A stretch of 62,956 nt of DNA, counting the filler. It is 4 parts of 4 records of this genome, joined end to end, with 100 filler letters (N's around TTAATTAATTAA, not from the genome) between each part and the next. Parts side by side here need not be neighbours in the genome. Positions count along the whole stretch, not along the records: positions 7,179 to 37,467 come from SRR31156797_3908; 3 more parts are not named here. One strand, written 5' to 3'. The stretch's first letter is position 1. Each line of letters starts with the position of its first letter. A model generated the notes under the pieces. It made no database searches. It was not told where the DNA came from and worked only from the letters and a program-made list of their open reading frames with translations. The translations under genes were made by a program, and so were the position numbers. Shown here piece by piece: positions 1 through 62,956 of the stretch.

Positions 1-2
1 TT

Positions 3-1919
3 ACCTTATTGCTATGTATTAACATGGTTTTTGCTCAAAAGAACTTTGTTGTAGATGTGAAAAATGTAGGTGCCCCAATTCAACCTGACATGTATGGCGT
101 GTTTTTCGAAGATATCAATTTCGGAGCCGACGGTGGCCTGTACGCTGAATTGGTCAAAAACCGCTCATTTGAATTTCATCAGCCTTTTGTGGGCTGGACT
201 CCATTTGGAGAAGTGAAAGTGATGAACGAATCACCATGCTTTGACAGGAATCCGAATTTTGTTCGATTAAACGAAAAAGGACTACGACGCGGAACCGGAT
301 TGGAAAATGAAGGTTTTACAGGAATCGGATATAAACAAAACAATAGTTATCGATTTTCATTCTATGCCCGTTCATTGGATGGAAGTGAAAAGAAATTCAG
401 GATTGAATTGGTGAGCGAAGCAAACAATGCCATTGGCGATGCCGAAATTCTGGTAAGCGATAATAGCTGGAAAAAATATACAACGCTTGTAATCGCCAAA
501 GAAACTTCTGCGAAAGGCAAGCTTCGTTTGATTTTAAAATCGGCAGGTGAGGTCGATCTCGATCATATCTCATTGTTTCCGGTTGAAACATGGAAAAACC
601 GTGAGAATGGATTACGAAAAGATTTGGTTGAGGCCTTGTACGAACTTAATCCGGGTGTATTCCGCTTTCCCGGTGGCTGTATAATTGAAGGGAATACCCT
701 GGATACGCGCTACCAGTGGAAGCATAGTGTTGGACCGGTAGAGAACCGTCCCTTAAACGAAAACCGCTGGAATTACACCTTTAAACACCGTTTTTATCCC
801 GATTATTATCAAACTTATGGACTTGGTTACTTCGAGTTCTTTTTGCTAAGCGAAGACCTTGGAGCAGAACCACTTCCTGTAATTAGCTGCGGTTTAGCTT
901 GCCAATACGAAAGTACAGAGTGTGTTGCCGTTGAAGACCTTGAACCTTATATTGAGGATGCGGTAGATTTAATTGAATTTGCAAATGGTGCCGCTGATAC
1001 AAAATGGGGAAAAGTGCGTGCTGATATGGGACATCCGAAACCTTTTAATCTGAAATACCTAGCTATTGGGAACGAACAATGGGGCGAAGGTTACGTCGAG
1101 CGTTTGATTCCCTTTATGGAGGTGTTGCGCAAAAAGCATCCCGAAATTAAAATCATTGGAACATCGGGGCCTACGCCTGATGGTGAGAAATTTGATTACC
1201 TGTGGCCAAAAATGAAGGAGCTAAGAGTTGATTTAGTGGATGAACATTATTACCGCAGCCCGGAATGGTTTTTAGCCAATGCTGCACGTTACGACAGTTA
1301 CGACAGAAATGGTCCGGCGGTATTTGCAGGCGAATTTGCTTCGCATCATAAAACCCGCGATAATAACCTTAGAGCTGCCATTTCTGAGGCCGCTTTTATG
1401 ACAGGCCTTGAACGAAATGCAGATATCGTACAACTGGCAACCTATGCTCCCTTATTTGCGCACTACGACGCCTGGCAATGGAAACCCGATATGATTTGGT
1501 TTGATAACCTTCAGGTGGTGCGGACTCCCAATTATTATGTGCAGCAAATGTACGCGCAAAATGTTGGTACAAATGTGCTTTCTATTACTACTGGAGGGGA
1601 AAATATTACCGGACAAGACAGTTTATATGCAAGTGCCGTAATCGACGAGAACACCTCAGAAGTGATGGTGAAAATCGCGAATGCCGGAGATGCTATACAT
1701 GATATTTCGGTTGACTTTGAGGGTATAAAAGAATCGCTGGAAGGCAAAAATGTTGAAATTACATATTTGCATACCAATCAGCCCAATGCGATTAATACAC
1801 GAGAAGAATCAAATAAAATTGTTCCACATAAATTATCAGTTGAAGCTAAGGAGAACGGTTTCCAATTAAAAGTGTATGGCAATGCATTTTACGTTTGCAA
1901 AATAGAAACTACTAATTAA
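3..1919 (+). CDS. Alpha-L-arabinofuranosidase, GH51 (5' end runs off the window)
   Basis: Motifs FFEDINFGADGGLYAELV, RFPGGC, GNEQWG and GEFA. The frame is open to the window edge. Confidence 0.92.
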   Translation, partial: TLLLCINMVFAQKNFVVDVKNVGAPIQPDMYGVFFEDINFGADGGLYAELVKNRSFEFHQPFVGWTPFGEVKVMNESPCFDRNPNFVRLNEKGLRRGTGLENEGFTGIGYKQNNSYRFSFYARSLDGSEKKFRIELVSEANNAIGDAEILVSDNSWKKYTTLVIAKETSAKGKLRLILKSAGEVDLDHISLFPVETWKNRENGLRKDLVEALYELNPGVFRFPGGCIIEGNTLDTRYQWKHSVGPVENRPLNENRWNYTFKHRFYPDYYQTYGLGYFEFFLLSEDLGAEPLPVISCGLACQYESTECVAVEDLEPYIEDAVDLIEFANGAADTKWGKVRADMGHPKPFNLKYLAIGNEQWGEGYVERLIPFMEVLRKKHPEIKIIGTSGPTPDGEKFDYLWPKMKELRVDLVDEHYYRSPEWFLANAARYDSYDRNGPAVFAGEFASHHKTRDNNLRAAISEAAFMTGLERNADIVQLATYAPLFAHYDAWQWKPDMIWFDNLQVVRTPNYYVQQMYAQNVGTNVLSITTGGENITGQDSLYASAVIDENTSEVMVKIANAGDAIHDISVDFEGIKESLEGKNVEITYLHTNQPNAINTREESNKIVPHKLSVEAKENGFQLKVYGNAFYVCKIETTN

Positions 1920-1935
1920 TAAGTATATTTTTAAA

Positions 1936-4092
1936 ATGAGACATCTATTCAAATTATCAACCTTTAGTTTTTTGATCCTGTTGATTTTATCGGGCTGTTG
2001 CAAGTCTGAAAAGTATGAGGCCTATTTATTCACTTATTTTATCGGAAACGGCGATGGGGAAGAATCTATCCGATTTGCCGTTAGTGAAGACGGTTACAAC
2101 TACCGTGCATTAAATAATAATCAACCGGTGGTTGAAAATAAGGATATTTGCACGACCGGTGGTGTTCGCGATCCGCATATATTAAGAGGCCCTGATGGCA
2201 ATTTCTACATGGTGGTTACCGATCTGCACACCACAACAATGGGATGGAAAAATTACGCCATGGTGTTAATGAAATCTCCTGATTTGATTAACTGGGAGTC
2301 ATCAGTTGTTAATATTCCGGAGGCATTTCCAAATGAGTTTGGCGATGTTTATCGCGTTTGGGCACCACAAACCATTTACGACGAGGAAGCTGGAAAGTAT
2401 ATGGTTTATTTTTCGATGAAAGAAGGTGATGATCCTGATATTATTTACTACGCTTATGCCAACGAAGATTTTACTGCATTGGAAGCAGCTCCCCAGCAAC
2501 TATTGTACAATCCAACCAATAACGCATGTATCGATGGTGATATCATTAAAAAAGACGACAAATTTTATATGTTTCATAAATCGGAAAGTGGTAAACCCGG
2601 AATTAAACTGGCTATTTCTGATAAGCTGACGGAAGGTTATGAATATCCGCATTTGGAAAGGGTTGATAGTGAAAAAGAAAGAGTAGAAGGATCAGCAGTT
2701 TTTAAGCTAAATAATTCAGACGAATGGATTCTTATGTATGATGTTTACGGTATGGGAAAATATCAGTTTACAAAAAGTACCGATTTGCAAAACTTTGAGG
2801 TAATTGATGAGGCGATATCGATGAACTTTCATCCACGTCATGGAACCGTAATTTCAATTACAAAGACTGAACTTAAGCGTTTAATAGAAAAATGGGGAAC
2901 GGTTGAAGATCCTTTAATTGCTCCTAATGACGAATTGATTCGTAACCAAAATGTGTTAATCGATGGCAATAAAGGTATCATGCGATTACCAGTAAGGGAA
3001 GAAACCAATTTGGACAACTTCGATCCTGAATTTTCTTCGTTCTCAGGTACAAAAATCACCCCTGAAGGGCCTCAGGATTTTTCCAATGGACCGGTTAAAT
3101 ACACTGTAGGTATTGAAGGTAAAGGCGAGAAAGTATACGAGGTAACTGCCGCCAAAGATCACAACAGGGTACTCGACGGTTTTTATGCCGATCCGGATGT
3201 AATTTACTCCGAAAAAACGGGCAAATATTACATTTACCCAACAAGCGATGGTTTTTACATGTGGGGAGGATACTATTTTAAAACATTCTCTTCAGAAAAC
3301 CTGGTTGACTGGAAAGATGAAGGAATTATTTTGAACCATCGGGAAGATGTTAGTTGGGCAAATAATAATGCCTGGGCTCCGTGTATTATTGAGAAAAAAA
3401 TAAATGACAAGTATAAATACTTCTTTTATTTCTGCGGAAGAAATAATGAAACCAGAAACCAAAATATTGGTGTTGCCGTGGCCGATAATCCGGAAGGACC
3501 TTATGTTGATTCGGGTAATCCATTAATCGATTGGAGACCCGAAGGAATAAAAGGTGGTCAGGAAATTGATCCGGATGTATTTACCGATCCTAAATCAGGG
3601 AAAAGTTACTTGTATTGGGGGAACGGTTATATGGCCGGTGCAGAGCTAAACGACGATATGACTTCGATAAAAATGGAGACCTTAACCATTATGACTCCTG
3701 ACAAAACATATCGCGAAGGTGCCCATGTGCTGTACCGGGATGGCACGTACTATTTTATGTGGTCGGAAGACGATACACGTAGCCCGAATTATAAAGTAAG
3801 ATATGGAACACGTAAAACACCACTTGGCAAACTTACCATTCCAGAAAATAACATTGTTATTCAAAAAGATTCGGAACAGGGAATTTTAGGTACTGGTCAC
3901 AACTCAACCATTCAGGTTCCGGGCAAAGACGAGTGGTATTTGGTTTACCACCGTATGACTTATCCAAAAGGAAAAGACATGGGACGCTTTGCTGGTTTTC
4001 ATCGCGAAGTATGTATTGATAAAATGGAATTTGATGCCGAAGGAAATATTATTGAAGTAAAACCAACTTTGAAAGGAATTGACAGATTATAG
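1936..4092 (+). CDS. Lipoprotein with two GH43-type beta-propeller domains and an Ig-like linker
   Basis: Lipobox-like ILSGC. First module has RDPHI/WAPQ/IDGD; second has YADPD/WAPC/IDPD/EGAH/GHNS. Confidence 0.88.
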   Translation: MRHLFKLSTFSFLILLILSGCCKSEKYEAYLFTYFIGNGDGEESIRFAVSEDGYNYRALNNNQPVVENKDICTTGGVRDPHILRGPDGNFYMVVTDLHTTTMGWKNYAMVLMKSPDLINWESSVVNIPEAFPNEFGDVYRVWAPQTIYDEEAGKYMVYFSMKEGDDPDIIYYAYANEDFTALEAAPQQLLYNPTNNACIDGDIIKKDDKFYMFHKSESGKPGIKLAISDKLTEGYEYPHLERVDSEKERVEGSAVFKLNNSDEWILMYDVYGMGKYQFTKSTDLQNFEVIDEAISMNFHPRHGTVISITKTELKRLIEKWGTVEDPLIAPNDELIRNQNVLIDGNKGIMRLPVREETNLDNFDPEFSSFSGTKITPEGPQDFSNGPVKYTVGIEGKGEKVYEVTAAKDHNRVLDGFYADPDVIYSEKTGKYYIYPTSDGFYMWGGYYFKTFSSENLVDWKDEGIILNHREDVSWANNNAWAPCIIEKKINDKYKYFFYFCGRNNETRNQNIGVAVADNPEGPYVDSGNPLIDWRPEGIKGGQEIDPDVFTDPKSGKSYLYWGNGYMAGAELNDDMTSIKMETLTIMTPDKTYREGAHVLYRDGTYYFMWSEDDTRSPNYKVRYGTRKTPLGKLTIPENNIVIQKDSEQGILGTGHNSTIQVPGKDEWYLVYHRMTYPKGKDMGRFAGFHREVCIDKMEFDAEGNIIEVKPTLKGIDRL

Positions 4093-4127
4093 CAAATGAT
4101 CTGATAAAGATTTTAACAGAATAATCG

Positions 4128-4165
4128 AAAAGCAGGAGGGACAATCGTTTCTCCTGCTTTTTTTT
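4128..4165 (+). terminator. Intrinsic terminator
   Basis: AAAAGCAGGAG...CTCCTGCTTTT followed by a T run. Confidence 0.85.
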
Positions 4166-4228
4166 GGTCTCACCCATTTCAAAAATACTTAAGCTCGGGT
4201 AAAGGCGAAGTATGTTAGACAACATGAG

Positions 4229-4245
4229 TGTGTCAGTGTGACACA
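4229..4245. promoter_or_regulatory. Palindromic operator candidate (GTGT-N7-ACAC, NrtR/AraR-type)
   Basis: TGTGTCA-GTG-TGACACA, ~85 nt upstream of the GH3 start. Confidence 0.45.
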
Positions 4246-4331
4246 AAGATTGCTTTTAAATTCTTATTTTGTGCTAAATTTCGTAAGTAGAGTTATGAAA
4301 TGGATTCAATTCAAAAACTAAAACGTAAAGA

Positions 4332-6767
4332 ATGCAAGCGAAAATTCTTCAACAACTTTGCCTGTGTTTGGTAGCTGCAATATGGCTTAATCCTGGAATG
4401 TTATCAGCGCAGGAAACCAAAACAGAAACAGCACAAAATGTCATAAAAGAAATGACACTTAGGCAGAAAGCTCAATTACTTATTGGAACCGGCATGGTGA
4501 TGCATTTGCCCGATTCGATAAAAGCTAAAATGCCTGAGAGCTTTAAAAATGAGAATAAGGAGGAAACACCTTATACAAAAATGGTGGATAAAATACGTGC
4601 CTATCTTCCCGGAACAGCTGGCGTTACTGCCGAATACCCGGAGTTGGGTGTAAGTAGCCAAAATTTGGCTGATGGCCCGGCGGGTTTACGCATTGCGCCA
4701 CACCGTGAAAATGATGAGAACACATATTATTGCACTGCTTTTCCAATTGCAACTGTTTTGGCCTCAAGCTGGGATGTTAATTTGGTGGAAAGTGTTGGTA
4801 ATGCAATGGGTAAAGAAGCTTTGGAATACGGAGCCGATGTATTGTTGGCACCAGCACTGAATTTACAACGCGATCCATTGTGTGGTCGTAATTTTGAATA
4901 TTATTCAGAAGATCCGCTTTTATCAGGGAAAATGGCTGCGGCAATGGTCAAAGGTATTCAGTCAAAAGGTGTTGGTACTTCAATCAAACATTTTGCGGTA
5001 AACAACCAGGAAACCAATCGAATGTCGGTTAATGTGATTGTAAGCGAAAGAGCACTACGGGAACTATACTTAAGGGGCTTTGAGATTGCAGTACGTGAAG
5101 CTGAACCATGGACTGTTATGTCGTCGTACAACAAAGTTAACGGCGTTTATACATCCGAAAGTCATGATCTGCTGACAAAGATACTGCGAAACGACTGGGG
5201 TTTTAAAGGGTATGTGATGACCGATTGGGGAGGGGGTAGCGATGTTGTTGCCCAGATGAAAGCCGGAAATGACATGATCCAACCGGGAAGGGCAGAAACC
5301 ATTTCGGCCCTTGTTGAAGCGGTAAAATCAGGTAAATTAGACGAAGCAGTTTTGGATAAGAACATATTGCGCATTCTTACTATTATGGAGAAAACACCTC
5401 GGTATAAGGCCTACCAATTTTCGAATAACCCGGATTTAAAGGCTCACGCCGAGGTTACCCGACAGGCTGCAACTGATGGAATGGTATTACTTGAGAATAA
5501 AAACAAAACACTTCCTTTCGATAGTAATATTAAGACTGTGGCGGCTTTTGGAAATGCTTCCTACGATTTTATTTCAGGAGGTACAGGTAGTGGCGATGTA
5601 AACGAAGCATATACTATTTCATTGATGCAGGGCCTTGAAAATGCCGGATATGAAACATTTGAAGGACTTAAAGAGATTTATTCGAATTATATAACAGAAA
5701 AACAAAAAACTCAGGACAAGTCGAAAAACTGGTTGGCAGCTTTCTTGGGAGGAAAAATACCTGTTGAAGAAATGCCATTAGATGTTGTATTGGCAAAAGA
5801 GATGGCTGCTAAGGCAGATATTGCCTTAATTACAATTGGACGGAATGCCGGAGAAGGGGGCGACCGCGAGGCAGTGGAAGGCGATTTCTATCTTACTGAA
5901 ACCGAAAAAAAACTTATTGCAACAGTTACTAAAGAATTTCATAAGCTTGGAAAAAAAGCAGTTGTTGTTTTAAATATTGCCGGAATTATTGAGTCTGCCA
6001 GTTGGAGCAATATCCCTGATGCTGTTTTATGTGCATGGCTACCCGGGCAGGAAGGTGGTAACTCAGTTGTGGATGTGCTTTCGGGCAAGGTTAATCCTTC
6101 GGGAAAACTTACAGCATCTGTTCCGCTAAAATATGATGATGCTTCAAGTGCGAAAAATTTCCCTGGCTATGAAATAAAGACAGAAGGGGATGAAGACAAA
6201 ACTACCGATCAGTCCGGTTTTTCGTTTATACGCCGCGTACCCTGGGAAGTTGTTTACGAAGAAGATATTTACGTGGGATACCGTTATTACAATACTTTTA
6301 AAGTTCCGGTTGCCTACGAATTTGGTTACGGGAAATCGTATACAACTTTTGAATATACAGCACTAAATTTAAGTTCAAAAAAGTTTAACCAAAAGATGAG
6401 TTTTTCCGTAGAGGTAAAAAACACAGGGAAAATGGCAGGAAGAGAAGTTGTTCAGGTTTATGTTAGTGCGCCGGATGGGGTGTTGGAAAAGCCTGAAGAA
6501 GAGTTGGTTGCTTTTGCAAAGACCAAATTATTACAACCTGGAGAATCCGAAACAGTATCTTTTGTTGTTGATGCCAAACTTTTATCCTCTTTTCATGAAA
6601 AGAACTCTGACTGGATTGTTGAAGCTGGGGAATATACATTAAAAGTAGGCGCTTCTTCCAGGGATATTCGATTAAGAGAAACATTTGAAGTGCAAAAAGA
6701 ACTTTTTGTAGAAAAGGTGACCCAAGCCCTTATTCCCCAAAAAGAGTTTACTCGTTTAACAAAGTAA
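4332..6767 (+). CDS. GH3 beta-glucosidase/xylosidase with C-terminal FnIII domain
   Basis: ADGPAG, GRNFEYYSEDP, KHF, VMTDW nucleophile, YVGYRYY; signal peptide. Confidence 0.92.
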   Translation: MQAKILQQLCLCLVAAIWLNPGMLSAQETKTETAQNVIKEMTLRQKAQLLIGTGMVMHLPDSIKAKMPESFKNENKEETPYTKMVDKIRAYLPGTAGVTAEYPELGVSSQNLADGPAGLRIAPHRENDENTYYCTAFPIATVLASSWDVNLVESVGNAMGKEALEYGADVLLAPALNLQRDPLCGRNFEYYSEDPLLSGKMAAAMVKGIQSKGVGTSIKHFAVNNQETNRMSVNVIVSERALRELYLRGFEIAVREAEPWTVMSSYNKVNGVYTSESHDLLTKILRNDWGFKGYVMTDWGGGSDVVAQMKAGNDMIQPGRAETISALVEAVKSGKLDEAVLDKNILRILTIMEKTPRYKAYQFSNNPDLKAHAEVTRQAATDGMVLLENKNKTLPFDSNIKTVAAFGNASYDFISGGTGSGDVNEAYTISLMQGLENAGYETFEGLKEIYSNYITEKQKTQDKSKNWLAAFLGGKIPVEEMPLDVVLAKEMAAKADIALITIGRNAGEGGDREAVEGDFYLTETEKKLIATVTKEFHKLGKKAVVVLNIAGIIESASWSNIPDAVLCAWLPGQEGGNSVVDVLSGKVNPSGKLTASVPLKYDDASSAKNFPGYEIKTEGDEDKTTDQSGFSFIRRVPWEVVYEEDIYVGYRYYNTFKVPVAYEFGYGKSYTTFEYTALNLSSKKFNQKMSFSVEVKNTGKMAGREVVQVYVSAPDGVLEKPEEELVAFAKTKLLQPGESETVSFVVDAKLLSSFHEKNSDWIVEAGEYTLKVGASSRDIRLRETFEVQKELFVEKVTQALIPQKEFTRLTK

Positions 6768-6855
6768 TACTTAATTATTTTTTGGGAATTATAAATAGAC
6801 TCCTGCTTCTAAGGTATAATCAATAATCAAATAACAACCTAAAAATATAGCTGTC

Positions 6856-7078
6856 ATGTTAAAAATAAAAAAGGTATTTCAAAATGTTCTTATCGTAATG
6901 TTTGCTGCTGTTTTAGCTACCGCCTGTGGCTCGAAATGGACAGAAGAAGATAAAGGCGATTTTAAACTGATACATAACAAAGGTGGACAAACGCTTGGTT
7001 ATTCATTGCAATCGGGAGTTACAATTATTAACGATAAAGGTTTTGCTTTTAAAGACCTTAACAAGAACGGAGAATTAG
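6856..7078 (+). CDS. Probable GH3 lipoprotein, truncated by contig end
   Basis: Lipobox LATAC and FKDLNKNGEL motif typical of one GH3 subgroup N-terminus. Confidence 0.6.
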
Positions 7079-7178
7079 NNNNNNNNNNNNNNNNNNNNNN
7101 NNNNNNNNNNNNNNNNNNNNNNTTAATTAATTAANNNNNNNNNNNNNNNNNNNNNNNNNNNNNNNNNNNNNNNNNNNN
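7079..7178. other. Artificial contig spacer
   Basis: N44-TTAATTAATTAA-N44; the 12-mer places stops in all six frames. Confidence 0.98.
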
Positions 7179-7301
7179 TGTCTTCAAATCAGTGCCTTGC
7201 CTAAGAGCTAATAAATTCTCGCTGAACCGACATCTTGAGGTTACTTGGGTATAAATAACAAACATAAGATTGAACAGATAATCCCCAATAAGGACATAAC
7301 G

Positions 7302-8651
7302 ATGAAACTGAAAACGCTTACCTTAGGACTTGCTGCCGCTGGATTGACCTTATCGACGGTTGCGAATGCGACAACGGTTGAATACTGGACCATACAGACA
7401 CAATCAGACCGACTTCAAACCATGGAAGTGATGGCTGATGTGTTTGAGGCACTGAATCCCGGCATTGATGTGAAAATCATCGGCGTTGACGAAAATGATA
7501 TGTCGAAACAAATTGCCGCAGCAGCTGCATCAAACTCGTTACCCAATTTAGTCGAAGTCGGCTCTAACTTATCATTGGCATTCGCTGAGGAAGGGATTGT
7601 TGATAACGCTGCGAATACAGATGTCGTCAACAAAATTGGGAAAGAACGCTTTTATAAAGGCGCTCTGACCATGATAGAAAACCCGAAAACGATGGAATAC
7701 GTTGCCGTTCCTTATTACGGATGGGTTCAGGGGATTTGGTATCGTGCTGACTGGTTTGAAGAAGCTGGGTTAGAGCCGCCAACCACTTGGGAAAACATAG
7801 AGAAAGCCGCGAAGTATTTCTACCAACCTAAAATGAATCAGTATGGTATTTTGCTTGGCACAAAAGCGGATAGTTACGCAGAGCAGTGCTATACGCAGTT
7901 CGCACTGTCAAACGATGCAGGTGAGTTCAATAAAGATGGTGAATTAGTGTTTAACTCGGAAGCTCAGGCCGAAGTTCTGGATTTCTATAAAACATTGGCT
8001 CAATACAACCCTCCGGGTCCACAAACATGGCGCGCGCGTGACTACTACCTACAAGGTAAGTTAGCTATGTTCTTCTACTCATCATACATTCTTGATGACA
8101 TTGCTTTGGCAGAAGCGGCGGCAAGTTCACTGGGTTCTGAGAACTTCAAAGATCTTGAAGGTGCAGCGTTTGATCCGAACCTTGCGAAAAATACCCGCTT
8201 AGCGACAACCATCACCAAAACATCGCCTTCAACGTTCGGCACCATGCTGGGTTTCTCCATCCTTAAAAACTCAGATAAAGCAGAAATGGATGCAACCAAA
8301 GCGTTTGTGGAGTACATGAACGAGAAAGATCAGGTGGTTGCATATTCTCATATGGCGATTGGCGGACACCTTCCAATGCTGCGTGATATTGCAGAAACCG
8401 ATGAGTTTCTGAACGATCCAAAAGGGATCTTTGCCGCTTATGGTAAAGAATCCATCAAAGAGATTGTTGCTGGTTTCGACAACATCAAAAACTTCGCCGT
8501 TGTTGAAGGCAAAGCTTTCCCTGAATCCGGTGAGATTTTCGCTAAGCAGATCATTCCACGAATGGTTTACAGCGCAACCATTGAAAATCAGGACACCAAA
8601 GAAGCTCTGAAATGGGCTGAAGAGCAAATGAAGCAAGTCATTGCTGAATAA
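7302..8651 (+). CDS. Sugar ABC substrate-binding protein, YcjN-like
   Basis: ATG 7302 after AAGGAC; signal peptide; GIWYRADW and QFALSN motifs shared with E. coli YcjN. Confidence 0.85.
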   Translation: MKLKTLTLGLAAAGLTLSTVANATTVEYWTIQTQSDRLQTMEVMADVFEALNPGIDVKIIGVDENDMSKQIAAAAASNSLPNLVEVGSNLSLAFAEEGIVDNAANTDVVNKIGKERFYKGALTMIENPKTMEYVAVPYYGWVQGIWYRADWFEEAGLEPPTTWENIEKAAKYFYQPKMNQYGILLGTKADSYAEQCYTQFALSNDAGEFNKDGELVFNSEAQAEVLDFYKTLAQYNPPGPQTWRARDYYLQGKLAMFFYSSYILDDIALAEAAASSLGSENFKDLEGAAFDPNLAKNTRLATTITKTSPSTFGTMLGFSILKNSDKAEMDATKAFVEYMNEKDQVVAYSHMAIGGHLPMLRDIAETDEFLNDPKGIFAAYGKESIKEIVAGFDNIKNFAVVEGKAFPESGEIFAKQIIPRMVYSATIENQDTKEALKWAEEQMKQVIAE

Positions 8652-8663
8652 ATAAAATGAGGG

Positions 8664-8693
8664 GCAAGAAGAGCGTTGTTGTGCTCTTCTTGC
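8664..8693 (+). other. Intercistronic stem-loop after the SBP gene
   Basis: 11-bp stem GCAAGAAGAGC/GCTCTTCTTGC with no U tract. Confidence 0.6.
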
Positions 8694-8709
8694 TATCAAA
8701 GGAAACCTT

Positions 8710-9573
8710 ATGACTCCATTAGAAAGGGCTGAGGCTAGATTTGGTTGGAAGCTGGTGGCTCCGACGATATTAGTACTTAGCCTGTTGATTCTGTATCCGC
8801 TTGTTTATAACGTTTACTTAAGCTTCTTTGACGTACAGTTGAATGGTGACAAGGCGTTTGTTGGCTTTGCGAACTATGAAAAATTATTAACCAATTCAGA
8901 TTATTATGCAGCAATCGGTACGACGGGCTTATACCTGTTTGGCACTGTTGCTGGAACGACTCTTCTCGGCCTGGCAATGGCTTTATTATTAAAAGAACCG
9001 TTTAAGGGAAGAGGTTTGGTGAATGCAGCGATTATGCTGCCCTATGTCGCGCCGGTTATTTCAGTCGTGTTCGGTTGGCAGTTTTTGTTTGACCCAATTT
9101 CAGGTGTTGTGAATTATGTGTTTGTCGATGTCTTGGGCTTATGGTCAGAAAGGGCTAACCTGATTGGTGATCCTGATTCTGCACTGTGGGTGGTGGTGAT
9201 TTTCGATGTGTGGAAACACGCACCTATCGCTTATATGTTGATACTTTCGAAGCTGGTATCTATTTCAAAAGACCAATACGAAGCGGCATCGATTGATGGA
9301 TATGGCCCCATCGGACGCTTTTTCCATGTCACATTACCAGAACTGCATTTCGTTTTAGCAACGGTAATTTTGTTGCGTTTGATTTGGAACCTGAACCGTT
9401 TTGAAGACGTATACCTATTAGCCCCTAATGTAGAAACACTGCCGATATTTACCTATTACCAGGCTTTTACCGGAGTCATTGACCAAGGGTTAGCTGCGGC
9501 TACTTCTGTTATCCAGCTTGGCGTGTTGTGTGTATTTATCTGGTTCTACATTAAAAAAGTCATGAAGTGGTGA
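8710..9573 (+). CDS. CUT1 ABC permease (YcjO/MalF-like)
   Basis: Multiple TM segments; EAA loop YEAASIDG. Confidence 0.9.
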   Translation: MTPLERAEARFGWKLVAPTILVLSLLILYPLVYNVYLSFFDVQLNGDKAFVGFANYEKLLTNSDYYAAIGTTGLYLFGTVAGTTLLGLAMALLLKEPFKGRGLVNAAIMLPYVAPVISVVFGWQFLFDPISGVVNYVFVDVLGLWSERANLIGDPDSALWVVVIFDVWKHAPIAYMLILSKLVSISKDQYEAASIDGYGPIGRFFHVTLPELHFVLATVILLRLIWNLNRFEDVYLLAPNVETLPIFTYYQAFTGVIDQGLAAATSVIQLGVLCVFIWFYIKKVMKW

Positions 9574-9579
9574 TCGACT

Positions 9580-10542
9580 ATGTTAGGAAAACGAACACTA
9601 AAAGGGCGAATAGCATTTGTTATTGCGGTGGCAGCTTTGGTTGCTTTCAGCTTACTGCCATTTGCGCAAATACTGTCTACCTCGCTCAAGTATCAGTTTG
9701 ACTGGGGAAATCCATCTTTGATCCCACAAAAGATCAATTTTGAAGCTTATAAAGAGTTAATGGGTTTAACTGAAGTAAAAAAGGTAGAAATACCGGCCGC
9801 CATCCAAAAGGTATTGGATAACCCCAACTTACCTAAAGATAAAAAGGATGCAATAGCCGCCAAATATACTGCTAACGATAATCTGTTTCCGTTCGGAAAG
9901 TACATGCTAAACAGTGTAATTTTCTCTGTGGGGGCGGCAGCAATATCGCTTGTCCTTGCCGTGATGGGTGCTTATGCAATCAGTCGTTTAAGGTTTAAAG
10001 GACAAACAGTGATTCAACGCTCTGTGCTTTTTGTTTATATGGTTGGTGGAGTGCTGTTGATGGTTCCTCTATACCAGATGGCGATGAATGCTGGACTTGC
10101 ATCGACGATGTGGGGCAGTGCGATATGTATCTTCCTCATCTACATTGTTCAGACACTTCCGGTTGGCATGTATATGTTGGGTAACTATTTCCGAGGTATT
10201 CCATTTGCTTTGGAAGAAGCTGCAATGATGGACGGATGTTCACGCAAAGAGGCGATTATCACAGTTGTGTTGCCTTTATCACTGCCGATGTTGGCAACGG
10301 TATTCATTTACTGTTTCATCATCGGGTGGAACGAATATCTGTTTGCGTCCGTGTTCTTAAAACAGTACCCGGAATTTCACACTTTACCGCTCGCACTACA
10401 AGAGCTCTTTGTATCTAAAAACGCAATTTGGGACCGTATAATGGCAGCATCCATGCTGACACTAGCTCCAATTGTTGTTTGTTTCTTATTAGCTTCTCGC
10501 TTTATGAAAGGCGGACAAACCGAAGGCGGGGTCAAAGGTTAA
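9580..10542 (+). CDS. CUT1 ABC permease (YcjP/MalG-like)
   Basis: [28 protein letters not shown], terminal GGVKG. Confidence 0.9.
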
Positions 10543-10544
10543 CT

Positions 10545-11642
10545 ATGGCAGCTATAACACTAAAAAATATCGTAAAAAGTTACGGAAAAACCGAAGTCGT
10601 TAAGAGCATTGATCTGGATATTGATGACGGTGAATTTGTGGTGCTTGTCGGGCCTTCAGGCTGCGGTAAGTCGACGACTCTACGTATGATCGCTGGGTTA
10701 GAACAGGCGACATCCGGTGAGATCATTATTGGCGACCGAGTGGTTAATGATATCGAGCCACAGCACCGCAATATCGCGATGGTGTTCCAGAATTATGCTT
10801 TGTACCCACATAAGTCGGTACGAGAAAACATCGTATTTGCCCTGCGTCGATTAAAAGTGAAAGAAGACGAAATTCAACGTCGTTTAGTTGAAGTCTCAGA
10901 GATGCTTCAGCTCGATGGGTTACTGGATAGAAAACCGGCGGATCTTTCTGGTGGTCAACGCCAGCGTGTGGCGATGGGGCGTGCGATTATACGTGATGCA
11001 GATGTATTTTTGTTTGACGAGCCGCTTTCAAACCTTGATGCGAAACTACGTGGTCACATGCGTACAGAGATCGGGAAAATCCACAACAAATTTGGCCGCA
11101 CCAGTGTGTATGTGACCCACGATCAGGTGGAGGCTATGACACTGGCGGACAAAGTGGTGGTGCTTCATGACGGCTATATTGCTCAAGCGGGGACGCCGAT
11201 GGAGATTTATCTCAATCCGGTGAATATCTTTGTCGCGCAATTTATTGGTTCTCCTTCGATGAATATCATCAATGGCACCTTGTTTGCGGATTACTTACAG
11301 GTTGGTGACTATCAGTTGCCAAGAGATAAATTAACCAGCGTTGCTTATACTGACGAAATCCCAGAGGAAGGTTTAGCCGTAAAAGTAGGTATTCGTCCCG
11401 ATTTCTTTAACGATAAGAATTACTTCTCTGAAAGTGACGTCACTTATAACTTCCATGGTGTCACTATCGATCTCATTGAACCGATGGGGTTTGATAAAGA
11501 AGTGCTGTTTAATGTCGGCAATGATGTAGTGAAAGCGCGTTTAGACTTACGTTCGGAGATTGAACGTGGTGGTCAGTTGGATCTGTTGGTGGATCTTACG
11601 CGAGTGCTGATATTCGATAAACAGACAGAGCAAAGGTTGTAG
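10545..11642 (+). CDS. ABC ATPase, MalK/UgpC family
   Basis: [33 protein letters not shown] at 10545. Confidence 0.93.
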
Positions 11643-11649
11643 TCATATC

Positions 11650-11677
11650 GAGAGCCTTCATTTGCTTGAAGGCTCTC
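11650..11677 (+). terminator. Stem-loop after the ABC operon
   Basis: GAGAGCCTTCA/TGAAGGCTCTC 11-bp stem. Confidence 0.6.
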
Positions 11678-11746
11678 ATTCGTGACAAACATCATTAGGT
11701 TATTGATTTTGTGAGTGATAAAATCCATGGCCGCACCAGATGCTTC

Positions 11747-11761
11747 TTTAAACGGTTTGAA
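11747..11761. promoter_or_regulatory. LacI-type operator candidate (autoregulatory)
   Basis: TTTAAACGGTTTGAA, a CG-centred imperfect palindrome just upstream of the LacI start. Confidence 0.45.
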
Positions 11762-11773
11762 ACAGAGTTATTT

Positions 11774-12787
11774 ATGTCTATCAAAAAATTAGCCGAGTAT
11801 TTAGGGTTATCTAAATCAACAGTTTCAAGAGCATTAAATGGTTACACCGATGTAAACCCAGACACTCGCCAAAAAGTGCTCCAGGCTGCACAAGAGATGG
11901 GCTATAAGCCTAATGCGACCGCACGCCGTTTAGCTTCTGGGCAGTCCCGTAATGTAGGGATCATACTTCCTGCAAACGAACGTATTTTCATCACGCCAGC
12001 GTTCTCAAGAATATTGGCTGGTGCGTCGACTTTGCTCTCTCGCTACGACTATCAACTGATTGTAACCACCATTGCTGAATGGCAAGACGAGCAGCAGGTG
12101 TATAACGATTTTATTACCAGCGGATTGGTGGATGGCCTGCTGATTGTGAGAACTCGAACTGACGATGAACGTCTCACTATGCTTAGAAAGCATAATTTTC
12201 CGTATGTCTGTTTAGGGCGTGACATCGATTGCGATCCTAATAGCTTCGTTGATGTCGACAACACACAGGCGTTTTACGAGTTAACCAAAAGACAGATTGA
12301 TTTCGGCCATACCAGAATCGCATTTTTGGATGCACCTGCCGAACTGACCCTTTCTCAATCAAGAAAGCAGGGGTATCTGAAAGCAATGGAAGAGTCCGGG
12401 CTGAAAGTCGACCAACGTTGGCTGCTTAACGGTGAGCTAAACCAAGGGGACGCGATGAAGCTTACCAAAGAGCTAATGTCATTGGCCAAGCGTCCGACAT
12501 CCATACTTTGTGCCGACGATACGATGGCTTTGGGTACAATAGCGGCTTGTGAAGAGCTTGGCTATCAGCCTGGGATAGATGTTGCGGTAGCGGGGTATGG
12601 CGATTATGACCACAGTCGATATTCGAAGCCTTCAATCACAACACTCAAATACGATACGTTCGCTGCTGGCGAAGAGATGGCGAAGTTAATGATTAACAAG
12701 TTAGAAGGTAAACGTTTTGAAACTAAGAACTGGTTTTACGCACAGATTGTTGCAAGGCAGTCTGATGAGAATATCATCGTTTCTTAA
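11774..12787 (+). CDS. LacI-family transcriptional regulator
   Basis: SIKKLAEYLGLSKSTVSRALNG HTH, YKPNATARRL hinge, periplasmic-binding-protein-like core. Confidence 0.93.
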   Translation: MSIKKLAEYLGLSKSTVSRALNGYTDVNPDTRQKVLQAAQEMGYKPNATARRLASGQSRNVGIILPANERIFITPAFSRILAGASTLLSRYDYQLIVTTIAEWQDEQQVYNDFITSGLVDGLLIVRTRTDDERLTMLRKHNFPYVCLGRDIDCDPNSFVDVDNTQAFYELTKRQIDFGHTRIAFLDAPAELTLSQSRKQGYLKAMEESGLKVDQRWLLNGELNQGDAMKLTKELMSLAKRPTSILCADDTMALGTIAACEELGYQPGIDVAVAGYGDYDHSRYSKPSITTLKYDTFAAGEEMAKLMINKLEGKRFETKNWFYAQIVARQSDENIIVS

Positions 12788-12817
12788 CAATCGCCTCTTT
12801 CTTATGAACAGATAAAG

Positions 12818-12854
12818 TAAGGGCGACAGGGTGTATGAAGCCCTGTCGCCCTTA
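12818..12854. terminator. Strong hairpin between convergent lacI and rhaD
   Basis: 14-bp perfect stem TAAGGGCGACAGGG/CCCTGTCGCCCTTA. Confidence 0.7.
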
Positions 12855-12897
12855 GGACGAGAACAGTCTTTCAGAGGGGCGAGATAGCCCCTAAAAA

Positions 12898-13698
12898 TTA
12901 CAGATTGAATACTTCTTTTAGAATATCCATGTTTTCTTTGGTTACACCTTCTGGCTCATAGCCTGAAGCCGTACACATCAGATACAGTTTTGCACCTTTG
13001 TTCGCTACGTCGATGTAGTCAAATGCTTGAAGTACGTCAGCACCAGAAGCAGTCGCACCGTGTTTTTCCCAAATCGCAACATCATGTTCAAGTAGCGCAG
13101 CGGTTGTACCGTCTGCCATTTCTTCAGAAGAAGGCAGGCAGTAAGGGATCATTGCAATACCGCGTGGAACGAATGCGCGAACTTCTGGCAACATCTTCCA
13201 ACATGTGTGTGTGAATAGCTCACTGCTTTTTGATATATCAGGATGATGAGAAAGTGCAATCAACTCTAGTGGGTGAGTATGAACCACTGAGCGGTGGTCA
13301 GAACCTGACTTGATTTTATCAACCAGAATTTTGATATGGCTGATGAATTCAGAGGTAGGTGCAAAATCAGAGCTCGCTTTACCCCCCCAAAGAATTTGGT
13401 AGCCGTTTGCTTCTGCGTTGATTTGCAATACACAACCTGCATATTGTGGGTCACGCAATTCACGGATACGCTGGCCTGTACCTTTTACGTAGTAAATACG
13501 GTTAGCGCTTTCCATTGGAAGTTGAAGAGGAAGCGCTTTTACCGGTGCATCTGCAGATGGAATTTCATCAAATAAATCAGTCACATCAACAGAGATATTA
13601 CCACCGTTGCGTTCTGCCCATTCGCGTTGCCATAGATATTGAGAAACTTCGCTGACTTTCTCGATTTCGCACATTACTGCGTCGTTTAATTGAATCAT
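12898..13698 (-). CDS. rhaD: Rhamnulose-1-phosphate aldolase
   Basis: WAERNGGNIS, PTSE, HTHP and WEKHG class II aldolase motifs; downstream of rhaA. Confidence 0.92.
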   Translation of the reverse strand: MIQLNDAVMCEIEKVSEVSQYLWQREWAERNGGNISVDVTDLFDEIPSADAPVKALPLQLPMESANRIYYVKGTGQRIRELRDPQYAGCVLQINAEANGYQILWGGKASSDFAPTSEFISHIKILVDKIKSGSDHRSVVHTHPLELIALSHHPDISKSSELFTHTCWKMLPEVRAFVPRGIAMIPYCLPSSEEMADGTTAALLEHDVAIWEKHGATASGADVLQAFDYIDVANKGAKLYLMCTASGYEPEGVTKENMDILKEVFNL

Positions 13699-13772
13699 GA
13701 TTTTTAACCTTTTATGTTTTTTTAACCAAACAAGCCAGATAGAAAATCTGACTTGTTTGTGTTGAGCATTCG

Positions 13773-15035
13773 TTACTTACGAGTTTCTAGGATTGTTGCT
13801 TCGTAGTCTTTAACGTCGTTAATCCAATCAAAACCTACTGGAACTTCGTTTTGTAGACAGTGGTAATCCCATACTGCAGCCCATGGTAGAGAGTGAGACT
13901 CTTCAATTAAGCCAAGGCGAGTCGTGTAGTCGAATGACTCTTCAGCAGCTTTAAGTGCTTCAACCGGTTCTAGCAGAGCTTTAAGCAGTGCTTTTTGTGC
14001 ATTACGAGTACCGATAACCCAAGCAGCGATACGGTTGATAGATGCATCGAAGAAGTCTAGGCCAATTGCAACGCGGTCTAGAAGCTTATTGCGAACGATT
14101 TCACGCATGATTGCTTGAGTTTCGTCATCGAAAGAGACAACGTGGTCTGAGTCCCAACGTACTGGACGTGTTACGTGTAGTTGTAGATCTTGTACGTAGA
14201 TCGAACATGCGCTGATTTTGTCACTGATAACTTCAGTTGGGTGGAAGTGACCGGCATCCAGACATAGAGCTGTATCACGAGTTGCTGCATAGGCTAGGTA
14301 GAATTCGTTGCTGCCGACCGTATAGGCTTCAGCGCCTATGCCAAATAACTTACACTCGACTGCATCTTTGTGATAAGACTTGTCGATTTTTTCTTCCAGA
14401 GCTCTGTCTAGAGAGTCAGCTAAGCGACTACGAGGAGACAGACGATCAACGGGTTGATCTTTCATACCATCTGGAATCCAGATGTTCATGAAAGAAGCTG
14501 AGCCAAGTTCACGGCCGAAGTACTCAGAAATCTTACGGCTTGCTTTAACGTGGTCAATCCAGAATTGACGGATCTCTTCATTTGGGTGAGATAGCGTCAG
14601 GCCATCATCTGCTTTCGGGTGAGAGAAAAGAGTAGGGTTGAAGTCTAAACCTAGATCTTGTTTCTTAGCCCATTCAACCCAGCGAGAGAAGTGCTCAGGT
14701 TTAATTTGGTCACGTTCAACATACTCATCAGCATCGATGTAAATTGCGTGAAGGTTAACGCGTTTTTTACCTGGGATCAGTGAGAATGCTTTTTCCATAT
14801 CCGCACGTAGCTGATCCGGCGTTTTTGCCGCGCCAGGGTGGTTACCTGTAGCTTGAATACCACCGCTTAGTGCAGTTTCTGGTGATTCAAAACCACGAAC
14901 GTCATCACCTTGCCAGCAGTGCATAGAAATTGGTGTTTGGTTCAATAGTTCCAGTGCTTTATCTGTATTTACACCGTACTTTTCGAAAACTGCTTTTGCT
15001 TGCTCGTAAGCTGAAACGATCTGCTCTTTACTCAT
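13773..15035 (-). CDS. rhaA: L-rhamnose isomerase
   Basis: [48 protein letters not shown]. Confidence 0.97.
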
Positions 15036-15046
15036 TGTTTTGTACC

Positions 15047-16489
15047 TTATTTAATAATCTGTTGGAACTGGGATTTGATTTGCTCTAATCCCTCAATTGG
15101 GTTGGCTGTAAACTGTTTAACATCTGAAGACGCATCGATAATTTGTCGACCTTCTTCCAGTGAAGTAATGATGTCTGACGCGATAAACTGGTTAATCACA
15201 TTACCTAGAGCCGAAGCTTCTGTAGGCTCAGTTGAGACACGGATCTGGCACACATCTGCACAAAGTTGGTTGAGGAATTGATCCTGATTGCCGCCACCAA
15301 CGATACGTAATTCGTTTATTGGTTTTCCTGTGACTTCTGCAAGCTCTGTCAGTACGTTGTCGTAAGCCAGTACTAAGCTGTCATAAATACAACGAACGAC
15401 TTCCGATAAGGTTTCGGGTGCTGCTAACTCGCGTTTAACAAACCAATTCTTAACCGCTTGAGTCATAGATTCTGGGTTCAAGAAGTCGTTGTCGTTAGGA
15501 TTAACAATGTACTTGAATGGTTGTGCCTGACGCGCCAGGATTGCCATGTCGGGGAAGGTGAGTGATGGATTTTCCGCTTTAATACGTTGGATTAACCACA
15601 ATCCCATGATGTTTTTTAGCACGCGGTAACGTCCATCAACACCACCTTCATTCGTTAGGTTGTACCGATAAGCCAGTTCACCGGTATACGGTTCAAAGCT
15701 CTCAATACCGACCAAAGACCATGTGCCAGAACTTAAATACGCCATGTTTTCATGTGCGATAGGGGTTGCTGCAACGGCCGAAGCTGTATCGTGGCTTGCA
15801 ACTGAACATACAGGTATAGACATCTCGCCTACTTGGTATTGACCTACGATACGATTTGGCATCTCTGGTGGTAGGAACCAGTCCGTTTTCGCGCCACATG
15901 CTTCGATAAGCGGTTTGCTCCAAACTTTTTGTTTGCAGTCTAAAAGTTGGCTTGTCGATGCATTGGTGTATTCACAATGCTTAACACCGGATAATTTGTA
16001 GTTCAGATAGTCTGGAACAAACAGTAGCGTATCAATATCGTCAAACCATTCAGGTTGTTGGTCGTGAATCGCTTTTAACTGGTTAATGGTGTTAAAAGGC
16101 AAGAACTGAATACCAGTGGTTTTGTAGATGTCTTGCAGAGTGAGCTGGTTATCCGCTAGCAGTTTTTCTTGTACGCCTTCTGTGCGAACGTCACGATAGC
16201 TAACAAATTCACCTAAATGCTTGCCAGATTTATCAAGAAGGACAAAATCCACCCCCCAAGTGTCAATACCTAATGAACAGACTTCGATGCCTGATTCAAT
16301 AACTTTATCGATACCAATCTTGATGTCGCCAAGGATCGAATAAAGATCCCAGCAAGACTCATTGCCGTGAACCACTTGCTGATTTTGGAAACGATGGAAC
16401 TCTTCTAATCGAATTTTCCCGTTTTCTAGGTAACCGACCATGACACGCCCGCTTGACGCTCCAAGGTCTATAGCAATCACTGCTTTCAT
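15047..16489 (-). CDS. rhaB: Rhamnulokinase
   Basis: [45 protein letters not shown]. Confidence 0.95.
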
Positions 16490-16521
16490 AATGCTTAACC
16501 ACCTCTAAGTATTTAGAAGTA

Positions 16522-16536
16522 TTAAAGCGGTTTTTG
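16522..16536. promoter_or_regulatory. LacI-type operator candidate upstream of rhaB
   Basis: TTAAAGCGGTTTTTG resembles the site at 11747-11761. Confidence 0.4.
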
Positions 16537-16632
16537 GTTGGGAATAACTTCAAATTTCAGCCACAGGAAATTTGGCTAGGGAGTTTTTGCAAAGAAAAGG
16601 CAGTTAGGATTCAAAATTTTGGAATTAGTCAT

Positions 16633-16660
16633 AAAAAAGCCAAGTATGAAACTTGGCTTT
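16633..16660 (-). terminator. Intrinsic terminator of psuKG
   Basis: AAAGCCAAGT/ACTTGGCTTT stem with U tract on the minus strand. Confidence 0.8.
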
Positions 16661-16690
16661 AGCACTACAGATTAAGGGGTGTAATATCTA

Positions 16691-17605
16691 TTACTTGCAG
16701 TAAGAGATAGCGATTGCTGAGGCGAGGCGAGCATTGTTTAAAACTAGCTGAATGTTACTGCTTAGGCTATCACCACCTGTTAACTCACACACACGAGCCA
16801 ATAAGAAAGGTGTTGATGCTTTACCGTGAATCCCTTGTTCCTCTGCTTCTTTTAGCGCTTGTTCAATAGCTGAATCAATCACATCTTTAGCCATTGCAAA
16901 CTCCGTTGGAATTGGATTTGCGATAACAGCGCCACCTTTTAGGTTTAGCTTTTGTTTGGCTTTCAGCACAGAAGCGATTTCCTGCGCTGAATCTAAGCGG
17001 TAATCAACATTGAAGTCGCTGGTTTGAGTATAAAACGCAGGGAGGCTTTCTGTTTTGTAGCCAATAACCGGAACGCCATGAGTTTCCAGATACTCAAGTG
17101 TCAGGCCAAGATCCAAAATCGACTTAGCCCCCGCACATACCACGGCAACGTTGGTTTGTGCGAGTTCTTGCAGATCTGCAGAAACGTCGAACGTTTTCTC
17201 TGCGCCACGGTGTACACCACCGATACCACCCGTTGCAAACACGCGAACGCCTGCCATATCCGCAAGGATCATTGTTGCTGCAACGGTTGTTGCGCCATGT
17301 ACGCCAGAAGAAACGACAAAGGGTATATCGCGACGGCTGACTTTCGTTACGCTTTGACCCGCTTTACCAAGTAGTTCGATTTCTTCTGGTGTTAAGCCCA
17401 CTTTCAAACGACCATTGATGATGGCTATCGTTGCGGGTGTTGCTCCGGCTTCACGAACAGTGTTCGATACTTTTAGTGCGGTTTCCACGTTTTGTGGGTA
17501 CGGCATGCCATGAGAAATGATGGTCGATTCAAGGGCAACCACTGGCTGATTATTATCTAATGCAGCGCGTACTTCAGGGTGAATATCTAGATAATCATTT
17601 AACAT
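16691..17605 (-). CDS. psuG: Pseudouridine-5'-phosphate glycosidase
   Basis: VALESTIISHGMPYPQN, ATGGIGGVHRGA, DVSADLQEL, TPFLL. Confidence 0.96.
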   Translation of the reverse strand: MLNDYLDIHPEVRAALDNNQPVVALESTIISHGMPYPQNVETALKVSNTVREAGATPATIAIINGRLKVGLTPEEIELLGKAGQSVTKVSRRDIPFVVSSGVHGATTVAATMILADMAGVRVFATGGIGGVHRGAEKTFDVSADLQELAQTNVAVVCAGAKSILDLGLTLEYLETHGVPVIGYKTESLPAFYTQTSDFNVDYRLDSAQEIASVLKAKQKLNLKGGAVIANPIPTEFAMAKDVIDSAIEQALKEAEEQGIHGKASTPFLLARVCELTGGDSLSSNIQLVLNNARLASAIAISYCK

Positions 17606-18695
17606 GGTTTGTCTCCATTAGACGTTGAACTGCGCGTTCTGAAATGCGCGGATTTATTGTGTCAGTAGATTGCGTCGCAAGTTCGGCGCAATGAAATGCG
17701 AATTCAATTCCTTGTTGCCAAGGCCAGTTCTCTAATGCGGTATGAGCGAGACCTGCCATAAGAGCATCTCCGGCTCCAGTGACATTAGTGACGTCCGTCG
17801 AGGTTGGTGTTAAACGGAGCGTTTCGTGTTGGTTGCTGGCGAAGATACCTCTAGAACCTAAGCTCAATACCACTTGTTTTACACCTTTATCATGTAAAGC
17901 GTCGCAAATACGGGGTAAATCGTTATCCGATTTGAGGTGAATACCACTGAGCAGTTCTGCTTCTATTAAGTTGGGTTTAAGAAGATCGATCTGGGCTAAG
18001 TAAGGTTTCAATTTGATGGCTTTATTTGCTGACACAGGGTCAACGTAGATACGGTTTTGCTCAGTACTGTTAAACAAATAGCCCAGAGCGTCGTCACTTA
18101 AATTGGCATCGAGAATAATCAAGTCACTGTGGGAAATGAGTGATTTATGCTTTGCCAGTTGTTCGGCATTGAGCTGCTCAAGGACTTTCATGTCATTGAG
18201 TGCCACAAGCATTTCACCTTGATTGTCGTGTATCGAAAGATACGTCGCTGTACGTCCAGTTTGGCTGCGGAGCAGGTGACCAACGCCAACGCCGGCATCA
18301 ACACAAGCCGCAATTAGTTGTTCACCCCATTGATCATCGCCAATGCTACTTAATAATTCTACTTTGCTTCCCAGTCTGGCTAAGTTATCTGCAATGTTAC
18401 GCGCAACACCTCCAGGGCTATAGTTCAGTGTCCCTGGGTTAGAATCTCCGTTCAGTATTGGAACAGCAGACTTACCACAAAGATCCATATTCGCACCGCC
18501 AATCGCCAAAGCAGTTTTTTGAGAAGTTAGTATGTAACCTTTACCCATAATCATTCCTTTGTTCGTCAGGTTCATAATGTGGCCAGCGACCGCACTGCGA
18601 CTGATTGACAATTGATCGGCAAGTTCTTGTTGTTGAATCATTGGGTTCTCGCGTAACAAGGCGAGAATTTGTTGCTCTCTTGGTGTCACAAACAT
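17595..18695 (-). CDS. psuK: Pseudouridine kinase (N-terminal HTH + PfkB)
   Basis: HTH ELADQLSISRSAVAGHIMNL, GGVARNIADNL, VTGAGDA; overlaps psuG. Confidence 0.88.
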   Translation of the reverse strand: MFVTPREQQILALLRENPMIQQQELADQLSISRSAVAGHIMNLTNKGMIMGKGYILTSQKTALAIGGANMDLCGKSAVPILNGDSNPGTLNYSPGGVARNIADNLARLGSKVELLSSIGDDQWGEQLIAACVDAGVGVGHLLRSQTGRTATYLSIHDNQGEMLVALNDMKVLEQLNAEQLAKHKSLISHSDLIILDANLSDDALGYLFNSTEQNRIYVDPVSANKAIKLKPYLAQIDLLKPNLIEAELLSGIHLKSDNDLPRICDALHDKGVKQVVLSLGSRGIFASNQHETLRLTPTSTDVTNVTGAGDALMAGLAHTALENWPWQQGIEFAFHCAELATQSTDTINPRISERAVQRLMETNHVK

Positions 18696-18917
18696 GTGTC
18701 CGCTAATCAAACATATGTTTATATTAAACTGAGATGGATATGGAATAGGTTGATCATGTTCACATTTTAAGCAATGCCAAAAGTGTTCATTAAGTGTTTG
18801 TTTTGTTCGTCGGTGGAAGAACATGAGGGATCAATGGGTGATTTAACATTGTGTTTAAGTGAAAGGATAAAGATAATGTTTGGCGTGTTAACCTTTCAGT
18901 TGCTGTGAATTGTCGTT

Positions 18918-19319
18918 TTGAAAAAGAAATCTCAGGATACTAACCACATCATTATCGCTTTCCCGTCTCTAATTAGGCGCATGGGAGGGGAGAATGTAAA
19001 ACAACTCAAAGAAATTGCAGCTCAGTTTCAATGTGAGTTAAAAAGAGTTCGGCGCTCTCGCAATTGGCAACTGTCAGGGAAGGTAGAAACTCTTGATAAA
19101 TTTGCCCAGCAAGTGAAAGGGCAAGAAGTTGTCCAAGATAGTCCTTTCTTCGTCGAAAAGGTATTGGCTGGAATACGTCCGCATCAACAACAATCAATGC
19201 CAGAACGTTTAGCGAAATTGATAACCGATAACCCTGCTATTACGTTAGCGGAAATGATGGAAAAAACGGGTTGTACTATCGCACAAGCCCGTTTAGCAAG
19301 AGATAAGGAAACACTGTAA
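18918..19319 (+). CDS. Vibrionaceae small protein of the 'RRF_GI' family (function unknown)
   Basis: ~130 aa with FPSLIRR and CELKRVRRSRNW motifs; C-terminal HTH-like ITLAEMMEKTGCTIAQAR. Confidence 0.65.
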   Translation: MKKKSQDTNHIIIAFPSLIRRMGGENVKQLKEIAAQFQCELKRVRRSRNWQLSGKVETLDKFAQQVKGQEVVQDSPFFVEKVLAGIRPHQQQSMPERLAKLITDNPAITLAEMMEKTGCTIAQARLARDKETL

Positions 19320-19325
19320 CGACGC

Positions 19326-20129
19326 TTAGCCTTCGTTTAGTAGCTCTTTTAGTACTACTAATACACCGTTGTCGTTGTTACTTGGCGCGCTAAAGCGTGC
19401 GTATTTTTTAACGCCCTCGTGAGCATTTTCTACTGCATATGAGTAATAACTCTCTTGGAGCATTTCTACATCGTTAAAGTAGTCACCAAAACTCATGGTT
19501 TGCTCATAGCTAAAGCCCAACTTGTTTTGTAAATGCTTCATTGCCGCACCTTTTGATGCAGTAGGATGCATCACATCTAGCCAAATTTTGGCACTCACGA
19601 CCACTTTCTGACTATCGCCGTAAGCGGGGTGTATGACAGGGTAGATGTGTTTTTCAGAACCATCGAAATGGCAGATCGCTACTTTTAGGAAGTCATCTTC
19701 AACCGTAAGCAGATCGTCAACTTCTGTGCAGCGATGGTAGTATTTATGAACTTCGCTACGAGCTTGATCATCCTTTGTTTCGATGTAGGCGGATTGTTTA
19801 CCACAGAGAACAATATGCGCACCGTCGATAGTTCTTGCAAGGCTCACTAAACCTTCAATAACCGAAGCCTCCAAAGGCTGGCTATAGAGTTCTTCTCCTT
19901 TGTACATAACCAAGGTACCGTTCTCTGCAATGAACATGATTTGATCTTTTACTGGCGTAAAGCTGTCTAAGAGGCTGTAATACTGACGCCCGGAAGCGGC
20001 TGCAAAGAGAATGTCACGCTCAACGAGCTTAGGGTGGATTTCAAAAAACTCTGGGTCAAACTTTCCATTTTCATTGAGGAAAGTCCCATCCATATCGGTA
20101 GCAATGAATTTTACGTTACGGTGTGACAT
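19326..20129 (-). CDS. Cof-type HAD-IIB phosphatase
   Basis: DMDGT, ASGR, ENG, SKG, FGDYFND. Confidence 0.92.
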   Translation of the reverse strand: MSHRNVKFIATDMDGTFLNENGKFDPEFFEIHPKLVERDILFAAASGRQYYSLLDSFTPVKDQIMFIAENGTLVMYKGEELYSQPLEASVIEGLVSLARTIDGAHIVLCGKQSAYIETKDDQARSEVHKYYHRCTEVDDLLTVEDDFLKVAICHFDGSEKHIYPVIHPAYGDSQKVVVSAKIWLDVMHPTASKGAAMKHLQNKLGFSYEQTMSFGDYFNDVEMLQESYYSYAVENAHEGVKKYARFSAPSNNDNGVLVVLKELLNEG

Positions 20130-20407
20130 ATTTGAATACTCTTTTACTTGTGAATGCGCTGGGTTACGTAGGAATAGCGTACCTTACAATGGATCGCGCT
20201 AAATGATAAGTGCGGTGTTGAACAGGTCGCTGGTTTCCTAACAATAAAATAGGTCAAACAGCGGATAGTATAAAAATAGTCGTACATTTTACATACAATG
20301 AACATGATTCTAAATTGGATCCGATAAGCTGCCTTAGATGGATTGATGTAACAGCAATCCGTTTATTTTTTAAAAGACCCTGAAGTGAAATAAGGTAAAA
20401 GTGGAAA

Positions 20408-21100
20408 GTGTTGGCTGTGACAATAAAGAATAGATTAAAGCAAGCGTTACTCACCGTTGCAGTTGTTGCTTTTGGTTTGCCTGTTGTTTTGGTTTTCATT
20501 TTGAAATTTGTCAATCCACCATTCTGGGGATGGAAAGTGTCACGAACGCTATTTCCTCCTCAAGGATATCCAGAATATTCACTGCATAAGTGGGTAGCGT
20601 TAGACGATGCTTCCCCGTTATTACCACTGGCAATTATGGCTTCTGAGGATCAACAATTTCCAAATCACTGGGGCGTAGATTTAAATGCGCTTATCTCTGT
20701 CGTAAAAGAGAGCGGTGAAGATGGGCCAAAACGCGGTGCCAGTACCATCACACAGCAAACGGCCAAAAATGTATTTCTATTTCCTAGTCATACCTACGTG
20801 CGCAAAGCTTATGAATTGTATCTGACTCTGCTAATAGAAATGATGTGGAGCAAAGAGCGGATCATGGAAATGTATCTCAATGTGGTTGAGTTTGGCCCGG
20901 GGATATATGGCGTTCAAGCGGCGAGCCACCATTATTTTGGCGTCTCTGCTAGTAACCTGACTCAATATCAAGCCGCGCAACTGGCGGTTGTACTCCCAAA
21001 TCCTTATAAGATCAGACCTGCACCGATGACGCGTTATGTTCAACAACGCGTGAACTGGGTGTTAAATCAAATGCGAAATTTAGGGTCGATGCCGTTCTAG
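20408..21100 (+). CDS. mtgA: Monofunctional peptidoglycan transglycosylase
   Basis: GT51 motifs SEDQQF, RGASTITQQTAKN, RKAYE, YLNVVEFG. Confidence 0.92.
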   Translation: MLAVTIKNRLKQALLTVAVVAFGLPVVLVFILKFVNPPFWGWKVSRTLFPPQGYPEYSLHKWVALDDASPLLPLAIMASEDQQFPNHWGVDLNALISVVKESGEDGPKRGASTITQQTAKNVFLFPSHTYVRKAYELYLTLLIEMMWSKERIMEMYLNVVEFGPGIYGVQAASHHYFGVSASNLTQYQAAQLAVVLPNPYKIRPAPMTRYVQQRVNWVLNQMRNLGSMPF

Positions 21101-21122
21101 TTTGAGGTTGTCTTAGTTAAGT

Positions 21123-21308
21123 TTAAGGCGATGATGTCTCGTCATTCTTGTGGTTGGCGATATAAAACTTGATGAATTTACGAATCTCTCTGGCGGCAGA
21201 GGTGTCTCGGTCTTCGCATATCGCAATAAATTCGTCGCGTTCTTCCCGGTTGATGCGCAGTAGAAACTGGCTGTCTTTTTTGTTCGATGGCTTCTTTTTA
21301 CTGCTCAT
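21123..21308 (-). CDS. Small ribbon-helix-helix-like protein
   Basis: ATG after AAGGAAA; beta strand SQFLLRIN followed by two helices EERDEFIAIC and SAAREIRKFI. Confidence 0.6.
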   Translation of the reverse strand: MSSKKKPSNKKDSQFLLRINREERDEFIAICEDRDTSAAREIRKFIKFYIANHKNDETSSP

Positions 21309-21657
21309 ACCATTTCCTTTTTTCAAACACTGTATCGCGTCAATCACTGTGATGCACAATAGACATTTATTCTAGGTGATATTTACGCTGTGAATTGTGC
21401 AATAGCTTACGTTTGTAACCTGTGTCGAGTTTGTAACCCAACAACTATCATTCAGGTGCCGACTAAGTAGTAAGCTACGTTACTAAAGTGATGGATATAT
21501 TAATATTTTGCGGTTTAAGTTGTTACCGTGATCGTTCCAAACCCTATTTCGACTTTGTATCAAAGTTAAATCTGGAGATGAATCAGACACAGTATGGAAG
21601 GGCTTGGCTTTTATTGTGTGACATTGTAACTTTAGGAGTGTAGGTTTGCGTGTAGCT

Positions 21658-21688
21658 AAAACTAAACAGCTCCCCATTTTGGGAGCTG
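21658..21688 (-). terminator. Terminator of the decarboxylase gene
   Basis: CAGCTCCC/GGGAGCTG stem followed by TTTAGTTT on the minus strand. Confidence 0.75.
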
Positions 21689-21710
21689 CGGTCGTAAAAG
21701 TTGATTCGAT

Positions 21711-22910
21711 TTAACCAATCATACGTTCACTGTTTGTTTCACGCTCGTTAATAACAACGGTCTGTGCACGCTTGAAGAAATTAAAGTCTGTTGCGGTAGC
21801 GCTTGTGTATGCACCCATCATTCGGCCAATAACCAAGTCACCATTATTGAGCTTTGGCAACATGATGTTTTCTGCAATCACGTCAATGCTGTCACAAGTG
21901 GGGCCTGACAAAACGCTTGGCACGTATTCGCCTTCCGTTTTTAATGTCAGAAGCGGGTATTGTGCATCATCAAACATCAGACCACTGAATGAACCATAAA
22001 TACCATCGTCAAGGTAATACCAAATTTGCCCTTCGCGTTCCGCTTGTCCCATTACTGATGCAACGCTTGTTACAGCCTGTGCAACGATGAAACGACCGGG
22101 TTCAGCAATCACTTGCACTGTTTCAGGCAACTCGTTTAATGCTTCGTTAATCGGTACACAAAACTGGTCAATGGGCATCACTGTTTTGGTGTAAGTCACA
22201 GGGAAGCCACCACCGATATCTAGTGTGCTTAGTGCTGGTAAACCACGTTCAACAACTTCTGCCATCACTTGGTTGCAAGTACGAATCGCGTCGACATATT
22301 TTTGTGGGTTCATAGTTTGTGAACCTACGTGGAATGACAAGCCTTTTATACGGATGTTCCATTCCTTTGCCGTTTCAATAATTGCCAATGCTTGTTCTGA
22401 GCTACAACCGAACTTCTTAGACAAGTCTGCAAATGCTTCAGAGTTACGGAAGCTTAGACGAACCAAAAGTTCAACTTCTTCTCTGTATGGCTTGAACTTT
22501 TCGAGTTCGTTTAGGTTATCAACAACGAACACGTTACAGCCATACGCTAGCGCTTCACGAATATCGCGATCGCGTTTAATTGGGTGCGTGTGGATCGTGC
22601 GGTCAGCAGGTACACCTTGCTCAGCCACTAACTCAACTTCACCTGTTGTTGCAAGGTCAAAGCTTGCGCCTTCTTCCAAGAGTGTTTTTACGACTGTTGG
22701 ATGAGGGAGTGGTTTCAATGCGAAGTGCAAAGTAACGTTTGGTAACGCATGGCTTAACGCTCTGTATTGTGAACGAATAACATCGCAATCAAGCATTAGC
22801 AACGGTGCGCCAAATTGCTCAACCGACGTTTCGATAAGATCAATGGTCTCATTAGATAGAGCTTGAGTAGAGAAAGATTGAAAATCCAATACAGATGCTG
22901 ATTTAGCCAT
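21711..22910 (-). CDS. Fold-type III PLP-dependent ornithine/lysine decarboxylase
   Basis: HFALKP (PLP lysine), SKKFG, FHVGSQ, LDIGGGF, AEPGR, GPTCDSID, GAYT; GGAGG at 22916-22920. Confidence 0.93.
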   Translation of the reverse strand: MAKSASVLDFQSFSTQALSNETIDLIETSVEQFGAPLLMLDCDVIRSQYRALSHALPNVTLHFALKPLPHPTVVKTLLEEGASFDLATTGEVELVAEQGVPADRTIHTHPIKRDRDIREALAYGCNVFVVDNLNELEKFKPYREEVELLVRLSFRNSEAFADLSKKFGCSSEQALAIIETAKEWNIRIKGLSFHVGSQTMNPQKYVDAIRTCNQVMAEVVERGLPALSTLDIGGGFPVTYTKTVMPIDQFCVPINEALNELPETVQVIAEPGRFIVAQAVTSVASVMGQAEREGQIWYYLDDGIYGSFSGLMFDDAQYPLLTLKTEGEYVPSVLSGPTCDSIDVIAENIMLPKLNNGDLVIGRMMGAYTSATATDFNFFKRAQTVVINERETNSERMIG

Positions 22911-23080
22911 GCAAACCTCCAACAGTTTTGTAGACACTTTTCATATGCGTTGTGATGAAAAGTGGAGCGTCAATAATAGCGGGGTAACCGCCGTCAAAGT
23001 CACTCTTGGATAGTTGCTCTATCGCCTTGCCACAAAACTGCTGTGATGTACTCGGATTGGCTATCATCAAGAAGCAGCGC
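22911..23080 (-). ncRNA. Structured 5' leader (riboswitch-like candidate) of the decarboxylase
   Basis: Hand-folded four-way junction with a 14-bp closing stem touching the SD, plus an alternative 5' helix. Confidence 0.6.
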
Positions 23081-23081
23081 G

Positions 23082-23110
23082 ATATTAAGGGCATCACTTT
23101 TCTGACGCAA
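23082..23110 (-). promoter_or_regulatory. Sigma70 promoter of the decarboxylase
   Basis: TTGCGT-17 nt-TAATAT followed by the GC-rich discriminator CGCGC. Confidence 0.65.
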
Positions 23111-23214
23111 TAAAAAATACGCCAAAGAAAGCAAAAGGTTTTTGTCGATAAGACAAGCGTTGTTTGTCGTGTTTATCTAATTGATTTTACGTAACTTGTT
23201 TCGTTTGATACGTA

Positions 23215-23252
23215 TTGTTTAAGCCTTTAATACAAGTTAAAGGCTTAAACAA
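23215..23252 (-). terminator. Hairpin after the GST gene
   Basis: 16-bp perfect stem TTGTTTAAGCCTTTAA/TTAAAGGCTTAAACAA. Confidence 0.7.
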
Positions 23253-23257
23253 TGAGC

Positions 23258-23905
23258 TTAAATCGACTCTCCAGCTTCATCTTCGATGACAATGTCATTC
23301 TCTAAGCTTGCCTCGGCAAGCCATTTTTTCATTGCTGGGCTATTTAGTACTTTATCTGAATAGGTTTTTGCTTTTTCTGAAAGGGGGATGCCATAGGTTT
23401 GCATACGTAGTACTACGGGAGCGTACATAGCGTCCGCTATAGACCAATCGCCAAACAACCAGCTATCAGGGTATTGTTCCATTTGCTCGGACCAAAGCGC
23501 GTCGATCCGAGTAATATCTTTTAAAGCGGCGTCACTGAGTTCTACTTTTCTCTCTGCGCGGCAGTTCATTGGCATTTCATTGCGCAGTGCGACGAAGCCG
23601 GAATGCATTTCACACGCGATTGCTCTGGCCTTAGCTCGTTCAGCTTGCTGTGTTGGCCAGGCGCTCCCATCGAGAACGGTTTCATTGACGTACTCGAGTA
23701 TTGCCAGTGAATCCCAAACTGTGACACTGTCACTAACTAGGGTCGGTACTTTTGCTGTAGGAGTAATGTCTTGGAGCGTTTTATAGAACTCCTCCGTGAA
23801 CAGTTTAATTTTTACCACTTCAACATCGATATCATGCTGTGCAAAGATAAGCCACGCACGCAAAGACCACGTAGAGTAGTTCTGGTTGCCAATAAACAGT
23901 TTCAT
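23258..23905 (-). CDS. Glutathione S-transferase family protein
   Basis: NYSTWSLRAWL, KVPTL, WDSLAILEY, EMHSGF, SIADAMYAPV. Confidence 0.92.
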   Translation of the reverse strand: MKLFIGNQNYSTWSLRAWLIFAQHDIDVEVVKIKLFTEEFYKTLQDITPTAKVPTLVSDSVTVWDSLAILEYVNETVLDGSAWPTQQAERAKARAIACEMHSGFVALRNEMPMNCRAERKVELSDAALKDITRIDALWSEQMEQYPDSWLFGDWSIADAMYAPVVLRMQTYGIPLSEKAKTYSDKVLNSPAMKKWLAEASLENDIVIEDEAGESI

Positions 23906-24027
23906 TCAAACTTCCTTGATTGTTAGAGTAATATCGGAACGCTTAATTTAAGGGATTGTTTTATCGTCGACTAACGGATAGTTTTGATAGAACCTATAAA
24001 CAAAAACGATGGATAGTTCAGCTTAGT

Positions 24028-24861
24028 ATGGATATTGATGCTTTAAAAAGTTTTCTGGCGTTTGTCGATACGGGAAGTTTTACCCGAGCAGCAAAGCAGA
24101 TTAATCGAACACAGTCTGCATTTAGTGCGCAGATGCGTAAGCTGGAAGATGAACTCAATACTGGTTTATTTGAAAAAGATGGCCGTAATCTCGTGTTGAG
24201 TGAAGCAGGCTTGGCATTGAGATCTCACGCTGAAGAATTGGTGGGGTTACATAATAAAGCGGTTAAACAAGTCAGTCGATATCAGGATAAACGACCGCTG
24301 CGACTGGGCTGCCCTGAAGACTATAACGATTCAATATTACCACAGCTGATTGCTGAATTAATTCAGCAACAACCTACTTGCTCAATTCAAGTTTATAGTC
24401 AGCCAAGCGTGACGCTTCGAGAGTGGTTAGACGAAGATAAAATTGATGCGGCCATTTTAACACGCTCTCCAGATTCAGAAGAGGGGCATTGGTTGGCTCA
24501 TGATCAGGGGGTTTGGATAAAGCAAAAGGATTATGAGATTGATAAAACTCAACCGCTGCCACTTGCTCTTTTCCAACAAGATTGTAAATATCACGCGGCA
24601 GCCATTGACGGGCTAAGCAAAAAAGGGATTTCGTATCAACTACTGGCATGCTGCAACACGGCTTCCGCACAGCGAGCGATCGTTCGCCAGGGCTTAGCCA
24701 TTGGAGCGATGGGTAGACTCAGTGTCTCAAATGATCTCGAGGTGATCGCTGACTTTCCACCGTTGCCTGCGGTTGATATTGTATTAGTCACCAGTATTAA
24801 TCCTCATCCTTTGTTAGCCCAAATAGACTTTAAAACCGACCGTTTTTCTATCCTTAGCTGA
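24028..24861 (+). CDS. LysR-family regulator (divergent from GST)
   Basis: GSFTRAAKQINRTQSAFSAQMRKLE HTH. Confidence 0.92.
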   Translation: MDIDALKSFLAFVDTGSFTRAAKQINRTQSAFSAQMRKLEDELNTGLFEKDGRNLVLSEAGLALRSHAEELVGLHNKAVKQVSRYQDKRPLRLGCPEDYNDSILPQLIAELIQQQPTCSIQVYSQPSVTLREWLDEDKIDAAILTRSPDSEEGHWLAHDQGVWIKQKDYEIDKTQPLPLALFQQDCKYHAAAIDGLSKKGISYQLLACCNTASAQRAIVRQGLAIGAMGRLSVSNDLEVIADFPPLPAVDIVLVTSINPHPLLAQIDFKTDRFSILS

Positions 24862-24909
24862 TTTATTTGGCATAAACGTGTTGAACCAATCTTCGTTTAT
24901 GCCTTGCGA

Positions 24910-25224
24910 TTAGTGGCCCAGTTTAAGCATTACGACACCCGATAGGATCAGCATGATACCGATATAACGGATCATTGATGATGGGTCACCATAAAAATAG
25001 ACACCGACTAAAAAAGTACCTGCGGCACCGATTCCCGTCCATACCGCGTATGCTGTTCCCATAGGGATGGTACGCTGAGCCGTAAATAGCAAAGCACCAC
25101 TTATTGCCATAAATACAATTGCCATCGATACCCCTAATAGCTTCTGGCCTGATTGCGCTACTTTTAAGCCAACAGGCCATCCAATTTCGGTAATTCCAGC
25201 CAATACTAAATATAACCAGCCCAT
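24910..25224 (-). CDS. SMR/DMT transporter (SugE/Gdx-like)
   Basis: 104 aa, 4 TM; LAGITEIGW, IPMGTAYAVWTGIG. Confidence 0.9.
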   Translation of the reverse strand: MGWLYLVLAGITEIGWPVGLKVAQSGQKLLGVSMAIVFMAISGALLFTAQRTIPMGTAYAVWTGIGAAGTFLVGVYFYGDPSSMIRYIGIMLILSGVVMLKLGH

Positions 25225-25315
25225 ACTCTGTACCTAATAAAAGAAAGAAACATTTGCGCGCTATAGTATCGATTAATATGATGGTTAAAAGTTAATAACT
25301 ATCGATATTTTTCAT

Positions 25316-26200
25316 ATGTTAAGTTTGGAACAAATAAAAATGTTTACTACGGCAGCCGAACTCGGCTCTTTTTCGGCTTGCGCGCGGAAAATGGGTAAGG
25401 TTCAATCAGCGGTGAGTCATGGTATCTCTACATTGGAAGTCGATCTTGGTGTTGAATTGTTTGATAGGTCATCAAGAAACCCTACATTGACCGAAGCTGG
25501 TGAGCGCCTTATTCGAAGCGCACGCAATTTGTTGGCTCAGGCTGATGAATTTGAACGAATTGCACAGTCTATTGAACGTCAAGAAGAGAGTGCAATGACG
25601 ATTGCTATTGACGATGGTGTTTATAGTGCGGAACTGGTGGAACTGTTTAAGCGCCTTGATACGCAATTTCCAACCATTCAGGTTGATGTATTGAATCTAG
25701 CTTCCGGTGATATATCAACCGAAGTCGCGAGTGGCGAAGTCGATATCGGTGTGATGTTTACAGAAATTGAAATGCTGAAACAAGTTGATTTTTGTTACGT
25801 TGGCAGCATTGATTACGTCGCTGTTTGCCATCCTGATTACCCATTAGCCAGCGTAGCGGTTAAGTTTCAATCAGAACTGTCTCCTTTTAGGCAGTTAGCT
25901 GTGCGTGGTAAATCAAAAAAAGAAGCTCAGGCATTAATTAGTATTGCGCCAAAAGTATGGTGGAGTTCTAGCCATTACAGCGTGCTCGAAATGGTGAAAC
26001 AACAGGTGGGCTGGGCCTATTTACCATCATTCTTGGTGAACGAGCAAATTGTTAGTGGCGAACTGCATAAAATCAAAATTGCCTTTGATCATAAGCCTTG
26101 GAACGCGCCAGTAGATTTGGTGTTTAAAAAAGGTCGAACAAATGGTCCTGTTTTTGACTGGCTTTTTGAAGAATTAAAACAGATATTTACACCAACTTAG
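25316..26200 (+). CDS. LysR-family regulator (divergent from SMR)
   Basis: GSFSACARKMGKVQSAVSHGISTLE. Confidence 0.92.
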   Translation: MLSLEQIKMFTTAAELGSFSACARKMGKVQSAVSHGISTLEVDLGVELFDRSSRNPTLTEAGERLIRSARNLLAQADEFERIAQSIERQEESAMTIAIDDGVYSAELVELFKRLDTQFPTIQVDVLNLASGDISTEVASGEVDIGVMFTEIEMLKQVDFCYVGSIDYVAVCHPDYPLASVAVKFQSELSPFRQLAVRGKSKKEAQALISIAPKVWWSSSHYSVLEMVKQQVGWAYLPSFLVNEQIVSGELHKIKIAFDHKPWNAPVDLVFKKGRTNGPVFDWLFEELKQIFTPT

Positions 26201-26371
26201 TAAAATGTGAAGTCACATCAAATATGCTTACATGAATATGCAATGTGGTGAATTGATTCGTATCAATAATATTGTTCAGAAAAATTGATGGAGATGGTTA
26301 ATGGTTTAACCTGCCAATTAAACTTTTGGGTAACTATATTAAATATTATTAGATCTGAAAGGGTGGTTGTC

Positions 26372-26794
26372 ATGAACGAATTGTTCAATCAAATAGATAG
26401 AGTGCTAGCAAAACCAGATGTTGGTAAGTTAGTTTTGCGTGTGAGCTTTGCATTTCTGTTTCTTCTTCACGGTATACACAAAATTACCGGTGGAACAGAG
26501 TTCATCCAGGGGCTATTAGTGAATCATGGTTTGCCTGCATTTATTGCGTACGGTGTATATTTGGGTGAAGTTGTGGCTCCGTTACTGATTATTGTTGGCG
26601 TTTATACTCGCTTAGCATCAATAGTGCTCTCTGGTACCTGTTTAATGGTTATTTATCTATTGCACATGGGAGACTTGTTTGCGCTTAATAAGTTTGGAGC
26701 GTGGGCTGTAGAAGGGGTTGGGGTCTATCTATTTGCTGCAATCGCGATTATGTTCCTAGGTTCTGGTAAATATGCCCTTAAGCCTGATGCATAA
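26372..26794 (+). CDS. DoxX-family membrane protein
   Basis: LVLRV..LLHGIHKI, GEVVAPLL, GSGKYAL. Confidence 0.85.
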   Translation: MNELFNQIDRVLAKPDVGKLVLRVSFAFLFLLHGIHKITGGTEFIQGLLVNHGLPAFIAYGVYLGEVVAPLLIIVGVYTRLASIVLSGTCLMVIYLLHMGDLFALNKFGAWAVEGVGVYLFAAIAIMFLGSGKYALKPDA

Positions 26795-26812
26795 CATTTG
26801 CAAATCATACTC

Positions 26813-26838
26813 AGCCGAGCAAATCGCTCGGCTTTTTT
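26813..26838 (+). terminator. Intrinsic terminator
   Basis: AGCCGAGC/GCTCGGCT stem followed by TTTTT. Confidence 0.85.
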
Positions 26839-27002
26839 GTATCTAAAACTTAATCTAATGCACTATAACTTAAGCTAGTTGAATGCGAGAAATATAACAA
26901 ACAACGAATTACTCAAACATTTCCAACAATCCTTCCGCTTTTTGTCTGGTAAGCACTACACTTTTAGGGTGCTTTATTCTACAAATTCAAAAAGGTAAAC
27001 TT

Positions 27003-27338
27003 ATGGCAACCCACCGTTCCAAACGATTAAGAAAAAAGCTTTATGTCGATGAATTTAAAGTATTAGGTTTCGCTTTTTCTTGTCGCCTTGACTTAATGCA
27101 ACAAGATGAATTTGACCCCATTATTGATGAGTTTTTAGCGCACATTGAAGCACGTAACTTAGTGATGGGAGGCGGAGCAGACCTCAAAACGTTTGATGGC
27201 TTTATCGTGCCAGAGCGGCGTTATGATTCTGCAACAGAGGATGACAGAAAAGCTGTTGAAACGTGGCTAAGTGCTCATCGCTCTTGCTTTGATGTTATTG
27301 TTGGCCCATTAATTGATGCCAATCAACCCGAAGAATAA
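27003..27338 (+). CDS. yggL: YggL (DUF469) family protein
   Basis: RSKRLRKKLYVDEFKVLGF N-terminus and C-terminal VGPLIDA. Confidence 0.85.
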   Translation: MATHRSKRLRKKLYVDEFKVLGFAFSCRLDLMQQDEFDPIIDEFLAHIEARNLVMGGGADLKTFDGFIVPERRYDSATEDDRKAVETWLSAHRSCFDVIVGPLIDANQPEE

Positions 27339-27371
27339 TACTTTTAAGTTTTTGAGCGTTTGGAGGTGCGG

Positions 27372-27947
27372 ATGACGAGCAACGAACCTATTTCCTCTGC
27401 TGTTCCTTGTTTAATCGAAACTTGGAGCAACACCCAAGCCTCACTGTACCGGTGGTTGGTTAAACATTGCTCTAATACTGAACTTGCTGTTGACCTTTTG
27501 CAGGACACGTTTCTAAAAGCACTCCAGCAAGATTCAAAATTTTGCGATGTTGATAATCAAAGAGCTTGGCTGTTCACCGTAGCGAAGAACCTGCTTATTA
27601 ACGAATGGCGCCAATCGGGTAAATGGGTTCCATTATCTGATAGCGATGATTTTGATGAACCGACAACAGAGCGAGAACCTGTTGAGAGCTTAGCTCAATG
27701 CTTACCCAGAGCTTTAGCTTGTTTACGAGAGCAGGATAGAGCACTAATAGAGTTTTGCGATTTACAAGGACACAGTCATCAAGAGTTCGCTCAGCGGCAT
27801 AATCTTTCTCTTACTGCGGTAAAATCTCGAATCCAGAGAGCCCGAATAAAACTACGTACCCAATTAAAGCAAAACTGCCACATTCGTTTTGATACCAGTA
27901 ACAAAATTTGCTGTTTTGAGTTACCTCAAAACAAAACATTAAAATAA
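27372..27947 (+). CDS. ECF sigma factor, SigZ-like
   Basis: DLLQDTFLKA, RAWLFTVAKN, AVKSRIQRAR; Cys-rich tail; GGAGG RBS. Confidence 0.85.
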   Translation: MTSNEPISSAVPCLIETWSNTQASLYRWLVKHCSNTELAVDLLQDTFLKALQQDSKFCDVDNQRAWLFTVAKNLLINEWRQSGKWVPLSDSDDFDEPTTEREPVESLAQCLPRALACLREQDRALIEFCDLQGHSHQEFAQRHNLSLTAVKSRIQRARIKLRTQLKQNCHIRFDTSNKICCFELPQNKTLK

Positions 27948-27949
27948 TT

Positions 27950-27975
27950 TGCGTCTTTTACCTACTTAGTACGTT
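27950..27975 (+). promoter_or_regulatory. Candidate ECF promoter of the permease operon
   Basis: TGCGTCTTTT...CGTT immediately after the sigma gene. Confidence 0.4.
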
Positions 27976-28041
27976 GTATCCATAGAGCTAGCAATGATTT
28001 GCTCTCACGGTGTTTATCAGCAAGTAGTAGGAGAGTCTCGC

Positions 28042-29034
28042 ATGTTCGTGGTGTTTACCCTTTTAGCCGATTGGACGACGTATCAGCTATTTAGCCTAAC
28101 AAAAGGCACACAACTGGCTAATTCTATTCATTTTTTTATTGAAGATACCAGCAAAATTCTCGCGTTGCTTGTGGTGATGATTTATGTGATTGCACTGGTT
28201 AGAGCATCACTCAATGTAGAAAAAGTCAGGGAGTATTTGTCAGGGAAAAAACGTATTGTCGGTTATGTAATGGGGAGTGTATTCGGGGCTGTTACTCCAT
28301 TTTGCTCTTGCTCTAGTATTCCCGTATTTCTCGGCTTTACTTCTGCAGGAATACCGTTAGGCATTACCATGGCGTTTTTAATTACTTCTCCTTTAGTCAA
28401 TGAGATAGCGATACTGCTGCTCATTAGCTTGCTTGGTTGGAAGTTCACGCTACTTTATGTAGGGGCCGGGATGGTGATTGGCATAATTAGCGGTTGGCTA
28501 CTCGATCTATTCGGGGCTGAGCGCTGGTTACAACCCTTTGCGGCTAATGCGTTAGCGAAGGCGAGCAATAAAACCAGTAATAGCACTTCCACGTCCACAG
28601 ATAAGGTGACAATGCAGCAAAGGCATGCATTTGCCAAGAATGAGGCGCGAGATATTTTTACCCGTGTGTGGAAATGGGTATTAATTGGTGTCGGAGTTGG
28701 GGCTGCACTTCATGGCTATGTACCTGAAGGTTGGATTGAATCACATTTAGGTGCTCGGCAATGGTGGTCTGTGCCTGCATCCGTTGTTATTGGTATCCCT
28801 CTATACTCAAATGCAACCGGAGTGATACCAATTATGGAGAGCTTGTTACGAAATGGGTTGCCGGTGGGCACAACATTGGCTTTTTGTATGAGTACTGTTG
28901 CTGCCAGTGTTCCAGAGTTTGTGATGTTAAAACAAGTGATGCAGTGGCGCTTATTGGCTATTTTGTTTTTATTACTGCTGAGTGCGTTTACGCTTATCGG
29001 TTGGATATTTAATTTAGTTGTTTGGGTGGTTTAG
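28042..29034 (+). CDS. ArsP/DUF318-family permease
   Basis: TPFCSCSSIP, FLITSPLVNE, GIPLYSN, SVPEFVMLK. Confidence 0.88.
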   Translation: MFVVFTLLADWTTYQLFSLTKGTQLANSIHFFIEDTSKILALLVVMIYVIALVRASLNVEKVREYLSGKKRIVGYVMGSVFGAVTPFCSCSSIPVFLGFTSAGIPLGITMAFLITSPLVNEIAILLLISLLGWKFTLLYVGAGMVIGIISGWLLDLFGAERWLQPFAANALAKASNKTSNSTSTSTDKVTMQQRHAFAKNEARDIFTRVWKWVLIGVGVGAALHGYVPEGWIESHLGARQWWSVPASVVIGIPLYSNATGVIPIMESLLRNGLPVGTTLAFCMSTVAASVPEFVMLKQVMQWRLLAILFLLLLSAFTLIGWIFNLVVWVV

Positions 29035-29044
29035 GAGTCAATAT

Positions 29045-29275
29045 ATGAAATTGTTCAAAGTTCTAGGTTCTGGATGCACAAACTGTGTTAATACAGCCAA
29101 GCTAATTGAAAACACGGCTTCAGCTTTGGGAATAGAAGTTAAAGTCGAGAAAGTAACGGATGTCGAAACCATTATGAATTATGGTGTTATGTCGACACCT
29201 GCTGTGGTCTATGAGAACAAAGTGCTACATGCAGGGGGAGTGCCTACGGTCGATGACATTAAAAGCTGGTTATAG
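29045..29275 (+). CDS. Small redox-active disulfide protein (MTH895-like thioredoxin)
   Basis: KVLGSGCTNC and YGVMSTPA. Confidence 0.88.
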   Translation: MKLFKVLGSGCTNCVNTAKLIENTASALGIEVKVEKVTDVETIMNYGVMSTPAVVYENKVLHAGGVPTVDDIKSWL

Positions 29276-29283
29276 TATCAATC

Positions 29284-29318
29284 GCAGACACTTGGTTACA
29301 TTGTAACAAAGTGTCTGC
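29284..29318. terminator. Hairpin between convergent genes
   Basis: GCAGACACTT-GGTTACATTGTAACA-AAGTGTCTGC. Confidence 0.65.
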
Positions 29319-29321
29319 CTA

Positions 29322-30779
29322 TTATTTCGAAGGTTCAACTCGATTTTTACCTGATTTTTTAGCATTCAGCAAAAAGTGATCGGCTCGTTCGAACGAAGAA
29401 ACAAACGTATCGGTTAATTCGATTTCAACTACGCCAAAACTGCAAGTAACAGCGCGTTGAAGTGAAGGAAAATTCATCTCACTGATATTTTTTCGAATAC
29501 GCTCCGCAGCTTGAATAGCACTGGAGAGATCATCGCCAGGAAACAAAAGCATAAATTCATCGCCACCAAACCGGCCTATAATGTCTGCCGGACGAATCTC
29601 TTCACTTACTAAGCTTGCCACCGCTGAGAGAACTTGGTCTCCAGCTGAATGGCCCTGGGTATCATTTATCTGTTTAAAGCCGTCAATATCAAACAGTGCA
29701 AGTGAAAGAGCTTGATTCGCTCTACGGCAACGATTTATTTCGTTGTTCACGTTCTTTATAAAGAACTGGCGGGTTTGCGCACCGGTCAACACATCTTTTT
29801 CTGCAAGAATACGTAAATTCTTGTTATCGAGCAAAATATGAGGAACCCATAGTCCAAAAAAGGTATTGGCAGCGAGCAGCGAGATTGTAAATTGATACAC
29901 CAGAGCATGGTGGCCCAGATCGAGCCATGAAATCAGCAGCGCGGTTGTGGTACTGAGTAACGCTAAACTGAGAAATGAACGAGCAGCGCTTTCTGTAAAT
30001 ACGATCCACATCTGCGCTATACCCAAAAAGAACACGCAAAATACAATGCTCGAGTCAGGATAAATAGCCACCAGTACACTAATGAGTGTTAGCAACACTA
30101 TCGCGATGATTTGTTTGTAAAGATAACTTTGAATCGGAGAGTGGCTATATATTGAACGAAAATGCTGAACTAACCATAGACTCTTATGCGGATAGAATTG
30201 AGCCAATATTGCAACCGTAATCGGAGCGATGACTACAACGCCAACTAAGTCACCCACCCACCATGGCCCCCAAATCGCCATGACATCCTGCGCTGAAATA
30301 ATGCCGTTATACGCTAATGCGTTAGCGCCACCAATAGCTGCTGCCAAAGAAGAAAACGCGGATATAATAAGAAACAATAAGATGAGATAGGGTATACGGA
30401 ATGTTTTACCTGTTTGACTAAGTTTACGTAATATTTCCGCACCTAACCAGTAAGACAAACAGTGAACAGTGGCAAAGAGCAGTCCTGTAAGCAACAATGT
30501 CGAAAACGGCTGCTGACCTTGGTAAATACTATTTTCCCAGAATGTGGTTGCAATTGAGGCGACCAAAACTATGGGAATTGCTCGCCATCCCAAAATAAGA
30601 AAAATTGCGTATGTTACCCCTGATGGCGGAAACCATATACTCGCATGAGGGGCATACTCCATTAGCGCTGCCGCTCGCCATAAAACCACCCACGCAACGG
30701 TGATTATAATCGACTTAGATAATGCACTAAACCATTTACTCACAAACCACGAATGTCCGTCTTCACAAGATCCTTCCAT
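29322..30779 (-). CDS. MASE1-domain diguanylate cyclase
   Basis: IWFPPSG and WWVGDLVG MASE1 motifs; DIDGFK, RPAD I-site, RFGGDEF. Confidence 0.88.
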   Translation of the reverse strand: MEGSCEDGHSWFVSKWFSALSKSIIITVAWVVLWRAAALMEYAPHASIWFPPSGVTYAIFLILGWRAIPIVLVASIATTFWENSIYQGQQPFSTLLLTGLLFATVHCLSYWLGAEILRKLSQTGKTFRIPYLILLFLIISAFSSLAAAIGGANALAYNGIISAQDVMAIWGPWWVGDLVGVVVIAPITVAILAQFYPHKSLWLVQHFRSIYSHSPIQSYLYKQIIAIVLLTLISVLVAIYPDSSIVFCVFFLGIAQMWIVFTESAARSFLSLALLSTTTALLISWLDLGHHALVYQFTISLLAANTFFGLWVPHILLDNKNLRILAEKDVLTGAQTRQFFIKNVNNEINRCRRANQALSLALFDIDGFKQINDTQGHSAGDQVLSAVASLVSEEIRPADIIGRFGGDEFMLLFPGDDLSSAIQAAERIRKNISEMNFPSLQRAVTCSFGVVEIELTDTFVSSFERADHFLLNAKKSGKNRVEPSK

Positions 30780-31023
30780 CCCTATACTTCCTTTATTCTT
30801 GCTTTAATTACCTGTAGGGAAAGCACTCTATAGTTTTCAATTTTAACGATATTCTTAATGCTTTTTTACTTGTACGGTAAAAGATTAGCGTTCGGATTAC
30901 GATCTTGCCACTTTTACTCTCAAATGAAAGAAGATTTATAGAAGTAATGCTAAATTATTACCTATAAGATCATAATTCTATTAATATGCAACCTGTTACT
31001 AATTCTACAAGGAAGTTTTTTCT

Positions 31024-32004
31024 GTGTTGAAAAAATGTACGGCGTTATTGTCTTTCTGTTGGCTACTGTTTACCGCAAGTGTCTATGCTAGGGGATATCA
31101 GGTTGTAGAAAATTTCTTTGAAGAAAGTTTCGCTTACACGGTTGTTTTAAGTGACAGTGATGTGTTTACCGTGGGTATTAAAGACTTCAACCCAAATGAA
31201 CTGTTCAATACTGATAATCCTGAACTGGGTACGGAAGACTCTGTAGCGAATAGAAAAAAATACGGAATTTCCACTTTACCAATGTCGTTTCGTCTTAACG
31301 ATGAAGAAGAGCAAGACACCCAGGAGCTGTTTTTTAGACTATCTGGTCTTGGTACTGAAGAGAAAATTCGCTGGGGAAATGAAAATGTTGATGATGATCT
31401 TAGACAAATCGTTTTAGATATTTATACGGCCTTTCGCTACGAGCACATCATCAACGAACACTGGACGATAACACCGGGGATCGGCAGCCACTTAATGCGC
31501 TATCAAAATACTATGGATTACAACAGCGTAACAGGTCGATCCTATGCCTCTTATCTCGATGGGTTGCTTTTTAACACGTCTGCATGGGCCAATATTTATG
31601 AACCGCATGTCAAACTCACGTATAACAAAGATGAGAAGTGGGGGAAATGGAACATCTCGTCGAGTGGCCACTACTTTTATGGGTATGGTTGGGGAGAGGC
31701 TAACGATGGTGAAATTGGTAACCCAGAAGGTTGGTATTGGGTAAACAGTGCTACGGTTGTCTACGATTTCACTCAAGTGGGCCGCTCTGTGCAGTCCGTG
31801 TACAGTACGATTAGAAGAGTAGATGTTGGCAGTGACGTTTCTGACCCATTAGGTACCACTTTCTATTACGAAGGTACGGTCGGTTGGTTGATGACTCCAC
31901 CATTTGAAATTAGTTATGTGGACAACATTGGTATTGGGCTGACGTTTAATTATGGTAGTGCTTTTAAAGGTGGCAGCTTAGTGCTGTTCTTTAATCAGGA
32001 TTAA
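31024..32004 (+). CDS. Solitary outer-membrane autotransporter-like beta-barrel (Vibrio DUF3233-like)
   Basis: Signal peptide, amphipathic strands, C-terminal IGLTFNYGSAFKGGSLVLFFN. Confidence 0.65.
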   Translation: MLKKCTALLSFCWLLFTASVYARGYQVVENFFEESFAYTVVLSDSDVFTVGIKDFNPNELFNTDNPELGTEDSVANRKKYGISTLPMSFRLNDEEEQDTQELFFRLSGLGTEEKIRWGNENVDDDLRQIVLDIYTAFRYEHIINEHWTITPGIGSHLMRYQNTMDYNSVTGRSYASYLDGLLFNTSAWANIYEPHVKLTYNKDEKWGKWNISSSGHYFYGYGWGEANDGEIGNPEGWYWVNSATVVYDFTQVGRSVQSVYSTIRRVDVGSDVSDPLGTTFYYEGTVGWLMTPPFEISYVDNIGIGLTFNYGSAFKGGSLVLFFNQD

Positions 32005-33245
32005 GACGCTATTTTAACGCAATTTCTACCCGCTTTCTTCGCTTCATAAAGCGCCTCGTCAGCACGCTTGATAGCCTCATACTCTTTACGTTCTGTTAAG
32101 CTATCACATACGCCCATACTGACCGTTATATTTACCGATTTGTTTCGTTGCCCGTTGCGCTTCTTAACCCCATTTTTATCGTTCTTGGGGCGAGTGTCGG
32201 TGTCTCTCAATACTAAGTCATATTGTTCGATATCGACCCTTAGTTGTTCTAAGTATTCTAGCGCTTCCTGAGCGGATTTCCCCTTAAACAAAACGGTAAA
32301 CTCTTCACCACCGTATCGATAGACACGAGCTTTGCCTTTGATGAGTCGAATACGACTCGCGACCAGTTTTAACACGTCATCGCCGGTATCATGCCCATAG
32401 GTATCGTTAAACGATTTAAAATGATCAATGTCGATCATCGCAATGGAAAATTTGCGTCCTAAACTACGCATGTCTATATCTAATGCATGCCGCCCAGGTA
32501 ATTGAGTTAAACGGTCATTAAAAGCCATTTCGTGACTAGCAGAAATCAGGTATAGCATCATCAGCACACCCGACAATGAGAACATGGTGCTAGAAACAAA
32601 CTGAAGTTGGAAAAAGATAAATGTCATGGCTGACATAAGAATCGCAGTATAGATAAACACATCCATAATTCGATTTTTGGTCAAGACGAAAATGCCTGTG
32701 ATACCTATCATTGCCAGCAAATACAAGACTAGGATTAGTGGCAGCTTTGACACGTAAGGCATTGAAAATAAGATACCTTCTGTTAGAACAGTAAAACCTT
32801 CAGTGCGGTAATAATCAACCGTAAGATAGCTCCATAACGCGAAAAGCGCTAATACGAGCAAATAGTAGAGAAAAGATCGACTCAGTAATTCGCCGTTTTT
32901 AAATGCGTAGCTCAATAGACATGCGACAGGCAGCAAAAAGCTTAGCAGTGATAGTTCGAGAAGCGTGGTACCTGTGTAAAGTGGGCTTTGTAATCGATAT
33001 TGGATAACCCAATAACTGATAAGCATGGCACAAGCAACCATAGCCATTCGACTTTGCTTGAAAATGTACGCCACCGCGATAGAACAAAGAAACAGAGCAT
33101 AGGGCAGCCCACCAGCTAGACCAAAGTTTGCTTGGGTTACCAAAATCACGTTGTTCATTCCATACCAAATCGCGCTCAATAACAGAAGCGGGAAAGTAAA
33201 CCGGAACCAAGGCGTTGTGACAAAACTCGACGACATTTGTACCAA
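32001..33245 (-). CDS. Membrane-anchored diguanylate cyclase
   Basis: ~8 TM segments; DIDHFK, YGHDTGD, RYGGEEF; no RxxD. Confidence 0.9.
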   Translation of the reverse strand: MVQMSSSFVTTPWFRFTFPLLLLSAIWYGMNNVILVTQANFGLAGGLPYALFLCSIAVAYIFKQSRMAMVACAMLISYWVIQYRLQSPLYTGTTLLELSLLSFLLPVACLLSYAFKNGELLSRSFLYYLLVLALFALWSYLTVDYYRTEGFTVLTEGILFSMPYVSKLPLILVLYLLAMIGITGIFVLTKNRIMDVFIYTAILMSAMTFIFFQLQFVSSTMFSLSGVLMMLYLISASHEMAFNDRLTQLPGRHALDIDMRSLGRKFSIAMIDIDHFKSFNDTYGHDTGDDVLKLVASRIRLIKGKARVYRYGGEEFTVLFKGKSAQEALEYLEQLRVDIEQYDLVLRDTDTRPKNDKNGVKKRNGQRNKSVNITVSMGVCDSLTERKEYEAIKRADEALYEAKKAGRNCVKIAS

Positions 33246-33547
33246 TAAGCCAACAGACTATTATCTGCTTAGATCAATAATTAATTTGCTAAGAATAACT
33301 TTATTTAATGAATTTCCAAGCTTTTTGCTAAACTTAAGTCGTAAATGCGAGCGCTTGGGCAAAGAACGTTCAATTATTAACAATCTTAATTTGATAAATA
33401 GACATCCTTACAATAACTTTGATACCCAAGTAGCTTAATTATGGTAGGTTTAAAGGCTTCATCACGAGTTCAGTTCATCGTTAAAATCCTCTGAGGTTGT
33501 TTAGCCTAGGAATGGAGTCGCTGGTGTAATTGATTAGGAGAGTTTCA

Positions 33548-33925
33548 ATGCAACTTAATGTTGAAGTGCACAACTATATGGAAACGCTTGTTGGACAAGT
33601 TTTAGGGCAAGATTACTATACCGAGACTTACAGTCATGATCAGCTTGCAGACTTAGCTTGTTTAGCATTAAGTCAACTTCGTCCTGTTTATATACGATTT
33701 GATATCGATTTCCTTTCTGCTTTGCCGGAAGAACGTTTAGTTATCTTAAAAGATCATGCTCTGACTGCGGTCGAAGCTGCCGAACCGATGATCTTAGATG
33801 ACAGGCGCAAGAGTCGCGATTTAGATGTGCCAATTGTTATGACACAAACTCAGTTTGATGAAGATGCCGAACTTGAATGGTACGAGAAACCAATTTTAGG
33901 ACATACCCGTTTACCTAAGGAGTAG
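33548..33925 (+). CDS. ComFB-family protein
   Basis: HNYMETLV and DLACLALSQLRPVY motifs; AGGAG RBS. Confidence 0.8.
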   Translation: MQLNVEVHNYMETLVGQVLGQDYYTETYSHDQLADLACLALSQLRPVYIRFDIDFLSALPEERLVILKDHALTAVEAAEPMILDDRRKSRDLDVPIVMTQTQFDEDAELEWYEKPILGHTRLPKE

Positions 33926-33927
33926 TT

Positions 33928-34206
33928 GTGGGACTTTTTTCACGTTTGTTTGGTGGCAAATCAGAAGCAAAAACTGTATCTGTTGAGCCAGTAGAATATA
34001 AAGAATTTCTAATTTATCAGGAAGTTATTGCCGAAGGTGGCCAATATAGAGTGGCAGGGCGGATAACAAAAGAAATCGATGGTGAACTTAAGACTCATCG
34101 TTTTATTCGTTCGGATGTTGTTTCCAATAAAACTGATGCAGAAGAATTGATGCTGAAAAAAGCACAAATGTTTATTGATCAAATGTCTGGTCGGATCTTC
34201 GATTAA
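33928..34206 (+). CDS. Small conserved protein of the Pfam 'HlyU'-named family (not the ArsR-type HlyU)
   Basis: GLFSRLFGG, EGGQYRVAGRI, HRFIRSD, KAQMFIDQ. Confidence 0.75.
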   Translation: MGLFSRLFGGKSEAKTVSVEPVEYKEFLIYQEVIAEGGQYRVAGRITKEIDGELKTHRFIRSDVVSNKTDAEELMLKKAQMFIDQMSGRIFD

Positions 34207-34238
34207 CCGAACAAGTCGTTGACAGAAATCATAATTTG

Positions 34239-34271
34239 AAGAGCTATAAGCCGCTAGTCTTGTAGCTCTTT
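34239..34271 (+). terminator. Terminator
   Basis: AAGAGCTATAAG/CTTGTAGCTCTT stem. Confidence 0.6.
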
Positions 34272-34486
34272 ATATATTTGCGCTCTGTGAAATTTTAAAT
34301 TTTTTCCGATAACGCTTTAAGCTGTAGCACGTAAACGTCAACATTGATTCGCTAAATTACTCTATATAGTGATATTGCGCTACGTTATAACTAATAAACC
34401 TAGAATATTATTACAAATATCTTGAGTTTGGATGAGTCGTTAGATAAAAAAAGAATATCCACAGTGCCAATAGTCAAGGAATAGCT

Positions 34487-36034
34487 ATGCAAATTGGTGT
34501 ACCAAAAGAAATACTCGCCGGAGAAACGCGAGTCGCTGCTTCACCTTCCTCGGTTCAGCAGTTGATTAAACTGGGCTTTGAAGTTTTTATCGAGTCTTCA
34601 GCAGGGGAATTAGCAAGCTTCGATAATCGTGCTTACGAACAATCTGGAGCAAAGATCGTTTCTAAAGAAGATGTTTGGAAATCAGATCTGATTTTTAAGG
34701 TTAACGCTCCAATTATCAATGATGAAACTGATGAGTTAGCTTTAATCAAAGAAGGGGCAACATTAGTTAGTTTTATCTGGCCAGCTCAGCACCCTGAATT
34801 GATGGAAAAACTATCGAGTAAGAACATCAACGTTCTTGCTATGGATTCTGTGCCGCGTATTTCTAGGGCGCAATCTTTAGATGCACTATCGTCAATGGCG
34901 AACATTGCAGGCTATCGCGCTGTTGTAGAAGCCGCTCATGAATTTGGTCGCTTCTTCACAGGTCAAATTACTGCTGCGGGTAAAGTACCACCGGCGAAAG
35001 TATTTGTTGCGGGTGCTGGCGTTGCAGGTCTGGCTGCTATTGGTGCAGCGGGTAGTCTTGGTGCTATTGTCCGAGCTTTTGATGTTCGACCTGAAGTTAA
35101 AGAGCAGGTTCAATCAATGGGCGCTGAGTTCCTTGAAGTCGACTATCAAGAAAATTCAGGTGCTGGTGACGGCTACGCTAAAGAAATGTCAGACGAGTTC
35201 AATAAGAAAGCCGCTGAACTTTATGCAGAACAAGCGAAAGATGTCGACATCATCATCACTACCGCATTGATTCCTGGTCGCCCAGCACCTAAATTGGTCA
35301 CCAAAGAAATGGTCGATTCAATGAAAGCGGGTAGCGTTATCGTCGACTTAGCCGCTGCTAATGGTGGTAACTGTGAATACACAGTTAAAGATCAAGTGGT
35401 TACGACAGATAATGGCGTTAAAATCATCGGTTACACAGACATGGTTGGCCGACTACCAACGCAGTCTTCACAACTTTATGCCACTAACCTTGTTAACTTA
35501 GTTAAGCTTCTTTGCAAAGAAAAAGATGGCAACATCAATATCGATTTCGAAGATGTGGTACTACGTGGTGTTACTGTAGTGAAAGAAGGCGAGGTAACTT
35601 GGCCAGCACCACCAATCCAAGTATCTGCACAGCCTCAAGCTAAACCTCAACCAGAACAGCCTAAAGCGGTTAAAGAAGAAGAGCCAACATCGCCAGTTAA
35701 GAAAATTATTGGATTAGCGGCAAGTCTTGGTGCGTTTGCTTGGATTGCAAGCGTTGCCCCGGCTGCATTCTTAGGTCACTTTACGGTATTTGTTCTAGCC
35801 TGTGTGGTTGGTTATTACGTCGTGTGGAATGTAACCCATGCGCTGCATACACCATTAATGTCAGTAACAAATGCTATTTCAGGCATCATTGTTGTAGGTG
35901 CTTTACTGCAGATAGGGCAAGGACACGGGTTCGTTAGCTTCCTATCATTCATCGCTATTTTGATTGCAAGTATCAACATCTTTGGTGGTTTTACCGTCAC
36001 CAAACGTATGCTTGAAATGTTCCGTAAAGACTAA
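34487..36034 (+). CDS. pntA: NAD(P) transhydrogenase alpha subunit
   Basis: [35 protein letters not shown]. Confidence 0.98.
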
Positions 36035-36045
36035 AGGAGTAAACA

Positions 36046-37422
36046 ATGTCTGCAGGATTAGTACAAGCAGCTTATATTGTTGCTGCTTTGTTTTTCATAA
36101 TGAGTTTGGCTGGTTTATCTAAACAGCAATCTGCGCGAGCAGGTAACTATTATGGTATTGCCGGTATGGCAATCGCGTTGGTAGCAACGATCTTCAGCCC
36201 CAACGCTGAAGGCTTTAGCTGGATCATACTCGCTATGGTGATTGGTGGCGGTATTGGTATCCATTTCGCTAAAAAAGTTGAAATGACTGAAATGCCTGAA
36301 CTTGTGGCTATTTTACACAGTTTCGTAGGTATGGCCGCTGTATTGGTGGGTTACAACAGTTATTTAGATGCGCCTGAAACCGCAACTCACGCTGAACATG
36401 TTATCCACCTTGTAGAAGTATTTGTGGGTGTGTTTATCGGTGCGGTTACCTTTACCGGTTCTATTGTCGCATTTGGTAAATTACGCGGAATCATCAAATC
36501 TTCGCCACTGAATCTGCCTCATAAGCACAAGATGAACTTGGCGGCGGTGGTTGTTTCAACATTGTTGATGCTTTACTTCGTTAACGTTGATGGCAGCATG
36601 TTTGCCATAATCGTGATGACATTGATCGCATTTGCATTTGGCTACCACTTAGTGGCATCTATTGGCGGCGCGGATATGCCAGTTGTGGTTTCAATGCTGA
36701 ACTCATATTCAGGTTGGGCAGCGGCGGCAGCGGGTTTCATGCTTGCAAATGATCTACTTATTGTAACAGGTGCCTTAGTCGGTTCATCTGGTGCGATTCT
36801 GTCATACATCATGTGTAAAGCAATGAACCGTTCGTTCATCAGTGTTATTGCTGGCGGCTTTGGCCAAGAAGTGGTGATCAGTTCAGATGAAGAGCAGGGC
36901 GAACACAGAGAGACCAATGCTGAAGATGTCGCAGATATGCTGAAAAACTCGAAGTCAGTAATTATTACTCCGGGATACGGCATGGCGGTTGCACAAGCTC
37001 AGTATCCAGTTTTTGAAATTACTGAAAAATTGAGAGCGCTAGGCGTTGAAGTCCGCTTTGGTATTCACCCAGTCGCAGGTCGTCTACCAGGACACATGAA
37101 CGTTCTGCTTGCTGAAGCCAAAGTGCCTTATGATATCGTGCTCGAAATGGACGAGATCAACGACGACTTTAGCGAAACAGACACAGTATTAGTTATTGGC
37201 GCAAACGACACCGTTAACCCTGCTGCACTTGAAGATCCAAACAGTCCTATTGCTGGTATGCCAGTATTAGAAGTTTGGAATGCACAAAACGTTATCGTGT
37301 TTAAACGCTCGATGAATACCGGTTACGCTGGTGTGCAAAACCCATTGTTCTTTAAAGAGAACACTCAGATGCTGTTCGGCGATGCAAAACAAAGCTGTAA
37401 TGACATTTTAAGCCACATCTAA
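36046..37422 (+). CDS. pntB: NAD(P) transhydrogenase beta subunit
   Basis: [38 protein letters not shown]. Confidence 0.98.
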
Positions 37423-37438
37423 CCGTGCTTCGTTAACT

Positions 37439-37466
37439 AAAAAAGAGAACCTAGGTTCTCTTTTTT
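37439..37466 (+). terminator. Bidirectional intrinsic terminator
   Basis: AAAAAAGAGAAC-CTAG-GTTCTCTTTTTT. Confidence 0.85.
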
Positions 37467-37467
37467 A

Positions 37468-37567
37468 NNNNNNNNNNNNNNNNNNNNNNNNNNNNNNNNN
37501 NNNNNNNNNNNTTAATTAATTAANNNNNNNNNNNNNNNNNNNNNNNNNNNNNNNNNNNNNNNNNNNN
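37468..37567. other. Artificial contig spacer
   Basis: N44-TTAATTAATTAA-N44. Confidence 0.98.
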
Positions 37568-37677
37568 TAAAAGAAAAGAACTCACTACGTTCAAACAACT
37601 TTTCTTTCTTAACGCTCCGATCCCTTATTTTTTTTAACGCTTTTGCATGAAGGCGGATAACAAATAAATCGAACATT

Positions 37678-38862
37678 TTACAATTTAAACTGACACAACA
37701 ATCCAATAAAATCTCCTGTATTAGATGAGGCACTTCCATCCTGTACAAGGTAATGTAAGCCCAGTTTTAATTTGTCTTTATTCATATACCAGTTAACACC
37801 AATATCCCAGGTTTGATCATCGCCTACATGTTTAAATAGAGCGGACTCACCTTTTCCTTCATAGTTATCTACACAGACTACTGATTCCAGGTACTTGCCT
37901 CCCATTATAAAATTATATGCTAATCTTACGCGCCATTCTTCTCCTTCAAAATGATCATATCCTTCGGCTTCGCGTTTCATTACAAAATATTCACCATCCA
38001 AACGAAAACCTTCATAATCTACTAAAATATCTGCCCCGTAAGCCTGTGATTGATCGAATTGAATGGTTTCACTCACCTCTCCCTTTGACTGGGTAGAACC
38101 TCCAACTCCTAGAGTTATTCCATTTCGTTTTTTCCAGGCATTACCTGATAACATATACTTATACGACTTTTGCTCCGGTTGTCCTATGGAGAACATGATA
38201 CGGACTGTATACAAACGACCTGATTCTTCATTTAAATACTTTTGAGGTTCATAAGTTCCAATCCGATAACTTATGCCAAAACCATCAAAATTTTTGATAC
38301 CTCCCAAGGCAATACCACTTTCAATACCATTCCCTTTTCCAGCTACAAAACTACGTAAATACCAGGCTGCTCTTGTTTTATCAAACGATCCCACAGCCCA
38401 TGGTGCCGTATTAAACTCCCGACTAATTGCTGTCCAAAAATAACCTGCATGTAAATTAAAAAGCTCACTTTTCTTTGATAAGCGTGCTGTTATAAAGGCA
38501 TTCCATATGTCCACTTTACCAGGATAAGACCCTTTCGTTGCTGCATATGGATCTTCTCCCAATCGATCCAGCTGTAATTGAAGGCTATACTTTAGCCAAC
38601 TATAAGGTTGTCCTTTTGCTCCAAATCGAAATCGTCTGAATGATATATCTGCTCTATCCTTATATTCCCCATCTTTTTCGTCCATACTGTAAGTAGCCCA
38701 CGATTGTATACTCACGCACGGCATAAACATTTTCTCCTTATTTAATTTCTCCCAAACGATATCGGAAGTAGAATTTTCTATTGCCTTTTGCCCTTTTAAA
38801 GAAATTGACAAACACAGAATTAATAATAAAATGCCCCTTTTGTTTTTTTTAGTTTGTTTCAT
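37678..38862 (-). CDS. Outer-membrane porin, OprO/OprP-like
   Basis: Signal peptide, FRRFRFGAKG, GVNWY, terminal LCQFKL. Confidence 0.7.
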   Translation of the reverse strand: MKQTKKNKRGILLLILCLSISLKGQKAIENSTSDIVWEKLNKEKMFMPCVSIQSWATYSMDEKDGEYKDRADISFRRFRFGAKGQPYSWLKYSLQLQLDRLGEDPYAATKGSYPGKVDIWNAFITARLSKKSELFNLHAGYFWTAISREFNTAPWAVGSFDKTRAAWYLRSFVAGKGNGIESGIALGGIKNFDGFGISYRIGTYEPQKYLNEESGRLYTVRIMFSIGQPEQKSYKYMLSGNAWKKRNGITLGVGGSTQSKGEVSETIQFDQSQAYGADILVDYEGFRLDGEYFVMKREAEGYDHFEGEEWRVRLAYNFIMGGKYLESVVCVDNYEGKGESALFKHVGDDQTWDIGVNWYMNKDKLKLGLHYLVQDGSASSNTGDFIGLLCQFKL

Positions 38863-39001
38863 AATACCCTTTTTATGCTCACTCCTGTAAACTGGTTTCT
38901 TGTCTGTGTAATAAGCCTTAACCTTTAGTTTTCCGGACAAATAAAGTTTAATGCTTCTTTTTGTGTTTGCCAGCTATACTTTTCTAATGATGGTTCTTAT
39001 G

Positions 39002-39025
39002 CTTTATTCATTTTCATGAATAACG
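39002..39025. promoter_or_regulatory. ModE-box-like operator
   Basis: CTTTATTCA-N6-TGAATAACG; 8 of 9 positions palindromic, same 9-6-9 architecture as CGTTATATA-N6-TATATAACG. Confidence 0.6.
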
Positions 39026-39029
39026 CTAT

Positions 39030-39380
39030 TCAAAAAAAACACAACCATAAATCATCAGCTTTCAAATTTTTAAACTGATCATGTGCTTGCGCTAATTTTT
39101 CGTATTCCCTAATTGTTTTATCGCCGAACTTAGTCACCACTGCCCCTCCTCCATTGGACCCTCCTCTTTGACGGATTACCAATGGTAAAGGTGATAATTC
39201 GTTCATTTCTTTAATGAAATGCCAAGCCTGCTGGTATGACATTTTTAATGCTTTTGAAGCCGCATTGATAGATCCGGCTTCTTTCACAAGCTTTAACAAG
39301 GCTATTCTTTTGGCAGTTAGAAATACCTGTCCATCTTTAGAAATCTCCAAGTCTCCTTGTATGTAAAATTTCGGTTTCAT
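39030..39380 (-). CDS. ModE-family winged-HTH regulator lacking molybdate-binding domains
   Basis: RIALLKLVKEAGSINAASKALKMSYQQAW and RGGSNGGGAVVT; only ~116 aa. Confidence 0.85.
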   Translation of the reverse strand: MKPKFYIQGDLEISKDGQVFLTAKRIALLKLVKEAGSINAASKALKMSYQQAWHFIKEMNELSPLPLVIRQRGGSNGGGAVVTKFGDKTIREYEKLAQAHDQFKNLKADDLWLCFF

Positions 39381-39570
39381 GCAGAATCTTCTACAAATAC
39401 CCATGCCAGATCACATAAATAACTGATGTATTGATTTATGATAATTTAGATAAATAAAAAAGACCTACAAAAATGTAGGCCTTTTTAAATGTCATCATAC
39501 AAAAATGTAGGGTTAAAAAATAGGAGAATCAAAGAAAGTCGTACGATATTTTAAGAATTCACTTTCCTTT

Positions 39571-40401
39571 TCAGATCCCTCTAACGCTTACAGGCACTTC
39601 CTTTTGTAGTATTAAAGTCAATCCATCCGTATTTTTAGCAACTACCACAACATTGAGCGTTTTATCTAATACATATCCCTTTGGTATATTTATCTCCAAT
39701 TGACCTTCCTTGCCATTTAGTTCTCCTGCCGGTTCCATATTTTTAGAGAAATAGCTTCCCTCAACTAACTCACCTAAATAATAAGAAATTTCTTCGTAAC
39801 GTTTGGCTTCTTCTCCCGCTAAGGAAAACTTTAAAATAAACTTATTGGCCTTTTTAATTTTGTCTACCTTTTCTACTTTCAGTTCCGGTTGATCCCGAAG
39901 TTTACCCAGATTTGTATATTCCTTTAATCCCATACCAGGCAGTCCTTGTTTATAAAAGTATTCTGCACTCAAATTCCCTGATCTATCATACCTTTTACAC
40001 ATACCATTTAACTTGCCATTTTTGTATTCCTGTACCTTCCAAACCTTTCCGTTTGTGTGATACATATAGCAGGTTCCTTCTCGCTTACCTTGTATATAAT
40101 TCATTCTGGAAGCTACCGTTCCATTTTTAAAATAACGCAAACTTTCTCCATGTCTGATGGTTTCTCCTTTGTCATTAATAATAAGCGATAACTTTCTTTT
40201 TACAGGCCGGGTTGGATCATTTTTATAATGAACATTCCTGACAAATGGCTTATTTTTCTCAATGCCAGTGGCTTTTTCTTTTATCTTTTCCTGAATAGAA
40301 CTGATGTCAAAAGGTTTCCAACCTGTTCTATCGCTTATTTCATAAACAACAACTGCTGATACTAATAATAGGAAAACAAAAACAGGAACTAACTTTTTCA
40401 T
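39571..40401 (-). CDS. MORN_2/YwqK-like repeat protein, N-terminally anchored
   Basis: Repeats YFKNG, YHTNGK, YKNGKLNG, YDRSGN. Confidence 0.7.
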   Translation of the reverse strand: MKKLVPVFVFLLLVSAVVVYEISDRTGWKPFDISSIQEKIKEKATGIEKNKPFVRNVHYKNDPTRPVKRKLSLIINDKGETIRHGESLRYFKNGTVASRMNYIQGKREGTCYMYHTNGKVWKVQEYKNGKLNGMCKRYDRSGNLSAEYFYKQGLPGMGLKEYTNLGKLRDQPELKVEKVDKIKKANKFILKFSLAGEEAKRYEEISYYLGELVEGSYFSKNMEPAGELNGKEGQLEINIPKGYVLDKTLNVVVVAKNTDGLTLILQKEVPVSVRGI

Positions 40402-40436
40402 TTTTTAGGGTTTAGGAAGGTTATTGATTTTAATAT

Positions 40437-41237
40437 TTACATGTTATAATAAGATCTTATCAGTTTTTCAAAACAACTTGATGGCAGTATTACTTTTACG
40501 GTAGGCATAATCAATTCTAAGAATGCTCCAACTCTGTATTTGGGCTTCAGCCGTTTCTTTTTGAGAATTGTACTAATCTTTTTAGCTACCCGAATCGGAT
40601 CGCCCGCATGTTCAACATTGGCAATGGTTTTTTCGTTAATCTCATCAAACTGTTGTTGATAAGGAGAACCCGCAACTACCTTTGGCTGCTTACGTTTGAC
40701 AGCTACCTCTGTTTTAAAATCGCCAGGCTGTAAAACACAGGCTTCAATACCAAATTGTTTAATCTCAAAACGCATGGATTCTGTCATGACATCTAAGGCT
40801 GCTTTACTGGCACAATACACTCCATTATAAGGCAAGCCTGTTTCCGAAGCCATTGAACTAATCATGATAATTCGACCTTTACCCTGCTTTCGCATGACAG
40901 GCAATACTGCTTTGTTAATACGTTGAATACCCAGTACATTTAATTGAAACACCGCCTCTATTTCCTCTGAAGTGAAAGTCTCCATTGGACCAATTGCTCC
41001 TTGCCCCGCACATTGAATCAGCACATCAATATGCTCAAAATGTTGAGACGCTTTCTGAATGGCCTGACTTACTGACTCCTGATCGGTAACATCCATTTTC
41101 AACCAGCTTAATCCTTCCGGATTCAACTCATCATCAGCACTTCGTCCACAGCCAATCACATGATGGTTTTGATTAACAAGATATTCAGCAACAGATTTTC
41201 CAATTCCGGAAGTGGCTCCGGTTATTATGATGTTCAT
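40437..41237 (-). CDS. SDR oxidoreductase
   Basis: TGATSGIG, YCASK, PGDFKT. Confidence 0.92.
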   Translation of the reverse strand: MNIIITGATSGIGKSVAEYLVNQNHHVIGCGRSADDELNPEGLSWLKMDVTDQESVSQAIQKASQHFEHIDVLIQCAGQGAIGPMETFTSEEIEAVFQLNVLGIQRINKAVLPVMRKQGKGRIIMISSMASETGLPYNGVYCASKAALDVMTESMRFEIKQFGIEACVLQPGDFKTEVAVKRKQPKVVAGSPYQQQFDEINEKTIANVEHAGDPIRVAKKISTILKKKRLKPKYRVGAFLELIMPTVKVILPSSCFEKLIRSYYNM

Positions 41238-41360
41238 TTGTTTTATATTTTGATAATAACACTCAAAACTAATTATCCTTAGGGAAAATCTTAATAAAAC
41301 AGAATAAAAAAAGCGAGACCTCGAAAGATCTCGCTCATAATCAACTAAAATATTTTAAAA

Positions 41361-42572
41361 CTATCTGATTTTCGATCCTTTTGCAGCAAAGAAAATTAGA
41401 TACAGATAGTAAATAAACATACATGAAACAGCTGCAATTACAGTTCCTGTTACAGTTTGAATTGCACCCATGATAGGCATTAAGATAGCCGCACCAATTA
41501 CAGATGTTGCAATAACACCTGATGCTACATCGGCGTGAGGACCTAGATCTTCAAGTGCCAAACTGTAAATTACAGGCCACATGATAGAATGGAATAAGCC
41601 AGTTCCTAAGAATAACCACATGCTAATATTTCCTGTCATTAAGAACGCAGCAATTAACATAGCAGCACCTCCGATTGAGCAAAGAGAAAGAATAGTAGAT
41701 GCCTTGTACTTTTTCAATACAAAGATTCCTAATAAACGACCTACCATTAAACCTCCCCAATAATACTTTAACATATCAGTAGTTGAAGTTTCAATGATTG
41801 CACCTTTAGCTTTTGAGAAATCAGCAAAGAAACTAGGAATACCAATCTCAATTCCCATATATACAAAGATGGCTAAAGAACCCAACCAAACGTGTGTGTA
41901 TTTAAAAGCACTTGATTTATGCTTAACAGCACTATCTGCTTCAGCAGCTTCCTGCTCATCCTTAATATTAGGTAATTTTAAGAAGAACATGATAAATAGA
42001 ATGACTGCAGTTGCAATACCAATACCCATAAATGGATTTTGAACTATCGCTTTAATCGCTGAATTTTCTAATACTTCTCCTTCTCCTAACTCAGGAGTTA
42101 CTAATAAAATAGATACGAAGATAGGAGCGATTACAGTTGCAACAGAGTTTAATGCATTGGTTAATGTTAAACGGCTTGCTGAACTTTCTTTAGGACCTAA
42201 AGCTACTACGTAAGGAGCAGCTGCTACCTGAAGAATTACTACACCAATGGCGAAGATAGATACGGCACTTAAAAAACCGTAATAACCAAATCCTACTCCA
42301 GGAATACAAGCAAAGAAACCTAAAGCAATTAAAGCCAATCCAGTAAAAATTGAAAAACGATAACCGATTTTGCTAATTAAAAATCCAACTGGAATGGAAA
42401 GTGCATATGCACCATAGAAAAAGGTGTTAGGCAACTGTTTTTGTACATCGTTTAAGCCAAAAGCACCTTTCAAGAACTCAATAGTTGAGTTGTTCATTGT
42501 TGTAATAAAGCCAAATAAAAAGAATAGCGAGGCCATTACAATCAGTGGAAATAAATACTTATTCTTACTCAT
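41361..42572 (-). CDS. MFS glucose/galactose transporter (GluP/FucP family)
   Basis: LFFLFGFIT, LQVAAAPYV, YWGGLMVGR, SIMWPVIYSL. Confidence 0.9.
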   Translation of the reverse strand: MSKNKYLFPLIVMASLFFLFGFITTMNNSTIEFLKGAFGLNDVQKQLPNTFFYGAYALSIPVGFLISKIGYRFSIFTGLALIALGFFACIPGVGFGYYGFLSAVSIFAIGVVILQVAAAPYVVALGPKESSASRLTLTNALNSVATVIAPIFVSILLVTPELGEGEVLENSAIKAIVQNPFMGIGIATAVILFIMFFLKLPNIKDEQEAAEADSAVKHKSSAFKYTHVWLGSLAIFVYMGIEIGIPSFFADFSKAKGAIIETSTTDMLKYYWGGLMVGRLLGIFVLKKYKASTILSLCSIGGAAMLIAAFLMTGNISMWLFLGTGLFHSIMWPVIYSLALEDLGPHADVASGVIATSVIGAAILMPIMGAIQTVTGTVIAAVSCMFIYYLYLIFFAAKGSKIR

Positions 42573-42602
42573 AAAAAAAATTTTAACTAAACTGTTTGAA
42601 AA

Positions 42603-43304
42603 TTAGTTGTTTATATTAATTGCGCGTTTAAATATTGGCATTGTATATGTTAATTCTTTATTCTCTTTAAACCTGTAATAAAAAGCTCCTTTTCTGGATT
42701 CAGACATATCCTTTTCATCCAGTTTTTCCAATACGCCCAAGGATAATACTTTCTTTCTGAAATTTCCGGGATCAAATCGGGTTTGAAAGATCTCATTATA
42801 GAGTTGCCTTAAATTAGTTATAGTAAATTTCTCAGGTAACAGATGCTTACCAAACAATTCATTATTGGCTTTCTTTCTTATTTTATCAAGGGCTCTTTCT
42901 ATTAACTCATTATGATCAAAAATTAATTCAGGCAATTGGTTTAATTCAAACCAGCTGGCTCCGTTTTTTTCTACAATTTCATTAATACGGCTATCAATTT
43001 TTATTAAAGCATAATATTCAACTGTTAGCACTTCTCCTCCCGGGTCTCTGTCTGGTTTCGAAAATGTATACACTTGTTCCTGAAATACATTATCTAAACC
43101 GGTTAAATCCAATAACACCCTTTGAGCAGCATCCTCCGATGCTTCATTTTTACGAACCCATCCTCCAAGCAACGACCATTTTCCTTTACAGGGTTCTATC
43201 CGTCTTTTAAAAAAAAGTAGCTTTAATTTATCTTCCTCATATCCAAAAATGGTACAATCCACAGAAAATAACCTTTTGTATTCTTCGTATTCGTTATACA
43301 ACAT
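42603..43304 (-). CDS. NrtR-family regulator (Nudix + wHTH)
   Basis: SVDCTIFG, WSLLGG, DRDP, LIFDH, LLPEKFT, NFRKK. Confidence 0.9.
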   Translation of the reverse strand: MLYNEYEEYKRLFSVDCTIFGYEEDKLKLLFFKRRIEPCKGKWSLLGGWVRKNEASEDAAQRVLLDLTGLDNVFQEQVYTFSKPDRDPGGEVLTVEYYALIKIDSRINEIVEKNGASWFELNQLPELIFDHNELIERALDKIRKKANNELFGKHLLPEKFTITNLRQLYNEIFQTRFDPGNFRKKVLSLGVLEKLDEKDMSESRKGAFYYRFKENKELTYTMPIFKRAININN

Positions 43305-43442
43305 TTAATAAATATGCTCAGAATTTAAATCTTTCTAACTTTGGCGATTAATCTAATTACTATAAAAATATCCACTCTAACCTATTGCTAAACAAGCTTT
43401 TTTACAACAATATCCCTTAATCTTACTTTTAAAAAACGGTTA

Positions 43443-43463
43443 TAAAAGTACTATATACTTTTA
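43443..43463. promoter_or_regulatory. NrtR-type operator
   Basis: TAAAAGT-ACTATAT-ACTTTTA, a 21-bp palindrome with GT-N7-AC core. Confidence 0.65.
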
Positions 43464-43786
43464 ATTATCCAAAAAAAAATAAACTTTTTGAAACATTTGT
43501 TAACAGAGTAAAACATTCGACTCATATAAGTCTCTGTTTATTGGTATAATAACAGTAATTTATAGTACTTCGAGAACAACAAATTGAAATATATTTTTGT
43601 CCTTCTACTTTTTTTTGGAGAAGCTTATGGAGAATTAAAATCATAAATGAGGAAAATAATTTTGTGCATAATGTACCTCTTGAATATTTAATAATCTTAA
43701 TTAATTATTATAATATTGCATTGCTTTGTCTCGTTTATATCTAACCAACACAAGGCAATAAATCTATTTTATATAAATCAAACATT

Positions 43787-44923
43787 ATGAAAACAAACTT
43801 TTATTTACTATCCTTTTTATTAGGTCTTTTCATTGTTTCATGTACACAGCCTGCTAAAAAAGCTTTTGAAACAATTGATGAACAAGCTTTTGCCGGAGAC
43901 CACGTTAAAGAAGGTGTTAAACTTTTTACTCTTACTAATGCGAATGGATTAACTGCTCAAATTACTTCTTACGGAGGTAGAGTTGTTTCATTATGGGTAC
44001 CAGATAAAAATGGTGAATTTGCAGATGTGAGTATAGGTTATAATTCAGTTGATGGTTATTTAAATAATAAAGAGCACTATTTTGGAGCTTTGATTGGAAG
44101 ATACGGTAACCGTATTGGTAATGCACAATTTGTAATAGAAGAAGATACTTTTAAACTTGTTGCTAATGATGGTGTAAATTCATTACATGGTGGTAAAATA
44201 GGATTACACGATCGTATTTGGGCTGGAACAAAAGTAGCTGATAATAAATTAGAGTTAACTTGTACATCTGAAGATGGAGAAGAAGGTTATCCTGGCAAAT
44301 TGGATATTAAAGTAGTTTACGAACTAACTGATAGCAACGAGTTGAAAATTGAATATTTAGCAACTACAGACAAGCCAACACATGTTAACTTAACCAATCA
44401 CACTTACTTTAATTTAGGTGGTGAAGCTACAGGTACTATCAACGATCATATTTTAATGATCAACGCCGATGCTTATACTCCAGTTGACGGTGGTTTGATT
44501 CCAACCGGAGAATTAGCTCCTGTTGCTGGAACCCCATTTGATTTTACGACTCCAACTGCAATTGGTGCAAGAGTTGAAGAAGATAACAAGCAATTAAAAA
44601 TAGGTAATGGATATGACCATAACTGGGTATTAAACCAGGCAGAAGAAGGTTTAACATTAGCTGCTACTTTAGTTGAGCCTGTATCTGGAAGAAAAATGGA
44701 AGTTTTAACTAGCGAACCTGGAATTCAGTTTTACGGAGGTAACTTCATGACTGGTGACTATACTGGAAAATTTGGAAAAGCATTAAACTTCAGAGAAGCA
44801 CTTTGTTTAGAAACACAACACTTCCCTGATACACCAAACAAACCAGAATTTCCTTCTACTTTGGTAAATCCTGGTGAAGAATATCACTCTGTTTGTATTT
44901 ATAAATTCTCTACAGAAAAATAA
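43787..44923 (+). CDS. galM: Aldose 1-epimerase (lipoprotein)
   Basis: GRYGNRI, LHGG, NLTNHTYFNL, YDHNW, CLETQHFPD; lipobox IVSC. Confidence 0.93.
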   Translation: MKTNFYLLSFLLGLFIVSCTQPAKKAFETIDEQAFAGDHVKEGVKLFTLTNANGLTAQITSYGGRVVSLWVPDKNGEFADVSIGYNSVDGYLNNKEHYFGALIGRYGNRIGNAQFVIEEDTFKLVANDGVNSLHGGKIGLHDRIWAGTKVADNKLELTCTSEDGEEGYPGKLDIKVVYELTDSNELKIEYLATTDKPTHVNLTNHTYFNLGGEATGTINDHILMINADAYTPVDGGLIPTGELAPVAGTPFDFTTPTAIGARVEEDNKQLKIGNGYDHNWVLNQAEEGLTLAATLVEPVSGRKMEVLTSEPGIQFYGGNFMTGDYTGKFGKALNFREALCLETQHFPDTPNKPEFPSTLVNPGEEYHSVCIYKFSTEK

Positions 44924-45237
44924 GAGTTTATAAACTAAAATATTCAAGCCCCTTATTAATTGTTTTGCAATTGGTAAGGGGCTTTTAACTTTATAATTCA
45001 GCGTCTTCTGCCCAGCCTTTCTATTCTTTACTTGAACATATGTGTAATTAAATGTGAATGTTTATTTTCGTCACTTACTGATTAAATAAAGTGCATTTAA
45101 TATCTATTTAAGTCATTCTTCTTCAATTATTTTTAATCCCGGGTCGATTTGTGTCAAGTAAAATTCGAATGTTTTACAATAAAATGCTCTATCCTATCGT
45201 ATTTTTATATTCAGAAAGAATAATTTATTAAAACTAA

Positions 45238-48375
<3,138 letters not shown>

Positions 48376-48396
48376 TCCTCTACAAGCAAAATACAT

Positions 48397-48433
48397 TACC
48401 CGGAGCATGTAATCGTGTTCCGGGTATTTTTTT
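48397..48433 (+). terminator. Intrinsic terminator
   Basis: TACCCGGAGCA...TGTTCCGGGTA followed by a T run. Confidence 0.75.
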
Positions 48434-48491
48434 ATATTAAATTCAAACAATGGATTCCATCTTAAAAGTCTAATTTTTAATAATAAACACA

Positions 48492-49325
48492 ATGAAAAAA
48501 TTTTCAACTTTCACCCTAGTCTCAACGTTACTGCTCTCCTTCCTTGTAAGTTGTCAAACCTCGACTAAAAACAAGCAAAATCAAGCTGTTGTGCATGTTG
48601 AGATGAATACTGATTTAGGAAAAATAAGCCTGGTCCTTTCCAATGAAACTCCTTTGCACCGTGATAATTTTATAAAATTGGCCAATCAAGGTTATTTTGA
48701 TGGTATGTTGTTTCACCGTATCATCGAAAACTTTGGTATTCAGTCAGGTGATCCTGAAAGTAAAAATGCAAAGTCTGGAGAAGCTTTAGGAAACGGCGGA
48801 CCAGGATATACTATTCCTGCCGAAATCAACACTAAATTATTTCACAAAAGAGGAGCTTTAAATGCTGCCAGAGATAACAATCCGGATAGAGCATCTGCCG
48901 GTTCTCAATTTTTTATTGTACAAGGAAGAGTTCAAACCGACAGCACTTTAAACAGGGCAGAAAAACGTATTAACGGTTGGCTGGCAGAGAATGCTTATAT
49001 CAATGCTCCTGAACAACAAGCTTTGAAAGATTCTTTAAATCTGGCTTTAAAAAATGATGATGAGCAATCCATTATAAAATGGTCTGATATGATCCAGATT
49101 AATGCTAAAGCTTACGAAGACTTCAAATCATATACAATCCCTCAGGAACATCGCGAAGTTTATAAAACAATGGGAGGAGCGCCTCATTTAGATCAAAACT
49201 ACACTGTTTTTGGAGAAGTAACAGAAGGAATGAATATTGTTGATTCCATTGCAGCAGCTCAAACGGATTCTTTAGATCGTCCTTTAAAGGATATCAAAAT
49301 TATATCAGTAAAAATAGTAGACTAA
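48492..49325 (+). CDS. Cyclophilin-type peptidyl-prolyl isomerase (lipoprotein)
   Basis: FHRIIENF, QSGDP, GSQFFI, PHLDQNYTVFGEV. Confidence 0.92.
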   Translation: MKKFSTFTLVSTLLLSFLVSCQTSTKNKQNQAVVHVEMNTDLGKISLVLSNETPLHRDNFIKLANQGYFDGMLFHRIIENFGIQSGDPESKNAKSGEALGNGGPGYTIPAEINTKLFHKRGALNAARDNNPDRASAGSQFFIVQGRVQTDSTLNRAEKRINGWLAENAYINAPEQQALKDSLNLALKNDDEQSIIKWSDMIQINAKAYEDFKSYTIPQEHREVYKTMGGAPHLDQNYTVFGEVTEGMNIVDSIAAAQTDSLDRPLKDIKIISVKIVD

Positions 49326-49391
49326 GAACAAAAAAAGAGGAAATCCAACTAAGGATTTCCTCATGCAACAATCAATTATGGAATATGATGA

Positions 49392-51740
49392 TTATTTACT
49401 CACTAAATCATTCCCCACAAAAATTTTATAATCTTTAATTCTACCCGCTGCATTATCATCCATTCTTGGAACATAGCTAAAACCACTTAAAGTAGCTTCT
49501 TCACCTAAATCAAGGATTAAACAATGTGGATAGTTTGGTTTTGAACTACTCCAGGCTGTATGCCAATGGTTGAATGTTTGTCCATCAATCGCATTTTCTG
49601 CAATTCCGTTTTCACCTACTGACTCCTCACTGCTTACATATGCAATCGTCCATTTTTGATGGCTAATTGCTTTTCCTTTTGCATCCAGAAGATCTAACTC
49701 TGCAATGGCTGCATAAGGTTGATCATCCTGAGAACTCATTGGTTGAATACAGAAATAACGCCCTTTGGTTCCTTTGGGTAATTTAACCGTTTGCGTTTCG
49801 CCACCTTGCTTAAATGAAGACGATAATACTGGTTTCTTACTGTCGATATGTACATTTACCTTTGGTCGTTTAGTACCTGAGAAATCCATTTCCGGACGAA
49901 GCTTATCCAATACAGGTGTTTCAACTCCTGAAACCACTGTACTTTCTGGTCCAACAACATCTAATACTAAAATTTCGTTTTCACCTTCTTTTAACCAAGG
50001 TGCAGGAATAAACATGGTTTGTGTAGGTCCGATATTCCAGTAGCGACCTAAACAATTTCCATTTACCCAAACAACACCTTTACCCCAGTTTGAAACATCT
50101 AGATAAGTATCTCCCAATTTAGACACATTGAAAGTTCCTTTCCAGATTCCTGGTTTTGTGTTTAACTCCTCAGTTTCTGTATATTTTAAATCAGATAACC
50201 ACTTATCATTGTAATCGATATTAAACACTTCCCATCCTGAGATCTCCAGTTTTTGATCTCCAGCGACAAATTCAACCGGAGAAATTAAACCTTTGCGGTC
50301 GTGCACTTCTTTACCAAAGTTGATTCTTCCCATGGCATGCACAAAGATTTCAATGGTAGCTTCTTTATCGCGTGCTGGAATGGTAAGCTGGTAATTTCTT
50401 TTACGACGATCCATAATACCTACTTCTTCGCCATTCATATAAACCCAGGCAAAATCATGAGCTTCAGCAACGCTTAACTTACAAGCATCCCCTGCAGGAA
50501 TGGTTGTTTTATATAGCATACTACCTCTTGACTGATCGTAGTACTCCATTGTTTCCGCATTTGGCGATTTTACACCTTCCGGAAGATTCTCAAATAAAGG
50601 AGCAAAACTACTTAACTTCACTTCAGGGAAATTAGTAACAGGCTTGGCAGCCGGAGGTTCCGGTAAAGCCTTTTCATTTGGCATTAAATATTTGGACACC
50701 AATTCTCTTGTTTCAAAGAACTTAGGTGTTACATTACCTGCCTCACTGATAGGAGCACCGTAATCGTAACTTGAACAATCTGGCTTAAACGGACGGTCAG
50801 CACCTCCCCAGAAACCAAATGATGTTCCTCCGTGAGCCATATAAATGGAGAACGAAGCACCTTCTTTTAACATGTATTCTAAATCACGTAAGTAAGCTTC
50901 GGTGTTTCCAAATGTATGTGGCGTTCCCCAGGTGTCAAACCATCCTGAATAAAACTCTCCACACATCAGTGGTCCTTCTGGTAAAATTTCTCTTAATTTT
51001 TTAAATCCTTCTGCAGGATTAGCACCAAAGTTAACTACAGGGAATAAATCATCGCGGTAACCTCTTTTTAAAGTATGTTGAGGATTACATGCAAATAATG
51101 GCACATCAAAACCTGCATCTAAAATAGCCTGACGCATAATGCCCATATATTCGGCATCATCAGCGTAAAAACCATACTCATTTTCAACCTGAACCATTAA
51201 AATAGGTCCTCCTTGCGTTACTTGCTGTGGCCCTAACACACGACCTACTTCTTTTAAATAACGCTGACAAGCTTCAACATAACGAGGGTCTCTGGAGCGC
51301 AATGCAATATCTTCATTTTTAAGCAACCACCATGGTAATCCACCCATTTCCCATTCTGCACAAGTGTACGGACCAGGACGAAGAATCACCCAAAGACCTT
51401 CTTCCTGAGCAATTTTACAAAACTCAGCTACATCAGCCTGTCCTTCCCAGGTAAAATCTCCCGGAGTACGTTCGTGGTAATTCCAGAATAAATAAGCACA
51501 AACGGTGTTCATACCTAATGCTTTGGTCATCTGTAAACGATGACGCCAATACTCTTTAGGAACGCGGGCAAAATGAAGTTCGCCGCATCGTATTTGAAAT
51601 GGCTGATCATCCAATAGAAAATCATCCGTTCCAATTTTAAATGTATGTTTTGGTATCGGCTGCTCACACGAATTTAATCCGAGTAACAAAACAGCCGAAA
51701 ACATAAATAATAAAACAATCTTTTGATTTAATTTCCGCAT
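49392..51740 (-). CDS. GH35 beta-galactosidase with C-terminal F5/8C (CBM32-like) domain
   Basis: GELHFAR, LRPGPYTCAEW, QVENEYG, GEFYSGWFD, SYDYGAPI; C-terminal NAIDG..WHT. Confidence 0.93.
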   Translation of the reverse strand: MRKLNQKIVLLFMFSAVLLLGLNSCEQPIPKHTFKIGTDDFLLDDQPFQIRCGELHFARVPKEYWRHRLQMTKALGMNTVCAYLFWNYHERTPGDFTWEGQADVAEFCKIAQEEGLWVILRPGPYTCAEWEMGGLPWWLLKNEDIALRSRDPRYVEACQRYLKEVGRVLGPQQVTQGGPILMVQVENEYGFYADDAEYMGIMRQAILDAGFDVPLFACNPQHTLKRGYRDDLFPVVNFGANPAEGFKKLREILPEGPLMCGEFYSGWFDTWGTPHTFGNTEAYLRDLEYMLKEGASFSIYMAHGGTSFGFWGGADRPFKPDCSSYDYGAPISEAGNVTPKFFETRELVSKYLMPNEKALPEPPAAKPVTNFPEVKLSSFAPLFENLPEGVKSPNAETMEYYDQSRGSMLYKTTIPAGDACKLSVAEAHDFAWVYMNGEEVGIMDRRKRNYQLTIPARDKEATIEIFVHAMGRINFGKEVHDRKGLISPVEFVAGDQKLEISGWEVFNIDYNDKWLSDLKYTETEELNTKPGIWKGTFNVSKLGDTYLDVSNWGKGVVWVNGNCLGRYWNIGPTQTMFIPAPWLKEGENEILVLDVVGPESTVVSGVETPVLDKLRPEMDFSGTKRPKVNVHIDSKKPVLSSSFKQGGETQTVKLPKGTKGRYFCIQPMSSQDDQPYAAIAELDLLDAKGKAISHQKWTIAYVSSEESVGENGIAENAIDGQTFNHWHTAWSSSKPNYPHCLILDLGEEATLSGFSYVPRMDDNAAGRIKDYKIFVGNDLVSK

Positions 51741-51777
51741 TTTGAAATAAATATTCGTAAATAACATTATATCCTTA

Positions 51778-51785
51778 CAAATTTA
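51778..51785 (-). promoter_or_regulatory. Bacteroidota -7 promoter element
   Basis: TAAATTTG matches TAnnTTTG upstream of GH35. Confidence 0.55.
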
Positions 51786-52073
51786 TCTAAATCATACTAA
51801 ACATTTTGGATTCGAATCAATCGATTCTATCCATAATCGATTCTCTACTATATATTGTTTAAAATTTAATATTTACATCATCACTTTTATAAGCATTTTT
51901 CCATCAACCAGAGTTCAAATGCACAATCTCTATATCCTGACTGACTAATTTGTTCTCATTCCGTTCTAAATGCAGATGAAAACATATCTGATATTATTCA
52001 ACAAACAAAAGGTTTAAACGCAAGAAAGGTGAACCTTGCAGCTCACCTTTCACTCTTAAAATTAATCTATTCT

Positions 52074-53372
52074 TTAGCCTAAAAATTTCTTGCGTAAAGC
52101 TTCTACCTGCTCATCATTGATTGGTACCATTTTTCCTAATGGAGCTCCCATCACCAATGATTTTGCACTAAATTCAGCTACCTCTAACCTATCAAAAGTT
52201 TGCAGTAACTTATCTCCTGTTACCAGGAATGAATCATTCGCAATGAGTACTGAAGGTACCGATTCACTTAATAATTTAGGAATAGTATCATCTCCCTGGA
52301 AGTGTGTTCCGAAAGGTAGAATAGGTACATCCTGAAGGAAAATCCAGCTTTCAGGTATGGTTCTTACATCAAACTTAACTCCAGTTGTACCAAAAGCCAT
52401 TAAATGTGGTGGCTGCGTAAGTATGATGGAATTAATATGAGGATTCATCTCATAAATTTTCTGATGTAAAGAAACAGAACGACTTGGTGTTTTTCCAGCT
52501 TCAGCTTTACCTCCTTTGATTTGTACAATATCCTCAGGCATAATGTCCCATCTGGCCACATCCGGAGGCGTAATCAAAAAGTCATTGTCTTTCCATCTTA
52601 CCGAAACAGTTCCGTAAGAACTAATCATCAAGCCCTGATCACAGGCACGACGAACGATATTACAGATCTTTTGACGAATAGAACGCTCCTCAGGAGGATA
52701 AGTCACCTCTTCGTTATGATCTATACCATAAGGAATTTGATCTTCAAACTCTTTGATTTGCGCATCCGTTAAATATACTGGTTCGCCAATAGCTTTTGCA
52801 TTAATGATGGTTCTGGCACAAAACTCTAGCGTTTCGAAACGCGTGTAAGCATCCATCATATCGGCACCGCCTAAAACTGTACCGTGGTTCTCCATGATAA
52901 CGGCCATATTTTCACTACCCTTGAATTGAGCTGCAATTTCCTGACCTAGTTCCTCACTTCCTGGCAATTCATATGGAGCATATCCAATGGCGCCACAAAT
53001 CTCTTTCGCCTGAGGAATAATATTGGTATTTGGAATATCTCTTACAATACTATAAGAAACCAATGCCGGTGGGTGCGCATGAATCACAGCTTTAATATCA
53101 GGACGAACCTCATATATCGCTTTGTGAAAAGGAAATTCTGAAGATGGTTTATGATGTCCTTTAATAGTACCATCTTTCTTCACACAAATGATGTCCTTTT
53201 CTGTTAATGTTCCTTTATCAATGGCAGATGGTGTTACCCAGATATCTCCATTCTCATCTAAAATAGAAATGTTACCCCCTGAAGTAGTGGTCATTCCATT
53301 TTTGTAAATTCGGCTAATTACCTTGGTAATTTGCTCTCTGGGATGCATTAACTTTACATCTAACTGTTTCAT
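52074..53372 (-). CDS. Class II aldolase/adducin protein with two tandem aldolase domains
   Basis: Domain 1 has SGGNIS, PSSE, HAHP, ENHG; domain 2 is degenerate (LTQP, ANDS). Confidence 0.85.
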   Translation of the reverse strand: MKQLDVKLMHPREQITKVISRIYKNGMTTTSGGNISILDENGDIWVTPSAIDKGTLTEKDIICVKKDGTIKGHHKPSSEFPFHKAIYEVRPDIKAVIHAHPPALVSYSIVRDIPNTNIIPQAKEICGAIGYAPYELPGSEELGQEIAAQFKGSENMAVIMENHGTVLGGADMMDAYTRFETLEFCARTIINAKAIGEPVYLTDAQIKEFEDQIPYGIDHNEEVTYPPEERSIRQKICNIVRRACDQGLMISSYGTVSVRWKDNDFLITPPDVARWDIMPEDIVQIKGGKAEAGKTPSRSVSLHQKIYEMNPHINSIILTQPPHLMAFGTTGVKFDVRTIPESWIFLQDVPILPFGTHFQGDDTIPKLLSESVPSVLIANDSFLVTGDKLLQTFDRLEVAEFSAKSLVMGAPLGKMVPINDEQVEALRKKFLG

Positions 53373-53535
53373 AAAAAAATTAAATTAAAAAACCGGTTTA
53401 ATAATTATATGTTATTTCAACTCTATTCTTTTTAATAAGAATTACACGCCCACACCAATTAATGCATTTATCTCCATCAATATTTTTTTCATGCTTCACT
53501 ATTCAATTACCAATAGCTTTATTTTACCCTTCTTC

Positions 53536-54654
53536 TTAACTACTGGCTTTTGACATTTTTCGTCTGTAATTCTCTACTTCCCAATTATCAATAAAATCTA
53601 TTTGCTCTTGTGTCATCGGTCGAGGACCGCCAAAACTATCAGTCAGGAAACTCACCTTCATCATATCTTTAAATACGTCCAATACAATTTGAGCTGACTT
53701 TTCCGACTCTTCCAAGGCAACAATTCCTTTTCCCTGTATTGCAATAAGCTTAGGATTATAGCCATTTTGTTGCTTGAATTGCTCCGCTTGTTGTTTTAGA
53801 GAATCCGTATCTTCTACATAAAGATACTTCGATTTACAATACACAATATTATCTGGCGTAAATGGCTTATTTACGGCTTCAAAAGCTTCCTTACTGGCCA
53901 CATACTTTTTAGATAATTCACTTACATCAGCGATTTTGTAAGCTCTGTTCAATTCATCTCCTAAATCCAAAGGATTTACCATCGAAAGCAATTGCTCACT
54001 TTCATAAACCAATTGCACATCCTGATAACTCGAAACTTTCGCACTTAATTTCTGCTCTACTTCTGCATAAATTTGCTCAATTTCTTCGCTTGTATCTGCG
54101 CCCACAAAAATCCCATGATTTTCTAAAAAGATCAGTTGTGGTTCGCTGCCTTTTTCTTTTCTGTATTGCAGTAATGCTTTTTCTACCACTTTAAACAGGA
54201 TATAGCCCGGATCGATATAAGGTACATAAACCACCTTGTCGCCAAATAATTCTGCAATTACTTCTTTAGAATGGTTGGCACATAATACACCATTAACCAA
54301 AGTAGGATGTGTATGCATAATAAATGCATAGTCGATGATCTCGTGCATACTAGCTTCTACCGAAGGCCTCTTGCCTTCCGGAAACAAAATAGCCTGATGC
54401 AAATCGTTCTTCACCTCTTGCTCTCTTAAGCTTGTATCCGAACTATATTGCTTTTGCGAAATCACCTGCATTTTTTCCCTGTCAAGGCAAACAAAGCCAT
54501 CCTCGCTAATGGTAGCCATGGACGTTCCACTGGCTTTTACCCACATTTTATCAGCGGTTTTAAAAGAACTGTTTCCGCCTCCGGCAATGATATAATCCGG
54601 ATCTTTTCCAAATTTTATTGATAATTGAATTAACTGATTAATATTTTTTTTCAT
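53536..54654 (-). CDS. Class II aldolase resembling the N-terminal part of bifunctional rhamnulose-1-P aldolase/dehydrogenase
   Basis: GGGNSSFK, VKASG, PSVEASMH, HTHP, ENHG, FTPD, WEVENYR. Confidence 0.8.
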   Translation of the reverse strand: MKKNINQLIQLSIKFGKDPDYIIAGGGNSSFKTADKMWVKASGTSMATISEDGFVCLDREKMQVISQKQYSSDTSLREQEVKNDLHQAILFPEGKRPSVEASMHEIIDYAFIMHTHPTLVNGVLCANHSKEVIAELFGDKVVYVPYIDPGYILFKVVEKALLQYRKEKGSEPQLIFLENHGIFVGADTSEEIEQIYAEVEQKLSAKVSSYQDVQLVYESEQLLSMVNPLDLGDELNRAYKIADVSELSKKYVASKEAFEAVNKPFTPDNIVYCKSKYLYVEDTDSLKQQAEQFKQQNGYNPKLIAIQGKGIVALEESEKSAQIVLDVFKDMMKVSFLTDSFGGPRPMTQEQIDFIDNWEVENYRRKMSKASS

Positions 54655-54797
54655 GTAGAGATTTTTAGATTTCGTAGATGATTACATTTTAATTGTAGAT
54701 GATTTTAAGTGTTTGTATAAATTATGCAAGAGCTTTGCCGGATGTTTTAAGGGGAACACCAGCAAGCTCTTAATACATAAATGTATGAAATTCTAAA

Positions 54798-54827
54798 CTA
54801 CCTTTTCGATAAAATTTCTTTTTCGTA
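54798..54827 (-). CDS. C-terminal fragment of probable L-rhamnose isomerase
   Basis: Translates YEKEILSKR*, matching RhaA C-termini; upstream of the aldolases; only 9 codons. Confidence 0.5.
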   Translation of the reverse strand, partial: YEKEILSKR

Positions 54828-54927
54828 NNNNNNNNNNNNNNNNNNNNNNNNNNNNNNNNNNNNNNNNNNNNTTAATTAATTAANNNNNNNNNNNNNNNNN
54901 NNNNNNNNNNNNNNNNNNNNNNNNNNN
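54828..54927. other. Artificial contig spacer
   Basis: N44-TTAATTAATTAA-N44. Confidence 0.98.
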
Positions 54928-54928
54928 G

Positions 54929-55309
54929 GTTGCTCCTCCAACAAAAATGGATGAAGCACAATTAACTGAAGAGGGTTACTATTCAATCTTTGCAGCAGCA
55001 GGTGCAAGAATTGAGATTCCAGGTTGTTCATTATGTATGGGGAACCAAGCAAGAGTTAACGAAAATGCAGTTGTATTCTCAACATCTACAAGAAACTTCG
55101 ATAACAGACTTGGAAAAGGTGCTCAAGTATACTTAGGTTCAGCAGAAGTTGCAGCAGTTGCAGCTTTACTTGGAAAAATCCCTACTGTTGAAGAGTATAT
55201 GAAAATTGTACCTCAAAAAATTACAGATAAAAATAGAGATGGAGTTTACAAATACTTAAACTTCCACCATTTATCTTCAACTCAACTAACTAACTTAGTA
55301 CACTCATAA
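54929..55309 (+). CDS. acnB: Aconitate hydratase B, C-terminal fragment
   Basis: [34 protein letters not shown]. Confidence 0.93.
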
Positions 55310-55325
55310 GAAGTAAACAAAGAGG

Positions 55326-56111
55326 TTAAACCCTCTTTGCTTCTTTTAATTTTTCTTTCAAATCAATTAAATTTTCAAAAATCATAAAATCTTTATTTAC
55401 TACATAATTTGGTAGTTTATTTCCTGTTTTTATCCAAGCTGGGTTTATATTTGTATTTTTTGCTCCCAAGATATCTGTTTCATAAGTATCTCCAATCATT
55501 AATGTTTCTTTTTTATTTTTAGAAAAATTTTTTAAAATAGTTTCAAATCCATAACTACTTGGTTTTCCTATTATTTTTATATCTTTATTAGTAAACTCTT
55601 TTATAATATCAATAATAACACCACATTCTAAATCAAACCCTTCTTTTACAGGAATTAGTTTATCTGGATTTGCTGCAATAACTTGCGTATCTTCTTTAAT
55701 AAGATTTATTGTATTTGAGATATCTTTTAGTTTTATATCATTATCCATACCAATCACAATATATTTAGGTGTAATATCATCTTTTTTATATTTTGCATAT
55801 AGTGTATTTTGTAATTGTTCACTTCCTAAAACATAAATTGAATCTGCATTATTTTCAAATAGATAATGTTCAATTAGTTTTGTTGCAGTAAATATTTTAT
55901 TTTCAGATGTGTCAACTTGACAAGTTAAAAGTTTATCTTTGTATTCTTTTGTTTTGTAGTTTGAGTTGTTTGTAAAAAAGCAATATTCAATATTTTCCTT
56001 ATCTAAATATTCAATTATCTCTTTAGTCCCTTCTATTTGACTATATTCTCTATAAAATACTCCATCTAAGTCAAAAATTATAAAGTTTATATCTTTTAAG
56101 TTTTTATACAT
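55326..56111 (-). CDS. HAD-IIA (NagD-like) phosphatase
   Basis: DLDGV, TNNS, NPD, IGKPS, IGDTYETDILG. Confidence 0.9.
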   Translation of the reverse strand: MYKNLKDINFIIFDLDGVFYREYSQIEGTKEIIEYLDKENIEYCFFTNNSNYKTKEYKDKLLTCQVDTSENKIFTATKLIEHYLFENNADSIYVLGSEQLQNTLYAKYKKDDITPKYIVIGMDNDIKLKDISNTINLIKEDTQVIAANPDKLIPVKEGFDLECGVIIDIIKEFTNKDIKIIGKPSSYGFETILKNFSKNKKETLMIGDTYETDILGAKNTNINPAWIKTGNKLPNYVVNKDFMIFENLIDLKEKLKEAKRV

Positions 56112-56908
56112 TATTTTATTCCTGTATGTAAAAATGAGTTAACAAATTGTTTTTGAAAAATTAAAAATGCCAAAAGTAAAGGTGCAACAGAAATTAATGT
56201 TGCAGCTGATATTGTCGACCATTGAACACCTGATTCAGGAGCTGCAAAGATTGCAAGTCCTACAGTTAATGGTTTTACATCATTTGAATTAGCAATTACT
56301 AAAGGCCATAAAAAATTATTCCAATGGTATGATACAGAAACTAGAGCATAAGCAAGATAAGTGGGTTTTGATAAAGGAATATACACTCTAAAAAGTATCC
56401 CTAAAAAAGAGCAACCTTCAATTCTAGCAGCTTCATCAAGTTCATTTGGAATTGTTTTAAATGTTTGTCTTAATAAAAATATACCAAAAGCAGATGCAAT
56501 ATATGGTAAAGCCATTCCCCAAGTTGTATCAACTAAATTTAGATTTGCAACAGTTTTATAGTTTTCCATAATCAAGTTTTCTGGCATAATCATTAGTTGC
56601 ATTATAACTAAAAAAAACGCAATATTTTTTCCATAAAAATCAAATTTTGCAAAGGCATATGCTGCAAGTGTACATAAAATCATTTGACCTATTAAAATTA
56701 TTGTAACAAGTAAAAATGTATTTGTTAGATATTGTAAAAATGGTGCTTGATTCCAAGCTTCATAAAAACTTTGAATACTTAATGGTGCAAAAAGTGTAAA
56801 CTTTGATGAATACTCTTCCTTATGAAAAGCAGCCCAAAAAGTATATATCAGAGGAAGAATCCAAATAAATGCTAAAGTGTATGTTGAAATTTTTTGTAAT
56901 ATTTTCAT
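56111..56908 (-). CDS. CUT1 ABC permease (UgpE-like)
   Basis: FLLRQTFKTIP, EAARIEG, WNNFLWPL. Confidence 0.9.
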   Translation of the reverse strand: MKILQKISTYTLAFIWILPLIYTFWAAFHKEEYSSKFTLFAPLSIQSFYEAWNQAPFLQYLTNTFLLVTIILIGQMILCTLAAYAFAKFDFYGKNIAFFLVIMQLMIMPENLIMENYKTVANLNLVDTTWGMALPYIASAFGIFLLRQTFKTIPNELDEAARIEGCSFLGILFRVYIPLSKPTYLAYALVSVSYHWNNFLWPLVIANSNDVKPLTVGLAIFAAPESGVQWSTISAATLISVAPLLLAFLIFQKQFVNSFLHTGIK

Positions 56909-56915
56909 CTATATC

Positions 56916-57779
56916 CTATTTGTAATGTATTTTTTTCTCAATCAATCCAAACTGTATTAAAGAAACAAGAATTAAAAGAGATAATAAAACTATTGTAAGT
57001 GTTGCAGCATATGCGTAATCAAAAAATGAAAATGCCACATCATAAATATAATACAAGAGTAGATTTGATGCATTATCAGGTCCACCTTTTGTTAAAATAA
57101 ATAGATGGTCCACCATTTTAAAAGAGTTGATTAAGGCATTTATCATTACAAAAAAAGTTGTTGGCATCAATAAAGGAAAAGTTATCTTCCAAAAACTAGT
57201 CCAAGGTGAGGCACCTTCAATTTTAGCTGCTTCAAGTAACTCTTTTGGAATAGCTTGTAAAGCAGCAAGATAAAATATCATAAAAAATCCAGCTTCTTTC
57301 CATACAGTCATAACAATAGTTGAGCCTAAAACTAAATTTGTATCGCCTAAAAAATTTTGTTGAGCTAATCCAAAATATTGAAGTATTTGGTTTATTAAAC
57401 CAATTTGAGGTGCATAAAAAAATAGCCAAATATTTGCAACTGCAACCATTGGTAAAATTGTTGGTGTAAAATATGCAAGTCTTACTATTGCTCTACCTTT
57501 TATTTTTTCATGAACAAATACTGCCATTAATAAAGCAAAGATGATTGAAAGTGGAACAGTTGTAAGTGCAAAATAGATTGTGTTTTTTAATGTTTTTATA
57601 AAAACTGGGTCATTTATCATATATTCATAATTATCAAACCCAATAAATCTTTTGGGTTTGATAACCGTTTGGTTTGAAAAAAATGAGTTTATAAATGTAG
57701 TTATAGTTGGATAATGGGTAAATGTTAGAATTAATATAAAAGCTGGAAGTAATAATAACCAACCATAAACATGTCTCAT
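56916..57779 (-). CDS. CUT1 ABC permease (UgpA-like)
   Basis: EAAKIEGA, TKGGP. Confidence 0.9.
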   Translation of the reverse strand: MRHVYGWLLLLPAFILILTFTHYPTITTFINSFFSNQTVIKPKRFIGFDNYEYMINDPVFIKTLKNTIYFALTTVPLSIIFALLMAVFVHEKIKGRAIVRLAYFTPTILPMVAVANIWLFFYAPQIGLINQILQYFGLAQQNFLGDTNLVLGSTIVMTVWKEAGFFMIFYLAALQAIPKELLEAAKIEGASPWTSFWKITFPLLMPTTFFVMINALINSFKMVDHLFILTKGGPDNASNLLLYYIYDVAFSFFDYAYAATLTIVLLSLLILVSLIQFGLIEKKIHYK

Positions 57780-57787
57780 ATCAATCC

Positions 57788-59056
57788 TTACTTATAATCT
57801 TTTAATAATCTTGAAGCTTGAGTTTGTGCTTCATCTAATGCTTCTTTTGCCTCTTTTTTACCAGTTAAAACTGCTTGGATAGTATCATCAAGAATTTTTC
57901 TTACTCTACCTGTTTGATAAGTTGAAAGTTCAGCTGTAGCAAATTCTAGTTGATCTCTTGCAACTTTTGCAGGAGGGAACTCTTCTACATATTTTTTAAG
58001 TTCTGGTGTATTATATGAAGCTTGTGAAATACCAATATATCCAGTTCCTATTGACCACTTAGCAGAATTTTTAGGGCTTGTCATAAATTTGATTAGTTTC
58101 ATAGAAGCTTCTCTTTGTAGAGGAGTAGTTTTTTTGAAAATATAAAAGTTACCTCCACCAGTTGGAGTTCCTCTCATCTCATTTGCAGGAAGCATAGCTA
58201 CACCAAAATCAAATTTTGCATTCTTTTTAACAGCAGTCAAGTTACCAGTTGAGTGCCACATCATAGCAGTTTTTCCACTTAAGAAATTTTTTCTAAGTGT
58301 TCCCCATTCAATTGTACCTTTTGGCATAACATTGTATTTGTTTGATAAATCACTCCAATATTGTAAAGCTTCAACAACTTTTGGTTTATTAAAATATGTT
58401 TGTGTCCCTTCACCATTCATTAGAACTTCACCATTCTCTTTTGCTAAAGCTCCAAACATCCAATATGGATAACCAGTTGATGGAATCATAACTCCCCATT
58501 GGTTTTCATTTGTAAGTTTTTTACCCATAGAAACCATTTCATCCCAATTTTTAGGTGGTTTATTTGGATCAAGTCCTGCTTTTTTAAAGGCATCTTTATT
58601 GTAATACATAACTATAGTTGATCTTTGAAAAGGGATACCCCAAACTTTTCCTAGAGTTGTTCCATTTTCCATTAAGGCTGGATAAAAAGAGTATAACCAG
58701 TCTTTATCCTCTTTTGTTTTTACAATATCTGAAAATGGTACTATTGCATCTTGTTCTATTAAGTCATAAATATCAATTGAAAACATAACAGCTAACTGTG
58801 CTGGTTTTCCAGCTTTAAGTGCAGCAAGAGATTTTATTCTTGCATCATTGTAGTTTCCTGCATATATTGCATTTACGTCAATATCTGGATTTTGTTTTTC
58901 AAACTCATCAACCATTGAATCAACAATTTTAGTTAATGGTCCTCCAACTGAAACTGGATAATACATTGTTAGTTCTGTTTTTTTTGCACTTGCAACCGAA
59001 AGTAAACTTGCTGTAGCAATACTACATAAAGCAACTTTTTTTAATAATTTAAGCAT
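57788..59056 (-). CDS. ABC substrate-binding protein (UgpB-like)
   Basis: Signal peptide; PFQRST, YYNKDAF, HSTG, PTGGG, TGY. Confidence 0.85.
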   Translation of the reverse strand: MLKLLKKVALCSIATASLLSVASAKKTELTMYYPVSVGGPLTKIVDSMVDEFEKQNPDIDVNAIYAGNYNDARIKSLAALKAGKPAQLAVMFSIDIYDLIEQDAIVPFSDIVKTKEDKDWLYSFYPALMENGTTLGKVWGIPFQRSTIVMYYNKDAFKKAGLDPNKPPKNWDEMVSMGKKLTNENQWGVMIPSTGYPYWMFGALAKENGEVLMNGEGTQTYFNKPKVVEALQYWSDLSNKYNVMPKGTIEWGTLRKNFLSGKTAMMWHSTGNLTAVKKNAKFDFGVAMLPANEMRGTPTGGGNFYIFKKTTPLQREASMKLIKFMTSPKNSAKWSIGTGYIGISQASYNTPELKKYVEEFPPAKVARDQLEFATAELSTYQTGRVRKILDDTIQAVLTGKKEAKEALDEAQTQASRLLKDYK

Positions 59057-59079
59057 ATTTTTCTCCTAATACAATTTTT

Positions 59080-60153
59080 TTAAGAAAAGAGTTCTCTTCT
59101 CTCACCTTGTAAATCAAAATAGTTGATTTTTGACTCACTCCAATTTACCCAAACCCTATCACCATTTTTGTGATTACAATCACTATTAAATCTTGCCAAA
59201 ATTGGTAGTTCTAAATCTTTTTTTATAGATTGAATACCTAAAACGGTATCTGAACCATGATAATCTTGATAAACAATCTCTCCATAAAAACCACTGTTTT
59301 CTATCCCTAAAGTTATATCTTCAGGTCTTATTCCAAGATATTGAATCTCTTCGGTGATACGGTTTGAGTAATTAACCTTTAACTCTTGTTCATTTATTAA
59401 AACCTTCTCTTTTTCTTTTTTTATTTTTATAATGTTCATAGGTGGTGTTCCTATAAATCTTCCTACAAAAGTAGAAGCTACATTCTCATAAAGCTCTTTT
59501 GCTGTTCCTTCTTGTTCTATCTCTCCTTTGTTTAATAAAATAATATGGTCAGCCATACTCATAGCTTCAGTTTGGTCATGTGTAACATATAAAACTGTCA
59601 TATGAAGTTGCTGTTGTAGTTTTTTTATCTCTATTCTCATCTCATGCCTTAACTTCGCATCTAGATTTGACAATGGTTCATCCATTAAACAGATTTTATT
59701 TTTAGCTACAAAAGCACGTGCAAGAGCTACTCTTTGTTTTTGTCCACCTGAAAGTTGTGAGGGTTTACTTTTTAAAACTGTTTCAAGACCAACTAGTTTT
59801 ACAACTTTTTTTAATCTTTTTATTTGTTCCTCTTTAGGTACTTTTCTTACTTTTAATCCAAATAAAATATTCTCTTCAACATTTAAGTGAGGAAATAGGG
59901 CATAGGATTGAAAAACCATTGAGATACCTCTTTTAGACGCAGGAAGTTTAGATACATTTTTACCTTCAATAAAAATCTCACCTTTTGTAATCTCTTCAAG
60001 TCCAGCAATCATCCTTAATGTTGTTGATTTACCACATCCAGAAGGACCAAGTAAAACTGTAAAGCTTCCTTTTTTTATCTCAAAACTCAAATCTTTTATT
60101 GTTGTTTTATTTCCAAATTCTTTTGTAATATTTTTTAATATAATTGATGACAT
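59080..60153 (-). CDS. ABC ATPase (UgpC-like)
   Basis: [24 protein letters not shown]. Confidence 0.92.
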   Translation of the reverse strand: MSSIILKNITKEFGNKTTIKDLSFEIKKGSFTVLLGPSGCGKSTTLRMIAGLEEITKGEIFIEGKNVSKLPASKRGISMVFQSYALFPHLNVEENILFGLKVRKVPKEEQIKRLKKVVKLVGLETVLKSKPSQLSGGQKQRVALARAFVAKNKICLMDEPLSNLDAKLRHEMRIEIKKLQQQLHMTVLYVTHDQTEAMSMADHIILLNKGEIEQEGTAKELYENVASTFVGRFIGTPPMNIIKIKKEKEKVLINEQELKVNYSNRITEEIQYLGIRPEDITLGIENSGFYGEIVYQDYHGSDTVLGIQSIKKDLELPILARFNSDCNHKNGDRVWVNWSESKINYFDLQGERRELFS

Positions 60154-60929
60154 TAAATAGCTCCTAAATTTTTTTCATAATAGACTTCAACTTTATTTTT
60201 TTTCAATAGATTGTAGATGTTCTTAGGTGGCTTTTGATTACAAAAGAAAGAATCAACTTGAGTAATATTTCCTCCTTTTACGAAAGCATTTCTATCAAAC
60301 TTTGAAGAATCAGCAGCTAAAAATACTTTTTTACTATGTTTAGAAATAGCTTCTCTAGCTATAAATTCCTCTTTAGTAAAATCCAACAAACAGCCATCTT
60401 CTTCAATTGCTCCAACTCCATATATTCCAAAATCAACTTTATATGAACCAAAAAACTTTTCAATATCATTTCCTAAAATATCTTTGTGTTTATTTCTTAT
60501 TATTCCACCATGTAGTGTGATTTCAAAGCTTGGGTTTTCTGAACATACTAATGCTACATTTAGATTATTTGTAAATATTTTTAAATCTTTATGATTAAGT
60601 AATTCTTTTGCAATTATCTCAGGTGTAGTTCCTATTGAAAAAAAGATTGAGCAGTTATTTGGTATTTGTTTTGCAATTAGCTTTGCAATGGTATTTTTTT
60701 CATCATAATGAATTATTTTTCTACTTGTATATGAGATATTATCAGTTTGAACTGCAATCTCAACTCCCCCATATACTCTTCTTAATAAGCCTTTTTTGCA
60801 TAAATCATTTATATCTTTTCTAATTGATTGTAATGAGACACTAAATTTTTTACTCAAATTTTCAACAGAAGCAAATTTTTCTTGTCTAACTTTTTCTAGG
60901 ATGTATGCTTGGCGCTCTTTTGGTTTCAT
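60153..60929 (-). CDS. DeoR/GlpR-family regulator
   Basis: VSLQSIRKDI, RVYGG, IGTTPE, TNNLNVA, ADSSKF. Confidence 0.92.
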   Translation of the reverse strand: MKPKERQAYILEKVRQEKFASVENLSKKFSVSLQSIRKDINDLCKKGLLRRVYGGVEIAVQTDNISYTSRKIIHYDEKNTIAKLIAKQIPNNCSIFFSIGTTPEIIAKELLNHKDLKIFTNNLNVALVCSENPSFEITLHGGIIRNKHKDILGNDIEKFFGSYKVDFGIYGVGAIEEDGCLLDFTKEEFIAREAISKHSKKVFLAADSSKFDRNAFVKGGNITQVDSFFCNQKPPKNIYNLLKKNKVEVYYEKNLGAI

Positions 60930-60932
60930 ATA

Positions 60933-60973
60933 TTTTCTTTCGTTTCTTATGTAGTTTTTCTTTCGTTCGAAAA
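60933..60973. promoter_or_regulatory. GlpR-type operator repeats
   Basis: TTTTCTTTCGTT at 60933-60944 and 60956-60967; the second extends into TTTCGTTCGAAA. Confidence 0.5.
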
Positions 60974-61046
60974 CTTTACGAATTATAAAACTGAAGCATT
61001 ACATTCTGATTACATGTTAAGAGATACGAAATAATTGAATTTAGTG

Positions 61047-61058
61047 ATGAACTTTCAT
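61047..61058. promoter_or_regulatory. TetR-type operator candidate
   Basis: ATGAA-CT-TTCAT upstream of the tetR-hydrogenase operon. Confidence 0.45.
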
Positions 61059-61111
61059 TCGGTATTAATTTTTATAATATTATAATAAAAGCTTAAGGTT
61101 AAAAATAAGGA

Positions 61112-61708
61112 TTGATATTGTCAGTAAAAGAAGAAAAAAAGAATAATATCATTGAAAACTCTTTAAAACTATTTTCTAAAAATGGTTTTTATAATACGAC
61201 TATTCCAGATATTGCTAAATCTATGAAGATGAGTGTTGGTAATATGTATAACTATTTTAAGTCTAAAGAGGAACTTGCAAAATATGCAATTAAGTACTCA
61301 ACTAATGTATTAGCTAAAGAGTTAAAAGAGATAAATCAAATGGATATCTCATCAAAAGAAAAAGTATTTACTTTTACTAGAAGATATATGGAAAGTGTAA
61401 AAAAATCTCCTGAAGTAATAGAATACTTTTTAAGAGTTTATCTTTCGAATAGAGAGGTGTTTCAAGAGGGTTGTGAAGGTTTCTTATGTGTAAGTGAATT
61501 TGTTACAGAAGTTATGATTCTGCTTGACGAGGGAGCTTCTAAAAAAGAGTTTAGACAACAAGATTTCTTCCCAGCTTTTGCAATGTTAATGGGAGCACTA
61601 GGTGGCTTTGCTTTTCTTACAGGTGAAAAAGTTTTAGATAAAGATATTTTATACTACTCTGATGCTGTTGCAGAGAATATCTACAGAGCATTAAAGTATG
61701 AAGAATAA
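61112..61708 (+). CDS. TetR-family regulator
   Basis: LFSKNGFYNTTIPDIAKSMKMSVGNMYNYFKSKEEL; TTG start is uncertain. Confidence 0.9.
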   Translation: MILSVKEEKKNNIIENSLKLFSKNGFYNTTIPDIAKSMKMSVGNMYNYFKSKEELAKYAIKYSTNVLAKELKEINQMDISSKEKVFTFTRRYMESVKKSPEVIEYFLRVYLSNREVFQEGCEGFLCVSEFVTEVMILLDEGASKKEFRQQDFFPAFAMLMGALGGFAFLTGEKVLDKDILYYSDAVAENIYRALKYEE

Positions 61709-62588
61709 GCCAAAACTTTTATGGCTTCAAGCTATAACTTGTAATGGTAATACTCACTCATTATTAAGTGCAAATGATAACAGATTAAAACTATTTTTAA
61801 ATAGTTTTGATTTGATTTATCATCCCTCTCTTACAATAAATGTTTCACTAGAAGATATTTTAGAAAACGAAACTACAATTGATTATTTATTAGTTGAAGG
61901 TGCAATAACTTCAAATCAAAAATTCTACTCAATTTCAGAAAAATCAACTTATGATGTTTTTAATACTTTATTAAAAAGAAGTAAATATGTAATTGCCGTA
62001 GGTTCATGTGCTTCTTATGGTGGGATACATGCAAAGTTTGAACAAAACAATGATATAAAGGGTTTAAGAGATTCTTTATCAAGTGAAAACTTATATATTC
62101 TAAAACATCCAATAATAAATTTAACAGGTTGTCCAGTAAATCCAGAATGGATATTTCAAACACTTTTTTCCCTAAAAGATTATGAAAAAGTCTCATTAGA
62201 TGATGAGGGAAGACCTGTTGAGTTATATTATAGTTTGGCACATCATGGATGTACAAGAAATGAATACTTTGAGTGGAAAATAGAATCAAAAACCTTTGGT
62301 GTAAAAGAGGGGTGTTTGTTTTATGAGCAAGGTTGTAGAGGACCAATGACACACTCAAACTGCAATAAAATACTTTGGAATGATGTAAACAGTAAAACTA
62401 GAGCTGGTATGCCTTGTATTGGTTGTACTGAAACAGATTTCCCTAGAGAAAATATGTTTGAGACAAAGAAAAATATAGGGATTCCCGATGAAGTACCATT
62501 AGGAGTAACAAAAAGAGCATACCTTTCAATGGCAGGTGTTGCTAAAACATTCAAAATAGATAGACTGCATAAAAAACTTATAGACTAA
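61698..62588 (+). CDS. Cytoplasmic [NiFe]-hydrogenase small subunit (group 2, probably 2d)
   Basis: No Tat signal; LWLQAITCNGN, GSCASYGG, GCP, HGCTR, GCRGP, CIGC. Confidence 0.85.
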   Translation: MKNKPKLLWLQAITCNGNTHSLLSANDNRLKLFLNSFDLIYHPSLTINVSLEDILENETTIDYLLVEGAITSNQKFYSISEKSTYDVFNTLLKRSKYVIAVGSCASYGGIHAKFEQNNDIKGLRDSLSSENLYILKHPIINLTGCPVNPEWIFQTLFSLKDYEKVSLDDEGRPVELYYSLAHHGCTRNEYFEWKIESKTFGVKEGCLFYEQGCRGPMTHSNCNKILWNDVNSKTRAGMPCIGCTETDFPRENMFETKKNIGIPDEVPLGVTKRAYLSMAGVAKTFKIDRLHKKLID

Positions 62589-62617
62589 AATCAAGCAAAA
62601 TTATAATCGGGGTATAG

Positions 62618-62956
62618 ATGAAAACAGTAGATATTGTAGAGAGAATTGAGGGTGAAGCAAAGCTTGTTTGCTCTTGGAAAGATGAAATAATTGATGATGC
62701 AAGAATAGAGTTTTTGAACTTTAGAGGATTTGAATTTATCTTACAAGACAAAGCACCCCTTGATGCAATGGTTTATACTCCAAGAATCTGTGGGATTTGT
62801 GGACAAGCTCATCTAAAAGCAACAGTTGAAGCTTTGGAAAATCTATATAAAAATGCAAATGAACAACTAACAGTTACAAACAAAGCAAAATTATTAAGAG
62901 AGATTGGTTTAAATATAGAGATTATAGATTCTCATATAAAATGGTTTTATATGTTT
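62618..62956 (+). CDS. [NiFe]-hydrogenase large subunit, truncated by window end (not in ORF track)
   Basis: MKTVDIVERIEGEAK...RGFE...PRICGICGQAH (L1 motif). Confidence 0.92.
   Translation, partial: MKTVDIVERIEGEAKLVCSWKDEIIDDARIEFLNFRGFEFILQDKAPLDAMVYTPRICGICGQAHLKATVEALENLYKNANEQLTVTNKAKLLREIGLNIEIIDSHIKWFYMF

Follow-up and report, generated by a model that had tools for sequence, protein, structure and literature searches.

A conserved, structured leader RNA ahead of a lysine/ornithine decarboxylase gene in marine bacteria: a candidate for a riboswitch-type translational regulator

The window (the whole stretch of DNA that was analysed, 62,956 nucleotides with filler included) contains on its minus strand a decarboxylase gene that is preceded, as read from the sequence, by a leader of ~165 nt. 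An earlier note had described this leader as a riboswitch-like four-way junction. This raises the question whether the leader is a conserved RNA, which fold it takes, and by which mechanism it could act on the gene that follows.

The decarboxylase gene and its promoter

The 399 aa protein encoded downstream of the leader contains the Pfam domains PF02784 and PF00278 and matches PDB entry 2plj_A, 'lysine/ornithine decarboxylase', over residues 1-399 (E 1.2e-222). By this homology the gene is an alanine-racemase-fold lysine/ornithine decarboxylase (L/ODC), and the earlier naming of it as an ornithine/lysine decarboxylase is borne out. The locus is composed as follows:

23258-23905: GST-like gene, the upstream neighbour of the decarboxylase gene
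23212-23255: palindromic hairpin of the GST-like gene, its own terminator palindrome
23105..23110, minus strand: -35-like hexamer TTGCGT
23082..23087, minus strand: -10-like hexamer TAATAT, with a 17-nt spacer to TTGCGT
22908..22934, minus strand: spacer and translation initiation region, including the strand 22933-22920 (the 3' strand of P1 in the earlier note), GGAGG and ATG
22916..22920, minus strand: Shine-Dalgarno sequence GGAGG, read from the sequence
22908..22910, minus strand: ATG start codon, read from the sequence
21711..22910, minus strand: L/ODC gene, 399 aa
21666..21689, minus strand: terminator-like hairpin and T run 3' of the decarboxylase gene, from a sequence scan

The hairpin and T run after the gene suggest a single-gene transcript. 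The terminator is overlapped by a frame of 64 aa, for which no relative was found in the best 80 of the 165 orthologous loci described below. Since the gene has its own terminator, the 64-aa frame is without relatives and the upstream GST-like gene ends in a hairpin of its own, the decarboxylase appears to form a transcription unit of one gene under its own promoter. The idea of a conserved partner gene further downstream was rejected: a same-strand frame of at least 90 aa that starts within 400 nt downstream occurs in 26 of the best 80 of the 165 loci, these frames vary in length, and the small frame in the window is without relatives among the 80.

The promoter pattern is shared by nearly all orthologous loci. 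Of 87 distinct upstream regions, 85 have a TTGNNN at a distance of 16-18 nt from the -10 hexamer, on its 5' side, and in the same proportion (85/87) the whole pattern TTGNNN-N16-18-TANNNT ends 14-18 nt before the conserved block. The distance from TANNNT to the conserved GATAG is exactly 16 nt in 79 of these 85 regions. The TTGCGT/TAATAT site was absent from the output of a generic consensus promoter scan, which misses it because TTGCGT fits just three of the six consensus positions. We infer that transcription starts at about 23075, just 5' of the first conserved helix. The main start codon is ATG in almost all orthologous loci.

Contigs from a seawater RNA library that are identical to the window span 22830-23031 and bridge the start codon; being contigs they give no start site, and DNA is possibly included. 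In three further studies, RNA-library contigs of three related organisms carry the region 22930-23147 contiguous with the coding sequence, again with DNA possibly included. These contigs are compatible with a long leader; they show neither its start nor that the material was RNA.

Conservation and fold of the leader

One genome per species was scanned for the gene, which gave 165 stretches encoding a relative. The analysis used the best 80 of these 165, whose sources are Vibrio, Photobacterium, Bacterioplanes, Pseudoalteromonas, Psychromonas, Colwellia, Thalassotalea, Psychrosphaera and others. With the 311 bases 5' of the start codon as the query, blastn found a match in all of these 80 loci (80/80). 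The common part begins directly after the -10 hexamer and does not comprise the entire junction of the earlier note. Two core blocks of 28 and about 31 bases have a mean identity to the window of 98.1%, compared with 71.6% for the coding sequence, and they are better conserved than the coding sequence in 79 of 79 loci from this set. Alignment A2, which consists of 78 distinct core sequences, contains more than 30 consecutive invariant bases in the leader, and the conservation has no three-base periodicity.

As far as the alignments tell, the conserved architecture is different from a four-way junction: a long-range helix, P1, encloses two nearly invariant strands (J1 and J2) and a covarying hairpin, H1, and is followed by P3 and P4. 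The sensor-like core, 23074-23003, thereby lies further 5' than the earlier note had put it and includes a helix, P1 as defined here, which that note does not contain. The parts of the motif are:

22935..23081, minus strand: whole leader RNA motif (P1, J1, H1, J2, P3, P4); covariance model R1 finds it with 165.8 bits and E 1.7e-36 as its sole match in the window
23061..23074, minus strand: P1 5' strand, C-U-(U bulge)-C-U-U-G-(AU bulge)-G-A-U-A-G, from covariation and shuffles
23047..23060, minus strand: J1, nearly invariant 5' strand of the internal loop (CCAAUCCGAGUACA), from the columns of alignment A2
23030..23046, minus strand: H1 hairpin, stem 23046-23042/23034-23030, loop 23041-23035, from covariation
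23014..23029, minus strand: J2, nearly invariant 3' strand of the internal loop (CAAGGCGAUAGAGCAA), which includes the 5' arm of the earlier note's P2
23003..23013, minus strand: P1 3' strand, CUAUC-CAAGAG, ending in GAG, three bases with which the outer P3 stem also begins
22965..23005, minus strand: P3 domain, outer stem 23005-23001/22969-22965 and inner stem 22992-22988/22982-22978, from covariation
22935..22964, minus strand: P4 hairpin, 22964-22955/22944-22935, abutting P3, from covariation

Alignment A2 was used for testing P1 and H1 as well as the upstream helix and the P2 of the earlier note. P1 is almost invariant. In the 78 distinct sequences 99.1% of its cells are paired, with two-sided changes at 2 pairs, and in a 99-sequence alignment fitted to the model the value is 99.6%. 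Its support consists of two compensatory events, U-A to A-U in loci L039 and L122 and U-A to C-G in the Pseudoalteromonas rubra group, and of the pattern of its two bulges, which are the most variable positions of the block. P1 and H1 taken together are 98.6% paired versus 95.2% in shuffled alignments; this was reached by 0 of 500 shuffles, a control that overstates significance because the sequences are related, and controls with slid strands gave at most 44%. H1 by itself is 98.8% paired in the 99-sequence alignment and covaries between the pair types CG/UA, AU/GC and UG/UA; the length of its segment (stem and loop) ranges from 10 to 59 nt across 81 distinct cores. In J2 the variable positions (C/U, G/A/U and one indel) are clustered.

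In the 3' part of the motif, the outer P3 stem is 97.1% paired when counted in full, with mainly one-sided changes. In the same 99 sequences, the inner P3 stem is 90.6% paired and has two-sided changes in 5 of 5 pairs, and P4 is 86.1% paired with two-sided changes in 10 of 10. P3 and P4 as drawn in the earlier note are thus real, being both conserved and covarying. The consensus comprises five helices in three domains. For the whole structure (P1, H1, P3 and P4), 94.0% of cells are paired compared with 82.9% in shuffled alignments, 20 of 33 pairs have two-sided changes, and the covariation score is 0.317 versus 0.143, which none of 500 shuffles reached; slid controls were 33-46% paired. These figures are strong support rather than probabilities, because the alignment leans to the structure of the model and the sequences are related. 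Judged by conservation and covariation, the leader is a conserved, structured RNA, as the earlier note had supposed in calling it a structured leader.

A scan of mutual information for extra pseudoknot pairs returned just the known helices and clade-level correlations. Within the internal loop, an additional helix could be drawn between AUCC of J1 and GG..AU of J2 with the variable bases bulged. All its partners are invariant, and it agrees with the pattern of variation in alignment A2; we list it as a candidate and do not claim it.

The overlap of P1 and P3 deserves a separate remark. The bases 23005-23003 (GAG) can take part in P1, as the end of its 3' strand, or in the outer stem of P3. In L039, L122 and L140 the equivalent of 23004 is changed from A to U, and this goes along with U-to-A changes in its two partners, one on the 5' strand of P1 and the other on the 3' arm of P3. 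Members of the P. rubra group have a different helix in place of the P3 domain, which again overlaps P1 by three bases. These are single events, yet they match the expectation for two mutually exclusive pairings that are both functional.

All elements that the earlier note had named, i. e. the promoter, a 14-bp P1 (23043-23030/22933-22920), P2, P3, P4, an upstream helix and GGAGG, are present on the minus strand where it had placed them, and the minimum free energy (MFE) fold of 22900-23082 reproduces its helices P1 to P4 (-56.1 kcal/mol, z -3.06, 1 of 200 shuffles as stable). Three of these helices did not withstand the comparison with relatives. The 14-bp duplex, which was thought to close a conserved four-way junction, was found as a strong helix in two leaders only, that of the window (-19.3 kcal/mol, z -5.7) and that of the closest relative, L001 (-14.4 kcal/mol); across 83 distinct leaders its median is -5.3 kcal/mol, and 8 of the 83 reach -10. 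Everywhere else, its 5' strand is the local hairpin H1. The upstream helix, which was proposed to compete with this duplex, is merely 34-51% paired in its outer part. Its inner half, TGATG/CATCA, is 95% paired, with one-sided changes only and 19 unpaired cells at the variable bulge, and competes with the covarying H1. Upstream helix and P2 together are 79.2% paired in the 78 sequences, versus 79.0% after shuffling, and 150 of 500 shuffles were as high. P2 has become doubtful as well: its 5' arm varies without compensation at the closing pair in 22 of 78 sequences and has gaps in 8 more. Because of these unpaired cells and gaps, the invariant CUAUC more probably pairs with the invariant 5' GAUAG, forming P1, than with the variable local copy. 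In L072 and L073, one change breaks a pair of P1 and fits P2 (A-U), so P2 may be an alternative pairing.

Gene specificity and possible mode of action

The motif is tightly linked to one gene. Applied to 100 sources chosen to be non-identical in the leader region, model R1 matched 99, with one copy each. A 19-base core pattern occurs in exactly one copy per genome in five of five genomes, and among 401 genomes sampled evenly from the class it was found in two, namely the reference genome and one site with one mismatch. The latter has neither an R1 match nor a decarboxylase nearby. The near-matches to the pattern, L086 (two mismatches) and L087 (one mismatch), were due to chance: they adjoin no decarboxylase, and L087 is without an R1 match. 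An exact 20-mer spanning J1 is present in 54 metagenome stretches. In 49 of them the L/ODC gene follows directly downstream on the same strand, and the other five are too short to tell. In a sample of 151 genomes from the order, R1 matched in five, all with the L/ODC gene downstream; for new genome matches the count is four of four. In a sample of 151 drawn in the same way, with coinciding handles where listed, 12 genomes have an L/ODC homologue at E <= 1e-80. The carriers of the motif are the five whose L/ODC is 68-84% identical to that of the window; the seven with 53-59% identical homologues gave no motif match even with filters off (best E 0.47). The motif thus occurs once per genome and solely ahead of one subclade of L/ODC. 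The leader RNA, placed ahead of the L/ODC gene only, probably switches production of the enzyme on and off in these marine bacteria.

Where might such a switch act? P4 is about 15-25 nt away from the Shine-Dalgarno sequence and AUG in most leaders. A U-rich tract, even when defined laxly, follows P4 in 23 of 97 sequences, the window not being one of them; P4 as a general terminator was rejected for this reason. With U-rich tracts rarely following P4 and the Shine-Dalgarno sequence close by, translation is the likelier target. In predicted folding, the Shine-Dalgarno sequence has a mean probability of 0.24 of being unpaired, which increases to 0.44 once P1 and H1 are enforced; of 51 leaders, 29 gain more than 0.2 and two lose more than 0.2. 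In the unconstrained predicted ensembles, the initiation region pairs with segments of P1, J1, H1 and J2 and never with P3. Translational control, as the earlier note had assumed, is plausible in view of these predicted pairings and the scarcity of U tracts after P4.

The partners in these predicted pairings differ between lineages. In Alteromonadales-type leaders, UCCGAGU of J1 is complementary to ACUCGGA at the Shine-Dalgarno sequence; a second complementarity exists between UGAUGAUAGCCA of the P1 strand and UGGCUUUAUCA, the latter at the start codon. The duplex of 5' strand and initiation region has z <= -2 relative to shuffles in 15 of 18 leaders of this type and in just 5 of 47 Vibrio-like leaders (mean z -0.68). 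For the window, the predicted fold joins UAGCCA, on the P1/J1 strand, to UGGCUA in the start-codon region. The off state would accordingly vary by lineage in these models, and in some lineages it is not evident. Where the second codon encodes alanine it is GCU in 56 of 67 loci, versus 24% GCU at the other alanine codons of these genes. This bias could suit the UAGCCA/UGGCUA pairing; other causes are possible.

When the sensor fold is enforced, stability drops on average by ~11.5 kcal/mol relative to the free MFE structure, i. e. the nearest-neighbour model does not predict this fold. Given this gap, the proposed switch would have to rely on tertiary structure, on an effector or on folding during transcription.

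We therefore read 23081-22935 (minus strand) as the 5' leader of a single-gene L/ODC mRNA that represents an undescribed family of structured cis-regulatory RNA and acts as a riboswitch-type translational regulator, and we give this reading a probability of roughly 0.55. General hallmarks of riboswitches are present: a structured domain whose helices covary and whose junction nucleotides are invariant, the position in a 5' leader that begins 16 nt after a conserved -10 hexamer, and a consistent link to a gene of one pathway. The leader RNA starts at or beside the inferred 5' end of the transcript. P1, J1, J2 and H1 would form a putative sensor, an aptamer-like domain that binds an effector, most likely a small molecule of the enzyme's own pathway; ornithine, lysine or a polyamine is our guess. 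As long as nothing holds the sensor fold in place, the strands of this domain would instead base-pair with the ribosome-binding region and prevent initiation. For the leader in the window, such an off state could consist of the 14-bp helix 23043-23030/22933-22920 together with UAGCCA/UGGCUA at the start codon; in Alteromonadales it could consist of UCCGAGU (J1) paired with ACUCGGA at the Shine-Dalgarno sequence and of a pairing between the P1 strand and the first codons. A sensor fold that is held would leave the ribosome-binding region free, so that the effector switches translation on. The overlap of P1 and P3 may couple the sensor domain to the P3 domain. Since the sensor fold would be the on state, a substrate (ornithine or lysine) fits better than a product; were the effector the polyamine product, the on logic would be unusual. 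The narrower form of this reading is that of a new riboswitch class in marine gammaproteobacteria, in which the invariant internal loop itself binds ornithine or lysine, or a diamine or polyamine, and directly gates L/ODC translation. We regard this as tentative, with odds somewhat short of even.

Of the other explanations, the one that survives best, albeit as an unlikely one, is that the conserved fold is a binding site for a protein, either an RNA-binding regulator or the decarboxylase system itself, which represses or activates translation in the manner of ribosomal-protein leaders. The anatomy would be the same as in a riboswitch, long invariant single strands such as J1 and J2 would suit a protein too, and secondary-structure energy does not by itself favour the sensor fold. 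However, no conserved neighbour gene accompanies the decarboxylase that could encode such a regulator: downstream frames occur in just the 26 of the best 80 of 165 loci mentioned above, the small one in the window is without relatives, and upstream neighbours were identified in the window only. Moreover, protein-binding leaders are usually less conserved than the core of the L/ODC leader.

Premature transcription termination, or entry of Rho or RNase, with P4 or extra hairpins serving as terminators, is improbable. It draws on certain lineages, in which a U run follows P4 or an added hairpin (L064, L069, L070, L072), and on Colwellia/Thalassotalea-type leaders, which carry an extra stem and UUUU. 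Against this stand the low frequency of even lax U-rich tracts after P4 (23/97, the window not among them), the Shine-Dalgarno sequence following within about 15-25 nt in most leaders, and the predicted alternative pairings, which involve the initiation region.

Decidedly improbable is a purely physical sensor, i. e. a leader that responds via the stability of its fold to bulk polycations (total polyamines, Mg2+), temperature or salt and has no specific pocket, comparable to an RNA thermometer or to polyamine-stimulated translation. The product of the enzyme is a polycation and as such stabilises RNA folds generally, and a large predicted energy gap between two competing global folds would be in line with such a device. 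But ~30 nearly invariant unpaired nucleotides across families exceed what a stability device needs, and a polyamine-stabilised fold that frees the ribosome-binding site would amount to positive feedback, which is hard to square with homeostasis.

A SpeFL-type leader peptide or a DNA operator as the cause of the conservation is very improbable. An ATG at 23067 opens a frame of 54 codons that ends just beyond the main start codon, and GATAG-N5-CTATC is an inverted repeat of the kind bound by repressors. Yet a conserved upstream reading frame was rejected: this ATG, located in the variable bulge, is not shared by 17 of 81 distinct cores, the frames that it opens range from 9 to 100 codons, and the lengths of the H1 segment fall into all three modulo-3 classes (35, 25, 21). 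In several lineages the inverted repeat is degenerate in its left half, and the compensatory changes in H1, P3 and P4 point to the RNA level, which speaks against operator and peptide alike.

That the four-way junction closed by 23043-23030/22933-22920 is the conserved aptamer, with the upstream helix competing, is hardly tenable: it is the MFE fold of the window's leader and its closing helix is strong there and in L001, but this helix is missing in most relatives (median -5.3 kcal/mol, 8/83 reaching -10), its 5' strand is the covarying H1 in all taxa, and the upstream helix and P2 behave like shuffles. The four-way-junction helix may be a lineage-specific off state in the organism of the window.

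Returning to the riboswitch-type regulator, its relevance would lie in the pathway. Convincing RNA sensors of polyamine metabolism are rare. The leader has the hallmarks by which riboswitches are nominated (near-invariant junction strands, covarying stems and a single, tightly linked gene), and in Vibrio, Photobacterium, Pseudoalteromonas, Colwellia and relatives its gene encodes the enzyme for the committed step towards putrescine or cadaverine. If a new class is confirmed, it would be the first natural RNA sensor of such polyamine metabolism outside the SAM-I-derived spermidine class. The comparative model yields exact helices and a short list of ligands, so the question is directly testable. 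Even with a protein as the effector, the element would explain the regulation of L/ODC in these bacteria.

Comparison with known systems

Rfam 15, which includes the speF, lysine and SAM riboswitch families, gave no match at gathering score in the whole window, as the earlier note had expected, and none in 12 related loci. At E <= 10, the region 22700-23400 has 15 sub-threshold matches, mostly on the terminator palindrome of the upstream gene, and none of them belongs to a riboswitch or ornithine decarboxylase leader family.

The speF RNA motif is an Rfam family with alphaproteobacterial hosts. Both it and the L/ODC leader are structured leaders ahead of an ornithine decarboxylase gene. Unlike speF, the L/ODC leader has no match in Rfam, and the hosts differ: it is found in Vibrio, Photobacterium, Pseudoalteromonas, Psychromonas, Colwellia, Thalassotalea and Bacterioplanes. 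The SpeFL leader peptide of the enterobacterial speF-potE operon is a conserved arrest peptide, which turns the operon on with the substrate ornithine. It is likewise a leader-encoded sensor ahead of an ornithine decarboxylase operon, whereas the L/ODC leader has no conserved reading frame and the enzyme fold differs. In its inferred mode of working, though not in sequence or fold, the L/ODC leader resembles the add adenine riboswitch of Vibrio vulnificus, a translational on-switch in which the effector frees a ribosome-binding region otherwise paired with sensor strands; for the L/ODC leader, this switch is predicted.

A further candidate regulatory RNA ahead of ornithine decarboxylase is the odc1 motif (uORF-25-1) of alphaproteobacteria. 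It is described as a single extended hairpin with a pseudoknot, in which the 5' end pairs into the loop; it has two adjacent UUG starts and a fixed upstream peptide of 11 residues, and control of translation initiation through a helix-hidden ribosome-binding site was proposed (Brewer et al. 2021, PMC8632094). Compared with odc1 as described there, the L/ODC leader has no conserved upstream frame, starts with AUG and consists of several domains instead of one hairpin.

The spermidine riboswitch also is an RNA sensor that controls polyamine synthesis genes. It is reported to be a variant of SAM-I that acts on transcription termination, and it is deemed the sole convincing polyamine riboswitch, earlier claims being called unconvincing (Salvail et al. 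2023, PMC10853860). The L/ODC leader differs from the class as portrayed there in having no match to the SAM family.

In the literature searched, we found no description of the L/ODC leader RNA. The supplementary motif lists of discovery papers lay outside this search and could hold it as an unnamed entry. A paper on 50 bacterial genomes mentions none of the terms ornithine, polyamine, putrescine, Vibrio, Pseudoalteromonas and Colwellia. Set beside these known systems, and going by its sequence relatives, the L/ODC leader looks like a new family of structured cis-regulatory leaders, a riboswitch candidate of a seemingly undescribed class.

Genes flanking the leader and the decarboxylase

The gene upstream of the leader, encoding a GST-like protein, is divergent from a gene for a LysR-family regulator; two further genes lie beyond the decarboxylase.

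23956-24861, plus strand: LysR-family regulator gene
23258-23905, minus strand: GST-like gene
20408-21100, plus strand: monofunctional peptidoglycan transglycosylase gene (TIGR02070 above its cut-off)
19326-20129, minus strand: Cof-type HAD phosphatase gene

PtrR, the regulator of putrescine utilisation, was among the top NCBIfam similarities of the LysR-family regulator. The match reached 77 bits and the cut-off is 400, so the regulator does not belong to the PtrR family. An AT-rich, near-perfect palindrome of about 18 bp (window 23212-23255) lies directly 3' of the GST-like gene and is probably its terminator hairpin; microRNA precursor models from Rfam match it below threshold on both strands. 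The transglycosylase and phosphatase genes (window 19326-21100) are ordinary neighbours, which are not conserved alongside the leader motif.

The second codon of the decarboxylase

Among the best 80 of 165 stretches encoding a relative, alanine is the second residue of the decarboxylase in 67, and 56 of these 67 encode it by GCU (window 22907-22905). In contrast, GCU accounts for 24% of the remaining alanine codons in the same decarboxylase genes.

Lineage-specific forms of the leader

The P3 domain, which shares three bases with the 3' strand of the long-range helix P1, varies between lineages. In the leaders of three relatives (L039, L122 and L140), all that is left of P3 is a simple 7-bp hairpin. 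Here one base common to P1 and P3 is altered, and both its partners are altered too; the Shine-Dalgarno sequence lies inside a small hairpin of the form CCUU-loop-AAGG. The leaders of the Pseudoalteromonas rubra group (L071, region ~1205-1410, L074, L076, L077 and L078) have a different, longer helix in place of P3, and the three-base overlap with the P1 3' strand is kept. Owing to a loop insertion, the segment of H1, the hairpin enclosed by P1, measures 58-59 nt in this group, whereas it measures 10-18 nt otherwise.

Differences were also seen between the motif and the start codon. In one Bacterioplanes genome (L029, motif at 1159-1295) the distance separating the two is about 200 nt greater than in the other leaders. 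The Colwellia/Thalassotalea-type leaders (L061, L063, L065, L066, L068 and metagenome relatives) carry an additional 7-bp hairpin followed by UUUU between the P4 hairpin and the Shine-Dalgarno sequence, immediately 5' of the ribosome-binding site. This element looks like a terminator, and the platform in these lineages may combine termination with translation control.
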